A program made the translations under genes and the position numbers. The notes below the pieces were generated by a model that ran no database searches, had not been told where the DNA came from, and worked only from the letters and a program-made list of their open reading frames with translations. 64,000 nt of DNA from Planctomycetota bacterium (GTDB taxonomy: Bacteria; Planctomycetota; PLA2; JAEUHO01): the NCBI GenBank assembly GCA_965223505.1, contig CBDCWP010000021.1:224001-288000 (forward strand), in the 5' to 3' direction. Positions 1-64,000 of this stretch are shown piece by piece. The stretch's first letter is position 1. Each line of letters opens with the position of its first letter.

Positions 1-2
1 AG

Positions 3-149
3 TCCGTCGACGCCGGCTCGATCGTTCCGCAGTGGATCCAGTCCGACACGGACAAGCTGACGGCGACCGTGGAGCGCGTCCCGGAGCCGGACGAGATCTT
101 CCGTCCCTTCGAGACGAACATGCAGCTGATCGTGGAGTTCATCCGGTAG
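3..149 (+). CDS. rpsD: 30S ribosomal protein S4, C-terminal fragment (runs off the left edge)
   Basis: Manual frame +3 translation ...VPQWIQSDTDKLTATVERVPEPDEIFRPFETNMQLIVEFIR* resembles the S4 C-terminus (...QLIVEF/Y); not in the ORF track. Confidence 0.8.
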   Translation, partial: SVDAGSIVPQWIQSDTDKLTATVERVPEPDEIFRPFETNMQLIVEFIR

Positions 150-168
150 ATTCCGCTCCGCGGAATCT

Positions 169-193
169 GTAGGGGCGGGGCGAGGCCCCGCCC
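169..193 (+). repeat. Single GTAG-type REP-like hairpin, possible terminator
   Basis: GTAG-GGGCGGGG-CGAGG-CCCCGCCC directly after rpsD. Confidence 0.55.
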
Positions 194-416
194 GCTGCTT
201 GCGCATCTCGATTGCGGGCGTCGTCGACAGGTCATCGCCGACGGCTGCGTCCCCGGCATACGTACGTCGGGGGAGGCGAAAACGGGACCCGTCCATCGGG
301 TGCGGGCGCGTAACGGTAGCCGACGAACGACCAGCGGTACGCCGTCGCACTGTGCCTGCGCCCGTCCTTCGAAGCAGGTTGGAAGTACCGGTCTTGCGTT
401 GCGCGCGTCCCGTTGC

Positions 417-563
417 GAGCCCGCAGCACACGCGGCCGGCAGCCACGAGCCGAATGAACCGTAGAAACGACCCATGGTCGCTGTAGGGGCGACCCTCGTG
501 GTCGCCCAATTGGATGCGTCTTGGCGTCTGGATTGGGCAGCCATAAGGGCTGCCCCTACAGGT
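417..563. repeat. 147-bp direct repeat copy 1, containing a REP doublet at 483-559
   Basis: Aligns without gaps to 1383-1529 with 8 mismatches by eye; contains GTAGGGGCGACCCTCGTGGTCGCCC and inverted GGGCAGCCATAAGGGCTGCCCCTAC. Confidence 0.95.
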
Positions 564-566
564 CGC

Positions 567-602
567 CACGTGGACGTGAACGTGCACGTGATCGTGCACG
601 AC
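567..602. repeat. Short degenerate hexamer tandem repeat (GTGnAC-like)
   Basis: cacGTGGAC GTGAAC GTGCAC GTGATC GTGCAC gac. Confidence 0.6.
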
Positions 603-653
603 ATCCTGGACCGGAAGGCGGGTGACGTGGGTGCGGGCGTACGATGCACCGCT

Positions 654-1367
654 ATGTCCGCCGACGCGCCCGTACCGGAAGCGCAGGAACGAGGATTCCT
701 CGTCGTGAAGCAGCCGTCGGATTGGTGGGCGGCCTTCCGCGCGTCGTCGTCGCAAGCGGACGACGCAGACGAGTACCGAGCGCACCTCGCCCACCTACAC
801 GAGGTGCTCGGCGTTCGCCCCGACGCCTACCGCGGCGTCGACCGCGTACCCATCAATCGTAGTCTCGGCGGCTATGCCGACGCCGCGAGAGGCCGCCTGC
901 CGGAGCGAGCCAAGGAGATCATGGCCGCATCAGAGCTGATCTGGAACCGGCTGGGGTCCGAATACCCCGACTGGAACTTCGACGCCGACCTGGTTCCGGA
1001 TCTCACGCTCGCACGGGAGGTGAAAGCCCTCACGAAGGCGCCAACGGCGTGGGAGATCATTGCCGTGTCCCGAACGTTCGATGACGGGGCCTCGGAATCG
1101 TCGTTGGGGTTCGACGTCGCGCAGTGGGGCGGCGATCACCTCTCCATCGTGCGCGAGTCCATGTTGGGCCCTCGGCATTTCGGCTCTTCGATCGACTCGC
1201 TTCCGGAGCTCGTCCCGTTCGCGGAGCGTCTCAACGCAACGATGCTGTTCGACGACGTGCAGGACGCCCTGGCGTTTCGCTCATGGTCTCTGCGACAGGA
1301 CTGGGCATGCGTATCGAAGGGCTACGAGGACGAGTACCAGCTGATCCTCATCTCCGAGGTCAGCTAG
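654..1367 (+). CDS. Hypothetical protein between the direct repeats
   Basis: ORF 474..1367 re-started at ATG 654 because the upstream part is translated REP DNA; TACGAT box 8 nt upstream; protein-like composition, no recognised family. Confidence 0.7.
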   Translation: MSADAPVPEAQERGFLVVKQPSDWWAAFRASSSQADDADEYRAHLAHLHEVLGVRPDAYRGVDRVPINRSLGGYADAARGRLPERAKEIMAASELIWNRLGSEYPDWNFDADLVPDLTLAREVKALTKAPTAWEIIAVSRTFDDGASESSLGFDVAQWGGDHLSIVRESMLGPRHFGSSIDSLPELVPFAERLNATMLFDDVQDALAFRSWSLRQDWACVSKGYEDEYQLILISEVS

Positions 1368-1382
1368 CCCTCGGTAACGAGT

Positions 1383-1529
1383 GAGCCCGCAGCACACGCG
1401 GCCGGCAGCCACGCGCCGAATGAACCGTAGGTGCGACCCTTGGTCGCTGTAGGGGCGACCCTTGTGGTCGCCCAATTGGATGCGTCTTGGCGTCTGGATT
1501 GGGCAGCCACGAGGGCTGCCCCTACAGGT
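1383..1529. repeat. 147-bp direct repeat copy 2, containing a REP doublet at 1449-1525
   Basis: Near-identical to 417-563; its CTAC end supplies the TAG stop of the S9 peptidase. Confidence 0.95.
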
Positions 1530-4035
1530 GCCGCTCGAAATACTCGAGCAGCCGCCGGTGTACGTCCAGGCCCGCGCCGCCGATGCCGTGTCCGCGATAC
1601 GGATACGTCATGACGTCGAACGTGGACTTCCCGGCCCGTAGCAACGCCTCGACGAGGTGATACGTGTTCTGCGCGTGCACGTTGTCGTCGCCCAGGCCGT
1701 GCATCAACAGCAGATGACCGTTCATGCTCTTCGCGCGCTTCGCCGACGCGGTCTCTTCGTAGCCCTTCGGGTTGTCCTTCGGCAGGTGCCGCTCGAAATA
1801 CTCGAGCAGCCGCCGGTGTACGTCCAGGCCCGCGCCGCCGATGCCGTGTCCGCGATACGGATACGTCATGACGTCGAACGTGGACTTCCCGGCCCGTAGC
1901 AACGCCTCGACGAGGTGATACGTGTTCTGCGCGTGCACGTTGTCGTCGCCCAGGCCGTGCATCAACAGCAGATGACCGTTCATGCTCTTCGCGCGCTTCG
2001 CCGACGCGGTCTCTTCGTAGCCCTTCGGGTTGTCCTTCGGCACACCCATGTACCGCTCGGTGTAGATCGTGTCGTACAGACGCCAATCGGTGACCGGCGC
2101 CACGCCCACGCCGACCTTGAAGACGTCGCTCTTCATGGTGAGCGCGTTGCACGCCATCGTGCCGCCGTACGACCAGCCCCAGATGCCGATCCGGTCCCCG
2201 TCCACGTACGGCCGCTTCGCCATCTCCCTCGCCGCGCGCGCCTGGTCCTCGATCTCGAGGATGCCGAGGCGCTTGTAGACGGTGCGAATGAACTTCGCCC
2301 CCTGCGCGCCCGATCCACGCCCGTCCGCGTGCAGCACGAGGAAGCCGCGTTGCGTGAAGAACGTGGCCGAGAGGGCCGCCCGCCCCCACCGATTGCGGAC
2401 CATGCGCGAGCCCGGGCCGCCGTACGTGTGCACGATCAGCGGGTACTCCCGGTTCGGATCGAACGCCGCCGGCTTCCAGAGGCGGTAGTTGATGCGGCCG
2501 TGCGGGCAGTCGGGCAGCTCGATGTGCCCGTACTCGGGCTTGGCCAGCTTCACCTGATCCAGCTTCTTGGTCCGCGCGCTCCCGAACGACTCTAGCCGTT
2601 TCCGCTCCTTGACGTGCCAGAGCGACATCTCGACCGGCTTCGTGTCGCTCGAGGACGAGACGACCGCGTACGTTCCGGTGTCGTCCACCTGCGCTGAGGT
2701 CGAGCCCCAGTTCGAGGTGTCGAACATCGGCGTCGTCGGGTTCGGTCCGACGCCGTGGAAGACCCCGTCGCGCACACCCCCGAAGCTCGTCCCACCGAAG
2801 ATCGCGGCTCCGTGCTCGGGCTCGACGTGGTACAGGCGATACGCTTCGAAGTCGGGCGGTGTGACGCGCCGCGTCCGCGCCACGGCCGTGTGCCGGGGGT
2901 CCGTCTCGATGAGGTACCAAGCGAGGTAGCCGTCGCGATTGCTACGCCAGCGGAATTGATGCCCGTCCACGAACTTCGGTGCAGGCGGCGCGTCGATCCA
3001 CGCGTCGTCGCGCTCCTCGAACAGCACGACCGATGCCCCGTTCGCCGGATCGCAGCTGCGCACCTCCAGGTGCTGCTGATTGCGGTCCAGCGTCACGACG
3101 AGGACGCGTTTCGAATCCGGCGTCCACGCGACGCGGACGACGTACTCGGGCTTCCCGACGTCGAGCCAGACGGGGTCACCGCCCTTGGCCGGGGCGACGG
3201 CGACGCGCGCGACTGGATTCGGGTCCCCCGCCTTTGGGTAGCGCATCGTGCGCCCCTCGCTTCGAAGCGGCATCATCGCGGGCAAGCGATACGTGGGCAC
3301 CTCCGCTTCGTCGAGCTGGAGAAACGCGATGTGCTGCGCGTCCGGCGACCACCACGCCGCCGTGTCAAAGCCGAACTCCTCCGGATAGACCCAGTCGAGC
3401 GTCGCGTTGAGCAGCGTGTCGCAGCCGCCGCCGGTCAGCTGCCGCGGACGCCGGTCGCCGTCCGTGTCCGCGACCCACAGCTCGTTGTCGCGCGCGAACG
3501 AAACGCGGCTGCCGTCCGGCGCGACGCGCAGGTCGGCCATCGGCGTCTGCGTGTGCGTCAGGCGCGACCGCGTTCCCTCGGCAAGGTCCACCCAGACGAG
3601 ATCGCCTTTCACGACGGCGCAAAGCGCCGTGCCCGATTCGGCCCACTTGAACCGCGGCGGTCCGGCGCGACCGATGCCGCGCATGCGCTTGCCCTTGCCG
3701 GGCACCAGCTCGTCGAGCGCGGTGAAGTCCAGCAGCACGCGTTCCGTCTTGTCGTGCACGTCCCGGACGAGCAACACGCTGTTGGGCTTGGCTTTCTTGT
3801 CCGCACCCGGCGGCCTGCGTTGACCGATGCGTACGAGCTGCGGGTGCTTCGGTCGCCACTTCCAGCCCGGCAGCGGCTTCGTGAAGCGCGCGCCGCCGCC
3901 ATGCAGCATCTTCAGCGTCAGCCGGAGTCCGGGATCCGCCTTCTCCTCCGCGCGCAGTGGCATTGGCATCAGGGAGAGCAGTACCAGCGCGCACGCAGCG
4001 CGCGCGAAGAGACGACGCAAGCGAACTCCGTTCAT
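1522..4035 (-). CDS. Exported S9B family dipeptidyl peptidase IV-like serine peptidase with duplicated C-terminal 86 aa
   Basis: Start ATG 4035 (MNGVRLRRLF..., signal peptide) overlaps the upstream stop (ATGA); DWVYPEE, YPKAG, GWSYGG, DDNVH and GHGI motifs. Confidence 0.93.
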   Translation of the reverse strand: MNGVRLRRLFARAACALVLLSLMPMPLRAEEKADPGLRLTLKMLHGGGARFTKPLPGWKWRPKHPQLVRIGQRRPPGADKKAKPNSVLLVRDVHDKTERVLLDFTALDELVPGKGKRMRGIGRAGPPRFKWAESGTALCAVVKGDLVWVDLAEGTRSRLTHTQTPMADLRVAPDGSRVSFARDNELWVADTDGDRRPRQLTGGGCDTLLNATLDWVYPEEFGFDTAAWWSPDAQHIAFLQLDEAEVPTYRLPAMMPLRSEGRTMRYPKAGDPNPVARVAVAPAKGGDPVWLDVGKPEYVVRVAWTPDSKRVLVVTLDRNQQHLEVRSCDPANGASVVLFEERDDAWIDAPPAPKFVDGHQFRWRSNRDGYLAWYLIETDPRHTAVARTRRVTPPDFEAYRLYHVEPEHGAAIFGGTSFGGVRDGVFHGVGPNPTTPMFDTSNWGSTSAQVDDTGTYAVVSSSSDTKPVEMSLWHVKERKRLESFGSARTKKLDQVKLAKPEYGHIELPDCPHGRINYRLWKPAAFDPNREYPLIVHTYGGPGSRMVRNRWGRAALSATFFTQRGFLVLHADGRGSGAQGAKFIRTVYKRLGILEIEDQARAAREMAKRPYVDGDRIGIWGWSYGGTMACNALTMKSDVFKVGVGVAPVTDWRLYDTIYTERYMGVPKDNPKGYEETASAKRAKSMNGHLLLMHGLGDDNVHAQNTYHLVEALLRAGKSTFDVMTYPYRGHGIGGAGLDVHRRLLEYFERHLPKDNPKGYEETASAKRAKSMNGHLLLMHGLGDDNVHAQNTYHLVEALLRAGKSTFDVMTYPYRGHGIGGAGLDVHRRLLEYFERHL
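1525..2040. repeat. Exact 258-bp tandem duplication (1525-1782 = 1783-2040), in frame
   Basis: Copies identical by eye; protein shows PKDNPKGY...FERHL twice. Confidence 0.95.
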
Positions 4036-5147
4036 TCCGGCGGCTTCTTGTTCGGGGACACGGACTTGAGCGCGCTCGCGAGCTTCTTGGCCTTGATCTT
4101 GGCGGCGAGCTCCTTCTTGAGCTTGCCCTTTCGGTCGAAGACCAGCACACACGGCAAGCTCTTCAGCTTCGCGCCGCGCTCGCGCAACCGGGCGAGGGTC
4201 ATCGCGCCCTCGGTCTCGGGGTCGTCGCCCTGATCCACGCGAAGCTTCACGGCCCCGAGCTGGTTGCCGTAGTGGCGCACGAGCGGATCCATGAAGAGCT
4301 CGTTCTGCAGCTGCTTGGCGAGCGCGTTGTCGGTGTCGAGCTCGTCGTAGGCGTAGACGAAGACACCGCCCTTCTTCTTGCCCTCGAGCGCCGCGAGCGC
4401 GGCGTCCAGGTCCTCGCTCCAGCTGAAATTCATGTCGACGCCGGCGGTGAAGCGCCCCTCCATCGCCCCCATCCACCACCGGCAGTACGGCATGAGCTGA
4501 TCGGGCCACTTGTGCCCCAGATTCGGCTGAACGCGCACCTCGACGACCCGAACCTTGTCGCGCAACGACGTGACGGTCCCCTTGGCAGCCCCGAGATTCG
4601 CGTCCTGCGCGCCGGCGAGCGCCAGGGCACCCAGCTCCTTCTTGGCCCACTTGGGAACGCCGGCGCCGCGATACCCGGCGGCGATCCAGGTCGCGCTACA
4701 GGGTTTGAGCTCGTCGTCGAACGCCAGCGGCCCGAGGTTCCAGCCGCCGTTGGAGAACCCCATGACGTGCACGCGCTTCGGATCGATCGGCAGGACGTCC
4801 TTGAGGTGCGCGCCGATCTTCAGCACGGACTCGATGTCGGCGTCGTTCCAGCCCGTCCCCGTGGACTTCGGCGCACAAACCACGTAGCCGTCGTTCGCCC
4901 AGGCCCGCAGCGACCCGGCCATGCCCGACGCGGTCCCGCCGTAGCCGTGCAGGATGATGACCAGCGACTGCGGCTGGTCGGGTGCGATGCCGGCCGGCAA
5001 ATGCAGCCACGTCTTCAGCCCCTCGATGTCGTGGGTGCTCTCGCCCTTCGGGTACGGCAGGTCGTCCGACCACGCGGACGAAGGTCCGCACAGCAGCGGC
5101 GCTGCGCAGACGAGTGCAAACAACAGGGATCGCAGTGCCGCAACCAT
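4032..5147 (-). CDS. Exported alpha/beta-hydrolase (esterase/PHB depolymerase-like) with C-terminal thioredoxin-like domain lacking CxxC
   Basis: Signal peptide; LHGYGG, GFSNGG nucleophile elbow, GAQD, GHKW; C-terminal WSEDLDAALAA...VFVYAY...SLPCVLVFDRKG. Confidence 0.75.
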   Translation of the reverse strand: MVAALRSLLFALVCAAPLLCGPSSAWSDDLPYPKGESTHDIEGLKTWLHLPAGIAPDQPQSLVIILHGYGGTASGMAGSLRAWANDGYVVCAPKSTGTGWNDADIESVLKIGAHLKDVLPIDPKRVHVMGFSNGGWNLGPLAFDDELKPCSATWIAAGYRGAGVPKWAKKELGALALAGAQDANLGAAKGTVTSLRDKVRVVEVRVQPNLGHKWPDQLMPYCRWWMGAMEGRFTAGVDMNFSWSEDLDAALAALEGKKKGGVFVYAYDELDTDNALAKQLQNELFMDPLVRHYGNQLGAVKLRVDQGDDPETEGAMTLARLRERGAKLKSLPCVLVFDRKGKLKKELAAKIKAKKLASALKSVSPNKKPPE

Positions 5148-5269
5148 CGGCGATCAGCCTACGCCGCCTTGCAGCACGCATCTAGGCCGTCCCTTCGCGG
5201 AAGCGACCGCCGAACGCCCAGTCGGAAGCCCCCGTGAAACCTCGCGCCGGACAGGAGCGTCGATCCGGC

Positions 5270-5611
5270 ATGAGCAAGACCGTCACCCTCACGAAAGACG
5301 ACTTCGAGGCGAAGGTCCTTCGGAACGACCGGCTCGTCCTGGTCGACTTCTGGGCCCCCTGGTGCGCACCGTGCGTGGCGCTGGCCCCCACCATCGACGC
5401 CCTTGCGGACGCGTTCGACGGCCGCGCAACGATCGCCAAGCTCGACGTGGACGGCGCGCCGGCACTCGCCGCGCGCTATGGGATTCAGTCGATCCCGGCG
5501 CTGCTCTTCTTCCGCGACGGCGAGGTGGTGGACCGCGCCGTCGGCCTCCAGTCGCAGGCCGAGCTCAGCGACCGGCTCGAGGCGATCCTGACGGCCCGCG
5601 CCGCCGAGTAA
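5270..5611 (+). CDS. trxA: Thioredoxin
   Basis: VDFWAPWCAPC, IQSIP cis-Pro loop; AGGAG upstream. Confidence 0.93.
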   Translation: MSKTVTLTKDDFEAKVLRNDRLVLVDFWAPWCAPCVALAPTIDALADAFDGRATIAKLDVDGAPALAARYGIQSIPALLFFRDGEVVDRAVGLQSQAELSDRLEAILTARAAE

Positions 5612-5626
5612 CCACGTTCGCGTCCG

Positions 5627-6043
5627 TCACTCGGACGAGTGGACCCAGCTCTCCGCGACGTCTTCGTCCATCCAGTAGTGGGCTTGTCGCTCGTCCCCTT
5701 CGCCACGGCTCTCGACCTCGACGGGCCAACGCAGGGACGTGCCGTGGCGGGACCGCAGGAGCTTCGTGAACGCGGACATGTCGGCCCGCGCCTCGTGATA
5801 GCTGCGCCCGGCGCGGTCCTCGATCTCGCTGCGGGAGATCCAGACTCCGGGCGACGCGGCGCACAGGTCCAGCATCGCGACGGTGGTGTCGTTCAGGCGC
5901 GGCCGCAGGTCCCGGAAGCGCTGCTCGGTCCAGCCCGAGACCGGCGACTCGACCTCGGTGTCGGTCAGGAGCCGCAACACGTCGGCGTAGCGCCGCTTGG
6001 GGATGGGAACGTAGATCCAATCGGGCGGAGCGGCGATCGTCAT
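5627..6043 (-). CDS. Hypothetical small cytoplasmic protein (possibly DUF6416-like or winged-helix)
   Basis: 138-aa ORF filling the gap, GAGG upstream; family resemblance from memory only. Confidence 0.55.
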   Translation of the reverse strand: MTIAAPPDWIYVPIPKRRYADVLRLLTDTEVESPVSGWTEQRFRDLRPRLNDTTVAMLDLCAASPGVWISRSEIEDRAGRSYHEARADMSAFTKLLRSRHGTSLRWPVEVESRGEGDERQAHYWMDEDVAESWVHSSE

Positions 6044-6129
6044 AGCTTGGTCAGCCTCGTTCTATCTGGGTCGTTCTTGGTCTACCTATGACCATAGCGG
6101 AGTAGACGGAGAACGCAATCTTGCGGCAT

Positions 6130-6234
6130 GTAGGGGCAGCCCTTTGTGGCTGCCCTTCGCGGCTGCCCACCCCATGCGACCACCGCCGGCGATTCCATCG
6201 GGCGACCACAGGGGTTGCCCCTCCGGCGCCCTAC
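6130..6234. repeat. GTAG-type REP doublet
   Basis: GTAGGGGCAGCCCTTTGTGGCTGCCC ... GGGCGACCACAGGGGTTGCCCCTCC, ending GCCCTAC on the metG stop. Confidence 0.85.
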
Positions 6235-8258
6235 CGAACCCGCTGCCCGGGCTCCGCCCCGGTATCCGGCGACAACAGAAACACGTCTCGCCCGCCCGGA
6301 CCCGCGGCGACCACCATGCCCTCGCTGACGCCGAACTTCATCTTGCGCGGCGCCAGGTTCGCAACGCAAACCACCAGGCGATCGATGAGGTCCTCCGCCT
6401 GGTAGGCGCTCTTGATGCCCGCCAAGACGGTTCGCGTCTCGTCTCCGCCCAGACTCAGGGTGAGCCGCAGCAGCTTGTCCGCCTCGGGGACCGCCTCCGC
6501 ATTCAGCACACGCGCCACGCGCAGATCGATCTTCTGGAAGTCGTCGAACGTGCACTGCTCGGCCAACGGCTCGTCGGCCAGGGGCCCGGACGGCTCCGGC
6601 GCGGCATCGGCGGGGGCTTCCACACTGTCGTCGATCATCGCTTGCACCTTCGCGGGATCGACCCGCTGCATGAGGTGTTTGAACGTCTCGAGCTGCGTGC
6701 CCGTGAGCGGCGTCTGCGCGTCGTCCCAGCGCTCGATGGGCGTCGCGAAGAGCTCGCCGGTCTGTTCCGACAGCCGCGGCAGCACGGGCGTGAGGTACAC
6801 GACCAGCTGCCGGAACAGGTTGAGCGCGATCGTGCACGCGTCCTGCAGCTCCCGTGCGCGCTCGGGGTCCTTGCGCAGCTTCCAAGGCTCGACGCCTTCG
6901 ACGTACTCGTTGGCCCGGTCCGCACGCGCCATGATCAGTCGCATCGCCTTGCTGAAGTCGCAGTCTTCGTAGGCCCGGGCGATCGCCTCGCCCTCGACTG
7001 CGGCCTGCTCGAAGAGCCCGCCGTCGTCGGGATACGTAGCCGAGAGGCCGATCCCGTCGATGAACTTCGCGGTTCGGCTCGCGAGGTTCACGACCTTGCC
7101 GACGAGGTCGCTGTTCACCTTCGCCGCGAACTCCTCGAAGCCGAAATCGAAGTCGTCGATGCGCGGCGTGAGCTTGGACGCGTAGAAGTACCGCAGGTAC
7201 GACGGATCGAGGTGTTTCGCGTACGTCTCGGCCTTGATGAAGGTCCCCTTGGACTTGGACATCTTCGCGCCGTCGACGGTCAGGAACCCGTGGATCTGCA
7301 CGCGACGCGGCAGCGTGAACCCCGCCGTCTTCACCATGGCCGGCCAGAAGAGGCAGTGGAAGTAGATGATGTCCTTGCCGATGAAGTGCCGAATCTCGAC
7401 GTCGTCCGAGCGCCACCAGTCGTCGAACGACTCGCCGTTGGCGTCGCACCATTCCTTGGTGGAGGCCATGTACCCGATGGGGGCGTCGAACCAGACGTAC
7501 CAGTAGTGACCGGGCGCGTCGGGGATCTCGAATCCGAAGTAGGGGGCCGGCCGGCTGATGTCCCAGTCGCGCAGCGGCTCCCCGAGGAAGTGCCCCTTCA
7601 GGTAGTTCGCGACCTCCGGCTCGAGATGATCGCCGGATTGGGTCCACTCGGTGAGGAAGTCTTGCATCTGATCGATGCGCACGAACAGATGCGGCGCGGT
7701 GTGAAGCTCGGGCGTCGCGCCCGACAGCGTGCTCCTCGGGTTCTTCAGGTCGGTGGGGGCGTAGGTCGAACCGCACACCGAGCAGTTGTCGCCGTACTGG
7801 TCGGCGGCGCCGCACTTGGGGTTCGGACAGGTGCCGCGCACGAACCGATCGGCGAGGAACGTGCCGGCCTCCGGATCGTAGAGCTGGGTCACGTCGCGTT
7901 CGGTGACGAGGCCTTGCTCGCGCAGCGCCGCCCAGATCTCGGCGCACAGCTCCCGATTGGCGGGGGAGTTCGTGCTGCCGAAGTTGTCGAAGCTGATCCC
8001 GAAAGCGGCGAAGTCGCGCACGTGCTCCGCGTGCATCTGCGCGATCAGCTCCTCTTCGCTGCGCCCTTCCTGACGGGCGCGGATCATGGTGGCGGTGCCG
8101 TGGGTGTCGTCGGCGCAGATGTAGATGCAGCGGTGGCCCCGAAGCCGCTGGAAGCGGCACCAGATGTCCGCCTGCGTGTACTCCACGAGGTGCCCCAGGT
8201 GAATGGGGCCGTTCGCGTACGGCAGGGCGGCGGTGACGAGGATCTTGCGTTCGGACAT
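6231..8258 (-). CDS. metG: Methionine--tRNA ligase with C-terminal tRNA-binding domain
   Basis: [13 protein letters not shown], Zn knuckle Cys pairs, [16 protein letters not shown]-terminal [15 protein letters not shown]. Confidence 0.98.
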
Positions 8259-8327
8259 GGGGCGGGTCCTGTGGCGTGATGGTGCCCGCTGGGGGTGCGA
8301 ATGGCTAGAAGGTTGTCGGGCTGCGGG

Positions 8328-9329
8328 TCACCCGCGCAGCCCGCACGCCGCTCGAACGCCGTCCAGCACGGGGGCGCCGATCTCTCGCGCGCGCGCGGCG
8401 CCTCCCGTGAGGATGCCGTGCACGTAGTCGAGGTTGCGCTCGAGATCCGCCCGGTGCGCGCGCGCGTCGTCGAAACGCTCGTGGAACTTCGCCAGCAGGC
8501 GCTTCTTGAAATCGCCGTACCCGACGCCGCCTGCGCGGTATTGGCCCTCGATCTCGGTCAGCTCGGATGCGTCGCAGAACAGCTTCAGGAGCGCGAAGAC
8601 GTTGCACGTCCCGGGGTCCTTCGGCGCCTCGACCGGCGTCGAGTCCGTGACGATGCCCATGATCTGCTTCTTGACCTGCTTGTCCGTGGCGAACACGTCC
8701 ACGCCGTTGTCGTAGCTCTTGGACATCTTCCGGCCGTCGGTGCCGGGCACGACGGCGGTGTCGTCCATGATCAGCGCGTTCGGCACGACGAGGGCGCCGC
8801 CTTCTCCCGTCGCCGGGTCGAAATCGGGGCAGTACGTGCTGTTGAATTTCACGGCGATGTCGCGCGTGATCTCGATGTGTTGCTTCTGGTCCTTGCCGAC
8901 CGGCACGGTATCGCTGTGATAGAGCAGAATGTCCGCCGCCATGAGGACGGGATAGGAAAAGAGTCCGAAGTCGACCTCCTTGCCCTTCGCCTGCGCGTCC
9001 TTGTAGGCATGCGCGCGGTTCAGCAGCCCCATCGGCGTGACGGAGCCGAGAATCCACTGCAGCTCACTGACCTCCGGCACGTGCGACTGCACGAAGAGCG
9101 TGCAGCGCTCGGGATCGAGGCCGAGCGCCAGATAGTCGAGCGCGACCCCCATCACGTACGCCCGCATCGTCTCGGCGTCACGGACGCCGTCGAGCGCGTG
9201 CAGATCCGCGATGAAGTAGAGACCGTCGCCGCGATCCTGAAGATCGATCCACTGGCGAACGGCGCCGAAGTAGTTGCCGAGGTGGATGCCGCCTCGGCCC
9301 GTGGGCTTGAGTCCGCTCAGGATGCGCAT
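8328..9329 (-). CDS. trpS: Tryptophan--tRNA ligase
   Basis: SGLKPTG, HLGNY, YPVLMAADIL, VGKDQKQH, KMSKS. Confidence 0.98.
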   Translation of the reverse strand: MRILSGLKPTGRGGIHLGNYFGAVRQWIDLQDRGDGLYFIADLHALDGVRDAETMRAYVMGVALDYLALGLDPERCTLFVQSHVPEVSELQWILGSVTPMGLLNRAHAYKDAQAKGKEVDFGLFSYPVLMAADILLYHSDTVPVGKDQKQHIEITRDIAVKFNSTYCPDFDPATGEGGALVVPNALIMDDTAVVPGTDGRKMSKSYDNGVDVFATDKQVKKQIMGIVTDSTPVEAPKDPGTCNVFALLKLFCDASELTEIEGQYRAGGVGYGDFKKRLLAKFHERFDDARAHRADLERNLDYVHGILTGGAARAREIGAPVLDGVRAACGLRG

Positions 9330-9472
9330 CGGATCGACCTACGGTGGGGACGGCCCGCGCGGCCGCCCGCAATCAGCTGACTGTGCCGACACCCAGGTGT
9401 GTCGGCACGCAACGAGGCAGTATGGCCGCTTCGCGACTCCGCCGGACAGAGGATTCGGGGCAGGCCCGCGAT

Positions 9473-11014
9473 CTACTTGAAAGCAAGGTCGTAAACGGGC
9501 GTGGGCCGAATCTGGGTCACCAGGCCGATCTGATCACGCACGTCCTTGCGGGCGTTGAACATGAGCCCGCCCGTGCTCGAGAAGTTGAACGACATGAACA
9601 GCACAGGTGGCGCAAGCGGATCGAAGGGATCCTCGGTGAAGATGCTGCCGTCGGGCGACCAGGAGATGCGACTGAACGCCGGAATGGTCGTTTGGGGAAG
9701 GATGTACTCGAAGCCGCCCGGCGTGAATCCGCGGATGAACAGCGTCTGCGACGTCGGGTTCGGGTTCATGACGTCGACCCAGTTGCGGATGCCGCCCCCG
9801 ATCGTCGGCTGGATCGGCAGGTCGGACACGTTCGCCTGCGGCGTGATGCGGCGCGTGCGAACGACGCGGTAGAAGCTGAAGAAGTCGGGGTCGTACTGAC
9901 GCGCGGTCACGTTCACTTCCTTCGGGAACGTGATCCGCATCCAGAAGTCCTGCTTCGGCGGATCGATGCCGATGTCGGGGAACAAGCCGTCGAGCACCGA
10001 GAGCTCTCCGAGCTCCAGCCCGATCGAGAGCCCCGGTCGCGTGGACATGTACTTCGTCGCAAACGGGTCCAAGCCGACGATCCGGGGCGCGGGCAGCAGC
10101 TGATTGCCGTTGCGGTCGTAGATGGCGCTCAGCGTCAGGAACTTGCGCGTCGTCGCGAAGTTGCTCAGCACCAAGCCGAAGTCGCAGTGGTTCAGCTCGG
10201 GATCGACACCGTGCTCGAGATCGAAGCCGAGGGTCACGTCCGAAAGCACCGTGTCCACGGGCTCGTGGAAGCGCTCCTCGTTGTGCACGGCGACGCTCTC
10301 TTCGCGGGCCGCGACGGCGTACCTGAAGGTCGTGCCGGCGGGGAACGAGCCGACGTCCGGTTCGACCTTGACCAGCCCGACCGTGCCCAAGACGACGGGC
10401 ACGCGCACCGAACCGGCCGCGCCGATCGGGACGACGGTCGGCGGGAAGGGTAGGCCGAACGGGTCGTACATCGTGACGGTGTACGAACCGGGCACGAAAC
10501 CGGCGCCGAGCTTGCTGCCGTTGACGATTTCGTACGACTCGGCGTGACCGGAGAGCGTCACGTGTCCGCCCGTTGCGCGCCAGGTCAAACCGATGGAGGC
10601 GTCGTCGAAGCCCCCGGGACGAACGCGGTCCATGTACGCGATGACGAACGACGCCGCGGGGCCGGTCGTCGTATCGACGTGCACCCAGCCGCCCAGCAGT
10701 ACCGGGCCCGTGAACGTCGTGAGCGGCACGCGCGTCTCACCTTGGGCCGGGACGACGATCGCCGTCGCCCCCGGTCCGTACGCCGCGCCCGCGGGCGTGT
10801 AGGCGGTCACGGTCACCGTGGAGGGGAACAGCGTGAGGTTCTTGAGACCGACGACCTGGCTCTGCGACTCTCCGACGCCCGGAATGAACGGCAACACGAT
10901 CTCTGCCGGCCCAAAGGAGAAGGTCTCGACGCCAGTCGCGTCGTCCGTGCCGCAACCCGGCCCGATCAGGCCCACGGCGAGTACGAGAATCAGAAGCGAG
11001 CGACGCGTGAACAT
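9473..11014 (-). CDS. Predicted lipoprotein with about four beta-sandwich repeats
   Basis: Start ATG 11014 after GGAGG; MFTRRSLLILVLAVGLIGPG-C lipobox; recurring N...(Y/F)(T/D)xxG motif. Confidence 0.7.
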   Translation of the reverse strand: MFTRRSLLILVLAVGLIGPGCGTDDATGVETFSFGPAEIVLPFIPGVGESQSQVVGLKNLTLFPSTVTVTAYTPAGAAYGPGATAIVVPAQGETRVPLTTFTGPVLLGGWVHVDTTTGPAASFVIAYMDRVRPGGFDDASIGLTWRATGGHVTLSGHAESYEIVNGSKLGAGFVPGSYTVTMYDPFGLPFPPTVVPIGAAGSVRVPVVLGTVGLVKVEPDVGSFPAGTTFRYAVAAREESVAVHNEERFHEPVDTVLSDVTLGFDLEHGVDPELNHCDFGLVLSNFATTRKFLTLSAIYDRNGNQLLPAPRIVGLDPFATKYMSTRPGLSIGLELGELSVLDGLFPDIGIDPPKQDFWMRITFPKEVNVTARQYDPDFFSFYRVVRTRRITPQANVSDLPIQPTIGGGIRNWVDVMNPNPTSQTLFIRGFTPGGFEYILPQTTIPAFSRISWSPDGSIFTEDPFDPLAPPVLFMSFNFSSTGGLMFNARKDVRDQIGLVTQIRPTPVYDLAFK

Positions 11015-11176
11015 AGAGCGACCTCCCCGGTGCGGTTGCAGATCCTCCCAAGCCGATAGGTCGCTCGCAACCTCGGGCATGCGCCGGATCACGTCCACCT
11101 GGGTGGACGCGTTAGCCCATTGTTCGACGGCGTCGGTCGGCCCGCCCCCGCGTTGGTGGATCGCTGACCGGGCCGG

Positions 11177-12007
11177 CTACTGCGTCGGCATGGGTGAGCG
11201 CGGCAGCGGCTTGTTGCCTTGCGGGCGCACCTTGCGAATCGCCTCTCGCTGGAGCTCGAGCGACGTCATGACCCGGCGTCCCTTGCGGCAGGTCCTCCAG
11301 CGAGCGACGGCGCTGAACGGCCACGTCGAGCGGAAGAAGTGCCGCCAGGCGCCTCGCGCCGTCAGGTGGTAGCGATCGTCGTTGTACTCGAGGCTCCCCC
11401 GTCGGGCGTGCGCATCGATCCAGGTGCGGATGCGCTTGGCCTCGCGCGCCTTGGCGTCGGGCTCGGTGGTCGGGATCGGCTCTTCATCGTCCACCGCTTC
11501 GATGCGGCTGTGGTGGGTGGCGAGGAGCGCCCGCACGTCCGGGGCGCGCGGAAGGTAGAGGAACGCTTGGCCCCGGCACGCGTCGAGCCGGGGGTACGTG
11601 CTCGCGTGAACCGTGATGACGTCGCGCCTCGACTCGAGCTCCGTGACCGCCTCGACCTCGACGGCGAGCCGGCGCCCCTCGCGCTTGCCGCTTCGTCGCA
11701 GTGTCACCGTGGCCTGCACGCGGCAGTGCTGCTCGCCGTCCAGGTACAGCACGGAGTACGCGACCTCTCCGGAGCGGTACTCCGAACGCAGGTAGCCGCT
11801 CGGCCGAAGCCCGGCTGCGTTGAGGTCGCTACAGGCCTGGTCCAGCGGCTTGATGGCGTGCTTGGGAAGCTCGGTTGCCGCCACGGTGTCCACGATCGGC
11901 CGCGCGTAGTAGACGATGCCACGCGAGATCTGGAGCATTCGCAGGAGCACCAGAAGGCACAGGGAGAAACCCGTGGCGCTCAGGGCGAGGATCAGCTCCA
12001 TCGTCAT
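11177..12007 (-). CDS. N-terminally membrane-anchored hypothetical protein
   Basis: Hydrophobic N-terminus; ATGA overlap with the upstream, similar ORF. Confidence 0.65.
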   Translation of the reverse strand: MTMELILALSATGFSLCLLVLLRMLQISRGIVYYARPIVDTVAATELPKHAIKPLDQACSDLNAAGLRPSGYLRSEYRSGEVAYSVLYLDGEQHCRVQATVTLRRSGKREGRRLAVEVEAVTELESRRDVITVHASTYPRLDACRGQAFLYLPRAPDVRALLATHHSRIEAVDDEEPIPTTEPDAKAREAKRIRTWIDAHARRGSLEYNDDRYHLTARGAWRHFFRSTWPFSAVARWRTCRKGRRVMTSLELQREAIRKVRPQGNKPLPRSPMPTQ

Positions 12008-12846
12008 GACGACTTGGCCACCAGGCCGTGGGACGGCTTCAACCCAAGGTTGTTCGTCGGCGGCGGAACGATCCGTACGGCGTGCGGTTCACCGATCGTG
12101 GCATCGATGCGATGGACCTGAAGCGAGAGCGCGGCGACCTCCTGCATGCGGCGCACCGCCTTGCGCTTGAAGGGCGGCAACATGTGCCACGTTGCCTTGA
12201 AGGCGCCGCCCCACGTGAACTTGTACGTGTCCGCTTCCGCAGGGCAGATGAAGCCGCAGCCTTCCATGGCCTCGACCCAATGCGCGGCGCCGCGCACCAG
12301 GGGTTCGACCTCTTGCCCGACCTCGGGCATCTCGGCGTCGATGGCCGGCCCTTCCGAACGGGCGCGAGCGCGGTGCAGGCGGTGCAGGAGCTCGAGGTCC
12401 TCGCAGCCGGCGTGTTGGACCACGACCTGGCCGCGCGGGTAGCCGAAGGGCGGCGGCTCCGCGCAGTTGTTGGTCAGGATCTCGCGTCCGCGTTCCCAGC
12501 GGGTGCAGAACTCGACCATGTTCGCATGAACGACATCCGGCCGACGGCCGTGAACCAGCGCGGAGACGGCGGCCATGTCGCTTGCGTCGCGGTCCACGTG
12601 GACTGCGACATAGGCGATCACGTCGCGGACCGACTCCAGGCGCACGCGTGCGACCTCCGTGTAGCCCAGCTCGAGAAGCTCTTCGCCGGCCTCATCGAGG
12701 GCGGCAACGGCGGCCGCGGGCGCGTCGTCTTCCATCGGCTCGATGAGCGCTTCGGCCCGGTGTCGGAAGCTCCGGCGTACGAGAATCGGGCCGACGACGT
12801 AGGGTGAAACCACCACGGCAACCACGATGAGCAGTACGACCAGCAC
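12004..12846 (-). CDS. N-terminally membrane-anchored hypothetical protein
   Basis: Hydrophobic N-terminus; similar layout to 11177..12007. Confidence 0.7.
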   Translation of the reverse strand: MLVVLLIVVAVVVSPYVVGPILVRRSFRHRAEALIEPMEDDAPAAAVAALDEAGEELLELGYTEVARVRLESVRDVIAYVAVHVDRDASDMAAVSALVHGRRPDVVHANMVEFCTRWERGREILTNNCAEPPPFGYPRGQVVVQHAGCEDLELLHRLHRARARSEGPAIDAEMPEVGQEVEPLVRGAAHWVEAMEGCGFICPAEADTYKFTWGGAFKATWHMLPPFKRKAVRRMQEVAALSLQVHRIDATIGEPHAVRIVPPPTNNLGLKPSHGLVAKSS

Positions 12847-12937
12847 GCCAGCCCCCTGGGAAGAACGACACAGGTCTCATCGACCAGCACGTCACCCGTG
12901 CTCAAGGGCTTTGGCCGAACCGCCAGAATTGGACGTT

Positions 12938-13660
12938 TCAGGCCCCTACGGGGGCAAACGGGACCTCGCCTGGGACTCCGTCGGCGAACCTGAACACCGG
13001 CGCGTCCCCTGCCGCGGCGGGCAGGGCAAGCACCGCGCTACAGACGGTCCCGCGCCGGTCGCCGCGCTTCAGGATGCGATGGTCGCGCGGCAGGCGCGTA
13101 CGGTCGTCGGCGGCGAGCCGCTCCAACCGGACCAGGGTGTCTTCGAGGCGCCGGCTCGGATCCGGCCGCCCGATGACCGGGATCGCCACCTCGTCCAGAT
13201 CGTGCAAGTTCGTGAGCACGTGCGCGCCGGGGCGTAGCCTCACGACGTCGGACATGATCTTCCGGCCACCCTCCGTTGCCGGGCCGTTCTGGAGGACGAA
13301 CGCGTCCGTGCGATCGCCGACGAACAGATTGAACCCCGCGTAGCGGCCACCCTGCCAGGCCTCGACGGCGGCGCGCGCGTTCTCGTACCCCAGCACGTCG
13401 GTGACGAGCAGGCCACGGCTGCGCAGCCCCGCCGAATCGATGTTGTCCGGGTCACGATTCGTGATGGCCGCGACCAGTCCGTGGCGGTTGATGCCCAGCC
13501 AGGTTCCACCCGCGCGTCGATCCCGCGGCGCGACCAACCCGAGCGCCTCATCCCGAAGGGCCGGAGGCTCGAACGGTCGATCGAAGTACTCGTCGCGGTT
13601 GGCAAGCAGGACGAGGGGGTAATCGTCGCGCGTGCGGTGGTGGATCAGGAGGAAGCACAC
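12938..13660 (-). CDS. NRDE/TANGO2 family protein
   Basis: N-terminal Cys (MCFLLI), ANRDEYFDRP, GGTWLGIN. Confidence 0.93.
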   Translation of the reverse strand: MCFLLIHHRTRDDYPLVLLANRDEYFDRPFEPPALRDEALGLVAPRDRRAGGTWLGINRHGLVAAITNRDPDNIDSAGLRSRGLLVTDVLGYENARAAVEAWQGGRYAGFNLFVGDRTDAFVLQNGPATEGGRKIMSDVVRLRPGAHVLTNLHDLDEVAIPVIGRPDPSRRLEDTLVRLERLAADDRTRLPRDHRILKRGDRRGTVCSAVLALPAAAGDAPVFRFADGVPGEVPFAPVGA

Positions 13661-13717
13661 CAGAAAAGCGTATGCGGCGACGAGATCGGAATCGAGGCGG
13701 GGACGTCGGAGCCGTTC

Positions 13718-14677
13718 CTATGCGGCCAACTCCGATGCGACCTTGGCGTTCACGTTCTCGGAGCGCGCGTCTTCGAGGGCGCTCTCCGCGACGGAGAACA
13801 GGTCCTCGAGAATCTCGACGCCCTCGGACTTGTTGGTCGCACCGCCGATCCGGATGGTGAGCGGAACCGAGCGTTGATCGACGGAAACGGGTTCGCTAGC
13901 GACCATCTCCTGGATGCGATCGATCAGCGAACGGGCGCCGTCGAGGTCCGACTGGACGGCCACGACCACGAAGCAGTCGCCGCTGTAGCGCCCGACGATG
14001 TCGTGATCGCGGACGACGGCCTTCAGACGTCGCGCGACGGCCTTGAGCGCCTCGTCGACCGCGACACCCGAGCTGTTCGTGCGCAACCCGTCCAGGTTCT
14101 CGACGTCGATCAAGAGGCAGGTGAGGGGCGAGCCGTAGCGCTCGCAGCGGCTCCACTCGCCGCTCAGTCGTTCGATGACCTGCATGCGGTTCCACACACC
14201 GGTCGCGGGGTCGATGAACGGAACCTGGGTCAGCTCGAGCTGGATCTCGTCGAGCATGCGCGACTTGACCTGAAGCTCCGCGCGGGCCTGCCCGAGCTCT
14301 TCCTTGGCCGACACGTCGCGCGCGCGCGGCCGGCCCATCGCGGCGACCATGCCGCCCTCGATCGGGAAGAACCGGTACTCGATCACGACGGCGTGTTCGG
14401 ACGCTGTTCCGTGCGGGACCTCGAGAAGGACCTCGTCACCACCGGCAGCTCGCACCAGCTCGCGTAGGACGCGATTCCGTGCGGACGGGACCACGAGGTC
14501 CATGAAGTCGACGCCGGGACGCGCCCTCGGCACCGTCCGCTCGAACGCCGGGTTCGCGGTCTCGATGCAGCGGTCGGAACGCAGGATCACCACCAGGTCG
14601 GCGGCATCTCTGAAGATCGTCTGCAGAAGTTCAGCTTCGAGCATGCTGTGGTGGCCTCGTCCGGACACATTCATCAT
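13718..14677 (-). CDS. PAS plus degenerate GGDEF domain protein
   Basis: PAS-like N-terminus, coiled linker, DPATGVWNR, RDHD I-site, SGDCF in place of GGDEF; start uncertain (14677 or 14644). Confidence 0.85.
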   Translation of the reverse strand: MMNVSGRGHHSMLEAELLQTIFRDAADLVVILRSDRCIETANPAFERTVPRARPGVDFMDLVVPSARNRVLRELVRAAGGDEVLLEVPHGTASEHAVVIEYRFFPIEGGMVAAMGRPRARDVSAKEELGQARAELQVKSRMLDEIQLELTQVPFIDPATGVWNRMQVIERLSGEWSRCERYGSPLTCLLIDVENLDGLRTNSSGVAVDEALKAVARRLKAVVRDHDIVGRYSGDCFVVVAVQSDLDGARSLIDRIQEMVASEPVSVDQRSVPLTIRIGGATNKSEGVEILEDLFSVAESALEDARSENVNAKVASELAA

Positions 14678-14774
14678 CGTATCGGTGAAGGTGACCGCTT
14701 TAGCGCATTCGTCCACCGCGGCTTGCGTGCGGAATCGAACACCCACGCGCCGCCATGGGCGCGGTTTCCCGCCG

Positions 14775-14918
14775 CTAGAGGGAGGGGACGCCCATCCGCT
14801 CGAGTCGCTCGTCGAGGGCCTGCGAGAGATCGTCGTCCAACGCGTCCCATGCGCCTTCGAGCCGCAGGTCGCACGCTTGCGCGAGGTAGAGATCCTCGGC
14901 ATGCAACCGGGTCAGCAC
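14775..14918 (-). CDS. Possible 47-aa microprotein or gene remnant resembling the LHAEDLYLA..C segment of some sigma-70-type factors
   Basis: GTG-start frame VLTRLHAEDLYLAQACDLRLEGAWDALDDDLSQALDERLERMGVPSL in the intergenic gap. Confidence 0.35.
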   Translation of the reverse strand: MLTRLHAEDLYLAQACDLRLEGAWDALDDDLSQALDERLERMGVPSL

Positions 14919-14959
14919 TCTCGATGAGCGGCTGCGGCGGAGGCGGAACGGCGCCGTAG

Positions 14960-17900
14960 CTACCGCGCGATCGCGTATCGGTCTCCCTTCGACACCACGA
15001 CGCTCGGCGTGGCGCCGACGCCCGGCGCTTCGAACACGCCGCGACCGTCGGTCACGCCCCGCGCCCGGATGCTCTTGCCGTCGGACACGGTGACGTACGC
15101 CCCACGCACCGGAAGGCCGTCTGCGCCCGTGACGTAGACACGCACCTTGTTGCCGACCCGCTGCAGGACGACCCTCAAGTCCGTCTTGATGACGACCGTG
15201 CTCGCTTCGTGGTCGCCGGCCTTGGCGACGACCAGCCACACCCCCGGCGCCTTGCCCTTCACGGGGAGCACCACATCGGCGTCGTGCGCGGCGTGGTCCT
15301 TGCCGTCCTTCAGCGCCACCGTCCATTGGTGCGCCGGGACGATGCCCGAGAGATCGACCTTGTGCAGATCGACGAGCGTCTTGCGAACGGCGAACAGCAC
15401 CTGCAGATCCACCGGGTACGCCTTCAGCTCGACCTCGTCCATGTTGCGGTAGCGAACCGTGAACGAGGTGCCGTCGGCGAGCGGCGCGGTGACCGTCTCG
15501 TCGATCGAGAACCGCTTCTCGGTCAGGAAGGCCAGGGCCTCGCGGGCGTCCTCGAGGTTGCCGGCCTTGCGGTACATTGCGATCGCCTGGTCGAGATCGC
15601 CGAGCACGTGGTACATGCGCGCCAGCACGTGGTAGGCGCGCCCGCGGAACTCGCTGTACGCCTGCGCGCCGCCGACGTGGACGAACTTCTGGTTCACGAG
15701 CGCCTCGGCCGCCTCGCGCACGGCTGCCGCCGCCTCCTCGCTCGGATCGCTCTCGAACGTCTGATAGCGACTGTCGGCGAGGAAGTACCAGCTGTCATCG
15801 ACGAAGTGGCTCTTCGGGAAGCGGCGTAGGAACGCCTCCGCATTGGCCGCGGCGCCGGTTGCGTTGCCCGAACGGCGAAGCGCGTCGATGAGCGCGTAGC
15901 TCGCTGGCGCCGCCATCGGCGTGTCGGCAAAGTGCGCCGTCATGGCCCAGAGCGCGTTCAGCGTCTCCGCGTCCATCGGCCGGCCTTCTTCACCGCCGGG
16001 CCGTCCCGCCGGCCGCTTGAGCTCCTGGTAGCGCTGTGCGCGTGCGAAGGCCGCCCGCGCGGTCGCGTTCGAGATCGGATACCCGCGCAGCACCATGCCG
16101 AGGCGGTCGAGCCCCTCGACCTCCCGGCCGCGTTGCGTGAGCGTCGACGACCAGTCGCTCTCGAGCGCGAAGCCGCGCGCGACGAGATTGCGGTAAAGAC
16201 CGTTGGCGACCTCGAACTCGTCGATGGCGTGGTACGCGCCGGCGATGGCCCGTTGGGTATCGAGGTCGTTGGGAATCCGGCCGGGATCGCGGCGCACCAG
16301 CTCCTCGCGAGCACGCACGGTTGCCTTGGCGTCCTCCGTGGCGATGGCGATGCGCAGCAGGAAGCCCTCGATCTCGACGATGATCTGATCTCGCAGCGGC
16401 TGCTCCTTGCGCAGCGACTCGAAGATCCGGCGGGCATCCGCATGCTGCTTCGCCCCGAACAGCGTCTTCGCGCGGTCGTACAGCTCGTCGGGTGTAGGTG
16501 GCCGCTCGACATCGGGGCGGCGCGCATCGTCCGGCGTCAGCACGCGAATCGAACGACCCGCGGCACGGCCGTGGAACTCGGGCGCATACATGCCGAAGGC
16601 GGTAGTGCCGAGCGCCGTGAACGACCCGAGGTGCGTCGCCTGCAGGACGTACTCGAGCACGTACGCGCCCTTCGGAAGCTTGCTGCAGAAGAACACGTGC
16701 CGGTTGTCACGGCGTTCCTGCCAGTCGAAGCGTCCCTTGGACGTGTCCGCCAGGACCTCGAAGCCCGCAGGGATCGGATCCTCGATCAGGACGTATTCGA
16801 GCTCGCGCGACGCGTGGAGCTTCAGGCGCACCAGCACCTTGTCGCCGGACGCCACCGCGTCGAGCTCCTGCGGCTCGACCTTCGGACGCGCGGCGGGCCG
16901 CAGGATCGTGTAGCCGGGCTTCACGCGCGGCGGTTGCCCCTCGATGGGCGCCTCTTCCGGACGCATGTAGCTGCGCTCGACGCGCAGGCCGTGCTCGTCC
17001 GCGGGCAGCGTCTCGGAGGCGACCACCGACTCGAGCCGGGCCGTCCAGTTCAGGCGACCCTGGCCGCGCAAGCGGAACGCCAAGCGGTGTCGGCCCGTGC
17101 GCAGCGCGTCGGCCTCTTCGATCTCGAAGCGGCGGTCGACGTACTTCATGGGCGCGGCGGCGGTTTGGACGGTCCGCAGCACCTTCCCGTCGAGCAACAC
17201 CTCGACCGTTCCGCCGAACCCCTGACCGTGCCCTTCGCCGACATATGCACTCGCGGCCCCGACGAACGCCGCGGCGTCCTTCGTGCTGCCCAGGCCGCGG
17301 CGACTCTGGTTGGCCAGCAACCAGTTCACGCCGCGCTCGACGTGCTCGCTCGCCGACTTCGCGCGAATCAAGGCTTCGACGGCGACGCCGGTCGCCTCCC
17401 GGTCGCTGCCGACGAAGCAGTCGCCCTTGCGGCCGGCCCAATGCGTCAGACCGTCCTTCTCGACCCGGCGCTGAAGCAGCACGCGCACCAGCTCCTCCAC
17501 GTCGAAGCCGCGGCCGAGACGTTTCGCGGCCATCGTCATCCACGCGAGCCCCGTCACGCTGAGGTCGTCGCTGCGGCGGCGGAACGTCGTCGCGTACCCG
17601 TCGCGTTGCATCTGGCCGGACTCGGCCAACGCGAGGTGCCCGAGCGCACGCGCGTCTTCGGTGCCCTTCGGCAGCATCTGCACGATGGCGTTGCTCGCCA
17701 TGGTGATGCTGCGATCCAACCCGCGAACGCCGTTCGCCCGCGCGGCCACGAGCCCACGGAGCGCGTAGCCGGTCATCGCGAGGTCGCCCTGCCCGCGCCC
17801 GAACCAACCGAACGAGCCATCGTCGTTCTGCAGGTTGCGTATGCGGTCCGCGCCGCGGCGGATGGCCTCGTCGAGCTGCCGCATCTTCTCGGCCGCCGGG

Positions 17901-20900
17901 CTGCCGGCGGCCCGCAGCGCGTTGCGCGCCTGAATCGCAGGCAGGAAGCGGTGCACCGATTGCTCGACGCAGCCGTACGGAAACACGTCGAGATAGAGCA
18001 GCGCATCGAGAAGCGCCTCTTCGACGCCGGGGTAGAGCGCGATGAACAGTCGGTTCGTTCCCGGAATCACGTTCTCCGGCACGTCCAGGAAGGTCTCCTG
18101 GAGCGCGCCGATGGTGGTGTCCACCACACCGCTGCGCGCATCCTGGACCTTCAACCCGCGCGCCTGCGTCGGAAAGGTCAGTTCGACGGCGTCGCCGCCG
18201 CCGTCGGAGAGCGCCGTCGCCTTGATCTCGACGCTGCCGGGATCCTTGGCCGCGAAGGCGCGGTCCGAGACGCCGCGCATGCCGTTGCCGATCTTCAACG
18301 TCTCGTCGTCACCCGACAGATCGATGCCGGTCGCTTCGACGCGGACCTCGACATCGAGCGCGCGGCCGGTGTTGTTGTGCACGACGGTCGGAATGGTGAG
18401 CGCGTCGGTCTGCGTGAGGAAACGCGGCGTGTCGACGCGAACGAGCACGTCACGCCTGGCGACCACGCCGCCACGGCCGGCGCCGACGAGCGCGTCCTTC
18501 GACACGCCGTGCGCGACCGCGCGCCAGGTGGTCAGGTTGTCGGGCAGCTTGACCTTGACGGTCGCCTTGCCGTTCTCGTCCGTCTCGACGGCGGGGAACC
18601 AGCCCGCGGTGTCCGCGAAGCGCTTGCGGACCTCGAAGCTACCGAAGCCCTGCAGACCGAATCCCTCTTGCAGACGACGGGCCGCGATGTCGCCGACCCA
18701 GCCGTCGGGCAACGCGACGTTGCGAACGGCCGCGCTGCGCGCAAAGTGCGCTTCTTCGAGAAGGCGCAGTCCTTCCTGGCGCTCGCCTGCGAAACTGCCC
18801 TTCTTGTTCTTGCTCGCATAGGCGTCGAGCTTGGCGTCGGCGCTCGGCGGCGCCGGCGGCGCCTTGTCGGCTGGCTCACGCATGCCGGGCGCAACGGCGC
18901 CGGTGGGGGCGCGGTAGCGTCCTCCGCCGCCACCGGAACCCGGCTTCCCCGACTTGCGGGGTGAATCCACCTCGAAGTCTCCGAACGACGGTCGAGCGCG
19001 TCGCGCCATGCCATCCGCCGCTCCTTCGAGGCGCTCGAGCGCATCCATCGCCTTCTCGGCCTCGACACCGGCGCGGTCCTTGCCTTGGAACGCGAAGAAC
19101 TTCGCCGCTTCGGGCCGCGCCCGCAGCTCGCTGAGCAACGCACGCGCGTCCCAGGAACCCGGGTCGGCCTGCATCGCACGCTGAGCCTGCGCGACCGCCT
19201 GGCCGACGTCACCGCGCCGGATCGATTCGCGGGCGAGGCGAATCGCACTCTGCGCGTAGACCGCCTTCGCGTTGCCCTGGCGCGCGGCGGCGTCGGCGAG
19301 CAGGTCCTTGCTCGTCTCGCGCGTCGTTCCGTAGAAGCGCGAGCCCAGCGACGAGGCCGTCATGACGGCGTTGACCCGTCGCTTGTCGTAGAAGTACGGG
19401 CGGATCGGGTCGGCGCGGTCGCGCGCGACGGCGTAGACGGTCTCGTCCACGAGCGCGAGTCCGACCTCGGCGGCGACCGGATTGCCGTTCGCGTCGCGCG
19501 TGACGAGCTCGACTTCGATCTCCTCGCCGGGGACGGCCGTCGCGGTCGCGACGTTCACGGATACATCGAGGTGCCGCAGGACGACGATCTCGGTGTCGGC
19601 TTCGAGCAGCGCGTCCTTCCCGGGGACGGCGATCTTGAAGTACACGTTCGGCGCGTGCTTGCCTTCGACGGGCAGGGCAACCAGCGTGCTCGTCCCGTCG
19701 AGCCGTAGGATCCGGTAGTCGAGCACTTGCTCGCCCTCGTACGTGAGCAACGCGCGCACGCCGGTCACCGGACTGTGAATCAACAGCTCCGCGTTCTCGC
19801 CCTCGCGATAGAGCGTTCGCGCGGCGACGAGCCGGGCGTGCTTGCTCGGATCCTCGGCCTCGCCGCTCGCCTCGACGTCGGTGTGCGCCATCACGAGGGT
19901 GCCGCGCCCTCCGTCGGCCTTCCATCGCAGGCGCCACCGGCCCGGACGCGGCACCCTGAGCTTCAGCTCCGCGCGTCCGTCATTGCCGGTGGTGAGCGCG
20001 TAGCTCGCTTCTTCGATCTCCTCGTCGCGCACGACGACCGGCCGTCCGCGGGGCGGCCCCTTCACGTCGGTCGCGACCTCGCTGCGCCGGAGTCGCAACA
20101 GGACGACCGAGCCGGAACGCGCAACCGGACGCTCGCGCGCGTCGACGGTGCGCACCTCGATCTTCATCTCCTGCTTGGGCCGGTAGACCTTGCGGTCGGC
20201 CTTCACGACGGCCATGTGATCGCCCCGCGTCACGGGGATCCGTCCCTGGTCGGAGATCCAACGCCGGGTCACGTCCTGCGCGCTCGCCTGGACGACGTAC
20301 TCGGCGTCCTGATCTTGGACCTTCGTGTCGAAGGCGATCCGGGTGACGCCGCCGTCGTCGGTGCGCGCCTCACCGCGCAGGACCAGCACCGCATTCTGCG
20401 TGCTCGTTCGACGCTCGGGCTTCGGCCGGTCGTCCTTGAAGTACCAGGAGTAGTCCTCGGCGCCCGACGCGCTGAACGTGCGCGGCATGCGATAGACCTC
20501 GTAGCGCACCGGCGCATCGACGACAGGACCGCCGAACGCGTACTCCATCCGCAGCGTCGCCTCGACCTTCTCGCCCGTCAGATAGACCGGCTGCTGCGGC
20601 TCGACGCGGATCGTGAATTCGGGCTTGCGATACTCCTGTACGCCGAAGGTGCCGCTCCACGTGCCGTGCCCCTTCACGGCGATCTGAACGCGCCAGTCGC
20701 CGAGCGGCGCGGCGCCGTCGAGGGCGAAGCTGCCGGAGAACGACCCGAACGCCGTCGAGGTGACGCGTTCGCTGCGCACCTCCTGCCCGCGCGCGTCGAA
20801 GACCTTCATGTCGGCGGCGTGTTTGCCGCCGTTGGTGTAGCCCCCCCCCGTGCCGGCGAGGAAGATCGCGCGCCAGCTGACCTCCTGGCCCGGCCGGTAG

Positions 20901-23128
20901 ACCGGGCGGTCGGTGTAGACGTACGCCTTGCTGCGGAACCCGGCACGGTCGACCTGCGGACCGAGCTTCACGGCCGTGGTCGCGGCGCCGACCTTGCTGA
21001 GAACCAGCACGTGCCCGTTCGCCGTGCCCTTCGTGCCCTGCCAGACGCCGTCCTTGCCCGTGACGCCCACCTCGCCGCTGCCGGCGACGAGCACGCGCGC
21101 TCCCTCGACCGGCGCCTGGGTCTTGCGGTCGAACGCCCAGACGAGGAGGTGGCGGAGACGCGAACGCTTGACGACGCACTCGATGTCGCTCACGAGGAAG
21201 AGCGTCGTCGAAGTGAGGTCGTCGTCCCCGATCACGACCACGTACGCGCCGGCCTCCTCCACGGGCAGCTTCCGGTCCGCCGCGACGAGCTCGAAGGGCT
21301 TGTAGTCGTCGAACGTCCACTCGGTCGTCCAGTCGGGCTTGACGATCTCTAGCTGCAGGTTCTGCACGCCGTCGACGGTGCCTTTGCGCAAGAAGTACTC
21401 TTCGATCCCGAGCCGGTAGACGCGCACGCGCAACGACTCGATGTTGCGGGTCGTGACCTTGATGACGGCCGGCTCCTCCGTCCCGATGACGCGCTCGGCT
21501 TGCACCTCGAGATGCTTCGCGCGCAGCCGTTCCAGACGCTGCCGGGCCTCTCCGGCCTCCGAGGAGCCGGGGTACTTCTTGATGAGATCCTCGTACGCCT
21601 CGATCGCGTCCGCGAGCTGATGGAGATCGTCCTCGTACGTCTTGGCCAGCAGGATCGCGGCCAGGGGGGCCACCGTGGACTTCGCATAGCGTCCCAGCAC
21701 GCCGCGCCAGATCGCGATCGCGCCGTTGAAGTCCTTGCGCTCGTTCAGCGCCATGCCGGCGCGAATCAACGAGGCCGGCGCCCGGCTGTCGGTCGGGTAG
21801 GTCTCGGCGAACGCGCGCCACGCCTCGATGGCGCCTACGACGTCGTCCTCTTCCTTGAGGTGCGCGCCCTTGGCGAACGCCGCGTCGACGATGGAGGATC
21901 GAACCTGCTTCCAGAGCGCGTGGTTCGGGTGGGCGGCCAGAAAACGGTTCCACTCCTTGATGGCCTCGTCATGCGCGCCGGCACGCAGCAGCATCTGCGC
22001 GGCGCTGTGACGCGCCTGGGGAACGAAGTCATCGTTCGGGAAGCGCTCGACGAGCGATCGGTACTCCGCCGCCGCCTGTTCGCTCTGTCCCCGGAGCATG
22101 TACGCCTCGGCGAGGTGCTTCTGGGCCTCCACGGCCTTCGGATCGTTGCGGTGCTCGAGGATCGCGCGCTTGTACCAGTCCACGCCCTCCTGGAACGTCG
22201 CGTTGTCGCCGCCACTGAGGGCCGCATGCAGGCGCTCCTTGCCGAGCAGCAGCAGGATCTCCATGTGCAGCTTGCCCTTGGGGAAACGCTCCAGCGCGAC
22301 CGTCAGGTCGTCGCGCCCGAGCGCGCCCTGACCGCTGTTCACGCGCGCGCGACCACGGCCGACGAGCCAGCGCTCGTGCGCCGTGAGGTTGAACGCTTCG
22401 CCCGCACGCTTGACGCCGGGCTCGATCTCGGCGCCGTACCTCTTGACGTCTTCGAGGCCCCAGCGCGCAAGGAGCGTGTTCCACGTGTTGGCGGCGGCGG
22501 CGTGCTGACCCAGCTCCTCTTGGATCATCGCCATGCGCTCGTAGATGCGATTGACGTGCTCGGGCGGCGCGCCGACCTGGAGGGCGCGCTGATAGCTCTG
22601 GAACGCGCGCTGGACGTCGCGCTTCTTGATCGTCCGTCCGAGATCGTCCTGCGTCTCGACACCGTCGAAGTCGGCGTCCGCGAGCTCGAGGTGCAACGCA
22701 CCGATCCGGGCGCGCGCCTGCGGTGCCGTGGAATCGTCGCTCAGCTGCTTCAGCAGCGCCGCCGCCTTGCCGGGATCGCCGAGCTTCTCGTACGCCTTGG
22801 CCGCGGTGTGCCGCATCCGCCCGGCCCACGCGTCTTGACCGTTGACCGCGAGGAAGTCGCTCGTCGCGGCCAGCGCGCCGCGCGCGTCGTCGGCGTTGAG
22901 CAGGGCTCGCGCTTCCAGCACCCACGCCTCGGCGGCCTGCGACGTCTTGGGGTGTGCGTCGCGAAACGCGCGCAGCGCCTTCGCGGCGTCCGCCCACTTG
23001 CCGTCGCGCAGGGGTTCCTGCGCCTTTCGAAGCGCCAGACGTACGTCGGCGTCGTCGTCCGCGGACGCGCTCAGTGAGACGCAAAGAACCAGGGCGGTGA
23101 CTACGAACCAAAGGGGGCGGCGCAACAT
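14960..23128 (-). CDS. Giant TPR-extended alpha-2-macroglobulin family protein (2722 aa)
   Basis: Signal peptide; TPR arrays; YTDRPVYRPGQ, EYRKPEF, LALVDE, RKRFADTAGW, LPDNLTTW; thioester motif PYGCVEQ; EDPIPAGFE. Confidence 0.95.
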   Translation of the reverse strand: MLRRPLWFVVTALVLCVSLSASADDDADVRLALRKAQEPLRDGKWADAAKALRAFRDAHPKTSQAAEAWVLEARALLNADDARGALAATSDFLAVNGQDAWAGRMRHTAAKAYEKLGDPGKAAALLKQLSDDSTAPQARARIGALHLELADADFDGVETQDDLGRTIKKRDVQRAFQSYQRALQVGAPPEHVNRIYERMAMIQEELGQHAAAANTWNTLLARWGLEDVKRYGAEIEPGVKRAGEAFNLTAHERWLVGRGRARVNSGQGALGRDDLTVALERFPKGKLHMEILLLLGKERLHAALSGGDNATFQEGVDWYKRAILEHRNDPKAVEAQKHLAEAYMLRGQSEQAAAEYRSLVERFPNDDFVPQARHSAAQMLLRAGAHDEAIKEWNRFLAAHPNHALWKQVRSSIVDAAFAKGAHLKEEDDVVGAIEAWRAFAETYPTDSRAPASLIRAGMALNERKDFNGAIAIWRGVLGRYAKSTVAPLAAILLAKTYEDDLHQLADAIEAYEDLIKKYPGSSEAGEARQRLERLRAKHLEVQAERVIGTEEPAVIKVTTRNIESLRVRVYRLGIEEYFLRKGTVDGVQNLQLEIVKPDWTTEWTFDDYKPFELVAADRKLPVEEAGAYVVVIGDDDLTSTTLFLVSDIECVVKRSRLRHLLVWAFDRKTQAPVEGARVLVAGSGEVGVTGKDGVWQGTKGTANGHVLVLSKVGAATTAVKLGPQVDRAGFRSKAYVYTDRPVYRPGQEVSWRAIFLAGTGGGYTNGGKHAADMKVFDARGQEVRSERVTSTAFGSFSGSFALDGAAPLGDWRVQIAVKGHGTWSGTFGVQEYRKPEFTIRVEPQQPVYLTGEKVEATLRMEYAFGGPVVDAPVRYEVYRMPRTFSASGAEDYSWYFKDDRPKPERRTSTQNAVLVLRGEARTDDGGVTRIAFDTKVQDQDAEYVVQASAQDVTRRWISDQGRIPVTRGDHMAVVKADRKVYRPKQEMKIEVRTVDARERPVARSGSVVLLRLRRSEVATDVKGPPRGRPVVVRDEEIEEASYALTTGNDGRAELKLRVPRPGRWRLRWKADGGRGTLVMAHTDVEASGEAEDPSKHARLVAARTLYREGENAELLIHSPVTGVRALLTYEGEQVLDYRILRLDGTSTLVALPVEGKHAPNVYFKIAVPGKDALLEADTEIVVLRHLDVSVNVATATAVPGEEIEVELVTRDANGNPVAAEVGLALVDETVYAVARDRADPIRPYFYDKRRVNAVMTASSLGSRFYGTTRETSKDLLADAAARQGNAKAVYAQSAIRLARESIRRGDVGQAVAQAQRAMQADPGSWDARALLSELRARPEAAKFFAFQGKDRAGVEAEKAMDALERLEGAADGMARRARPSFGDFEVDSPRKSGKPGSGGGGGRYRAPTGAVAPGMREPADKAPPAPPSADAKLDAYASKNKKGSFAGERQEGLRLLEEAHFARSAAVRNVALPDGWVGDIAARRLQEGFGLQGFGSFEVRKRFADTAGWFPAVETDENGKATVKVKLPDNLTTWRAVAHGVSKDALVGAGRGGVVARRDVLVRVDTPRFLTQTDALTIPTVVHNNTGRALDVEVRVEATGIDLSGDDETLKIGNGMRGVSDRAFAAKDPGSVEIKATALSDGGGDAVELTFPTQARGLKVQDARSGVVDTTIGALQETFLDVPENVIPGTNRLFIALYPGVEEALLDALLYLDVFPYGCVEQSVHRFLPAIQARNALRAAGSPAAEKMRQLDEAIRRGADRIRNLQNDDGSFGWFGRGQGDLAMTGYALRGLVAARANGVRGLDRSITMASNAIVQMLPKGTEDARALGHLALAESGQMQRDGYATTFRRRSDDLSVTGLAWMTMAAKRLGRGFDVEELVRVLLQRRVEKDGLTHWAGRKGDCFVGSDREATGVAVEALIRAKSASEHVERGVNWLLANQSRRGLGSTKDAAAFVGAASAYVGEGHGQGFGGTVEVLLDGKVLRTVQTAAAPMKYVDRRFEIEEADALRTGRHRLAFRLRGQGRLNWTARLESVVASETLPADEHGLRVERSYMRPEEAPIEGQPPRVKPGYTILRPAARPKVEPQELDAVASGDKVLVRLKLHASRELEYVLIEDPIPAGFEVLADTSKGRFDWQERRDNRHVFFCSKLPKGAYVLEYVLQATHLGSFTALGTTAFGMYAPEFHGRAAGRSIRVLTPDDARRPDVERPPTPDELYDRAKTLFGAKQHADARRIFESLRKEQPLRDQIIVEIEGFLLRIAIATEDAKATVRAREELVRRDPGRIPNDLDTQRAIAGAYHAIDEFEVANGLYRNLVARGFALESDWSSTLTQRGREVEGLDRLGMVLRGYPISNATARAAFARAQRYQELKRPAGRPGGEEGRPMDAETLNALWAMTAHFADTPMAAPASYALIDALRRSGNATGAAANAEAFLRRFPKSHFVDDSWYFLADSRYQTFESDPSEEAAAAVREAAEALVNQKFVHVGGAQAYSEFRGRAYHVLARMYHVLGDLDQAIAMYRKAGNLEDAREALAFLTEKRFSIDETVTAPLADGTSFTVRYRNMDEVELKAYPVDLQVLFAVRKTLVDLHKVDLSGIVPAHQWTVALKDGKDHAAHDADVVLPVKGKAPGVWLVVAKAGDHEASTVVIKTDLRVVLQRVGNKVRVYVTGADGLPVRGAYVTVSDGKSIRARGVTDGRGVFEAPGVGATPSVVVSKGDRYAIAR

Positions 23129-23242
23129 CGAATCTCTCCCGGCGCGGAGCGCCGTGCGAACCGGCGCCCTCTCGACAGCACCGTACCTCCGGAGGCGTCA
23201 CGGGTCAGTGGGCAGCGGGGGTACGGTTCCTCGTGCGCAGCT

Positions 23243-24985
23243 TTGGACACACCGCGCCGGGGGTGGTTCCATTCGGGGCCTGTGAAGAACTGGCGACTCC
23301 CGCCCCGCGCGCTGCTCAACGTCCTGGGGGCGGGCGCGGTGCTGCGTGTCGTCGACCTGGGCACGCACTCGCTGTGGCTCGACGAGGGAGCGACCTGGTC
23401 CTGGGCCGTGCGGCCGACCTGGGGCGGCACCATCCTGGCCGAAGCCAACCATCCGCCTGCCTGGTGGATCGTCACCCGCGTCTGGCTCGATTGGTTCGGC
23501 GAGTCGGAATGGTCGTTGCGGGCACCGGCGGCGATTCTCGGCATCGCGACGATGTGGCTCGCCTACCAGCTCGGTCTGCGACTGCTGGATCCGACGCGGC
23601 AGCCGCGGCGCGGCGGCTTCGCCCGCGACGGCGACGTGCACAAGGGACGGCGCCTGGCCATGTGGTTCGCCGGCTTCGTCGCCGGATCGACGTACGTGAT
23701 CGAGTACTGCCAGGACGCGCGCATGTACGCCGCGCTCCTGGCCGAGGCGCTCGGGCTGAGCCTGCTGTACCTGCGCTGGCTCGATCGCGGCACGCGCGGT
23801 CCGTTGGTCGGCTATGCGCTCCTGGGCGGGCTGGCCTTGTACACGCAGTACTTCGCGGTGTGGATCATCGCAGGTCACGGTGCGCACGCGCTGTGGCTCT
23901 GGTGGCAGGGGCGCACGAGCGGCGAGCGGTTCGACCCGCGACCGTTCATCCTGTCCGTGGTTTGCGCCGGCGTGTTGTTCATCCCGTGGTTCGTCTTCAT
24001 GCTGCGCAACTACGAAGGCATCTCGACGGGCGACCCGTTCGATCCCTTCAGCCGTCTCGGCTACATCTTGTGGCGCATCGGCGCGGGGCCGGGCCTCGTC
24101 GTCGTCGACCGCACACGCCTCGACGAAGGCATCGGCGCCGTGGTTGCGGAGGAGAGCACCATCGTCGCGGTGACGTCGCTGCTCTGGTTCACACCGCTCC
24201 TGTTCGGCGCATGGCGATTGCGCCGCATGCCGGGCATCGGGAGCTTCGTTGCCGCGAACGTCTTCGTGCCGATCGCGCTCGTGTTGCTGGTCTTCGTCAA
24301 GTTCCCGCTGATGCACGAGCGCTACATGTTGTTCCTCGCGCCGTGGCTGTTGTTGACCGCGACGATCGGCGCGCTGCGGGCCCCGGGCGCGCTGAAGGTC
24401 GTCCTGACGACGGGCCTGACCGCGCTGTCCGTCGCCGGGCTCGTGGCGTTCTTCGGCGCGCCGGCGTACTTCGTCGGAATCGGCAACGGCGGCACGCTCG
24501 ACGGCAAGGAGCTGCCGCAGGTCTACGGAACCGACCCCGATCACGCGCTCACGTTCCTGCACCACGGACACCCGTACGGCAAGGAACCCTGGCGACAGGC
24601 GCGGCAGTTCATCTTGGAGCGGTCCCTAGCCGACGCCGAAGCGCCCGAGGGGCGCGGCGATCTCGTGTTCTTGCACCCCGAGTACCTGCACCTGGTCTGG
24701 GACTTCTACGACCGGCGCCGCCTCGCTCGCATCCTGCTGCCGCGCGAGGCGATCTCCGCGGTGGAGATCCGCGAGCGCTACGGCGATCAGATCGCAGGCC
24801 GGCGGCGCATCTTCCTGATCCTCGCGCACGAAGAGACCGACGACCCGAACGCGTACTACGTGGAAGTGGGCAAGGCCGTGCGGCGCGTCTGGCTCGCGGA
24901 GCGCATGACGGGCATCGAGCAATTCGCGCCGATCCTCTTCGATCGCTCGTGGGGTGTGCGTGTCGCGATCTTCAACCGCAAGTAG
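23243..24985 (+). CDS. GT-C membrane glycosyltransferase (family 39/ArnT-like)
   Basis: SLWLDE, NHPP, SEWSLR, QDARMYA; many TM segments; start uncertain. Confidence 0.85.
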   Translation: MDTPRRGWFHSGPVKNWRLPPRALLNVLGAGAVLRVVDLGTHSLWLDEGATWSWAVRPTWGGTILAEANHPPAWWIVTRVWLDWFGESEWSLRAPAAILGIATMWLAYQLGLRLLDPTRQPRRGGFARDGDVHKGRRLAMWFAGFVAGSTYVIEYCQDARMYAALLAEALGLSLLYLRWLDRGTRGPLVGYALLGGLALYTQYFAVWIIAGHGAHALWLWWQGRTSGERFDPRPFILSVVCAGVLFIPWFVFMLRNYEGISTGDPFDPFSRLGYILWRIGAGPGLVVVDRTRLDEGIGAVVAEESTIVAVTSLLWFTPLLFGAWRLRRMPGIGSFVAANVFVPIALVLLVFVKFPLMHERYMLFLAPWLLLTATIGALRAPGALKVVLTTGLTALSVAGLVAFFGAPAYFVGIGNGGTLDGKELPQVYGTDPDHALTFLHHGHPYGKEPWRQARQFILERSLADAEAPEGRGDLVFLHPEYLHLVWDFYDRRRLARILLPREAISAVEIRERYGDQIAGRRRIFLILAHEETDDPNAYYVEVGKAVRRVWLAERMTGIEQFAPILFDRSWGVRVAIFNRK

Positions 24986-24997
24986 ACTGCGCGGCCC

Positions 24998-26146
24998 ATG
25001 GCTGCACGCAAGAAGAAGAAGCGCATCGCGATCCTGACCGGCGGCGGGGATTGCCCCGGGCTCAACGCGGTGATTCGCGCCGTCGTGAAGACTGCGCAAA
25101 ACGTCCACGGCTGGGAGGTCTACGGCGTTCGCAACGGCGTCGAGGGATTCCTCGAGCCCCACGGCCGCGGCGTTCAGCGGCTCTCGCGTTCCGAGGTCGC
25201 GGGCATCTTGCCGCGCGGCGGCACCATCATCGGCGCGAGCAACCGCTGCGACATCTTCGCGGTGAAACGCGGGAACCGCGTCGTGGACGAGTCGGGGCGC
25301 ATCAAGCAGATCTTCGAGCGCAAGGGCATCTCGGCGTTGATCACCGTCGGCGGGGACGGCACGCAACGCATGGCGCTCGCGTTCCACAAGAAAGGCATCA
25401 AAGTGGTGGGCGTGCCCAAGACGATCGACAACGATCTGAACGGAACGGATCGCACCTTCGGCTTCGACACGGCCGTGGGCGTCGTGAGTGAGGCCATCGA
25501 TCGCTTGTACACGACGGCCGCCAGCCATCACCGCGTCATCTGCGTCGAGGTCATGGGACGCAACAGCGGGTTCATCGCGTTGCACGGAGGCATGGCAGGC
25601 GGCGCCGAGGTGATCCTGATTCCGGAGATCCCGTACGACCCCGACCGCGTGGCCGCCGCCGTGACGTCGCGCAGTCGCCACGGTCGCGGCTACTCGATCA
25701 TCACCGTCGCCGAAGGCGCCCAACGGCCCGACGGCGAGCTCGTGTATCGCGAGACGCTGGACGACGCGCCCAAACAACGTCTGGGCGGCGTCTCGTTCCA
25801 GGTCACCGAGGAGATCCGCGAGCGAACCGAAGCCCAGGTGCGCAACGTCGTGCTCGGACACACCCAACGCGGCGGCAGTCCGAGCTCGTACGACCGCGTC
25901 TTGGCCTCCGGCATGGGTCGCCATGCCGTCCAGCTGATCGCGGAACGCAAGTTCGGCGAGATGGTCGCGCTGCACGGAACGAAGCTCACGTCCGTTTCGA
26001 TCGAACGCGCCGTTCGCCGCGTCAAGAAGGTCGACCCCAAAGGGCAGCTCGTGCGCGCGGCGCGCGACTTGGGGATATCCTTCGCGGCAGCCGACGGTTC
26101 CGACGATCGTCCGGCCGCGACCCGGCACCGCCACGGCGCCCCGTAA
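24998..26146 (+). CDS. pfkA: 6-phosphofructokinase (GGDG signature, probably ATP-dependent)
   Basis: TGGGDCPGLN, GGDGT, PKTIDND, EVMGR, LGHTQRGG. Confidence 0.96.
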   Translation: MAARKKKKRIAILTGGGDCPGLNAVIRAVVKTAQNVHGWEVYGVRNGVEGFLEPHGRGVQRLSRSEVAGILPRGGTIIGASNRCDIFAVKRGNRVVDESGRIKQIFERKGISALITVGGDGTQRMALAFHKKGIKVVGVPKTIDNDLNGTDRTFGFDTAVGVVSEAIDRLYTTAASHHRVICVEVMGRNSGFIALHGGMAGGAEVILIPEIPYDPDRVAAAVTSRSRHGRGYSIITVAEGAQRPDGELVYRETLDDAPKQRLGGVSFQVTEEIRERTEAQVRNVVLGHTQRGGSPSSYDRVLASGMGRHAVQLIAERKFGEMVALHGTKLTSVSIERAVRRVKKVDPKGQLVRAARDLGISFAAADGSDDRPAATRHRHGAP

Positions 26147-26156
26147 CGGACTCCCC

Positions 26157-27014
26157 ATGAGCGACGATCGCCGCATCGACCTGCACGCGCACACGGTTCA
26201 CTCCGACGGCACCATGACGCCGACGGAGCTGGTCGAGCACGCGGCCGAGATCGGGCTCATCGCGTTGGCGGTGACGGACCACGACACGACGACGGCGTTG
26301 GGAGAAGCCCGTGCGGCGGGACAGGCCGTGGGTGTGGAGGTCCTCAACGGCTGCGAGGTCTCCTGCGCGATCCCGAGCGGGATCGTCCACGTCCTCACGT
26401 ACGGTTTCGACGAGACGGACGAGGCCTTCCAGGCATTGCTGGTCGGCGTGCGCGAGAGCCGCAACGAACGCAACCGCCGCATCCTCGCGAAGCTCGAAGC
26501 GCTCAGGGTGCCGCTCACGCTCGACGACGTGTGCGCGCAAGCATTCGGCCGCGTCGTCGCGCGCCCGCACTTCGCCGCGGCGATGGTGAAGCGCGGCTAC
26601 GTCGACGACGTACGAGAAGCGTTTCGTCTCTACCTGCACGACCAGGGGCCGGCTTACAGCGTCGCGGAGATGCCGCCGCCCGAGGACGCAATCCGCGCGG
26701 CGGCCGGCGCGGGCGGCATCAGCGTCATCGCGCATCCGCGGCAGCTTCGTTTGGGCAGCAAGGGCGCGTACCGGCGACTCTTCCGGCGCCTGAAGGACGT
26801 GGGGCTTTGCGGGATCGAAGTCGACCATCCGAGCCACAAGCCCGAGCACCGCACGATGTTCCAGGCGCTCGCGGACGAGCTCGACCTGGTGGCCTCCGGC
26901 GGCAGCGACTTCCACGGCACGGCCAAGCCGCACATTCGGCTCGGGATCGGCGACGGGACGATTCACGTGACGTACGACACCTGGACCCGACTGCGAGCGC
27001 GACGCGCGGCGTAG
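26157..27014 (+). CDS. PHP-domain phosphoesterase (YciV/TrpH-like)
   Basis: DLHAHTVHSDG, TDHD, AHP, GGSDFHG. Confidence 0.92.
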   Translation: MSDDRRIDLHAHTVHSDGTMTPTELVEHAAEIGLIALAVTDHDTTTALGEARAAGQAVGVEVLNGCEVSCAIPSGIVHVLTYGFDETDEAFQALLVGVRESRNERNRRILAKLEALRVPLTLDDVCAQAFGRVVARPHFAAAMVKRGYVDDVREAFRLYLHDQGPAYSVAEMPPPEDAIRAAAGAGGISVIAHPRQLRLGSKGAYRRLFRRLKDVGLCGIEVDHPSHKPEHRTMFQALADELDLVASGGSDFHGTAKPHIRLGIGDGTIHVTYDTWTRLRARRAA

Positions 27015-27016
27015 GC

Positions 27017-27868
27017 ATGGCCACCGAACAACCCACGCTGCCGAATCCGCCGTTGCTCTTTCGGATCCTGCCGCGGCGGGGTCTGTCGCAGACGATGGGC
27101 TTCCTGGCGCGTCTCTACGTTCCGATCCTGTTGTGGCCCGTGTTGCTCGTGTACTCGTGGATCTACGGCGTGAAGTTCAAGGAGATGGACCGGCCCTTGT
27201 GGCGCTACATCCGCTTCGTCGACTTCTTCACGCGTCGTTTGAAGCCGGGCCTGCGGCCGCAACCCGACGATCCCAAGGCGATCTCGAGTCCCGCGGACGG
27301 CAAGGTGCACCACGCGGGCACGATCGAGCGCGCCACGCTGCTGCAAGTGAAGGGTTTCCGCTACGACGTCGCGGACCTCCTGGGTTCGGACGACGATGCG
27401 AAGCCGTTCCGGCGCGGCACCTACTCGGTCATCTACCTCGCGCCGGGCGACTACCACCGCTACCACTGGCCGTTCGATGTGACCGTGAAGCGCGTGCGGC
27501 ACATCCCGGGCGACTTGTGGCCGGTGAACGAGAGGGCGCTCGCGACCGTGCCGCGGCTGTTCGCGCGCAACGAGCGTCTGGTCGTACTCGGCGAGACGAA
27601 CGGAAAGGCGTTCGCCTTCGTGCCGGTGGGAGCGCTGAACGTCGGATCGATGCGGCTCTTCTTTCACGACGTGCGCACGAACCACCGCAAGCTGAAGGAC
27701 GTACGCGCGTGGGACCTCGACGTGACCGCGCGCCGCGGTGACGAGTGCGGTTGCTTCGAGCTCGGGTCCACGATCGTGCTCTTGCTGGAGGAGGGCGCCG
27801 GCTCCCTCGATGCCCTCGAACCGCGCACGGTGCTACAGGTCGGCGAGTCGATCGGGACGTTAGCTTAG
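27017..27868 (+). CDS. psd: Phosphatidylserine decarboxylase
   Basis: FFTRRLKPG, SPADG, YLAPGDYHRYH, VGALNVGS, LGST autocleavage motif. Confidence 0.95.
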   Translation: MATEQPTLPNPPLLFRILPRRGLSQTMGFLARLYVPILLWPVLLVYSWIYGVKFKEMDRPLWRYIRFVDFFTRRLKPGLRPQPDDPKAISSPADGKVHHAGTIERATLLQVKGFRYDVADLLGSDDDAKPFRRGTYSVIYLAPGDYHRYHWPFDVTVKRVRHIPGDLWPVNERALATVPRLFARNERLVVLGETNGKAFAFVPVGALNVGSMRLFFHDVRTNHRKLKDVRAWDLDVTARRGDECGCFELGSTIVLLLEEGAGSLDALEPRTVLQVGESIGTLA

Positions 27869-28687
27869 GTCGATAGAGATGGAGTGTTCTTGCGCGCGCC
27901 CCACGGTGACGTCGGCGTCCCCCACGCCCAGCTTCGGGTGATACGCGGAGAAGCGGTACGTACCGACCGGCAACCCGCGCACGACGAAGTGCCCGCGCCG
28001 GCCGACCTCGTGTGACGTCAGATGGCGCGGCACGTGACCGGGCTCGTCGAGGCGTCGCCACGACACGATCGCCGGCGGTCCGTCGTCGTCGACCCCGTTC
28101 ACCGTGCCGTCGACCGTCGCGCCCTCGGCCGCGAACAGGATCTCGACCTCCGGTGCCGGGCGTGTGTTCTTCACATCGATGCCGTGAACTTGCACGGGCA
28201 GATACGGGCCACCCCACACGGTCAGCCGGTAGCGGCCCGGCCGGATGCTCCAAAGCAGCAGCCGCCGCTTGAGCATGGTGCCGATGTGCTCGCGCACACG
28301 CTTCACCGGTGTCTCGCGTTCGAGAACGATGTGCGTGAGGTCCGGCAAGTCCTTGCCTTCCGGCACCTTCAGAGCGATCAGGATGCCCTGCGGACGGGCG
28401 AGCTTGACCTGCAGCTGATCGGTCCCGACCGGCACCGCCAACGTACGAGCCTTCACGCGGCCGAGAATGAACCGCAGGTCATAGCGGCCCTGCGCGGCGA
28501 GGCCCTGGACGACGAACCGCCCGTCGCCGTCGGTCATGACGGGCAGCAGGTCGAGATCGCCGCCGCCCGACGTGGCGGCCTCCACGCGCACGCCCGTGAG
28601 CGGCACGTCCTGGAAGTCGGTCACGAAGCCGGCGATCTGCTGTCCCTCGATCGGCGGCGGTCCGGTGGAGAGGTCACTCGTCGTCAT
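27860..28687 (-). CDS. Carboxypeptidase-regulatory-like (beta-sandwich) domain protein
   Basis: GFVTD..PLTGVRV, TDGDGRFVVQGL, GHFVVRGLPVGTY; no obvious signal peptide. Confidence 0.7.
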   Translation of the reverse strand: MTTSDLSTGPPPIEGQQIAGFVTDFQDVPLTGVRVEAATSGGGDLDLLPVMTDGDGRFVVQGLAAQGRYDLRFILGRVKARTLAVPVGTDQLQVKLARPQGILIALKVPEGKDLPDLTHIVLERETPVKRVREHIGTMLKRRLLLWSIRPGRYRLTVWGGPYLPVQVHGIDVKNTRPAPEVEILFAAEGATVDGTVNGVDDDGPPAIVSWRRLDEPGHVPRHLTSHEVGRRGHFVVRGLPVGTYRFSAYHPKLGVGDADVTVGRAQEHSISIDLS

Positions 28688-28722
28688 CCGCTCCTCAGCA
28701 TACGCAGGAGCGCGCCGCCCAT

Positions 28723-28783
28723 GTAGGCCGACTTCCGTGCGCGAGGCGCCGGAGCGCGGGCGGGCAACAAGGCACGCCCCTAC
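28723..28783. repeat. Degenerate GTAG...CTAC REP-like element
   Basis: GTAGGCCG... and GGGCGGGCAACAAGGCACGCCCCTAC between divergent genes. Confidence 0.5.
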
Positions 28784-28824
28784 CTCTTTCGCCGTAGCAT
28801 GTTCCGCCCGCTGCGGAGCACGCC

Positions 28825-30354
28825 ATGCCTGAAGAGACCGGACCCGCCGTCGTACGAATCGCGCCGAGCCCTACCGGCGATCCGCACGTCGGTACGGCGT
28901 ACACCGCGCTCTTCAACTTCGCGCTCGCGCACGTGACCGGCGGCCGGTTCATCCTGCGCATCGAGGACACCGACCGCACGCGCTACGACGAGAACTCCGA
29001 GCGGCAGATCACCGAAGCGCTGCAGTGGTTGGGGCTGACGTATCAGGAAGGCCCGGACGTCGGCGGGCCGAACGGCCCGTACCGCCAGTCGGAGCGCACG
29101 GCGCTCTATCGCGAGCATTGCGACCAGCTGCTCGAAGCGGGGCAGGCCTATCGCTGTTTCTGCACGGCCGATCGACTCGCGGAGCTGCGCGCCGCGCAGC
29201 GGGCCCGCAAGGCGCCGCCGGGCTACGACGGCCTGTGCCGCGGCCTGCAGCCGGAAGAGGTCGAGGCGCGCCTGGCCGAAGACACGCCGTACGTCGTGCG
29301 CTTGAAGGTGCCCAAGGACCGCAGCATCGAGTTCAAGGACGAGCTGCGCGACAAGGTCGTCATCGAGGGCAAGACCGTCGACGACCAGGTGCTGCTCAAG
29401 TCCGACGGGTTCCCCACGTACCACCTGGCGAACGTCGTCGACGATCACCTCATGGAGATCACGGACGTGATCCGCGCCGAAGAGTGGATCACGTCGACGC
29501 CGAAGCACGTGCTGCTCTACGAGGCGTTCGGTTGGACGCCGCCGCGCTTCCGGCACCTGCCGCTCCTGCGCAACAAGGACAGGTCCAAGATCAGCAAGCG
29601 CAAGAACCCGACGTCGGTGCTCTGGTACAAGGAGAACGGCTACCTGCCCGAAGCCGTCATCAACTTCCTCGCGCTGATGGGCTACTCGCATCCCAACGGC
29701 GACGAGATGTTCAGCTTCGAGGAGCTGCTTGCGACGTTCGATGCGTCGCGGATCTCGACGTCGGGCCCGGTGTTCGACCTCGAGAAGCTGCAGTGGCTGA
29801 ACGGCGAGTACATCCGCGCGGACGACGTCGACACGCTCGTGCGCCGCGTCCTCGACCACCTCGCATACCGGTTGGGAGGCGGCAAGGAGCCGAACCCGGA
29901 GACGGACGGCCCGCTGTACGCCTGGATCGAGGAGAACGACGGCTTCGAGTCCGAGTCGGTGCGCGCGTTCATCGCCGAGACGATGCCCCTCGTGCAAGAA
30001 CGCATCAAGACGCTCGAGGAGTACGCGCCGATCACGCGCTGTTTCTTCCTGAAGGACGTGTCCGGCTACTCGATGGAGGAGCTCACGCCCAAGAAGCGCG
30101 ACGGCGGCGAGGTGATCGACCTCCTGCGCGTCGTGCACGAACGTCTCTCGGCGCTGGAGGACTGGGCGACCGATCCGATTCAGGCGTTGCTGCGCGGTCT
30201 CTGCGAGGAGCTCGACTGGAAACCGCGCGAGCTGTTCCAGCCGGTGCGCGTCGCGGTCACGGGCTCGAAGGTCAGCCCGCCGTTGTTCGAGACCATGGAG
30301 CTGATCGGCAAGGACGAGTGCCTGCGGCGCATCGAGGCGGCGGAATCGGCGTAG
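28825..30354 (+). CDS. gltX: Glutamate--tRNA ligase
   Basis: RIAPSPTGDPHVG, RIEDTD, PYRQSER, YRCFCT, KISKR, SPPLFE. Confidence 0.98.
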   Translation: MPEETGPAVVRIAPSPTGDPHVGTAYTALFNFALAHVTGGRFILRIEDTDRTRYDENSERQITEALQWLGLTYQEGPDVGGPNGPYRQSERTALYREHCDQLLEAGQAYRCFCTADRLAELRAAQRARKAPPGYDGLCRGLQPEEVEARLAEDTPYVVRLKVPKDRSIEFKDELRDKVVIEGKTVDDQVLLKSDGFPTYHLANVVDDHLMEITDVIRAEEWITSTPKHVLLYEAFGWTPPRFRHLPLLRNKDRSKISKRKNPTSVLWYKENGYLPEAVINFLALMGYSHPNGDEMFSFEELLATFDASRISTSGPVFDLEKLQWLNGEYIRADDVDTLVRRVLDHLAYRLGGGKEPNPETDGPLYAWIEENDGFESESVRAFIAETMPLVQERIKTLEEYAPITRCFFLKDVSGYSMEELTPKKRDGGEVIDLLRVVHERLSALEDWATDPIQALLRGLCEELDWKPRELFQPVRVAVTGSKVSPPLFETMELIGKDECLRRIEAAESA

Positions 30355-30423
30355 GGGCAGCCCTCGTGACTGCCCACGAGCGACGCACGTGATCCGTCGG
30401 GCGACCGCAAGGGCCGCCCCTAC
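30351..30423. repeat. GTAG-type REP doublet between convergent genes
   Basis: GTAGGGGCAGCCCTCGTGACTGCCC ... GGGCGACCGCAAGGGCCGCCCCTAC; GTAG contains the gltX stop. Confidence 0.9.
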
Positions 30424-30984
30424 CTAGTTGTCCCTCTGCCAGTCGACCTCGCCGACGAGCTCGGGACGCTCGCGCCGGTACCAGCCTTTGTCGGCGACCA
30501 GGATCAGATTGCCGGACTCGGTCTTCTCGAGCACGCCCTTCACGACGACCAGATCGAGCCGGCGAATTCCGAGGTTGTCGGTCTTCACCGGCATCCCGCT
30601 CTCGTCACGAAGCTCGACCGGCAGCGAGTACGGCCCCTTGTCCTCCGCGACGCAGCAGTAGTCCCACGGTGTCTCGCAACCGCACTGCTCCTCGCCCTGC
30701 TGGCAGTACTGCAAGGTCTCGTCGAAGAGCGTGAACATGGCGAGCGCGCCGTCGATGCGTCGCACGCGGCCGACGACCGTCACGTTGTCACCCGCGGCAC
30801 GCTTCTTCGCCTCGAGCACCGAAACGCCGCCCTCGGGGTTCTGCGCCAACAGGAACTCCGAGTTCGTGCCGCTGCCGGGACCGAAGGGCCGGGCGGACGA
30901 CTGCTCCGCTGTGGTCTGTTCCCCGCAGGCCGTCGAAAGGAGCGCGAGGCCGACCAGGATCGAGAGGTGGAAGGGACGGTTCAT
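30424..30984 (-). CDS. Cys-rich lipoprotein with OB-fold-like domain
   Basis: Start ATG 30984 after GGAGG; LLSTA-C lipobox; NVTVVGRV; YCQQGEEQCGCETPWDYCC. Confidence 0.8.
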   Translation of the reverse strand: MNRPFHLSILVGLALLSTACGEQTTAEQSSARPFGPGSGTNSEFLLAQNPEGGVSVLEAKKRAAGDNVTVVGRVRRIDGALAMFTLFDETLQYCQQGEEQCGCETPWDYCCVAEDKGPYSLPVELRDESGMPVKTDNLGIRRLDLVVVKGVLEKTESGNLILVADKGWYRRERPELVGEVDWQRDN

Positions 30985-32123
30985 AGCTTTCCTCCGAGGG
31001 CGTCGACGAGGGGCATGCGCACCGCCCGCCAGGCCGGGATGAGACCACCGACGAGACCGATCGCCAGCGCGGCGCCCAGCCCCGCGAGTCGAACGGTGGG
31101 CGACAGGTCCAGGTAGAACGCGCCCATCGGGAACTTCAGTGGGATCTCGCCGAACGCGCCGGCGATCCAGAATCCCAGCAAACCGCCGGTCACGGCGAGC
31201 AGCAGGGACTCTTGCAGAAGCGAGACGCCCACGGCGCCGGGGCCGTAGCCCAACGCGCGCAACGCGCCCATCTCGCGCGTTCGCGCCAACACCGCGGCGA
31301 ACATCGTGTTGGCGCACGCGAACACGCCGCCGACGAAGACGAGCACCGCCATCACCCACGCGAGCGCGGCGATCGGGTCGAGCGCGCGCTGCAACGTCTT
31401 GAACAGCTCGACCTCGGTCACGGCCGACACCTCGTAGCTCACGCCGTTGCGGTGAATCCAGATGCGCGTGCGCTCCATCTCGCCGGCGTCACGCAGGCGC
31501 ACCGCGACACAGGACGCATCCGGCCGCCGCGTCGCGTTCATCACGTCAGCGAGCCGACCCCAGATCTCGGCCTCGAGCACGGTGCCGGGCGCGGCGAAGT
31601 GACCGACGATCTTCCAGTCCCGGTTCTCCAACTCGAACGTCTTGCCGACGTCGAGGGCGCCGTCGGGCAGGCCCATCCGCGCCTCCGCCAATCGGCCGAC
31701 CAGGAGCTCGTACGGGCCGGACGGCTCGACGCCCTCGACGACGGTGACCCGTTCATGCACCAGGAACGCGGAGGGCGTCACGCCGCGCAGCAGACCGATG
31801 GCGTCGCCCTTGCGCGTCGCGATGTGCAGCTCCACCGACGCGGCGCGAAGACCGTCGACCTCCAGGACGCCGGGAATGCTGGCTGCGACGGCGTTCGCCT
31901 TGCCGAGGTCGATGGCCGACCGCACCAGATCGTGCTCGCCGGTCGTGCCGGTGAGGATGATCACGTCCTGTGACGCCGTCGCGGACGCGGTCTGGGCGAG
32001 ACCACGCGCGAAGCCGCTCATCAGGATCACCAGCGTCGTGATCAGAGAGACGCCCAACAACGTGAGCAGCGTCCGCGTGCGGCGGCGCCAGAGGTTTCGG
32101 AGGGCATAGGCGAAGGGCAGCAT
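30981..32123 (-). CDS. ABC transporter permease, MacB/FtsX family
   Basis: LRNLWRRRTRTLLT, RTREMGALRALG; four-TM layout. Confidence 0.93.
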   Translation of the reverse strand: MLPFAYALRNLWRRRTRTLLTLLGVSLITTLVILMSGFARGLAQTASATASQDVIILTGTTGEHDLVRSAIDLGKANAVAASIPGVLEVDGLRAASVELHIATRKGDAIGLLRGVTPSAFLVHERVTVVEGVEPSGPYELLVGRLAEARMGLPDGALDVGKTFELENRDWKIVGHFAAPGTVLEAEIWGRLADVMNATRRPDASCVAVRLRDAGEMERTRIWIHRNGVSYEVSAVTEVELFKTLQRALDPIAALAWVMAVLVFVGGVFACANTMFAAVLARTREMGALRALGYGPGAVGVSLLQESLLLAVTGGLLGFWIAGAFGEIPLKFPMGAFYLDLSPTVRLAGLGAALAIGLVGGLIPAWRAVRMPLVDALGGKL

Positions 32124-33265
32124 CAGTCGGGTTTCACCGCGAGTGCGAGGTTGCGGCGGAAGGTCTGAACGGCCGGGCCGATGGCGGCGAAGACGCCGAC
32201 CAGCAGCGTCACGACGCCGGCGGCCCAGATCAACGGCAGGTCCGGTTCGATGTCGATGCCCCAGCCCTCGACGCCGAGCGTGAGCGGATCGCTCAACAGC
32301 CAGCCGGCGACGGCGCCGACGCCGAGCACCGCACCGAAGACGCTCAGCGACAGGCTCTCCGCGAGAACGAGCCCCGAGAGGATGCCCGGTGTCACGCCGA
32401 GCGTCTCCATGACCCCGAGCTCGGCGCTTCGCGTCTGCGCGCTGATGTAGACGGTGTTGCCCAGAATCAGGATCACGACCGCGACGGCCAAGTATCCGAG
32501 CATGCGCGCGAAGTCCACGACCTCGTTGACCTCGCCGACGGCGCCTTGCACGAACGCCTGCATGGTCTTCGTGTCGGTGGGCTGCTCGTCCGTCCGGAAG
32601 CGTTCGTCGATCTGTCTCGCGATCTGCTCGGGATTCGAGCCCGGCTTCAGCCGCACCATGAACTGCGTCGCGATGCCCTGCTTGTCGCGTGCCAGCTGCA
32701 GCTGGTCGAGGTTGACGAAGGCCAGGTTGTCCAGACCCGCGGTCTCGGAGCCGATGATGCCGGCGACGTGCACGTCGACGTTGCCGAGCCGGACGCGGTC
32801 CCCCGGCCGCAGTCCTCGACGCTTTGCGAGGCGCTGCCCCACGAGCGCGCCGTCGCTGCGCTGCGCCCAGTTGCGGGCGTCGCCGGCAAGCGTCTGGAAA
32901 TCGTGGATCTCGTCGAGGCCCTTGCCCGGTACGCCATGCAGCGTCACGAGGTCCAGGTTCGCGCGGCAGGAGTTGATGAACAGCAGCGTCGGCAGCACCG
33001 ACTCGACACCGTCCATGCGTTCGATCTCGGACTGATAGCGCATCGGCAGCTCGGACGTCAACGGACAGAAACGGCTGCTCTGGAACACGACGAGCACCGG
33101 CTGGTCGGCGGAGTCCGACAGCCGGTCCACACCGCTCTCGAGCATCCGCACGAACGCGAACAGCGCCATCGCCAGCGCCATGCCGAGCACCGTGAGGATC
33201 GATCGCGTTCGAGCGCGCACAACGGTGCGCCGCACGTACGTCAGCAGCTTGAAGAACACGCTCAT
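32123..33265 (-). CDS. ABC transporter permease, MacB/FtsX family
   Basis: Start ATG 33265 (MSVFFKLL); RSAELGVMETLG; periplasmic SRFCP and NSCRANLD. Confidence 0.92.
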   Translation of the reverse strand: MSVFFKLLTYVRRTVVRARTRSILTVLGMALAMALFAFVRMLESGVDRLSDSADQPVLVVFQSSRFCPLTSELPMRYQSEIERMDGVESVLPTLLFINSCRANLDLVTLHGVPGKGLDEIHDFQTLAGDARNWAQRSDGALVGQRLAKRRGLRPGDRVRLGNVDVHVAGIIGSETAGLDNLAFVNLDQLQLARDKQGIATQFMVRLKPGSNPEQIARQIDERFRTDEQPTDTKTMQAFVQGAVGEVNEVVDFARMLGYLAVAVVILILGNTVYISAQTRSAELGVMETLGVTPGILSGLVLAESLSLSVFGAVLGVGAVAGWLLSDPLTLGVEGWGIDIEPDLPLIWAAGVVTLLVGVFAAIGPAVQTFRRNLALAVKPD

Positions 33266-33984
33266 GATGCGTCTCCTTCGGCGATCGTCTGCGGCTCGGG
33301 ATCCGTGATGCGACCCTTGTCGAGATGGATCACGCGCTCGGCGACGGCTGCGGCGCGCGGATCGTGCGTCACCATCACCAACGTCTGGCCGAAACGCCGG
33401 TGTAGCTCGGAGAGGAGCGCCAGCACGGCCTTCGCCGCCGTCTCGTCGAGGTTCCCGGTCGGCTCGTCCGCGAGCAACAGCTCCGGCCCCGCCACGATGG
33501 CGCGCGCGATCGCAACGCGTTGCTGCTGCCCGCCGGACATCTCGCGCGGCAGATGGTCGGACCGGTCCGAGAGCTGCACGGCTTCGAGCGCGACCTCCAC
33601 CTTGCGCCGGCGCTCCGCCTTCGAGAGCTTCGTGAGCAGGAGGGGAAGCTCCACGTTCTCGAACGCCGTCAACACCGGCACGAGGTTGTACTGCTGGAAG
33701 ACGAAGCCGACCGACTCGTTGCGCCACGCGGCAAGCGCGCGAGCGCTCAGGTTCGAGACGCGCGTGTCGCCGATGTCGATCGCGCCGTGGGTGGGTCGAT
33801 CGATCCCAGCGAGAAGATGCAGGAGCGTCGTCTTGCCGCTACCGCTCGGGCCCATGAGCGCGACGAATTCGCCTTCGGCGATGTCGAGATCGAGATTCTC
33901 GAGCGGCGTCACGTCCTCGCCCTTGCCGAAGAAGGTCTTGGTCAGGCCGCGGATGCGAATCAGGGATTTGCGCTCGGTCATCAC
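33262..33984 (-). CDS. ABC transporter ATP-binding protein (LolD/MacB-like)
   Basis: GPSGSGKT, MSGGQQQR, LLADEPTGNLD, VTHD. Confidence 0.97.
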   Translation of the reverse strand: MMTERKSLIRIRGLTKTFFGKGEDVTPLENLDLDIAEGEFVALMGPSGSGKTTLLHLLAGIDRPTHGAIDIGDTRVSNLSARALAAWRNESVGFVFQQYNLVPVLTAFENVELPLLLTKLSKAERRRKVEVALEAVQLSDRSDHLPREMSGGQQQRVAIARAIVAGPELLLADEPTGNLDETAAKAVLALLSELHRRFGQTLVMVTHDPRAAAVAERVIHLDKGRITDPEPQTIAEGDAS

Positions 33985-35528
33985 GGTTTCCTCACGGCTT
34001 CGCCGTCACGGACGACGTCGAGAATCACCTTCGAGGAGAGGCCGAGGCGGGCTTCCACCTCGGTCCACTCCCCGTCTTCGCGGATCGTTCGGACGGGCAC
34101 GCGTCTGGCCTTGCCGCCTTCGGTCGGGTCGTAGACGAAGACCGCGCCGTCGCGAATCGCTGCCGTCCTCACGAGCACGACCGACGGTCGATCCCCCGCC
34201 GGCCGCTCGGCGCCATCGTTCTTCACCTCGAAGCGCGCCCGGCAGAGCATCTCGGGGCGCAGCAGCGGATCCGGTTCCTCGATGCGCACCTTCACCTGCA
34301 GGGTGTTCTTGTTGAGATCGGCCTCGTGCACGAGGCGATCGACGACGCCGCGGAACGCGCGGTCGCCGACGGCATCTACCTTGATCTCGACCTTCGTCCC
34401 CGCGCCGATGCCCCGCACGTCGGGTAGCAACACGTCCACGCGCGCGGCAAGGCGGGACGGGTCGTAGAGCGAAACAAGGGTCCCCGTAAGGCGGTTGAGA
34501 CTGCCTGTCGATCCGGTGCCGGATCCCTCGCCCTCCCGGAAGTCCCCCTGCGGGCCGACGAGCGCGCCGGGCGCGCTCTCCAGCCGCAGCACGATGCCGT
34601 CGACGGGCGACGTCACGGTCAACGCGTCGACGAGCCGCTGCACGGTGCGAAGGACGACCTGCGCTTCTTCGCGCGCAGCGATCGCGCGCGCGTGCTCCGC
34701 CCGTCGAACGGCGACGTCGCCGGCCAGGTCGCGCGGATCGCGCAGGCCTTCCTCGGCGATCTCGAGCAACGCTTCGAGCCGCGCGACGTCGGCCTCGGCC
34801 TCGGCCTTGCGCGACCGCATCTCCTTCGCGCGCGCAGCGGCCTCTTTGACACGCGCGGACGCGCGGTCCTTGGCAAGCGGGGTGACGCTGCCGGCCAGCT
34901 CGAGCTCCTCCTGCGCGCGCAGATCCACCCATGCACGCTCCTCCGCGGCATCGGCCTCCGCCGCATGGGCGTTGCGGGTCTCGACGTTCTTCCGCGCCGC
35001 GGCGAGCTGTCCCGCAAGCGTCGCGACGTTCGCCCGCAGGTCGAGCTTCTGCTCGAGGAGCGACGCGGCGACGTCGAGCCTGGCCTTCGCCTCGGCTTCT
35101 TCGGCCGTGCGCACGTCGAGCTGCGCCTTGGCGCGCTCCTTCTCGTTCTCGACGTCGAGGTTGCGCAGGACGCCGATGACCGTCTCGTCCTTCACGACCG
35201 CCTGGCCCTCGAGAACGTCCAGGCGTTCGACGACGCCCGTTACGAGCGGCCGAACCGTGATCGGGAACGGATCGGCTTCCAGCCACCCCGCCGCCTCGAC
35301 ATAGGTGGCCGAGCGGCTCATGGAAACATCGCCGCCGACGACGCGCACGCTGCTGAGCTGCACGGTCCGCGGCGGGAACAACACGGGCTCCAGCACGGCG
35401 TAGAGCACGGCGAGCGCGCCCAGCACCAGCACCGCGATCATCAGACGCGGCAGCACGGGCTTGCGCGGCGCTCGCGGCGCCTGCGCCTCGGTCTTGCGCA
35501 GTGCCTCCAGATTCGGTCCGCTGCTCAT
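33981..35528 (-). CDS. Periplasmic adaptor (membrane fusion protein, HlyD family) with long coiled coil
   Basis: N-terminal TM; lipoyl halves GVVERLDVLEGQAV and VTSPVDGIV; LRPEM. Confidence 0.9.
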   Translation of the reverse strand: MSSGPNLEALRKTEAQAPRAPRKPVLPRLMIAVLVLGALAVLYAVLEPVLFPPRTVQLSSVRVVGGDVSMSRSATYVEAAGWLEADPFPITVRPLVTGVVERLDVLEGQAVVKDETVIGVLRNLDVENEKERAKAQLDVRTAEEAEAKARLDVAASLLEQKLDLRANVATLAGQLAAARKNVETRNAHAAEADAAEERAWVDLRAQEELELAGSVTPLAKDRASARVKEAAARAKEMRSRKAEAEADVARLEALLEIAEEGLRDPRDLAGDVAVRRAEHARAIAAREEAQVVLRTVQRLVDALTVTSPVDGIVLRLESAPGALVGPQGDFREGEGSGTGSTGSLNRLTGTLVSLYDPSRLAARVDVLLPDVRGIGAGTKVEIKVDAVGDRAFRGVVDRLVHEADLNKNTLQVKVRIEEPDPLLRPEMLCRARFEVKNDGAERPAGDRPSVVLVRTAAIRDGAVFVYDPTEGGKARRVPVRTIREDGEWTEVEARLGLSSKVILDVVRDGEAVRKP

Positions 35529-36754
35529 CGCGCACCTCCTCCGACCATCGCGGCCGTCGGCCAGCCCGCCGCGCGCGCCGCGGCGACGCGAGCGCGAACG
35601 AGCGCAATCGTCGCGTTGCGAAGCTCTCGGAACGCCTGCACCTGCGTTCCCATCACGAGCACGGCGCTCGTGAACGCATTCGGGTCGTCGCCCAGGCGTC
35701 CGACCTCCGCTTCGAGCAGCGCGGTGGCGGCTTCGAGGCGCGCGCGGGCGCCGTCGGCACGTGCTTCTGCGGCTTCCAACGTCAGGGCCGTCGAAGCCGC
35801 GTCGTGCATCGCCTCCAACACGCCCGCATCGAGATCGGCGAACGCCGCCGCGCGCGCCGCCTCGGCCACACGCGCTTCGGCCGGCGCATCGAGCGGCAGC
35901 GAGATGCGCAACAGCTGCACGGGAATCTCCAGATCGAAGTTCCCGCCGAGGGCGAGACCGACGTCCGGCGTCTGCTCCGCCACGGCGAGTCGGAACCTGT
36001 GGTCGGCCACGCAGTACCTGGCGTACAGGGTTTGAATGTCGCCACGCGCGAGCAGCAGCTTCTTGCGGTCGGCTGCAGGCGCTGTCGGCCAGCCCAGGGG
36101 CGCCGCGACGATCGCCGCCTCGTCCTCGGGGCCGGAGCCGATCAAGCGCGCGATGTCACGACGCGCGTCACGACGCTGCGCGTCGAGGATGCGGCGCTCG
36201 GAGTCGCGCTCGACCAGTGCGGCGTGCGCCGCTTCGCCGGCGGACGTCGAAACGAGCCCCGCCTGCGTGTACGCCTCGACGTCGAGCTCGTCCGACGGAA
36301 CGCGCAGATCGGCCAGCGCGCGCTCGAGCGCGTAGGCAAGCGCGAGCTCGCCGACGAGATCGCGCGCCTGCTGGTGGTGCGCGCGGATCCGCTCGCTTCG
36401 AATCGAGCGGGCAAGCGCCTTCTCGGCCGCACGCGGGCCGATCCCCAGTAACGCGAGAATGTCGGTGCCGATCAGCGTCTCGGTGACGTCGCCGTCGGCG
36501 ACCTTCAGCGAGCCGAGCAGCGGGTCCGGACCGGGATCGAGATTGACGGCCGCGATGCGCGCGCGCGCCGCGCGCAAGGCTGGATTGCGCAACACGACGA
36601 GCTCGGCGGCCTCTGCGAACGCCAACGGACGCTGCGGCACGTCCGGAACGCGCGTTAGCGATCGGCGGGGGCTCGCCACGAGGGGCCGGTAGCTCACGCA
36701 ACCGGTCAACAGCAAGAGCGCCACCACGGCGGTGGATCTGGAGAAGCAGGACAA
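35525..36754 (-). CDS. TolC-like outer membrane efflux lipoprotein
   Basis: LLLLTG-C lipobox; RNPALRAARA; LAVAEQTPDV; position in the operon. Confidence 0.75.
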   Translation of the reverse strand: MSCFSRSTAVVALLLLTGCVSYRPLVASPRRSLTRVPDVPQRPLAFAEAAELVVLRNPALRAARARIAAVNLDPGPDPLLGSLKVADGDVTETLIGTDILALLGIGPRAAEKALARSIRSERIRAHHQQARDLVGELALAYALERALADLRVPSDELDVEAYTQAGLVSTSAGEAAHAALVERDSERRILDAQRRDARRDIARLIGSGPEDEAAIVAAPLGWPTAPAADRKKLLLARGDIQTLYARYCVADHRFRLAVAEQTPDVGLALGGNFDLEIPVQLLRISLPLDAPAEARVAEAARAAAFADLDAGVLEAMHDAASTALTLEAAEARADGARARLEAATALLEAEVGRLGDDPNAFTSAVLVMGTQVQAFRELRNATIALVRARVAAARAAGWPTAAMVGGGAR

Positions 36755-36829
36755 GAGAGAACCTCGAAACGAAGGAACGCGAGTGAGAACACGGCGCGCG
36801 CGTAGCGGCCATGACGCTCGTTTCGAGGT

Positions 36830-37207
36830 CTAGACGATGAGAACTTCCGTCGATGCCGCTGGCGATGAGTCGTAGATCTCCACCTGCGGCGGGACGAGAT
36901 CGACCGCGCGAGGCGCGTCGACTTCGAACGACGGAAGGAATGCGGTGAGAGCGGGAGCGTCGAGCGTGACGCGATCACCGACCGGCGGGAGCTCGTGCAT
37001 GCACCCGACCGAGCTGCAGGTCGGGCAGTCGTCGGTGCCCGACTTCATCGGCGCCTTCTCGGCGGCCTTCTCGGCGCAGCAGGCGCACGGCGCCTCGTCC
37101 GTGGTGTCGCCGACCAGCACGCCCGCGTACAGGCAGGGGCACGTGCCCCACGCCAGAACGACGAAGGAGAGCACGGCGGTCAGGGCGATGGCTCCGGTCT
37201 TGCGCAT
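36830..37207 (-). CDS. Small exported Cys-rich protein
   Basis: Signal-like N-terminus; CPC, CACC, CPTC..C motifs; heads the efflux operon. Confidence 0.7.
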   Translation of the reverse strand: MRKTGAIALTAVLSFVVLAWGTCPCLYAGVLVGDTTDEAPCACCAEKAAEKAPMKSGTDDCPTCSSVGCMHELPPVGDRVTLDAPALTAFLPSFEVDAPRAVDLVPPQVEIYDSSPAASTEVLIV

Positions 37208-37331
37208 TCGAGAATCAGCTTACGGCAGGTCGGCGGGCAAAGCACATCCCGCTTCCAACCGTCGGACGAACGTTCGCCAAACGGTGTTCCGCGGCGTCGG
37301 GCACGGTCGCCCCGGAGGCCCGACAGAGCGC

Positions 37332-38126
37332 CTATCGTTCGGTCTTGAACAGCTTCGAGGGCTTGGATTTGTTCGCCTTGTACGCCTCGTGCCAGGCCTC
37401 GGCCGTCTCGAAGCTCTGGCCCGTCAGCTTGTTCAGCGCGGCGATCAGAGGGGCCTGGAGGCTGCGGAAGCGGGCCCGCGCGGCGCCACCCATGCCGCGA
37501 TTGCTGCCGCCTCGCACGGCGCCGGGCGCCAACGACGCCATGAACTCGATCAGCTGCTTGAGAATCTTGACGCGCTGCTTCGAGTAGCTGTAGCTCCCGA
37601 GCGCGCGCACCGCGGCGGTGGCGGCGTTCATGTCCTTGCCCTTCTTGGCGAGGTTGAACAGGTCCTTGACCGCGGTGTCGGGCGCGAGCTTGTCGACGGC
37701 GCTCAATACGCGCATCTCGAGCTGCCCGGCCGTTTCGTCCTTCTCCTTCGGCATGAACTTCTTGAGCTGCTTGTAGGCGCCCTTCTCGTCGTAGAGCTCG
37801 CCCAGGGCGTCGACCGCCTCGAGACGCAGGACGATCACGAGATCCTTGTCCTTCACCACGTCGCCGATCGCGTCCTGCAACTTCGAACGCGCGGCGGGGG
37901 TGCGCAGCTTGTTGTGAAGCGCGACCGCTTGCTTGTAGGTGACCTTCAGGCCGGCGCGGTCCTTCGCCTCGTGCTGCGCCTCGATCTTCTCGACGAGCTT
38001 CGCGGCGTCCTTGACCCGGTACTCCTCGTCCGGATCGGAGGCGAAGGCGGTTCCGCAGCAAACGACGAACGCGACGGCGATTCCGATTCGCCGTCGCGTC
38101 GCAGAGTGATCGGTGCGGTTCGTCAT
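37332..38126 (-). CDS. Exported HEAT-repeat-like helical protein
   Basis: Start ATG 38126; signal peptide; LRLEAVDALG, AAVRALG, ALNKLTGQSF...W. Confidence 0.7.
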   Translation of the reverse strand: MTNRTDHSATRRRIGIAVAFVVCCGTAFASDPDEEYRVKDAAKLVEKIEAQHEAKDRAGLKVTYKQAVALHNKLRTPAARSKLQDAIGDVVKDKDLVIVLRLEAVDALGELYDEKGAYKQLKKFMPKEKDETAGQLEMRVLSAVDKLAPDTAVKDLFNLAKKGKDMNAATAAVRALGSYSYSKQRVKILKQLIEFMASLAPGAVRGGSNRGMGGAARARFRSLQAPLIAALNKLTGQSFETAEAWHEAYKANKSKPSKLFKTER

Positions 38127-38224
38127 CGTTCCCTGAAACACAGGGTACCGGCGACGGTTGCGAATTGACTCTCGAAGGGGCCGCAAGGCCCTGAGCAGCG
38201 CGCAGGCCGCCCACCGTCGAACGG

Positions 38225-39160
38225 CTATTCGCCGTCGCCGTCCTTCTTGCCGCCGTCGCCGTCCTTCTTCTCGCCGCCGTCGTCGCCTTCCTTTTTCTCG
38301 CCTTCGCCCTCGCCTTCCTTCTTCTCGCCTTCGCCTTCGCCTTCCTTTGCGTTGGCGGCCTCCTCGGCGGCGGCTTCGGCCTCTTCCTTCTCGCGCTCGA
38401 GCGCCTCTTCCAGCGCCCGCTCGGCCTCCTTCTTCGCGCGCCGAACGGTCGGCTGGGCGACCTTCAGGGGCAGCAGGAACGGACGCATCATCGCACCCTC
38501 GCCCACGCCTTCCTGCTGGACGGCGATGCCCGCCACAGCGCCTTCGGCGTTGTAGAGCGGCTCGGCGATGAAGTTGCCCGCGCCCTGCACGGCCCACATC
38601 GTGCGCGGCTTGGTGACGCGGCCGACGACGCGGACCTCGTCGCACATCGGCGCGTGGTCGAAGCCCTGACCCAGGCGCGTGACGCCGTAGAGCGTGTCAC
38701 CGATCTTCGGCTCGACGGTCTGGGTGAGATCGACGACGGTGATCTCCTTGCCCTCGAGATCCTTGATCAGGACGAAACCCAGGCCGAGCTTGCTGTCCTT
38801 CGCGCCGAGGATCGCCGGGTACTCCTTCTCGTCACCGGGGAAGATGACGCGCAGGTTGGTGGGCGTCGCCTTCGCATCGACCTGCATACCGAAACGCGGC
38901 GCGTTGAACAGCCCGGCCGGCGCCATCACGAGCCCCGCGGGATCGACGAGCACGCCCGTCGCCTCGCGGTTGAACTCGCGGTCGATGTTCTGCCCCTGGA
39001 AGTTGATCTGCACGGCCAGCACGAACTTGAGTTGGACGACGGCGGCAGCCTTCGTCTCGATCAGCTGACCGTGCGGCGTGTCGCCCCTCGCCGTAGCCGA
39101 CGCGAGACACAGGACGGCGACCGCGGCGGCCGCCGAACCGAATTTGCGAATGTTCATCAA
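38225..39160 (-). CDS. Exported trypsin-fold protein lacking catalytic His/Ser, with acidic low-complexity tail
   Basis: ATGVLVDPAGLVM, PKIGDTLYGV, GNFIAEPLYNAEGAVAGI; EGEGEKK repeats. Confidence 0.75.
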   Translation of the reverse strand: MMNIRKFGSAAAAVAVLCLASATARGDTPHGQLIETKAAAVVQLKFVLAVQINFQGQNIDREFNREATGVLVDPAGLVMAPAGLFNAPRFGMQVDAKATPTNLRVIFPGDEKEYPAILGAKDSKLGLGFVLIKDLEGKEITVVDLTQTVEPKIGDTLYGVTRLGQGFDHAPMCDEVRVVGRVTKPRTMWAVQGAGNFIAEPLYNAEGAVAGIAVQQEGVGEGAMMRPFLLPLKVAQPTVRRAKKEAERALEEALEREKEEAEAAAEEAANAKEGEGEGEKKEGEGEGEKKEGDDGGEKKDGDGGKKDGDGE

Positions 39161-39184
39161 TCTGCTCCTTCCACAGCCCTTGGT

Positions 39185-41245
39185 CTAGTTGTCGCGCGGC
39201 CAATCCGGCTGCACGAAGACGAAGGCTGTGGAGCGCCCCCGCCGGACAAAGAATCGAATGCGCTTCGGCCGCTCGTCGGCGAGCCGCTTCACGAACTCCT
39301 TGAACGCCTTGATCGTCCTGATCTCCTCGCCCTGAATCCGCAAGATCATGTCGCCCGAACGCAGGCCGGCCACGTTGGCCCAGCTGCCGAGCGTGACGTC
39401 GGCCACCATCAGGCCTTCGTACTCCTTCGTGAGCTCGAGGTCCACGCGGTCCATGTAGGTGAGCTCGCGAACCTTGTACTCGAGGAGCTCGTCCTCGGCG
39501 GAGCGAGCGTCGGCGGCCGTCTCGGGGGTCTCTTCCAGCGTGACCGAGACCTCGATCTCCTTCAGGCCGCGAATGACGGCGAGCTTGGCGTCGACGCCGA
39601 TGTCCATGTCCTCGATCTTGTGCCTCAAGATCTGCGCGTCCTGAAGGCTCGTTGCGTTCAGCTCGTCACCGTCGACCGCCGTGATGATGTCGCCCGCCTT
39701 CAGGCCGGCCTTCTCCGCCTCGGTCCAGGGCAGGACGCGCGTGACGCGGAAGCCCTTCTTGCCTTCGAGGTTGAGCGCCGTGGCGACCTTCGGCGTCAAC
39801 ACCTGCGTCTGCACGCCGAGCCACGCCTTGGCCAGCTCACCGCTGCCGCGACGGCTGGGCTTCTTGGACATGTCGAGCACCGTGATCATGTCCCGCTTGC
39901 CGCGACGGAACTTCACCGACAGCGCCTTGCTGCGCTTGTGCTTCCGCATCAAGCGGGCGAAGTCCTCACTGTTCTTCACGGGCTTGCCCGCGATCTCGAG
40001 GATCACGTCGCCCGAACGAAGCGCCGGCTTGGCCGCGTCGGGCGGGCCGCCGGGGCGCAGGGTGCGAAGCAGGACGCCGTCGGTGTTCGGGTAGTTGCGC
40101 GAAAAGGCCATCATCGTCGTGATGTCCATGGCGCTGACGCCCCAGATGGAGTACGCCTGCTCTTCGCCGGCGTGCTTCTCCATGGGCGCGACCATGACGT
40201 CGATCGAGTGGATCTCGCCGCCGCGCTCGTAGACGACCTTGGCCGGCTTGTTCTGCGGAAGATCCGCGATGCGCGACAACAGCGTCGGCACGTCCTCGAA
40301 ACCCTGGACGGAGACGCGCTCACCCGCGATCGAGACGATCACGTCGCCCGGCTGAATGCCCGCCTTGTCGGCGGGACCGCCGGGCATCACGGCCGAGACC
40401 AGGGCGCCGTCCTCGCGCTCGAGGTGATTGACGGGGTCCACCGAGAGGCCCACGAACCCGCGGCGAACTTCGCCGTAGGTCAGGGCCTGGTTCAACACCT
40501 TCGTGACCATGTTCGAAGGGATGGCGAAGCCCACGCCGCCGCCGCCGCGCGTGTTGATCCCGACGATCTCACCCTGGAGGTTGATGAGCGGGCCGCCGCT
40601 GTTGCCGGGCAGGATCAGCGCGTCGTGCTGGATCCACTGGTTGAAGATGCCGGTCGCGTTTCCGCCGAGCTGCATCGACTCGATGCGGTCGCCCGTGAAG
40701 CTGGTGAAGACGCGCGCCGTGTTCGAGACGATGCCGAGCGTCACCGAGCTGCTCATCGCGTGGGGGTTGCCCATCGCGAGCACCTGGTCGCCGACGCGCA
40801 GCTTCGACGAGTCGCCCACGGCCGCGAACGCCACCGGCTTCGTCGTGTCCTTGCGCTGGTCGAGCCGCATCTTGAGGATGCAGAGGTCGGTGAAGGGGTC
40901 GCCGCAGATGATGTCGGCGTCGACGACCTCACCGGTGGTCAGCTTGCACGTCACACGCGTCGCGTCACCGGCGACGTGGTAGTTGGTGACGACGTAGCCG
41001 CCGGGGCTGACGACCACACCGCTGCCCGCGCCGGGCGCCCGCATCTCACGTCCCTGCACGAACTGGCGCGCGATCACCGCGATGTTGACGAGCGCCGGGT
41101 AGACCCGGTCGCGCGCGAACTCGACGGCCTTGCGGACCTTGGCTTCTTCGTCCGTCTCGGCGCGAACCGTGGGAGGAGCGAAAGTCCCGACGGCGATGAG
41201 CAATGCAAGTGACAGCGTGAAAAGGCGAAGGCGAGACGACATCAC
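39185..41245 (-). CDS. HtrA/DegP-family serine protease with four PDZ domains
   Basis: GSGVVV, TNYHV, TDLCIL, PGNSGGPL; four GL/GI/AL..GD.I..(I/V).G PDZ signatures. Confidence 0.93.
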   Translation of the reverse strand: MMSSRLRLFTLSLALLIAVGTFAPPTVRAETDEEAKVRKAVEFARDRVYPALVNIAVIARQFVQGREMRAPGAGSGVVVSPGGYVVTNYHVAGDATRVTCKLTTGEVVDADIICGDPFTDLCILKMRLDQRKDTTKPVAFAAVGDSSKLRVGDQVLAMGNPHAMSSSVTLGIVSNTARVFTSFTGDRIESMQLGGNATGIFNQWIQHDALILPGNSGGPLINLQGEIVGINTRGGGGVGFAIPSNMVTKVLNQALTYGEVRRGFVGLSVDPVNHLEREDGALVSAVMPGGPADKAGIQPGDVIVSIAGERVSVQGFEDVPTLLSRIADLPQNKPAKVVYERGGEIHSIDVMVAPMEKHAGEEQAYSIWGVSAMDITTMMAFSRNYPNTDGVLLRTLRPGGPPDAAKPALRSGDVILEIAGKPVKNSEDFARLMRKHKRSKALSVKFRRGKRDMITVLDMSKKPSRRGSGELAKAWLGVQTQVLTPKVATALNLEGKKGFRVTRVLPWTEAEKAGLKAGDIITAVDGDELNATSLQDAQILRHKIEDMDIGVDAKLAVIRGLKEIEVSVTLEETPETAADARSAEDELLEYKVRELTYMDRVDLELTKEYEGLMVADVTLGSWANVAGLRSGDMILRIQGEEIRTIKAFKEFVKRLADERPKRIRFFVRRGRSTAFVFVQPDWPRDN

Positions 41246-41352
41246 GGAAACCTCCGGAAGAGCGGGTCGAGCCCACGGGCAGGGGGCGCGAGTTTAGCCC
41301 GTTTCCAGCGCGTTGGGGCTCGGCGCCGAAGCGTTTCACGCCCAAAGGCCCC

Positions 41353-42804
41353 CTACGAGTCGCTCAAGCGCTTCTCGGCCCTCTCCGCGGCTGCCGTTCC
41401 CGGGTAGCGTTCGCGGATGTCACGCAACCCGCGCTGCAACGACTTCGTCGAGGCTTCGGGATCCGTCTCCGCCTTCGCGGCCGCCTCGACGGCGGCCAGC
41501 GCCTCGGCGGCTTGCTTCTCCAGCTGCTCGAGGCCCAGCTTGGCCACGGCCGCGAGCGGCGCGACGTTCTGAAGCCGGGACATCCACGCCACGTCCTCCA
41601 AGGCCTTGGCGGTGCGCTTCTTGGCGTCGATGTCCTTCACCACGCGACCCCAGAGCTTGGCCAGCTTCTTGCGGGTCTTCTTCTCGTCGAGGACCAGCGC
41701 CACGTCCCACGCGGCGGCGCGCATCTCCGGGTCGGCGGCGTTCTCGTGCTTGCGCGCCTCCTTCGTCGAACGCGTACGCCGCCACAGGCCGAGCTCGCGC
41801 AGCATGCGCGGCCGCTGTTCGGCCGCGGGCGTCTGCCGGAAGAGCTGAAGCTCGTTGCGCAGCTGTCCGTCGACGATCTCGGGGATCTGCGTGCCGTTGA
41901 TCTGCACGAACGCGATCGTCAAGTAGCAGAGGCCGCCCTTGCTGCGCGCGATCCCGCACGCGCAGTGGGTCAACACCTCCGACGTCAGCGGTAGACAGAA
42001 CGCGGGATAGCGCTTCCATCGCGCGAGGAACGTGTCGAGCCCCCGGCGACCGTCCACGACGACCGCGATGTAGCTCTTCGCGCCGACCTGCTTCGTCGGC
42101 CGGTCGATCGGCACGCGGTAGACCAGATGCTCCCAGCGGTACTCCTGGTAGAGCCGGTGCGCGAGGTTGCCGTCGTCGTTCTCGCTGTCGAGGCGATGGT
42201 CCACCTTGCCGGCCTTCGCGGCGGCCTGGGAGTGCAGCCGCGCCTGGCGCGCGATCGGCTCCGACCACGGGACCTGCTCCAGACCGACCGACTTGCGAAA
42301 CGCGTTGACCTGCTCGAACAGGCGCGCTTCGAGCAGCACCTCGGGGACGTCGAGCGGCGCCGGCACGTCCTCGGGCAACGGGTCGTCTTCGGGCTGCGCG
42401 GGGACGCCGATGAAGAAACGGATGCGCGCTCCGGAATGGGTCCGATCCCCGGACGTGAGTCCGGTGATCTCGAGGCGGTAGACGCCCTTGCCGTGCGACA
42501 AGCGGAACGGGATCTTGAACCGGCCGGAGTCACGGTCCGACTCGAGGTTGCGCAGGCGGTACGCGCGTCCGTTCGGGCGAATCATGACGGCGCGCGGGTT
42601 CCGGTACGCCGGGAGCAAGCGGCCTTCGACCTCGAAGATCGCGGGATGCGGGTGCTCGGTGTCGATGACGGAGAGCTCGACCACCTTCTTGTTGAGGTAG
42701 TCGACGCCGACGACGGTCTCGTCGGCCGCCGCGCGAGGCGCGAACGCGCATGCGGCTGCGAGGCAGGACATCCACCAGACGATTCGCGCGCGCAACGAGG
42801 TCAC
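41353..42804 (-). CDS. Exported protein with CAP/SCP-like domain
   Basis: Signal peptide; LFEQVNAFRKSVGL...ARLHS; THCACGIA. Confidence 0.6.
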   Translation of the reverse strand: MTSLRARIVWWMSCLAAACAFAPRAAADETVVGVDYLNKKVVELSVIDTEHPHPAIFEVEGRLLPAYRNPRAVMIRPNGRAYRLRNLESDRDSGRFKIPFRLSHGKGVYRLEITGLTSGDRTHSGARIRFFIGVPAQPEDDPLPEDVPAPLDVPEVLLEARLFEQVNAFRKSVGLEQVPWSEPIARQARLHSQAAAKAGKVDHRLDSENDDGNLAHRLYQEYRWEHLVYRVPIDRPTKQVGAKSYIAVVVDGRRGLDTFLARWKRYPAFCLPLTSEVLTHCACGIARSKGGLCYLTIAFVQINGTQIPEIVDGQLRNELQLFRQTPAAEQRPRMLRELGLWRRTRSTKEARKHENAADPEMRAAAWDVALVLDEKKTRKKLAKLWGRVVKDIDAKKRTAKALEDVAWMSRLQNVAPLAAVAKLGLEQLEKQAAEALAAVEAAAKAETDPEASTKSLQRGLRDIRERYPGTAAAERAEKRLSDS

Positions 42805-42877
42805 GAGCGGAAATGATAGTGGCGAGCGCTGCCGGGTGTTCCTCCGGCGGCGCGATGTCGCGACGGCTGGGCGCTCC

Positions 42878-43861
42878 CTACCGCTGCGCGATGTTGTTGT
42901 CGGGGGGACCGGACGGCAGCAGCGGATCCGAGACCTGCGGACCGCTCGGCGGAACGACCGAAGGCGGCGGCGGCGAGGGCGCGAAGTCCGGCGATCCGAA
43001 CTCGGGCTGCGCGTCGATGGACGGCGGCACGTTGGCCGACGGGGTGCCCGTGCCGGGCACGCCGTACGCGGCGGGGCGGTTCGTGTGTCGCACGATGCGG
43101 TGCGGGTACTCGGGCGTGCGCACCGTCACGTTGATGTTCCCGACGCCTTCCGCACCCGGCTTCGCGGCCGCCAGAATGGTGTACCGGCCCGGGCGGGGCG
43201 CCGTGAACGTGAGGAACATCGTGCGGCCGTTGCGACTGACGCGCGGCGGGTTCGCGCCTCGCGGCACCTGCGTCTTGTCGAGGGCGCGTCCGCCCCACGG
43301 GTCCTTGACGCCTCGGATCTCGGGTTGGAGGTCGGAGCGGCTCGCCGGCTCGATCTTGACCGCGATCAGGCCGCGGCGCGGCGCCGTGATGTAGATGGGA
43401 TACGTGTCGTTCGACTTCAACGCGGCCTTCGTGCTCAGCGGCGGGAAGATGAGATTGTGCGAGAACTTGTAGTAGGTGGACGACTTGCCGGTGGGCGTCG
43501 CGACGACTTTGTACGTCCCGTTCTTGCGCAGCACCACGCCACGTACGTTCATGGTGGCGGCGCCTGCATCCGACGCCACGTGCGCGCTGAGATCGACCTC
43601 GTTGCCCTCCGGGTCGAAGAGAGCGACGTTCGGCGCCGCCCAGTTGCCTCGGTCCGACTGGATCGTGAAGTCCAACCCCGACGACTCCACCCCTTCGAAC
43701 GTGAAGGCCTGCTCCGCACGGCCCTCCGGCAGACGACCGTGGAGCGTTTCGCCGACGGCGACCTCCGTTCGGTTGGCCGCCGCCGGATTGGACCGGCAGC
43801 CGCCCACCGCGGCGACGATGAGGAACAAGACGGCTACTTGACTCACGTGAACCCGTACCAT
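42878..43861 (-). CDS. Lipoprotein with PPC-like beta-sandwich domains and Pro-rich tail
   Basis: AVGG-C lipobox; ALFDPEGN, NGTYKVV, PGRYTIL; start uncertain. Confidence 0.65.
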   Translation of the reverse strand: MVRVHVSQVAVLFLIVAAVGGCRSNPAAANRTEVAVGETLHGRLPEGRAEQAFTFEGVESSGLDFTIQSDRGNWAAPNVALFDPEGNEVDLSAHVASDAGAATMNVRGVVLRKNGTYKVVATPTGKSSTYYKFSHNLIFPPLSTKAALKSNDTYPIYITAPRRGLIAVKIEPASRSDLQPEIRGVKDPWGGRALDKTQVPRGANPPRVSRNGRTMFLTFTAPRPGRYTILAAAKPGAEGVGNINVTVRTPEYPHRIVRHTNRPAAYGVPGTGTPSANVPPSIDAQPEFGSPDFAPSPPPPSVVPPSGPQVSDPLLPSGPPDNNIAQR

Positions 43862-44010
43862 GCGCACCTCCTGCCCCGCCGCACTCCCATCGCGGTTGCT
43901 CCGTTCGCCGGCGAACTCTTCCGGCAGATCGGCAACGGGATGGGGGCTCGGTTCCCGGGCCGGCCGCGCGCATCCCTTGGGGCTCTTTCGACGCCGAGTG
44001 TAACTGGATC

Positions 44011-44799
44011 ATGCAGCCGAACCACCTTCCCTTGTGTACAATTGCAGGTTCGGACCCTACAGGTGGTGCGGGCCTGCAGGGCGACCTCAGGGCGTTCGCT
44101 GCGCTCGGCGCCCGGGGCACGGCGGTGGTCACGGCCGTCACGGTCCAGGACCGGGAGCGCGTCTCCGCGGTGCACCCGGTCCCCGCGCACGTGGTCCGCG
44201 GACAGCTCGAGGCGGTCCTTGGGACACGCACGCCGGCCGCTTGCAAGACGGGCATGCTCTGGTCGGCGGACACGGTCCGCGCTGTCGCCGCGACGCTGGC
44301 CGGCACCGGCATCCCGCTCGTCGTGGATCCCGTCCTTCACGCCTCGGTGGGGCAGCCCCTGGCAGAGAGGGATGCCGCCGCGGCCTACAACGACGCGCTC
44401 GCGGCGTGCACCACGGTGGTCACGCCGAACGCCGACGAGGCCGGGGCGCTGCTGGGCCGCGCGCCGCCCGCGCCGGGATCGGAGAGCGAGGACGCGGCGC
44501 GGGCGCTCGTCGACCTCGGCTGGAGCGCCGTCGTCCTGACGGGCGGAGACGCCACCGGCGCCGAGGTGATCGACACGCTGGCGATGCGGGACGCGGCCGA
44601 GACGATCTCGCTCGAGCACCCGCGCGTCGAAGGCCGGTTTCACGGGACGGGCTGCGCGCTGTCGGCGGCGCTGGCGTTCGAGCTGGCGCGCGGGGCGGAC
44701 GTCGCAGAGGCGCTTCGGCGCGCGCGACGATTCGTTCACGCGGCGATCGAGCGCGCCGCGGCGCGCGGCGACGGATGGTTGCTTCGCTACGACGCGTAA
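44011..44799 (+). CDS. thiD: Hydroxymethylpyrimidine/phosphomethylpyrimidine kinase
   Basis: IAGSDPTGGAGLQGD, KTGML, VVDPV, TPNADEA, HGTGCALS. Confidence 0.93.
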   Translation: MQPNHLPLCTIAGSDPTGGAGLQGDLRAFAALGARGTAVVTAVTVQDRERVSAVHPVPAHVVRGQLEAVLGTRTPAACKTGMLWSADTVRAVAATLAGTGIPLVVDPVLHASVGQPLAERDAAAAYNDALAACTTVVTPNADEAGALLGRAPPAPGSESEDAARALVDLGWSAVVLTGGDATGAEVIDTLAMRDAAETISLEHPRVEGRFHGTGCALSAALAFELARGADVAEALRRARRFVHAAIERAAARGDGWLLRYDA

Positions 44800-44864
44800 G
44801 CAGCCTTCCGTCCCAACGGGCCGACAGGTACGCTCCGCGGCAGACGGGGGCGGGTGGCAGGGTC

Positions 44865-45776
44865 TTGAAGATCGCGATCATCGGCGCGGGCGTACTGGGG
44901 ACCGCGCTCGGGATGTTGCTGCGGCGCGCCGGATACACCATCACGGCGGTGAGCAGCCTGACCGTTCGCTCGGCGGAGAGAGCCGTCGAGCACATCGGCG
45001 AGGGCGAGGTGATCGGCGATCCCGGGATGGCCGCCATGGGCGCCGACGTCGTCATTCTCTCGGTGCCGGACCGCGCGATCCCGTCGGTCGCCATCCAGGT
45101 CGCGGCCGGGGGCGCCCTGCGCCGCGGGGCGGTCGTGGCGCATCTCGCGGGCGGCCTGCCGTCGGGCGTGCTGTCCGGGGTGACCGCCGCCGGCGGGCTG
45201 CGCGGCGCCATGCACCCGCTGCAGAGCTTCGCCGACGTCGACACCGCGATGCAGCAGCTCCCGGACTCGTTCTTCTTCCTGGAGGGCGAAGACGAGGCGG
45301 TCGAGGTGCTTCGGACGCTGGTCGTCGCGATCAAGGGCCGCCCCATCGCGTTGCCGCAAGGTTCGAAGGCGCTGTATCACGCCGGCGCCGCCGCGGCCTC
45401 GAACTTCCTCGTCACGCTGATCCAGTACGCCGTCACGCTGCTGATCCGGGCGGGCGTGCCGCGTGACACCGCCCTTCCGGCGCTGCTGCCGCTCATCCGC
45501 GGCACCGTGGCGAACCTCGAGAGCGTCGGGTTGCCGGACGCGCTGACCGGGCCCATCGAGCGCGGCGACATCGGAACGGTCAAGCGCCACCTGCGCGCGC
45601 TCGAGTCCATGCCGGGCGACTTCGTGCGCCTGTACCGCCATCTCGCGCGCAAGACGATCGACATCGCGCTGCAAAAAGGCAACGTCAGCATGGACGAAGC
45701 CGGGCGCCTGCTCGAGCTGCTGGAGACGGCCGACTGGCTTCCACCGTTCGAGGAGCCGCCGCCCGGGGCACGTTAG
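44865..45776 (+). CDS. Rossmann-like/DUF2520 oxidoreductase
   Basis: TTG start; IIGAGVLG, MHPLQSF, YHAGAAAASN, ALTGPIERGD. Confidence 0.9.
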   Translation: MKIAIIGAGVLGTALGMLLRRAGYTITAVSSLTVRSAERAVEHIGEGEVIGDPGMAAMGADVVILSVPDRAIPSVAIQVAAGGALRRGAVVAHLAGGLPSGVLSGVTAAGGLRGAMHPLQSFADVDTAMQQLPDSFFFLEGEDEAVEVLRTLVVAIKGRPIALPQGSKALYHAGAAAASNFLVTLIQYAVTLLIRAGVPRDTALPALLPLIRGTVANLESVGLPDALTGPIERGDIGTVKRHLRALESMPGDFVRLYRHLARKTIDIALQKGNVSMDEAGRLLELLETADWLPPFEEPPPGAR

Positions 45777-45837
45777 GCTCCGTGCCGGGCGAGCGTTCGC
45801 GGCCCGCCTTCACGGGAATCCGGCCGCGGATTACCCT

Positions 45838-46416
45838 TTGGACGTGTATCCGGAACAACAGCGGTATTGGATCGCGCTGCTGAACCTGCAGCGCACGTGG
45901 CAGACGGACGACGGATCCGTCTCGTTCATTCCGCCCCGGCATCGCGACTTCGAGAACCCGCCGGCATGGCCCATGCGCAAGGCGCAGGCATACCTGCTGA
46001 ACAATCTCGAGCTGATCCGCGAGAGCTACCGCCGGCTCGAGGCGGGTGTGCAGCTCGACTACGCCCTCCTGAACCACGGCCTGGAGGGGTTGACGCTGCG
46101 TCTCAACCCCTGGGACAGCATCTCGACCTTGCGCGCCGCCGCGCGCGCGAAGGACGACCTCGGCGGCCGGCTCGAGACGTTGCAAATCACGTCGGATGCG
46201 AACGGCCTCAACCCCGGAACACGCTACGTACGAGCGACGATCCAGCGGGCGCTGTACTACTTCGCTCAGTACGTGGACTACCGGCTCTCCGACCCCGCAT
46301 ATCCCGCGGTCTCTTCCGATCTATGGTGCGTACGCGAGTGCGAGAGCGGCACGGGGGATCTGGTCCTCGTGCCACCCGAGTTCGATCTCACCGAAGAGGA
46401 AGCGACCACTGCTTAG
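45838..46416 (+). CDS. Hypothetical protein
   Basis: Gap-filling ORF with normal codon style; start uncertain. Confidence 0.65.
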   Translation: MDVYPEQQRYWIALLNLQRTWQTDDGSVSFIPPRHRDFENPPAWPMRKAQAYLLNNLELIRESYRRLEAGVQLDYALLNHGLEGLTLRLNPWDSISTLRAAARAKDDLGGRLETLQITSDANGLNPGTRYVRATIQRALYYFAQYVDYRLSDPAYPAVSSDLWCVRECESGTGDLVLVPPEFDLTEEEATTA

Positions 46417-46429
46417 TCCGAACAAGCCC

Positions 46430-47872
46430 GTGTCTCAAACGCCGCAAGACGAGTATCGAAGTCCGCTGGTCGTTCGCTACGCCGGGCGCGAGATGCGGCG
46501 GCTCTTCTCCGAGCGCACGCGCATCGAGCGCTGGCGCGACATGTGGATCTGGCTGGCGGAGGCGGAGCGCGAGCTCGGCCTCGACATCGAAGCAGCGCAG
46601 ATCGATGCGATGCGCGCCGCCCGCGAGAACATCGACTTCGATCAAGCGTCGGAGTACGAACGCCGTTTCCGGCACGACGTCATGGCGCACGTGCATGCGT
46701 TCGGCGACGTGGCGCCCGACGCCCGCGCCGTCATCCACCTCGGCGCCACGTCGTGCTACGTCACGGACAACGCCGACGCGTTGATCCTGCGCGACGGCTT
46801 GCGGCACATCGAGACGAGCCTCGCCGAAGCGGTCGACGCGCTGGCGGGTTTCGCGGAGCGCACGAAGAGCGACGTCTGCCTGGCGTACACCCACTTCCAG
46901 CCGGCGCAGCCCACGACCTTCGGCAAGCGCGCCTGTCTCTGGATCCAGGACTTCCTCGACGATCTGAACCGCATCCGAGCCGCCGCCGAGGACGTCCCGT
47001 TCCTCGGATCCAAGGGCACGACCGGCACACAGGCCTCGTTCGTCACGCTCTTCGACGGCGACGCGGAGAAGTGCGAGCGGCTCGACGCGCTGGTGGCCGA
47101 GAAGGCGGGGTTCGACGGTCCGATCCCGGTTTCGGGCCAGACGTACCCGCGCAAGGCCGACTACGCGATCACGGCCGCGCTGGGCGGCGTCGCGGTGTCC
47201 GCGCACCGCTTCGCCAACGACGTGCGGCTGCTCTCCGGCCTGCGGGAGATGGCGGAGCCGTTCGAAAAGGAACAGATCGGCTCGAGCGCGATGGCCTACA
47301 AGCAGAACCCGATGCGCAGCGAACGCATCACGTCGCTTGCGCGCCACGTGATGGCGCTCGTGCCGGAAGCGGCGTCGACGGCCGCCTGCCAGTGGCTCGA
47401 ACGCTCGCTCGACGACTCGGCGGGACGGCGCATCTATCTGCCGGAGGCGTTCCTCGGCGTCGACGCGATCCTGCGCTTGGTGATCAACGTCGGGCGGGGC
47501 CTGCACGCCAACACCAAGGTGGCGCGCGCGCGGCTCGAGCGTGAGCTGCCGTTCATGGCGACGGAAGAGATCCTGATGCGCGCCGTGCGCGCCGGCGGGG
47601 ATCGGCAGGCGCTGCACGAACGCATTCGTGTGAACAGTCTCGCTGCGAAGGAGCGGCTCCTGGAAGGCGCCGAGCGCAACGACCTCTTCGATCGGATCCG
47701 TGACGACGATGCGTTCTCGGCGATTCGGGACGACCTCGACGAGCTGTCGTCGCCGGAGCGCTTCATCGGTCTGTCCACACGCCAGTGCGAGCGCTTTCTC
47801 GCATCGGACGTCGCGCAGGCCCTCGCCCCCTACCGCGAGCGCCTGGGTCGGGACGTCGAGATCAACGTCTAG
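46430..47872 (+). CDS. purB: Adenylosuccinate lyase
   Basis: GTG 46430; YRSPLVVRYA, RHDVMAH, HLGATS, THFQPAQPTT, SSAMAYKQNP. Confidence 0.96.
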   Translation: MSQTPQDEYRSPLVVRYAGREMRRLFSERTRIERWRDMWIWLAEAERELGLDIEAAQIDAMRAARENIDFDQASEYERRFRHDVMAHVHAFGDVAPDARAVIHLGATSCYVTDNADALILRDGLRHIETSLAEAVDALAGFAERTKSDVCLAYTHFQPAQPTTFGKRACLWIQDFLDDLNRIRAAAEDVPFLGSKGTTGTQASFVTLFDGDAEKCERLDALVAEKAGFDGPIPVSGQTYPRKADYAITAALGGVAVSAHRFANDVRLLSGLREMAEPFEKEQIGSSAMAYKQNPMRSERITSLARHVMALVPEAASTAACQWLERSLDDSAGRRIYLPEAFLGVDAILRLVINVGRGLHANTKVARARLERELPFMATEEILMRAVRAGGDRQALHERIRVNSLAAKERLLEGAERNDLFDRIRDDDAFSAIRDDLDELSSPERFIGLSTRQCERFLASDVAQALAPYRERLGRDVEINV

Positions 47873-48669
47873 CTCTGCGTCGCGGCGGATCGACGGGGCC
47901 GCTCGCGACGCTTCCCGAACCAACGGTAGTGGCACCACAGCCGCATCAAGCCGATGGCCGAGCGCGGGAAGTCGTACCAGTGGAGCTTGCTGCCGCCGAT
48001 GTCGTGCCACTGTTGCAGCGGATGCTCGATCACCGCGGTCTCGGGCGCAAAGCTCGGGTCGACCTCGGCAACGAGACGCATGCGCGCGATCAGCTCGACG
48101 TCGAAGACCCAACGCGTCTGGAAGGGCCGCTCGAACAGCCACCGGGTGTGCGCGCACGCGCGCATGAGCTTCGCCCCGCACTGGGTGTCGTAGACGGGCA
48201 GCCGCAGGAAGCTCGACGCCGCCGTGGCGAAGACGCGTCCGAGGTAGTGGCGCATCGCGCTGCGCTCGATCGAGCGGCCCAGCATCTTCACGCGCGAACC
48301 CATGACGAGCTTCGCACCGGGACGCCGCTCGAGCTCGGCGCGAAGGTCCGCCACCTCGCGAAGCGGCGTCGAGAGATCCGCGTCCCAGTAGCCGATCCAG
48401 GCGGCATCGGTCTCGAACGCACGCAAGACGCCTTGGCGAACGGCCTCCGCCTTGCCGCGGTTCGCCGGCAGATGGACGACGTCGATCCGGTCCGCGCCCC
48501 CGCTCAATCGGTCGAGTCGCTCGCCGGTCTCGTCGGTGCTTCCGTCGTCGACGAACACGAACGCGGTCTCGGGACTCTTCGCGAGGTGCGCGCGAAAGGC
48601 GTCCTCGTCGAGGCGCCCGGCCTCGTTGAAGCAGGGGACGACGAGCGTCGTTTGGGGGCCGGGCGACAT
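47869..48669 (-). CDS. GT2 glycosyltransferase (polyprenol-phosphate hexosyltransferase-like)
   Basis: VVPCFNE, VDDGSTD, NRGKAEAV, DADL, DTQCGAK, FDVEL. Confidence 0.93.
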   Translation of the reverse strand: MSPGPQTTLVVPCFNEAGRLDEDAFRAHLAKSPETAFVFVDDGSTDETGERLDRLSGGADRIDVVHLPANRGKAEAVRQGVLRAFETDAAWIGYWDADLSTPLREVADLRAELERRPGAKLVMGSRVKMLGRSIERSAMRHYLGRVFATAASSFLRLPVYDTQCGAKLMRACAHTRWLFERPFQTRWVFDVELIARMRLVAEVDPSFAPETAVIEHPLQQWHDIGGSKLHWYDFPRSAIGLMRLWCHYRWFGKRRERPRRSAATQS

Positions 48670-48879
48670 GGGGGCGGGATTCTGCCATACGTCCGCCTCG
48701 GACCGCCGCGTCCGGCCCCGACGCGCCTTGTTAGCGCTGCGAATCGACTAACCCTCAACCTGCGTACGCAGCGCTGTCGATAGGGCCGCCGGATCCGGGA
48801 CCGGGCCCTCTCGTCCGTCGAGCGGGCCCCCAGAAGGGTGATGCGGGGGCGTCGAGCGCTCCCCGTCAGGCGAGACGCG

Positions 48880-50448
48880 ATGACAGCAACTCGAAGGGTG
48901 CTTTGGGCATGGGTGGCAGGGCTGGCGCTTTGCCTCGGCGGCTGCGGCGGCTTCGACACCGAGGACGTGTCCGAGGGCGTCGGAGAGCCCGGCGGCAGCG
49001 GGAGCCCCGGCCTCGGTTCGCTCACGATCGTGACGCAGTCGATTCCGGCCGGCAGCGAAGGCGCCGGGTACGGCGAGGCGCTGCAGACGTACGGCGAGCG
49101 CGGTCCCGTGGTCTGGACGGTCACGAGCGGCGAGCTGCCCACGGGCGTGACGCTCAGCGACGACGGCATGGTGCAGGGGACGCCGGCCGACACGGGCTTC
49201 TACACCTTCACGGTTTCCGCGACGGACGGCGTCGCCACGGACTACCAGCCGCTGGCGCTCTCCGTCGATGCGTTCGGCGCGTTCGTCACCGACGGACTAC
49301 GCTTCGGCGACGCATGGAGCGCCGCGCCGGTGTCGATCCAGACTGTCGGGCACGCCGGCAGCGTGGCCTTCGAGGTGGTCGCGACCGAGAGCGGCGGCGC
49401 GTTGGTGAACACCCATGCCGATCTCGGCACGGCGACGTATCTGCCCGGCGACGTCCCGGTGCAGGGCGGGATCGACACGATTCGCGTCACGGACACGGCC
49501 AGCGGACGCACGGCCGAGGTCACCCTCACCGTCCGACCCAATCCGCTCGAGAACCATGTCGCCCGTTGGGGGCTGACCGACGTCTGGTACGTCGATCTGA
49601 ACCGGAAGTTCGGCTCGCACCCGTACGCCTCGGACTTCCACGCCGCGCTCGTGGCGATGGGACTGCGCAACCCGGCGTCGGTCGACACGATGGGCACCGA
49701 GGCGGACCAGCTCGCCGAGACGGTCGTGCGTGTGATGCTGCATCGGCACTTGAACACGCACTTCCACCGCGATACCGACGGCTCGGCAGGTGTCGCCGGC
49801 ATGGCGATCTCGTTCGCCTACGACGAGCCCGGCGCGACCTACGTGAAGCCGGCCCCCGGCTCGTGGCTGAACGCGAACGCGGGCGTGTACAGCGTGATCG
49901 CCGTCGTAGACAACGCCACGCCCGGCTTCCTCGGCGCCGCGTTCGTCGACTCGCCGTCCAACGATCTGCACGAGAACAACACGCCGAGCGCCGCCGGCAT
50001 GCTCGGGGTGTTCGTGAACCGCGTCACGAGCAAGGTCCAGATCGGCTACAACGCGTACGGCACCACGCTCGTCGCGGACCCGGTCAACGCGTCGGACGTC
50101 GACGCGCTCAAGGCGCTTCTGTTCGAAGGACCCAACCCGGGCGGCCGCTACCACGTCCTCGAGTACAAGATGCGCGGACTGGCGCGCAGCCTCGCCGCGG
50201 TGACGGCGCACGAGATCGCGCACAGCCTCGGTCTCGGCCACACGGTGCCGGCGGTGTTCGGGTCGATCATGAACGCCGGCACGGCGATCGCGCCGAGCAA
50301 CACGTACGAATTCCTGCCGCAGGACGCGGCGGCGCTGCGCCTGGCGCTGCCGGGCCCGAGCCGGCTTTGGGCTCAGGCGGCCGCGAAGGCCACGGGCATG
50401 CCCGAGGGCGGCGCCTGTGTGTGCCATTTGGGCGGCGACGACGAGTAG
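48880..50448 (+). CDS. Lipoprotein with Ig-like (He_PIG) domain and metzincin/matrixin protease domain
   Basis: LGG-C lipobox; SGELPTGVTL..GTP; HEIAHSLGLGH; SIM Met-turn. Confidence 0.85.
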   Translation: MTATRRVLWAWVAGLALCLGGCGGFDTEDVSEGVGEPGGSGSPGLGSLTIVTQSIPAGSEGAGYGEALQTYGERGPVVWTVTSGELPTGVTLSDDGMVQGTPADTGFYTFTVSATDGVATDYQPLALSVDAFGAFVTDGLRFGDAWSAAPVSIQTVGHAGSVAFEVVATESGGALVNTHADLGTATYLPGDVPVQGGIDTIRVTDTASGRTAEVTLTVRPNPLENHVARWGLTDVWYVDLNRKFGSHPYASDFHAALVAMGLRNPASVDTMGTEADQLAETVVRVMLHRHLNTHFHRDTDGSAGVAGMAISFAYDEPGATYVKPAPGSWLNANAGVYSVIAVVDNATPGFLGAAFVDSPSNDLHENNTPSAAGMLGVFVNRVTSKVQIGYNAYGTTLVADPVNASDVDALKALLFEGPNPGGRYHVLEYKMRGLARSLAAVTAHEIAHSLGLGHTVPAVFGSIMNAGTAIAPSNTYEFLPQDAAALRLALPGPSRLWAQAAAKATGMPEGGACVCHLGGDDE

Positions 50449-50479
50449 TTCTCTCTCATTGAACCCGAGAGTGTGAACC

Positions 50480-50515
50480 GAAGGGAGCGCCCGCTTGGGT
50501 GCTCCCTTCACCTTT
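50480..50515 (+). terminator. Probable intrinsic terminator hairpin
   Basis: GAAGGGAGCGCCC-GCTT-GGGTGCTCCCTTC followed by ACCTTT. Confidence 0.55.
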
Positions 50516-50689
50516 GGGTCCGCGCGGACCCGTGCGCAGATCCGCATGAGCATGCGGCCTGCGGGCGTCTCGATCCCGCTTCGCCGCCGGTCCGGCCGTC
50601 GCAGCGACCCTCGACGCGCACCCGGTCCCCCTTCAAGCAGACCCGCCCCCCGAAGTAGAGTGCGCGGTCCCTCCGGCGGAGACCCGTAC

Positions 50690-53368
50690 GTGTCCGAGCA
50701 TCGCAATCCCGACGACGCTGACCCGATCGAAACCCAGGAGTGGCTCGAGTCGCTCGACGCCGTGTATCGCATCGCCGGCCCGGACCGCGCCCGGTTCCTG
50801 CTCGGACGCCTGCTCGGCGAAGCGCGCGAACACGGCTTCGTTCCCGACCGACTGCTCTCCTCGGATCACGTGAACACGATTCCGGTGGAGCGTGAGCCCG
50901 CCTACCCGGGCGACGAGGAGCTCGAAGAGCGCATCAACGAGATCATTCGCTGGAACGCGGCCGTCATGGTGAGCCGCGCCAACATGAAGTTCGCCGGATT
51001 GGGCGGACACATCTCGACGTTCGCCTCGTCCGCGGACTTGTACGACGTCGCGTTCAACCACTTCTTCCGCGGAAACGAGGGCGGAGGCTCCGGCGATCAG
51101 ATCTACTTCCAGGGACACGCGTCGCCGGGCATCTACGCGCGCTCGTTCCTCGAAGGACGCCTCGGCGAGGAGCACATGAACCGCTTCCGCCGCGAGGTCG
51201 AGCGGGGCAAGGGCCTGTCTTCGTACCCGCACGCGCGACTGATGCCCGACTACTGGCAGTTCCCGACGGTCTCCATGGGTCTCGGGCCGATCTGCTCGAT
51301 CTACCAGGCGCGCTTCAATCGCTACCTCAACGCCCGCGGCATCGTGAACACCGAAGACTCGCGTGTGTGGTGCTTCGTCGGCGACGGCGAGACGGACGAA
51401 CCCGAGAGCCTCGGCGCGCTCTCGGTCGCCGCGCGGGAGGGCCTGGACAACCTCACGTGGGTGATCAACTGCAACCTGCAGCGGTTGGACGGCCCCGTTC
51501 GCGGCAACGGGCAGATCATCACGGAGCTCGAGACGGTCTTTCGAGGGGCCGGCTGGAACGTGCTGAAGGTCATCTGGGGCAGCGGCTGGGACGACCTTTT
51601 CGCGCGGGACACCGAGGGTCGACTGCGCCGGCGGATGAACGAGGTCGTCGACGGCGAGTTCCAGCGCTATCGCGCCGAGAGCGGCGCGTACATCCGCGAA
51701 CACTTCTTCGGCGCCGATCCGAAGCTGCTCGATCTGGTCGCGCACCTCAGCAACGCCGACATCTGGCGGTTGCGGCGCGGCGGACACGACCACCGCAAGA
51801 TCTACGCCGCCTACAAGACCGCTGTCGAGCACAAGGGTCGTCCGACCGTGATCCTCGCGCACACCGTGAAGGGGTTCCTCCTCGGCGAAGGCTTCGAGTC
51901 CAAGAACGTGACGCATCAGAAGAAGGTCATGTCCACGGACGACTTCAAGCAGTTCCGCGACCGGCTCGAGCTGCCGATCACCGACCAGCAGCTCGCCGAT
52001 CCGCCGTTCTTCAACCCGGGGCCCGACAGCGACGAGGTGCGCTACATGCTCGAGCGCCGCGCGGCGCTCGGGGGGCCGGTGCCGGCGCGGCGCACCCAGC
52101 TCCACGTGAAGCTCGAGGTGCCGGGCGAGGACCTCTACGACGAGTTCCTGGAGGGGACGAAGAACCCGGGCGGGGTGTCGACGACGATGGCCTTCGTGCG
52201 GCTGTTGACGAAGCTGCTGAAGGACAAGAACCTGGGCAAGCGCGTCGTGCCGATCATTCCCGACGAAGCGCGTACGTTCGGCATGGAGCCCTTGTTCCGC
52301 CAGGTAGGCATCTACGCGGCGCAGGGCCAGAAGTACGAGCCCGTCGACCACAGCCAACTGCTCTTCTACAGGGAGTCGGAGGACGGCCAGGTCCTGCAGG
52401 AGGGCATCACCGAGGCCGGGTCGATGTCGAGCTTCATGGCGGCCGGTACGACGTACTCGTCGCACGGCGAGCCGATGCTGCCGTTCTACATCTTCTATTC
52501 GATGTTCGGCTTCCAGCGCGTGGGCGACCTGGCGTGGGCGTTCGGCGACGCGCGCGGGCGGGGATTCCTGATCGGCGCGACGGCGGGGCGTACGACGCTC
52601 AACGGCGAGGGGCTGCAGCACGAGGACGGGCACAGCCACGTGCTCGGGAACACGATCCCCAACCTGGTGAGCTACGACCCGTCGTTCGCGTTCGAGATCG
52701 CGTTGGTCGTCAAGGAAGGCATGCGCCGCATGTACGGCGAAGAGCAGGACGTCTTCTACTACATCACCGTCCACAACGAGAACTACCCGCAGCCGCCGAT
52801 GCCGGAGGGCACGGATCCGGAACACGTGATCGAGGGGCTGTACCTGTTCAAGAAGGCGAAGCGGCGCAACAAGAAGCACGTCGTGTTGCTCGGCAGCGGG
52901 TCCATCATGATGCAGGTGCTCGCTGCGCAGGAGCTGCTCGCGGACAAGTTCAAGGTGTCTGCGGACGTGTGGAGCGCGACGAGCTACCAACAGCTGCGGC
53001 ACAATGCGCTGACCGCGGAGCGCTGGAACCGGCTGCACCCGACGGACGAGCCGAAGACCTGCCACCTGTTCGACGTCATGAAGCAGATCGACGCGCCCGT
53101 GATCGCGGCGAGTGACTACATGAAGTACGTACCCGACCAGATCGCGCGCTGGGTCCCGACGACCTGGGTCCCGCTGGGCACGGACGGGTTCGGCATGAGT
53201 GACACGCGCGAGGCGCTGCGTCGTCACTTCGAGGTGGATGCCGAGTCGATTGCGATCGGCGCGCTGGACGCGCTTGCCCGGGACGGCGCGATCACGGCGG
53301 CCGACGTCGACAAGGGCATCAAGGCGCTCGACTACGATCCCGACAAGCTGCGCCCGACGACGATCTAG
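50690..53368 (+). CDS. aceE: Pyruvate dehydrogenase E1, homodimeric type
   Basis: GTG 50690 after GGAGA; DPIETQEWL, QGHASPG, FPTVSMGLGP, GDGE, NCNLQRLDGP, GEGLQHEDGHS. Confidence 0.98.
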   Translation: MSEHRNPDDADPIETQEWLESLDAVYRIAGPDRARFLLGRLLGEAREHGFVPDRLLSSDHVNTIPVEREPAYPGDEELEERINEIIRWNAAVMVSRANMKFAGLGGHISTFASSADLYDVAFNHFFRGNEGGGSGDQIYFQGHASPGIYARSFLEGRLGEEHMNRFRREVERGKGLSSYPHARLMPDYWQFPTVSMGLGPICSIYQARFNRYLNARGIVNTEDSRVWCFVGDGETDEPESLGALSVAAREGLDNLTWVINCNLQRLDGPVRGNGQIITELETVFRGAGWNVLKVIWGSGWDDLFARDTEGRLRRRMNEVVDGEFQRYRAESGAYIREHFFGADPKLLDLVAHLSNADIWRLRRGGHDHRKIYAAYKTAVEHKGRPTVILAHTVKGFLLGEGFESKNVTHQKKVMSTDDFKQFRDRLELPITDQQLADPPFFNPGPDSDEVRYMLERRAALGGPVPARRTQLHVKLEVPGEDLYDEFLEGTKNPGGVSTTMAFVRLLTKLLKDKNLGKRVVPIIPDEARTFGMEPLFRQVGIYAAQGQKYEPVDHSQLLFYRESEDGQVLQEGITEAGSMSSFMAAGTTYSSHGEPMLPFYIFYSMFGFQRVGDLAWAFGDARGRGFLIGATAGRTTLNGEGLQHEDGHSHVLGNTIPNLVSYDPSFAFEIALVVKEGMRRMYGEEQDVFYYITVHNENYPQPPMPEGTDPEHVIEGLYLFKKAKRRNKKHVVLLGSGSIMMQVLAAQELLADKFKVSADVWSATSYQQLRHNALTAERWNRLHPTDEPKTCHLFDVMKQIDAPVIAASDYMKYVPDQIARWVPTTWVPLGTDGFGMSDTREALRRHFEVDAESIAIGALDALARDGAITAADVDKGIKALDYDPDKLRPTTI

Positions 53369-53395
53369 CTCGACGCTCGGACTCGCGATCGCCCG

Positions 53396-54556
53396 TCAGT
53401 CCAACTTCAACTTCTTGCGCAGCACCGCGACGTACGCGGCGCGCTGCTCTTCCGTCCAGCCGTCGGGCGGATCGGGGAGGCGCTTGCGCGCGGAGCCCTC
53501 CATGAGCGACACCTGGATGCTCTGGACGAGCGACACGGCGGCCCGCGCCTTGCGTTGATCGTCCTCCGCGACGGCGGCGGGCAGGCCGTCGAGCAGAGCG
53601 CGTAGCGCGCGTGTCTTGTCGTCGTCCTTCACGCGCGAAGCGATCGCGCCCAGCGCGTGCGCGACGCTGCGGCTCGTGCCGTTGTAGGGGTTCATCTGCT
53701 TCGAGAACGCGGCGAGCGCGTCGATGCACGCCGCGTCGCCCGACTTGACCATGCACTTGGCCGCCCACCCACGCAGCACGTTCGGATTGCCCGACGGCAC
53801 GTCCTTGCCGGCGCCCGCGAACAGCTTGGCGAGGATCGGCGCCAGGTCGGTTCGTTCGTGCGACTCGAGCGCTTTGAGGACGGCGAAACGAATCGTGTCG
53901 CTGGGCGCTTCGAGGAAGCCCTCCGCGCCGTCCACGAGCTCCTGGGGCGCCTCCTCGGCCATGTACTGCACGCAGCGAATGCGAATCACGATGTCCTCGT
54001 AGGGATTCGCCGCCAGCTGGTTCAGCTTCTTCGGCTTGACCTTCCTCTTGTCGCGCAGCTGTTCTTCGAGCTCGAGCAGGCGCGTGTGCTGCTCTTCGAA
54101 CGCGGCGATCGCCTGCTCGTCGCCCTTGACGTCTCGGCCCTCGAAGCCCTTCTTCAACGCGTCGACGCTGCGCCCCAGGCGCGCCAGGATCCGGTCGTCG
54201 TTGGGGTCGATGAGGAAGAGATGCGGCCAGCTGGTGACCCCGAAGCGGTCGTGCGTGCGCGCGGCTTCGCGGTCGGACTCGTCGTCACGCCAGGTGCGAC
54301 AGACGTAGATCCAGACGACCTTCTCGTAGCTGTCCTTCAGGTCTTCGTGAGGCAGCACCTGCTCCTCGATGGGGACGCAGTGGGGTCAGTGCTTCTTCGT
54401 GAAGTAGGCGAAGATCGGCCGGCCCTTGCTCAGCGCCTCCTTTTTCGCTTCGAGCCAGGTCGGCTTCCACGGCGGCCCGTCGGGAATCGTCTCCCCCGCG
54501 AACGCGGCCGGCGCGATGAAGACTCCGACCAACACGAACGGAAGCGCGCACCTCAT
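53396..54556 (-). CDS. Probable exported selenoprotein: thioredoxin-like domain (U-P-H-C) plus HEAT-like repeats, 386 aa, Sec at codon 57
   Basis: ATG 54556 MRCALPFVLVGVFIAPAAFA-GETIPDGPPWKPTWLEAKKEALSKGRPIFAYFTKKH[TGA 54388-54386]PHCVPIEEQVLPHEDLK, continuing in frame into ORF 53396..54358. Confidence 0.85.
54349..54367 (-). promoter_or_regulatory. Candidate bacterial SECIS hairpin
   Basis: GAGGAGCAGGUGCUGCCUC begins 18 nt 3' of the UGA; GCAG-GUG-CUGC apex resembles the E. coli fdhF SECIS core GCAGGUCUGC. Confidence 0.7.
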
Positions 54557-54643
54557 CGTGGGATCCTAGCCCATTCCCACTCCAGGAACCTCGCGCTCTT
54601 TCGCGAGTGCGTGCCCTGACCCTCTTCCGCCGGTTCGCCGGCG

Positions 54644-54752
54644 GTAGGCGGACTCGGGGCGACGGCAGGGCGTAGCCATCCTTGCGACGACGCGTGGTAC
54701 CCCACGCGAGGAGCGGATGGCATAGCCCGGACGAGCATCCGAGTTCGCCTAC
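54644..54752. repeat. Long imperfect hairpin bounded by GTAG...CTAC
   Basis: Nested arms GTAGGCGGACTCGG/CCGAGTTCGCCTAC, GCCATCC/GGATGGC and CGCGTGG/CCACGCG. Confidence 0.7.
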
Positions 54753-54872
54753 AAGAAGATGGCCGGGGGGCCGGCCCAAAACGGGCGGCCCCACCGGCCA
54801 GGGGGAGCTCAGTGGGAGGGAGGGAGGGTAGGGCAGGGAATGAGCTCACCCCTACACGTGGCCTTTTGGCCA
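54753..54872 (-). ncRNA. Candidate sRNA: three hairpins, the central one with a C-rich loop
   Basis: TAGAGT box at 54883-54878; UGGCC-AAAA-GGCCA; GAGCUCA-[UUCCCUGCCCUACCCUCCCUCCCUCCCAC]-UGAGCUC; GC-rich hairpin then UCUUCUU. Confidence 0.5.
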
Positions 54873-54942
54873 TCCATACTCTATGACGGAAACCAGGCAT
54901 CAGTTGTTTCAACGATTACCCGGAATGAGCGCCGAATTCAGA

Positions 54943-54970
54943 AGCGCCGGGCGGCGAGCCGCCCGGCGCT
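54943..54970 (-). terminator. Perfect inverted repeat downstream of 54999..55421
   Basis: AGCGCCGGGCGG-CGAG-CCGCCCGGCGCT; U-tail weak. Confidence 0.6.
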
Positions 54971-54998
54971 CAGAGTGGCCGCGAATAGGGGTTCGGAC

Positions 54999-55421
54999 CT
55001 ACAAGCGGAAACGGCCGCCGATCGTGACATGGCCCACCGGACGGCGGTGGACGCGGCGGTGAATGACTCGCCGGTGCGGCACCCAGCGGCGGACCGGCAC
55101 ACGGACGGTTTCCACGTCCCAGTGGCCCTCGCTGTAGACGGCATGCCCATGGCTGTCGTAGCCGATGAACTCCGGCGCGTGATAGACGCGCCGCCGCTCG
55201 TAGCGGTACTCCGTCACCCAGTAGCCGCCGGTGTGGCGAACCCGGGTGCGGTGCGCGTGGCGGTGCCCGCCGATCGGAATCGAGACGCCGATGCCGATGT
55301 GGGTACCGCCGAAGGCCACGCCGGATGCACCGGAGCTGAGCGGCGCTGCCTCCGCCGTGCTCGGAAGTGCCAGGGCCAGGCCGGCCACCAGCGCTGCGGG
55401 AAGGATCAGAATGCGAAGCAT
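54999..55421 (-). CDS. Small exported His/Arg-rich protein
   Basis: ATG 55421 after GGAGA; signal peptide ending AEA; GGYW, GHW, RRWVP motifs. Confidence 0.75.
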   Translation of the reverse strand: MLRILILPAALVAGLALALPSTAEAAPLSSGASGVAFGGTHIGIGVSIPIGGHRHAHRTRVRHTGGYWVTEYRYERRRVYHAPEFIGYDSHGHAVYSEGHWDVETVRVPVRRWVPHRRVIHRRVHRRPVGHVTIGGRFRL

Positions 55422-55622
55422 GGTCTTGTTCTCCGTTCGGCCCGCCGGATCAGGCCTTGGCGATGCGGGAGACTTCACACGTTCCGTGCCAGACGGCGCG
55501 CCGAGTCCGTAAACCACTGTACAATATGTGGTTAGAGAGAGGGCCTGCCGCAGGACGACGCGCGGCTGTCCCCGCAGGTGGACAGTCGCGGTCGCCGCGT
55601 CGGGCCCCTACGATGAGGGGCC

Positions 55623-56066
55623 GTGTCCGAACCGATCTCCATTCGCGCTCACATGGTCCTCTGTCTGCAGGGGTTTCGCGGGGAGGGGTACTCGATCACG
55701 TTCGTCTCCGAGATGGCCCAGGTGCTGCGGGAACTGACCGAGGATCCGGAGCGGCCGGTGCGCCTGATCACGAGCCCCGACCGCATCTGCCGCGCCTGCA
55801 GCAACTTGCGAAACGGCGGCTGCACCCTCGGAGGACCGGATCACGAGAGCCACATGCACGATCAGGACGCAGAGGTCCTGCGGCGGCTCTCCCTGGACGA
55901 GGGCGGCGTCTACCCCTGGCGCCTCGTCCTCCAGCGGATCGGGGCAAACGTGCGTGGAGCCGACCTCCCGGCGATCTGCACGACCTGCCCTTGGCTCGAG
56001 CTCGGATATTGCACCGAGGCGATGGACCGGCTCGCCAGCGCCCCGGCGGCCCCGGAAACCGACTGA
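55623..56066 (+). CDS. DUF1284 family Cys-rich protein
   Basis: RAHMVLCLQGFRGEGYS..F, PDRICRAC, ICTTCPW..LGYC. Confidence 0.85.
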   Translation: MSEPISIRAHMVLCLQGFRGEGYSITFVSEMAQVLRELTEDPERPVRLITSPDRICRACSNLRNGGCTLGGPDHESHMHDQDAEVLRRLSLDEGGVYPWRLVLQRIGANVRGADLPAICTTCPWLELGYCTEAMDRLASAPAAPETD

Positions 56067-56824
56067 TGGCCGGGGAGCGCCCCCCGTCCGCCGACGCCGC
56101 GCCGGAACCGGGGGGAAGCGGGAAGGACGAAGGCCCGGAGGCGTCCAAGAGGCGACCTCCCGACCCGGAACGCCCCATGTCCGCATCCCTCGCCCGATCC
56201 CAGCCTCGTCGTGCGCCCCGGCGGCCAACGCGCCGCCGCGTACGCGGGCCCGACCGCGCCGTCCAGGACCTGTGGACGGCACGACTGCGCGAGGGCGACC
56301 ACGACACGCTGCGCGAGGTGATGCAGGCCTATGGGGAGCGCATCACGGCCGTCGTTGCGGGCATCCTGCGCGACCGGGACGCGGTGGACGACGTCGTCCA
56401 GGAGGCGTTCACCAAGGTCTTCTACCGCATCCACTCGTTCAAGGGGACGTCGAGCCTGTACACGTGGATCTACCGCATCGCGGTCAACGCCACCAAGGAC
56501 TACATCAAGTCCCGCAAGCGCCGTCCCGCGTCGTCGCTCGACGACCTCCCGGCGCCGTTGGCGCTGCCGCAGCAAGGACGACCGATGCTCGAGGGCATCG
56601 AACAACGCGAGCTGCGTCTGCGCGTGCGCGGCGCCATCGATCGCCTCCCTACCAAGTTTCGTTCCGTGCTCGCGCTCCGCGAGATCGAAGGCATGGCGTA
56701 TCACGAGATCGCCGAGGTCATGAGCCTGAGCCTGGGCACGGTGGAAAGCCGGCTCTTCCGAGCACGAAAGCGTCTGCGTTCGCTGCTCGCCCGGGAAGAG
56801 CAACGTGAGAAAGGGACCTCGTGA
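56066..56824 (+). CDS. ECF RNA polymerase sigma factor (RpoE/SigW-like)
   Basis: DDVVQEAF, TWIYRIAVN, LREIEGMAYHEIAEVM..SLGTVESRLFRAR; start 56066 (TGATG overlap) or 56177. Confidence 0.93.
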   Translation: MAGERPPSADAAPEPGGSGKDEGPEASKRRPPDPERPMSASLARSQPRRAPRRPTRRRVRGPDRAVQDLWTARLREGDHDTLREVMQAYGERITAVVAGILRDRDAVDDVVQEAFTKVFYRIHSFKGTSSLYTWIYRIAVNATKDYIKSRKRRPASSLDDLPAPLALPQQGRPMLEGIEQRELRLRVRGAIDRLPTKFRSVLALREIEGMAYHEIAEVMSLSLGTVESRLFRARKRLRSLLAREEQREKGTS

Positions 56825-57291
56825 AGCAACACCACGAACATGGGCTCTCGCATGAAGAGTCGCGCTACCTCGACGGCGAGCTGCCGCCGGAGGACATGCG
56901 CCGATTCGAGCGCGAGCTCGCAGCCGACCCGGACCGGGCCGCGCGCCTGGACGCCTATCGCGACGCGATGGGGCTCTGGAAGCAGGACGTCGAACGCCGC
57001 ACCGCCATGGTCGACGAGGACGCCTTGGCCGATCGCGTCATGGCGTCGATCTCGTCGGGCGAGGCGCTCGAGCTGCTGCGGCCCTTGGCGCCGCGCTGGA
57101 TGACCGCCGCCGCCGTATTGCTCATCGGCGTCGGCGTCATCGGCACCACGGTCGTTCGCTCGCAACGGGCCGGGGCGGCGCAGGCAAGTCAGAAGTTGGA
57201 GAAGCTCAGCTTCATGTCGGAAGCGATGGTCGAGATGATGGCCGCGGATCCGGCATTCCAGCCGAGCACGATGTTGAACGGAGGCCGCTGA
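56821..57291 (+). CDS. Membrane-bound anti-sigma factor
   Basis: SRYLDGEL N-terminus without HxxxCxxC; single TM; GTGA overlap with the sigma gene. Confidence 0.8.
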   Translation: MKQHHEHGLSHEESRYLDGELPPEDMRRFERELAADPDRAARLDAYRDAMGLWKQDVERRTAMVDEDALADRVMASISSGEALELLRPLAPRWMTAAAVLLIGVGVIGTTVVRSQRAGAAQASQKLEKLSFMSEAMVEMMAADPAFQPSTMLNGGR

Positions 57292-57629
57292 TGATGGGCC
57301 CCAGCGTCAGGACGACCGCGATTCTCATGTTGCTGGCAGGCGTCTCGATGGGCGTCTTCGCCGGCACCTTGACGGCGGGCGAGAAACCCTCCGTCGAGCC
57401 CACGCTCAACCAGCGCATCGAGATGCAGGTCAGCGAGTACCGAAAGTTCTACGGGCTCGACGACGTGCAGACGGACCAGGTGCGGATGATCCTGAAGGAC
57501 TATCAGCGCCAGCTCCTGGACGGCATCCGGGACGTCTACCGAGAGAACCAGAGCCGGTTCGACCGGCTGCAGGGCGTGGCCGAGAAGCGCATCCAGGACG
57601 TCGTGAAGAAGAACGGCAAGGCGAACTGA
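57291..57629 (+). CDS. Small exported helical protein (Spy/CpxP-like accessory)
   Basis: Signal or TM segment; GLDDVQTDQVRMIL; third gene after sigma and anti-sigma. Confidence 0.6.
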   Translation: MMGPSVRTTAILMLLAGVSMGVFAGTLTAGEKPSVEPTLNQRIEMQVSEYRKFYGLDDVQTDQVRMILKDYQRQLLDGIRDVYRENQSRFDRLQGVAEKRIQDVVKKNGKAN

Positions 57630-57758
57630 GCGCGAGCGGGCCTCTCCGCGGTCAACCGGCCGCGGGAGCCGGCCGATGTTCAGTCTGACGTAGGTTTGGC
57701 GGGCAAAAACGGGGGAATCGGTCCTCGGTTGGATCGAGAGCGCTCCTGAACACGCCCC

Positions 57759-57764
57759 TATAAT
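57759..57764 (+). promoter_or_regulatory. Consensus -10 box upstream of the pilM-like gene
   Basis: TATAAT in a GC-rich context, about 80 nt before ATG 57845. Confidence 0.45.
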
Positions 57765-57844
57765 CCGCGGGAATTCCCCAGGAGCGGGGCCTCACGGCCT
57801 CAAACGGCCATCCGGATCGCTCCTGTCCGGTTGGAGACGAACGC

Positions 57845-59656
57845 ATGGCACGGGCCATTGGCCTCGATATCGGCGCACGATCGATCAAGGTCGTCGAGCT
57901 GGCAGGCAGTGCCAAGGCGCCGAAGATCCAGCGCCTCGCCGTTCGAGAGATCCCGCCGCCGCTGCCGCCCGAAGAGCGGCCGGACGCCGACGAGAACCCG
58001 TACGACCCGGACACGGTCGTCGTCGAGCTGATCAACGAGATGTTCGCGTCGCTGCAGCTCCCGAAGGACGACGTCTGCGCCGCGTTCGACTCCGGCGTGA
58101 CGATGATCCGCGAGATCACGGTCCCGTTCTTCGAAGACGATCAGATCCGCAAGGTCGTCAAGTTCGAGGCCGAGAACCACCTGCACAGCCACGCCATCGA
58201 AGACGTGGTCGTGAACTGGATCAAGACCGGCGAGACGCGTGACGGCAGCCGCCTGACGATCTTCGCCTCGCCGAAGGTCGACCTCGCGCGGCGCATCTCC
58301 ATCCTGCGCCGCGCCGGCATCGAGCCGGCATCCGTCGATCTCGACTCGACGGCGCTCTTCACGGCCCTCGAGTCGGCCGGCGTCTTCGAAGAGAACCCCA
58401 ACGTCGTGGTCATCGACATCGGCGCGCACTCGACGAACTTGATTCTCGTCGTCGACGGCAAGCCGCGCGTGCTGCGATCGTTCCTGCTCGGTACGGCCGC
58501 GCTCGAGTCCGAGGTCGTCGCCGAGCTCGGCGTGTCGGCCGAAGAAGGGCGCCGACGCGTCCTCACCAGCGGTGCGCCGCAGTCGGACGACCTCTTCGTG
58601 CCGGCGTCGCAGCTTCCGACCGCCGCCGGCGATGATGAAGAGGCCGAGAGCGAGAAGAGCCTCGTACAGATTCAGACGGACGTCGTCGGTGAACGCCGGC
58701 TGGCGTTCATGCGCAAGCTGCAACGCGAGGCGAACCGTTCGATTGCCCCGGTGCAGACGGACACGCCGCCGGAGAAGATCATCCTGCTCGGCGGCGGGGC
58801 GCTGGTTCCCGAGTGCGCCGAGTTCCTCGGCGACCGTCTCGAGCTTCCCGTCGAGCGCATGAACCTGCTCGACCGTGTCCCGTGCAAGGACGCGGGCCCG
58901 GATCCGCAGTACGCCGGTGCGGCGATCGGCCCGGCCATCGGCTGCGGCCTGCGCATGATGGGCCGCACGGGCCTGGGCGTGGAGCTGCTGCAGGACGAGT
59001 TCTCACCGAAGAACACGTTCGACGTGATTCGCATCGCGATGACGACGGCCGTCACGCTCCTGTTCCTGATCGTGCTCGGCGTTACCTTCGTCGAGAAGCA
59101 GAAGTTCCAGGCGGAGCAGCGCACGTACAACAACTGGCTCTTCGCCGCGAAGCAGATCTTCTACAAGGTCGAGCCCGCGTACCTACGCGAAGTGGAGAAC
59201 AAGGACGAGAAGGCGGCGCAGAAGGCGGCCGAGCGCTGGCTGCGCGCGCAACCCAAGGACCACACGCAGATCAACCGGATCCGCAACCGCCTGCGCAAGC
59301 GCCACAGCGACCTCCAGGTCGACCTCGGCTTGGCGAAGAACATCCCCAAGCTCCCGAGCGCGACGAAGGTGATGCTCGAGATCTACAAGGCGCTGTCGGC
59401 CAAGCCGCGGGAGTCGCTGGGCGGGTTCTTCCAGATCCAGAAGATGCACATTCGCGAGCGCAACATGTCGATGACGCTGATCATGGACGACCCGCGCACG
59501 TCGGACACGGTTCGCGACCTGCTCCAAGCGAACGAGTACCTGCGGTCACGCGCTTCGGACGCGTCGAACGTCGTGGAGATCGGTTCGCAGCAGAGGTTGA
59601 GGCAAGAGAATCTCTATCGCCAAGAGATCTCGATGAAGTTCAAGGACGAAGAATAA
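57845..59656 (+). CDS. pilM: PilM-like actin-fold protein fused to TM plus PilN/GspL-like periplasmic domain
   Basis: IGLDIGARSIKVVEL, VIDIGAHST, LLGGGA, AIGCGLR, then TM and periplasmic domain. Confidence 0.85.
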   Translation: MARAIGLDIGARSIKVVELAGSAKAPKIQRLAVREIPPPLPPEERPDADENPYDPDTVVVELINEMFASLQLPKDDVCAAFDSGVTMIREITVPFFEDDQIRKVVKFEAENHLHSHAIEDVVVNWIKTGETRDGSRLTIFASPKVDLARRISILRRAGIEPASVDLDSTALFTALESAGVFEENPNVVVIDIGAHSTNLILVVDGKPRVLRSFLLGTAALESEVVAELGVSAEEGRRRVLTSGAPQSDDLFVPASQLPTAAGDDEEAESEKSLVQIQTDVVGERRLAFMRKLQREANRSIAPVQTDTPPEKIILLGGGALVPECAEFLGDRLELPVERMNLLDRVPCKDAGPDPQYAGAAIGPAIGCGLRMMGRTGLGVELLQDEFSPKNTFDVIRIAMTTAVTLLFLIVLGVTFVEKQKFQAEQRTYNNWLFAAKQIFYKVEPAYLREVENKDEKAAQKAAERWLRAQPKDHTQINRIRNRLRKRHSDLQVDLGLAKNIPKLPSATKVMLEIYKALSAKPRESLGGFFQIQKMHIRERNMSMTLIMDDPRTSDTVRDLLQANEYLRSRASDASNVVEIGSQQRLRQENLYRQEISMKFKDEE

Positions 59657-60237
59657 TGGCCAAGGGTCCCAAACAAGAGGGCGACTGGCTCAAGTACTAC
59701 TGCATCGTCTTCGGTCTGTTGATCGTCGTGGTGGGCGTTCTGTACTTCAAGATCAAGGGCGAGCGCGCGGAATACGAGAAGGCGAACTCGCTGGCCAAGC
59801 AGTTCCTGACCACTCCGAAGACGGATCGCGACGGACGGCCGACGGACATTCCGAACCTCGCGCTCGAGATCAAGCAGTTCGTCGACGCGTACCAAGGCGC
59901 CGTCGGCGGTGACACGAGCGGATCGATCTCGACGACGGTCGTGGATCGCGCCGCGACGAAGGCCAACATGACCGGCCTGGGCGCAGGGAGCGAGCGCCGC
60001 GATCCCAATCTTTCCAAGGGATACGAGACGATCTCGCGCGACTTCACGTACAAGCCCGCCGACCTCGAGCGCTTGATCAAGCTCATGTACAACATCGAGG
60101 TACGCAGGTATCGCGTCTACGACGTGCGCTGGCAACTCGCCGAAGAGAAGCTGCAGACGCCGGCGCCGAAGAACAAGATCATCAAGTCCGTGATCAAGGT
60201 CGGGTTCCGAAAGCCGCTCGCGAAGGAACGCAACTAG
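59656..60237 (+). CDS. PilO/GspM-like bitopic membrane protein
   Basis: ATG 59656 (TAATG overlap); N-terminal TM, coiled segment, DLERLIKLMYNIE. Confidence 0.65.
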   Translation: MAKGPKQEGDWLKYYCIVFGLLIVVVGVLYFKIKGERAEYEKANSLAKQFLTTPKTDRDGRPTDIPNLALEIKQFVDAYQGAVGGDTSGSISTTVVDRAATKANMTGLGAGSERRDPNLSKGYETISRDFTYKPADLERLIKLMYNIEVRRYRVYDVRWQLAEEKLQTPAPKNKIIKSVIKVGFRKPLAKERN

Positions 60238-60247
60238 CTCGTTCCGC

Positions 60248-60315
60248 GTAGGGGCAGCCCTTGTGGCTGCCCAACAAGCGACGCCCCCGCTATGCGACCA
60301 CGAAGGTCGCCCTAT
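60248..60315. repeat. GTAG-type REP doublet between convergent genes
   Basis: GTAGGGGCAGCCCTTGTGGCTGCCC ... GCGACCACGAAGGTCGCCCTAT; overlaps the carB stop. Confidence 0.85.
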
Positions 60316-63300
60316 GCGGACGCCGGCGCGTGCAGCTCGGCGAGGTAGTCCTGCACGGGACGCGCCGTAACGGTCTCGGCGCGGTACGCCTCGAGGGCGC
60401 TGACCAGCGCACGCGCGCCGGACATGGTCGTAATGCACGGAATGTTGCGCACTGCCGCCACGCCGCGGATGCGACCCTCGTCGGTGCGCGCGCCGCGACC
60501 GCTCGGCGTGTTCACGATGAGCTGCACCTCGCGGTTCTTCACGATGTCCAACACGTTGGGACGCGCGCCGTCGGCGATCTTGTACACCATCTCGCAAGGG
60601 ACGCCCGACCTCGTCAGCAGCTTGTGCGTGCCCGACGTCGAGACGATCTGATACCCCAGCGCCGCGATCCGGCGCGCGATCTCGATCACGGTGCGCTTGT
60701 CGGCGTCTTTGACGGAGACGAAGACCTTGCCCTCGCGCGGCAGCTGCAGAAACGCGCCGAGCTTTGCCTTCGCGAACGCGACGCCGAGATCCGGGTCGAT
60801 GCCCATCACCTCGCCCGTGCTGCGCATCTCCGGGCCGAGGATGATGTCCGTGCCGGGGAAACGGTTGAACGGGAAGACCGGCTCCTTGACGGAGTAGTAC
60901 GGCGGGATGACCTCGTCCGGCACTTCCAGCTCGTCGAGCGTCTCCCCCGCCATCACCCGCGCCGCGTGCCGGGCGAGCGGCACGCCGGTCGCCTTCGAGA
61001 CGAAGGGCACCGTGCGGCTTGCGCGCGGGTTCACCTCGATGAGGTACAGCATGTCGTCCTTGACCGCGTACTGCACGTTCATCAGCCCGCGGACGTCGAG
61101 CGCCTTGGCGAGCTTGCGCGTCGAGGAGCGGATCTCGTCGAGCACGTGGTCGCGCAACGAGTTCGTCGGGAGGGTGCACGTCGAGTCGCCCGAGTGCACG
61201 CCGCACTCCTCGATGTGCTCCATGATCCCGCCGATCACGCACCGCGTGCCGTCGAAGATGGCGTCCACGTCGACCTCGATCGCGTCCTCGAGGAACTTGT
61301 CGACGAGAATCGGCTTCTCCGGCGAGGCCTCCGCCGCCTCTTCGATGTAGCGCCTGAGCGTCTCGTCGTCGTAGACGATCTCCATGGCGCGGCCGCCCAG
61401 CACGAAGGACGGGCGGACGAGCACGGGGTAGCCGATCCGGTGCGCGACCGTCACGGCCTCCTCGTACGACGTGGCCGTGCCGTTCTCGGTCTGCCGCAGA
61501 CCGCAATCCTCGACCAAATCCTTGAACTGCCCACGATCGTCGGCGAGATCGATCGAATCGGGCGACGTGCCGATGATCGGCGCGCCGGCCTGCTCGAGCG
61601 TGCGCGCCAGGTTCAACGGCGTCTGGCCGCCGTACTGGACGATGACACCGTTGGCCCCCGTGCGCTCGATGACGTCGAGTACGTGCTCGACCGTCAGCGG
61701 CTCGAAGAAGAGCACGTCGCTCGTGTCGTAGTCCGTCGAGACGGTCTCGGGATTCGAGTTGACCATGACCGTCTCGTAGCCGGCGTCGCGCAAGGCGAAG
61801 GCCGCCTGGACGCAGCAGTAGTCGAACTCGATGCCCTGACCGATTCGGTTCGGGCCGCCGCCCAGGATGACGATGCGCTCCCTCTTCGCTTCCCGCAGCT
61901 CGTCCTCCTCGTCGTACGAGGAGTAGTAGTAGGGCGTTGCCGCCTCGAACTCGCCCGCGCAGGTGTCGACGAGCTTGTAGACAGGCTTGATCCCGCGCCC
62001 GGCACGGTGCGCCCGCACCTCGAGCTCGGGCAGGTTGAAGATCGTGCCGATCTGATGGTCGGAGAAGCCGTCCTGCTTGGCACGGTACAGGAGCTCGTCG
62101 GGGACCGCCGCGAGCGTGTTGAACGCGCGCAGCTCGTTCTCTCGCTCGATGAGCAGCCGCATCTGCTCCAGGAACCACGGATCCACGCCCGTGTGCTCGT
62201 AGAGGCGATCGATCTCCCAGCCGGTTCGCAGCGCGTCGCGGATGCGGAAGATCCGGTTGGGGCCCGGATTCTGGATCCGCCGTCGCAACTCCTCTTTGTC
62301 CGCGAGCGTTTCGGCCTGCTCCTTCGCGTCGCAGCCGAACCCGAACCGGCCGGTCTCGAGGCTGCGCAGCGCCTTCTGCAGGCTCTCGCGGAACGTGCGG
62401 CCGATCGCCATGCCCTCGCCGACGCTCTTCATCTGCGTCGTGAGCACGGCCGGCGTTTCGGGGAACTTCTCGAAGTTGAAGCGCGGCACCTTCGTGACGA
62501 CGTAGTCGATCGTCGGCTCGAAGCAGGCGCGCGTCTTCTTCGTGATGTCGTTCGCGAGCTCGTCGAGCGTGTAGCCGACCGCGAGCTTCGCCGCGATCTT
62601 CGCGATGGCGAACCCGGTCGCCTTGCTGGCGAGCGCCGACGAACGGGACACGCGCGGGTTCATCTCGATCACGACCTGCCGGCCGGTCTCCGGATCGACG
62701 GCGAACTGGATGTTGCTGCCGCCGGTCTCGACGCCGATCTCCCGGATGACGCGAATGGCGGCGTCGCGCATCAGCTGGTACTCGCGGTCCGTCAACGTCT
62801 GCGCCGGCGCAACGGTGATCGAGTCGCCGGTGTGAACACCCATCGGATCGATGTTCTCGATGCTGCAGATGATGACGACGTTGTCGGCGAGGTCGCGCAT
62901 GACCTCGAGCTCGAACTCCTTCCAACCGACGACGCTCTCCTCGATGAGGATCTCGTTGACCGGCGAAAGGTCGAGGCCGCGCCGGCAGATGTCGTGAAAC
63001 TCGTCCACATTCCACGCGATGCCGCCGCCCGTGCCGCCCAGCGTGAACGACGGCCGGATGACGCACGGCAGGCCAATGTCCTCCTTGGCCGCCAGTGCGG
63101 CTTCGAACGACGTGACCGTAACGCTGCGCGGCAGATCGAGGCCGATCTTCAGCATGGCCGTGCGGAACTCTTCGCGGTTCTCCGCCTTGTGGATGACGTC
63201 GGGGCGCGCGCCGAGCATCGTCACGCCGTACTTCTCGAGCACGCCCTTTTCGTGGAGCTCGATGGCGACGTTCAGTCCCGTCTGCCCGCCCATGGTCGGC

Positions 63301-63560
63301 AGGAGCGCGTCGGGACGTTCTTCGGCGATGACGCGCTCGACGACCTCGGCGGTGACCGGCTCGATGTAGGTGCGGTCCGCGGTCTCGGGATCCGTCATGA
63401 TCGTGGCGGGGTTGCTGTTGACGAGGAGGACCTCGTAGCCCTCTTCGCGCAGCGCCTTGCAGGCTTGCGTTCCGGAGTAGTCGAACTCCGCCGCCTGACC
63501 GATGACGATGGGGCCCGAACCGAGAATCAGAATCCGGTGGATGTCGTCTCGACGGGGCAT
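60312..63560 (-). CDS. carB: Carbamoyl-phosphate synthase large subunit
   Basis: [17 protein letters not shown], two ATP-grasp halves, C-terminal MGS domain. Confidence 0.99.
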
Positions 63561-63690
63561 CGCGGGCAGAAGATACCGGAGCCCTCCACCGCCCCGAAGG
63601 CGTACCGCACCGGAGGGTGCCGCAATTCGCTGCCGCGCGCGACGGCGGCCGGGTGGTGGGATTCCGGGGCGGCGCCTAGGATGGCCGCGG

Positions 63691-64000
63691 ATGCCCTGGG
63701 CGCGCCATCGCTATCGCAAGAACAAGGTGTGGATCCGCGTGGACGACGCGGGCCGGCCGGTCCTCGACGACCGCGGCCTGGCCGCGCTGCGCTACAAGGT
63801 CGACGACGACCGCACCTACACGGTTCGGACCGACGAGCTCCGGGTGCTGGCGGAGCCGGAGCCGGTCGCGCCGGACCCCGATCCGCCCCCTCAGGCGCCC
63901 GACGACGACGCGATCCACATCTACACCGACGGCGCGTCTTCGGGGAACCCGGGGCCGTCGGGCATCGGCGTCGTGCTGCTTTGGCACGGCAAGCGCCGCG
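63691..64000 (+). CDS. rnhA: Ribonuclease HI with N-terminal extra domain (runs off the right edge)
   Basis: Manual translation [19 protein letters not shown]...[22 protein letters not shown]; not in the ORF track. Confidence 0.88.

Follow-up and report, generated by a model that had tools for sequence, protein, structure and literature searches.

On the minus strand of the 64,000-nucleotide stretch of Planctomycetota DNA analysed in the current work (termed the window), a frame running from ATG 54556-54554 to TGA 53398-53396 is interrupted by one in-frame TGA (54388-54386, codon 57), and the question raised by this locus is whether that triplet ends translation or is decoded as selenocysteine (Sec) within a longer protein. 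An ORF caller divides the read-through frame in two, generating a 56-aa ORF (54386..54556) and a 320-aa ORF initiated at a GTG (53396..54358), while around the UGA the read-through protein has the sequence ...FAYFTKKH-U-PHCV.... The frame was re-read and agrees with the initial annotation, which had noted that the ORF list starts this gene at 54358 and had extended the frame to ATG 54556 through this single TGA. From the sequence comparisons presented below, it is concluded that the region very probably represents a single gene encoding an exported 386-residue selenoprotein, in which a thioredoxin (Trx)-fold domain with a U-P-H-C motif is combined with a HEAT domain, and in which UGA-57 would be recoded by the SelB/hairpin route (Table 1).

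Table 1 Features of the read-through gene, with positions given in the numbering of the window
Feature	Position	Strand	Basis
Complete selenoprotein CDS, 386 codons plus TGA stop, Sec at codon 57	53396..54556	-	frame, orthologue alignment A1, AF2 model
AGGA, Shine-Dalgarno-like tetramer, 7 nt 5' of the ATG	54564..54567	-	sequence inspection only
Signal peptide, residues 1-20, MRCALPFVLVGVFIAPAAFA followed by GE	54497..54556	-	by eye and alignment A1
Thioredoxin_7 / DsbH / DsbD-gamma-like domain, residues 30-142	54131..54469	-	Pfam, Foldseek, VIA
Redox motif U-P-H-C, codons 57-60	54377..54388	-	alignment A1
Sec codon TGA	54386..54388	-	column comparison across homologous segments; public contigs agree
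bSECIS-type hairpin GAGGAGC-AGGU-GCU(G)CCUC within the CDS, codons 64-70 (EEQVLPH)	54349..54367	-	comparative folding, covariation
W110-P111, putative cis-Pro loop, preceding strand 112-117	54224..54229	-	invariant in A1; placed on AF2 model
Linker helix and HEAT/alphaRep-like repeat domain, residues 147-386	53399..54118	-	Pfam, PDB profile search, VIA
True stop, likewise TGA, without hairpin requirement	53396..53398	-	sequence; orthologue stops

Conservation of the in-frame TGA and of the read-through protein

A homologue search for TGA versus TGC/TGT at codon 57, as had been proposed in the initial annotation, yielded 57 loci from Planctomycetota genomes and metagenomes, comprising 39 distinct homologous segments with a protein identity of 33-48%. 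TGA is kept at the Sec column in 34 of these segments, the remaining five having TGC/TGT at this position. The Cys forms encode CPHC in L068, L070, L071 and the distant L093, and CAPC in the likewise distant L073; the codons of L068, L070 and L071 were verified on DNA to be TGC-CCG-CAC-TGC, and the Cys aligns with the UGA, which therefore falls on the first Cys of the redox motif, as initially proposed. Thirteen more database representatives have a CxxC motif at the Sec position. Among 61 related genomes 15 orthologues were found, all of which (15/15) possess the same TGA. In an alignment of 14 orthologues (A1), residue 57 (C57, corresponding to U), P58, H59 and C60 are invariant, as is W110-P111 of GVTSWP, and protein-level conservation extends over the 56 codons that precede the TGA, with W30, A37, A41, P47, F49, Y51, T53 and K54 being invariant. 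The letters at 54386-54388 were checked on public Logan contigs, which derive from two samples within the same study and read TGA with zero differing letters, one of the two contig sources being possibly the same as the assembly's own source.

These comparisons indicate that the TGA at codon 57 is not a lesion. The reading in which it is a nonsense mutation or an assembly error, the real product being a 320-residue HEAT protein translated from GTG 54358, perhaps together with a 56-residue peptide, corresponds to the truncated form given by gene callers and public databases, but is extremely improbable in view of the retention of the TGA at this position in 34 distinct sequences, the most divergent having 33% protein identity, the conservation of the 56 upstream codons, the break that it would create in the Trx fold between strand 1 and helix 1, and the concurrence of the contigs of two samples on TGA. 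Within the window, aceE is located downstream in convergent orientation and an ECF sigma factor gene upstream; no gene neighbourhood was found to be conserved across the family, an ABC-2 transporter gene being located upstream at only 7 of 23 loci.

The read-through protein matches the Pfam profiles Thioredoxin_2 (PF13098; 36.9 bits, above cut-off), Thioredoxin_7 (PF13899; 33.2 bits versus a cut-off of 27) and HEAT_2 (PF13646; 29.7 bits versus a cut-off of 27.7), and in an NCBIfam profile search no model reached its cut-off. The putative signal peptide, recognized by eye from a hydrophobic core between a short N-terminal region and an AxA-G site, is present in 14/14 aligned orthologues, A20 at the cleavage site being invariant in A1 and G21 nearly so. 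The AF2 model of the read-through protein (pLDDT 91.4, pTM 0.86, with pLDDT values below 50 at residues 1-20 only) displays a plain Trx fold at residues 30-142, which is without helical insertion and spans the UGA position, followed by helices at residues 147-383, in which a long helix is predicted to tie the Trx domain rigidly to the repeat domain. According to Foldseek and VIA, the folds closest to the Trx domain are DsbH, an exported cytochrome-c-biogenesis Trx domain, AGR3 and DsbD-gamma, while the repeat domain matches alphaRep proteins in a PDB profile search (1.9e-13 to 1e-8) and gives VIA Z scores of 10.9-12.1 against repeat proteins. The signal peptide, Trx fold, GVTSWP loop and HEAT helices perceived in the initial annotation are thus borne out by Pfam, A1, AF2, Foldseek and VIA.

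The hairpin 3' of the UGA and the Sec machinery

A hairpin drawn earlier as GAGGAGCAG-GUG-CUGCCUC (54367-54349), beginning 18 nt past the UGA, was re-assessed by comparative folding. Its place and its 18 nt start were retained and the hairpin is backed by covariation, but the 3-nt GUG loop was not, the common register (in 30 of the 34 Sec forms) being a stem of 5-6 bp with an AGUU/AGGU loop that starts 25 nt after the UGA. The RNAfold structure of this 19-nt element is GAGGAGC-AGGU-GCU(G)CCUC, with an energy of -9.3 kcal/mol in a 26-nt context; the window's own stem consists of 3 bp, a bulged G and then 4 bp, and the apical loop is AGGU in this gene and AGUU in most relatives (30/34). All six pairs are formed in 30/34 Sec forms, the other four folding in a shifted register.

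Among the 34 Sec forms, pair 31-42 is A-U in 13, G-C in 11, C-G in five, G-U in two and another combination in three, and pair 30-43 is G-C in 31 and A-U in two. Pair 31-42 has one partner at the first position of an E/K/Q codon and the other at the silent third position of a Leu codon, a coupling for which selection at the protein level offers no explanation. In the proposed register 96.6% of cells are paired across the 34 sequences, versus 33-81% in slid controls, and the covariation score of 0.223 was reached by none of 500 shuffles (0.080 +/- 0.017); the Cys forms produce just 1-4 of the six pairs and are without the hairpin. When compared to shuffles, the window's own hairpin has a folding energy no better than expected by chance (z = -0.20 and +1.08). 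The local MFE in the 22 sequences folded is -7.9 to -12.5 kcal/mol. A strict script of published bSECIS constraints is passed by 22 of the 34 Sec forms and failed by the window's own sequence, since its upper stem is composed of 3 bp, a bulge and 4 bp; the same script is passed by 195 of 600 random positions of the genome (32.5%) and is thus unspecific in this G+C-rich genome. A scan of 54200-54500 against Rfam (E <= 10) returned a chance snoRNA match and no SECIS family. Support for the predicted hairpin is comparative and far above chance, its single-sequence energy being unremarkable.

The Sec machinery, the presence of which the initial annotation had named as a check, was found in the genome as selA (507 bits), selB (336 bits), selD (338 bits) and tRNA-Sec (69.2 bits), all above curated cut-offs. 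All 15 genomes with the TGA form (15/15) contain selA, a co-occurrence that discriminates little because selA is found in 53 of the 61 related genomes.

It is conceivable that UGA-57 is read through without Sec, with near-cognate decoding or a local code change inserting Trp or Cys, for instance, and the sequence data strictly require only read-through as such. Nothing specific favours this explanation, which is considered very improbable: TGA acts as a stop in these genomes, since it is the gene's own terminator and that of 9/13 orthologues (only those with a stop inside the contig being counted), the homologous residue is a redox Cys, the hairpin of bSECIS geometry covaries only in TGA forms, and the full Sec machinery is encoded.

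Possible functions of the exported protein

The extracytoplasmic Sec oxidoreductase envisaged in the initial annotation is supported, at the level of sequence and predicted structure, by the signal peptide, the Trx fold, the conserved TGA, the hairpin and the Sec machinery. In the proposed mechanism, SelB and Sec-tRNA would recode UGA-57 as directed by the short hairpin inside the CDS, and the Sec-type signal peptide would export the protein. In the periplasm the Sec-Cys pair would then exchange selenosulfide/disulfide bonds as part of the reducing, DsbD-fed branch of envelope redox, with the HEAT domain holding a client or partner. Of the functions considered, the likeliest, though at slightly less than even odds, is that of a reductase or isomerase of selenol/thiol-disulfide bonds in the periplasm, akin to DsbD-gamma/DsbH and using the HEAT domain as client platform, an assignment that we infer with some reserve. 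When aligned with the gamma domain of the DsbD homologue encoded in the same genome, the Trx domain shows 27% identity and the redox residues coincide; the genome also encodes a VKOR-DsbA fusion (oxidation) and two DsbD_TM proteins.

P-H is the x-x dipeptide of the oxidising DsbA, and a genuine selenoprotein acting as a DsbA-like periplasmic oxidase, which would introduce disulfides into HEAT-held clients, is in line with this dipeptide and with export of the protein. The DsbA-type CPHC motif pointed out in the initial annotation is indeed shared, but it is the sole DsbA-like trait, sequence and fold being those of DsbH/DsbD-gamma (Thioredoxin_7), and the protein does not belong to the DsbA family: the DsbA family profile (PF01323) gave no match at E <= 1, the Trx fold has no helical insertion, and the closest neighbours by fold, DsbH and DsbD-gamma, are reductases. 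Considering also that a VKOR-DsbA fusion is already present in the genome and that a DsbD-alpha-like domain is fused in some relatives, such an oxidase role is rather improbable.

Fairly unlikely, by analogy with CnoX/YbbN or DsbG, is a genuine selenoprotein that serves as a redox-regulated holdase or cysteine protector and reduces sulfenylated cysteines of repeat-bound envelope proteins. The architecture, a Trx fold with a helical-repeat platform, fits this role, and both YbbN and its Salmonella homologue occur in the fold lists, with poor superposition (TMq 0.19, rmsd > 20 A). In addition, CxxC is lost and the HEAT domain kept in 4 of the 17 representatives that have an N-terminus, pointing to a binding function that does not need catalysis. 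What speaks against this role is that CnoX resembles the protein in architecture only.

For the reductase or isomerase related to DsbD-gamma/DsbH, a more specific version may be formulated. Three Cys-form representatives have an N-terminal domain for which the top 10 Foldseek matches are all DsbD-alpha, at a model pLDDT of 55-83 in that part and a Pfam score of 18.1 bits, below the cut-off of 25; DsbD-alpha was not among the matches when three N-terminally extended homologues were compared with PDB sequences. Of 41 genomes in which both the family and DsbD#2 were sought, the family was found in 12 and a DsbD#2 orthologue in 15, both occurring only here and neither in 14, related genomes being non-independent observations. 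In this genome alone, a TGA occupies the position of the first redox-motif Cys in the gamma domain of DsbD#2 (W-U-A-T-C when read with Sec), and may represent a recent Cys-to-Sec change or a nonsense mutation. The DsbD-alpha-like fusion, the distribution of the family and DsbD#2, and this TGA hint at the following proposal, which is speculative and quite unlikely: the family would be a free-standing, selenium-dependent DsbD-gamma counterpart, a soluble periplasmic electron shuttle charged by a DsbD/CcdA-type membrane protein, of which the HEAT domain selects clients or docks a DsbD-alpha-like partner, and it would have replaced the second DsbD paralogue in carrier Planctomycetota lineages.

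A sister U-P-P-C family was noted besides the U-P-H-C family. Together with the putatively Sec-carrying DsbD homologue, it suggests wide selenium use in the envelope thiol-disulfide chemistry of the phylum.

Public annotation and relation to known systems

The initial annotation had expected standard annotation to truncate the gene, and public gene calls do start after the Sec column: 59 of the 100 strongest public cluster representatives begin just after it, so that the family is widely truncated in annotation, the truncated representatives being named 'hypothetical' or 'HEAT repeat protein'. They include a 'MERGLLS' subgroup, in which the hairpin could be of another form. Because the entries are truncated at the Sec codon, databases show neither the catalytic domain nor the export signal; across Planctomycetota, the annotation of the family would be corrected by a dedicated profile that carries a Sec flag. 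In the literature on selenoproteins with HEAT repeat, thioredoxin-like, Planctomycetes or PF13899 as subject, no account of the family was found, though supplementary tables (PMC4807772 S9 and those of discovery papers) could list it, and the accessible part of a list from 2026, with 119 prokaryotic selenoprotein families, is without a Trx-HEAT entry. The Trx-HEAT selenoproteins form a new family, though their kind is well known: the bacterial selenoproteome gains a selenoprotein that is exported and in which a Trx fold is fused to a helical-repeat platform, while the principles of Sec decoding are unchanged and descriptions of new Trx-like selenoprotein families appear regularly.

According to the Fig. 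2 legend of PMC13188914, the bSECIS consensus consists of a 3-9 nt apical loop with a G in one of its first two positions, 16-37 nt after the UGA, and an upper stem of 4-16 bp with an MFE <= -7.5 kcal/mol. The element described here resembles that consensus in its 4-nt loop with G at position 2, followed by G/U, its distance of 25 nt from the UGA and its stem of 5-6 bp in 30/34 sequences, and differs from it in being unusually short and, in the window, in having a stem divided into 3 + 4 bp by a bulged G. A very short, in-frame, covarying SECIS (5 bp, AGUU loop) would constitute a natural test case for minimal SelB recognition outside Proteobacteria.

Known Trx-fold UxxC selenoproteins in Table 1 of the same review include a thiol:disulfide interchange protein (PF13098), DsbG-like (NF041057), DsbA-like (PF01323) and HUIPC-motif Trx-like (NF047660) proteins, and Trx7/PDZ (NF041199, CxxU). 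As described there, these families share with the present one Sec at the CxxC position, a bSECIS just 3' of the UGA and Cys-form homologues, and the protein here matches PF13098, the comparison being one of family descriptions. They are without a HEAT-repeat domain, the words 'HEAT' and 'repeat' being absent from the accessible part of the review. Neither NF047660 nor NF041057 gave a match at E <= 1 (HMMER filters may drop very weak matches). Trx7/PDZ (NF041199) was rejected as a family assignment, with 16.7 bits versus a cut-off of 300, UxxC and not CxxU as motif, and no PDZ match.

The E. coli chaperedoxin CnoX/YbbN (PDB 3qou) is similar in that an all-helical repeat (TPR) platform comes after its Trx fold, but it is cytoplasmic, without Sec and of another repeat type, and superposes poorly (rmsd 21-22 A over the whole chain). 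DsbD-gamma of E. coli and Neisseria (PDB 1vrs, 2fwe, 6dnu) has the same fold (VIA Z 10.7 and 9.5); the protein here differs in being soluble and untethered from the DsbD membrane domain, and in having a HEAT domain, Sec in place of the first Cys, and the P-H dipeptide. DsbH, a periplasmic disulfide reductase of Chlamydia (PDB 2ju5), is without Sec and without a C-terminal repeat domain, and the protein is not a member of the DsbH equivalog (NF043050; 16 bits versus a cut-off of 190). In structure, no protein matches better than DsbH (Foldseek E 2.3e-4, TMt 0.67; VIA Z 13.0, rmsd 2.4 A over 115 residues, with 22% identity to the Trx domain), and it is likewise an exported protein with a single Trx_7-type domain and a redox pair at the CxxC position.

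Reading frame and conservation of the in-frame TGA

The gene under study (Trx-HEAT) is preceded by AGGA 7 nt upstream of its ATG, and the mechanical ORF list breaks it into a 56-aa ORF and a 320-aa ORF (start GTG 54358), precisely the split at the TGA which the initial annotation had described. The protein obtained by read-through has the sequence MRCALPFVLVGVFIAPAAFA|GETIPDGPPW...FAYFTKKH-U-PHCV...GVTSWP..., followed by approximately 240 helical residues, and matches Pfam Thioredoxin_2 (36.9 bits), Thioredoxin_7 (33.2 bits) and HEAT_2 (29.7 bits), each above cut-off. No NCBIfam family came near its cut-off, the top ones being a Trx7/PDZ selenoprotein (16.7 of 300 bits) and DsbH (16 of 190 bits). 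None of the five neighbouring window genes is kept beside the family at other loci, and gene context gives no clue to function.

Features and their coordinates (G000, genome of the window; C and L numbers, contigs and loci)
Feature	Location	Strand	Remarks
Trx-HEAT frame	window, ATG 54556 to TGA stop 53398-53396	-	single in-frame TGA at 54388-54386 (codon 57)
Initially annotated hairpin	window 54367-54349	-	begins 18 nt past UGA
Adenylosuccinate lyase	window 46196-47872	+	Pfam
Pyruvate dehydrogenase E1	window 50495-53368	+	Pfam; converges on selenoprotein gene
ECF-type sigma factor	window about 56200-56824	+	Pfam
PilM-like protein	window 57845-59656	+	Pfam
Carbamoyl-phosphate synthase large chain	window 60312-63560	-	Pfam
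selD	G000:C8:38315-39232 (L001)		one in-frame TGA (GAGG-U-AAK)
VKOR-DsbA fusion	G000:C31:87556-88830 (L096, L097)		VKOR and DSBA in one 481-codon open frame
Second DsbD homologue	G000:C11, L095:304-2706		DsbD_N and DsbD_TM; TGA at L095:2446-2448
Sister family, tandem copies	L040:242-1360 and L040:1255-2328		U-P-P-C (TGA)
Sister family members	L049:1351-2304; L050:1372-2436		U-P-P-C (TGA)

A six-frame search recovered orthologues in 15 of 61 related genomes, G000 included, each match holding exactly one TGA, in an identical column (F-x-Y-[FL]-T-K-x-[HY]-TGA-P-H-C-V). Scanning a collection of species-representative genomes, as well as metagenome contigs, gave extra loci; in all, 57 loci span this column and reduce to 39 distinct 50-nt segments, carrying TGA in 34 (Sec forms) and TGC/TGT in 5 (Cys forms), the Cys-form locus L092 being too short for inclusion in this count. 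Named source records are Planctomycetota MAGs, save one titled only 'bacterium'. Cys forms L068, L070 and L071 are full-length homologues with C-P-H-C and L073 and L093 are distant, while protein identity of Sec forms to the query falls as low as 33%.

The 56 residues before the TGA are kept at the protein level, with eight invariant positions from W30 to K54, and a confident AlphaFold2 model with 14 orthologues as input (pLDDT 91.4, below 50 only at residues 1-20; pTM 0.86) has the TGA position where helix 1 of a canonical thioredoxin fold begins. Letter for letter, codon 54386-54388 is the same in public contigs that come from two samples in a single study, and one of these contigs may be the source of the assembly. 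Because the column and the upstream codons are conserved, the modelled fold spans the TGA and the public contigs agree, a nonsense mutation, an assembly error and two separate genes are excluded for practical purposes. The window gene itself ends in TGA, as do 9 of the 13 orthologues that reach their stop inside the contig, which argues against general TGA reassignment.

The G000 assembly (92% complete) encodes the Sec machinery, with selA directly upstream of the adjacent selD, selB, and a tRNA-Sec (69.2 bits), all above curated cut-offs; its TGA-bearing selD represents the Sec form already known for this protein.

Hairpin downstream of the TGA

The SECIS-like hairpin of the initial annotation lies at the stated place, and its folding energy is ordinary for this G+C-rich sequence when compared with shuffles (z = -0.20 and +1.08); no Rfam family was matched to the region. 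Our own script implementing published bSECIS constraints, as stated in the legend to Fig. 2 of PMC13188914, passes 195 of 600 random G000 positions and 22 of the 34 Sec forms, and the hairpin of the window fails it because a bulged G splits the stem into 3 + 4 bp. On its own this hairpin proves nothing; it is the comparative evidence that counts.

From 15 orthologues, RNAalifold chose one 5-bp stem with a 4-nt loop. Across the 34 distinct Sec forms six stem pairs are formed in 96.6% of cells, versus 33-81% after displacement of the 3' arm by 1-3 columns, and the covariation score of the stem is 0.223 versus 0.080 +/- 0.017 in shuffles (0 of 500 as high). Pair 31-42 occurs as A-U (13), G-C (11), C-G (5), G-U (2) or unpaired (3), and pair 30-43 as G-C (31), A-U (2) or unpaired (1). 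Column 31 holds the first base in a Glu, Lys or Gln codon and column 42 the third, silent base in a Leu codon, with Glu accompanied by CUC or CUU, Lys by CUU and Gln by CUG, a coupling for which nothing but an RNA constraint accounts. The states of this pair are interleaved on the protein tree and thus require several independent switches. The loop is AGUU in 30 Sec forms and AGGU in 4, has G at position 2 and then G or U, and starts 25 nt past the UGA, which fits the 16-37 nt of the consensus bSECIS model (PMC13188914). Four sequences missing a pair, including that of the window, fold in a slightly shifted register, and the five Cys forms have only 1-4 of the six pairs and are without the CAG-UUG core.

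The TGA column, covarying hairpin, Pfam domains and sel genes bear out the proposed exported Sec thioredoxin protein with HEAT-like repeats, and establish one gene, predicted to encode an exported protein with a thioredoxin fold whose attacking redox residue is Sec, and to carry a short in-frame SECIS.

Spread of the family and envelope redox context

Searching 1.84 billion cluster representatives with a profile gave, after local re-scoring, 100 proteins at E <= 1e-30, 59 of which begin no more than 3 residues from the position right after the Sec column, as anticipated from the claim that standard annotation truncates the gene; these are probably Sec forms with gene calls restarted past the in-frame stop. 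Fragments account for 24, and the N-terminal domain is present in 17, with CxxC in 13 (CPHC 11, CTPC 1, CPDC 1) and the motif lost in 4. The N-terminal part is missing in all 20 near-length matches of a word-indexed search, where source-named entries are titled 'hypothetical protein' or 'HEAT repeat protein'. Several truncated representatives start MERGLLS..., the context seen in L068 and L071; if a TGA does precede them, they must use a SECIS other than the AGUU hairpin. In the unrooted tree, L068 and L071 form a pair nested in Sec forms (support 100/98; the clade that includes L089 has 94/86) and L070 lies elsewhere, so that the well-supported branches imply at least two Sec/Cys changes.

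The best structural matches to the N-terminal domain of the model are Chlamydia DsbH (Foldseek TMt 0.67; VIA Z 13.0 with rmsd 2.4 A across 115 residues), the UAS domain, a Bacteroides exported cytochrome-c-biogenesis thioredoxin domain (Z 11.8), AGR3 and DsbD-gamma (Z 10.7); the C-terminal half resembles repeat proteins of the alphaRep, HEAT and armadillo types. We tentatively infer, with slightly less than even confidence, that the Sec-Cys pair would act on the reducing side of envelope thiol chemistry, like DsbH and DsbD-gamma, and be recharged by a DsbD/CcdA-type membrane protein, while the HEAT domain would bind a client or partner. There is a small chance that the protein is a CnoX- or DsbG-like cysteine protector or holdase. 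A DsbA-like oxidase, favoured only by the P-H dipeptide, is quite improbable: the initial annotation equated CPHC with the DsbA motif, but the modelled fold has no helical insertion and the domain no Pfam DSBA match, leaving the C/U-P-H-C dipeptide as the sole DsbA-like feature.

G000 encodes a VKOR-DsbA fusion, its 92%-complete assembly yielded no DsbB, and two DsbD homologues carry alpha and membrane domains; the gamma domain of one aligns with the Trx-HEAT thioredoxin domain at 27% identity over 115 residues, U over U. The second homologue ends at a TGA on the first Cys of the gamma-domain motif (FTADW-U-ATC), and its read-through yields a complete gamma domain. All 11 checked orthologues in relatives have TGC/TGT at this site and lack the palindrome TTCCAGGTCCTGGAG that begins 21 nt past the TGA in G000; this TGA may be a nonsense mutation or may mark a recent switch from Cys to Sec. 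Among 41 genomes searched with both queries (G000-G024, G029-G044), Trx-HEAT occurs in 12, an orthologue of the second DsbD homologue in 15, both only in G000 and neither in 14, a pattern that is a lead only, related genomes not being independent.

Cys-form representatives P0027, P0043 and P0057 bear an extra N-terminal beta-sandwich domain of approximately 200 residues with an A-C-D-x-x-x-C motif. Its DsbD_N match is sub-threshold (18.1 versus 25 bits), the best ten Foldseek matches of its model (medium confidence, pLDDT 55-83 there) are all DsbD-alpha (E 6e-5 to 4e-4, TMt 0.49-0.58), and a PDB sequence search with these proteins did not confirm DsbD-alpha.

A sister family in related genomes comprises a signal peptide, Thioredoxin_7 with U-P-P-C and a helical C-terminus of approximately 220 residues, and reaches no NCBIfam cut-off. 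In L050 a hairpin (GAGGGC-GGU-GCCCUC) begins 18 nt past the TGA, others being similar and in the same place, and the C-terminal end is a (G-C-G-E/D) repeat. At L069, the locus of a Trx-HEAT family member, a second tblastn match is a thioredoxin-like frame with TGA (IAYFTFET-U-HWC).

Relation to known selenoproteins

The commonest kind among bacterial selenoproteins is a thioredoxin-fold UxxC protein that has Cys homologues and a 3'-adjacent SECIS, and the present result is a solid annotation correction, hardly surprising to a specialist. A literature search, with the supplementary tables of primary discovery papers outside its scope, found no description of a Trx-HEAT selenoprotein family. A 2026 review lists 119 prokaryotic selenoprotein families (PMC13188914), and a word search of its full text gave no occurrence of 'HEAT', 'repeat' or PF13899. 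The closest families in the part of that review consulted, namely thiol:disulfide interchange protein (PF13098), Trx7/PDZ (NF041199), HUIPC-motif (NF047660), DsbG-like and DsbA-like, differ from Trx-HEAT in architecture and, where comparable, are without a profile match; relative to that list, Trx-HEAT is filed as a new family of a well-known selenoprotein kind, with a domain architecture previously unlisted.
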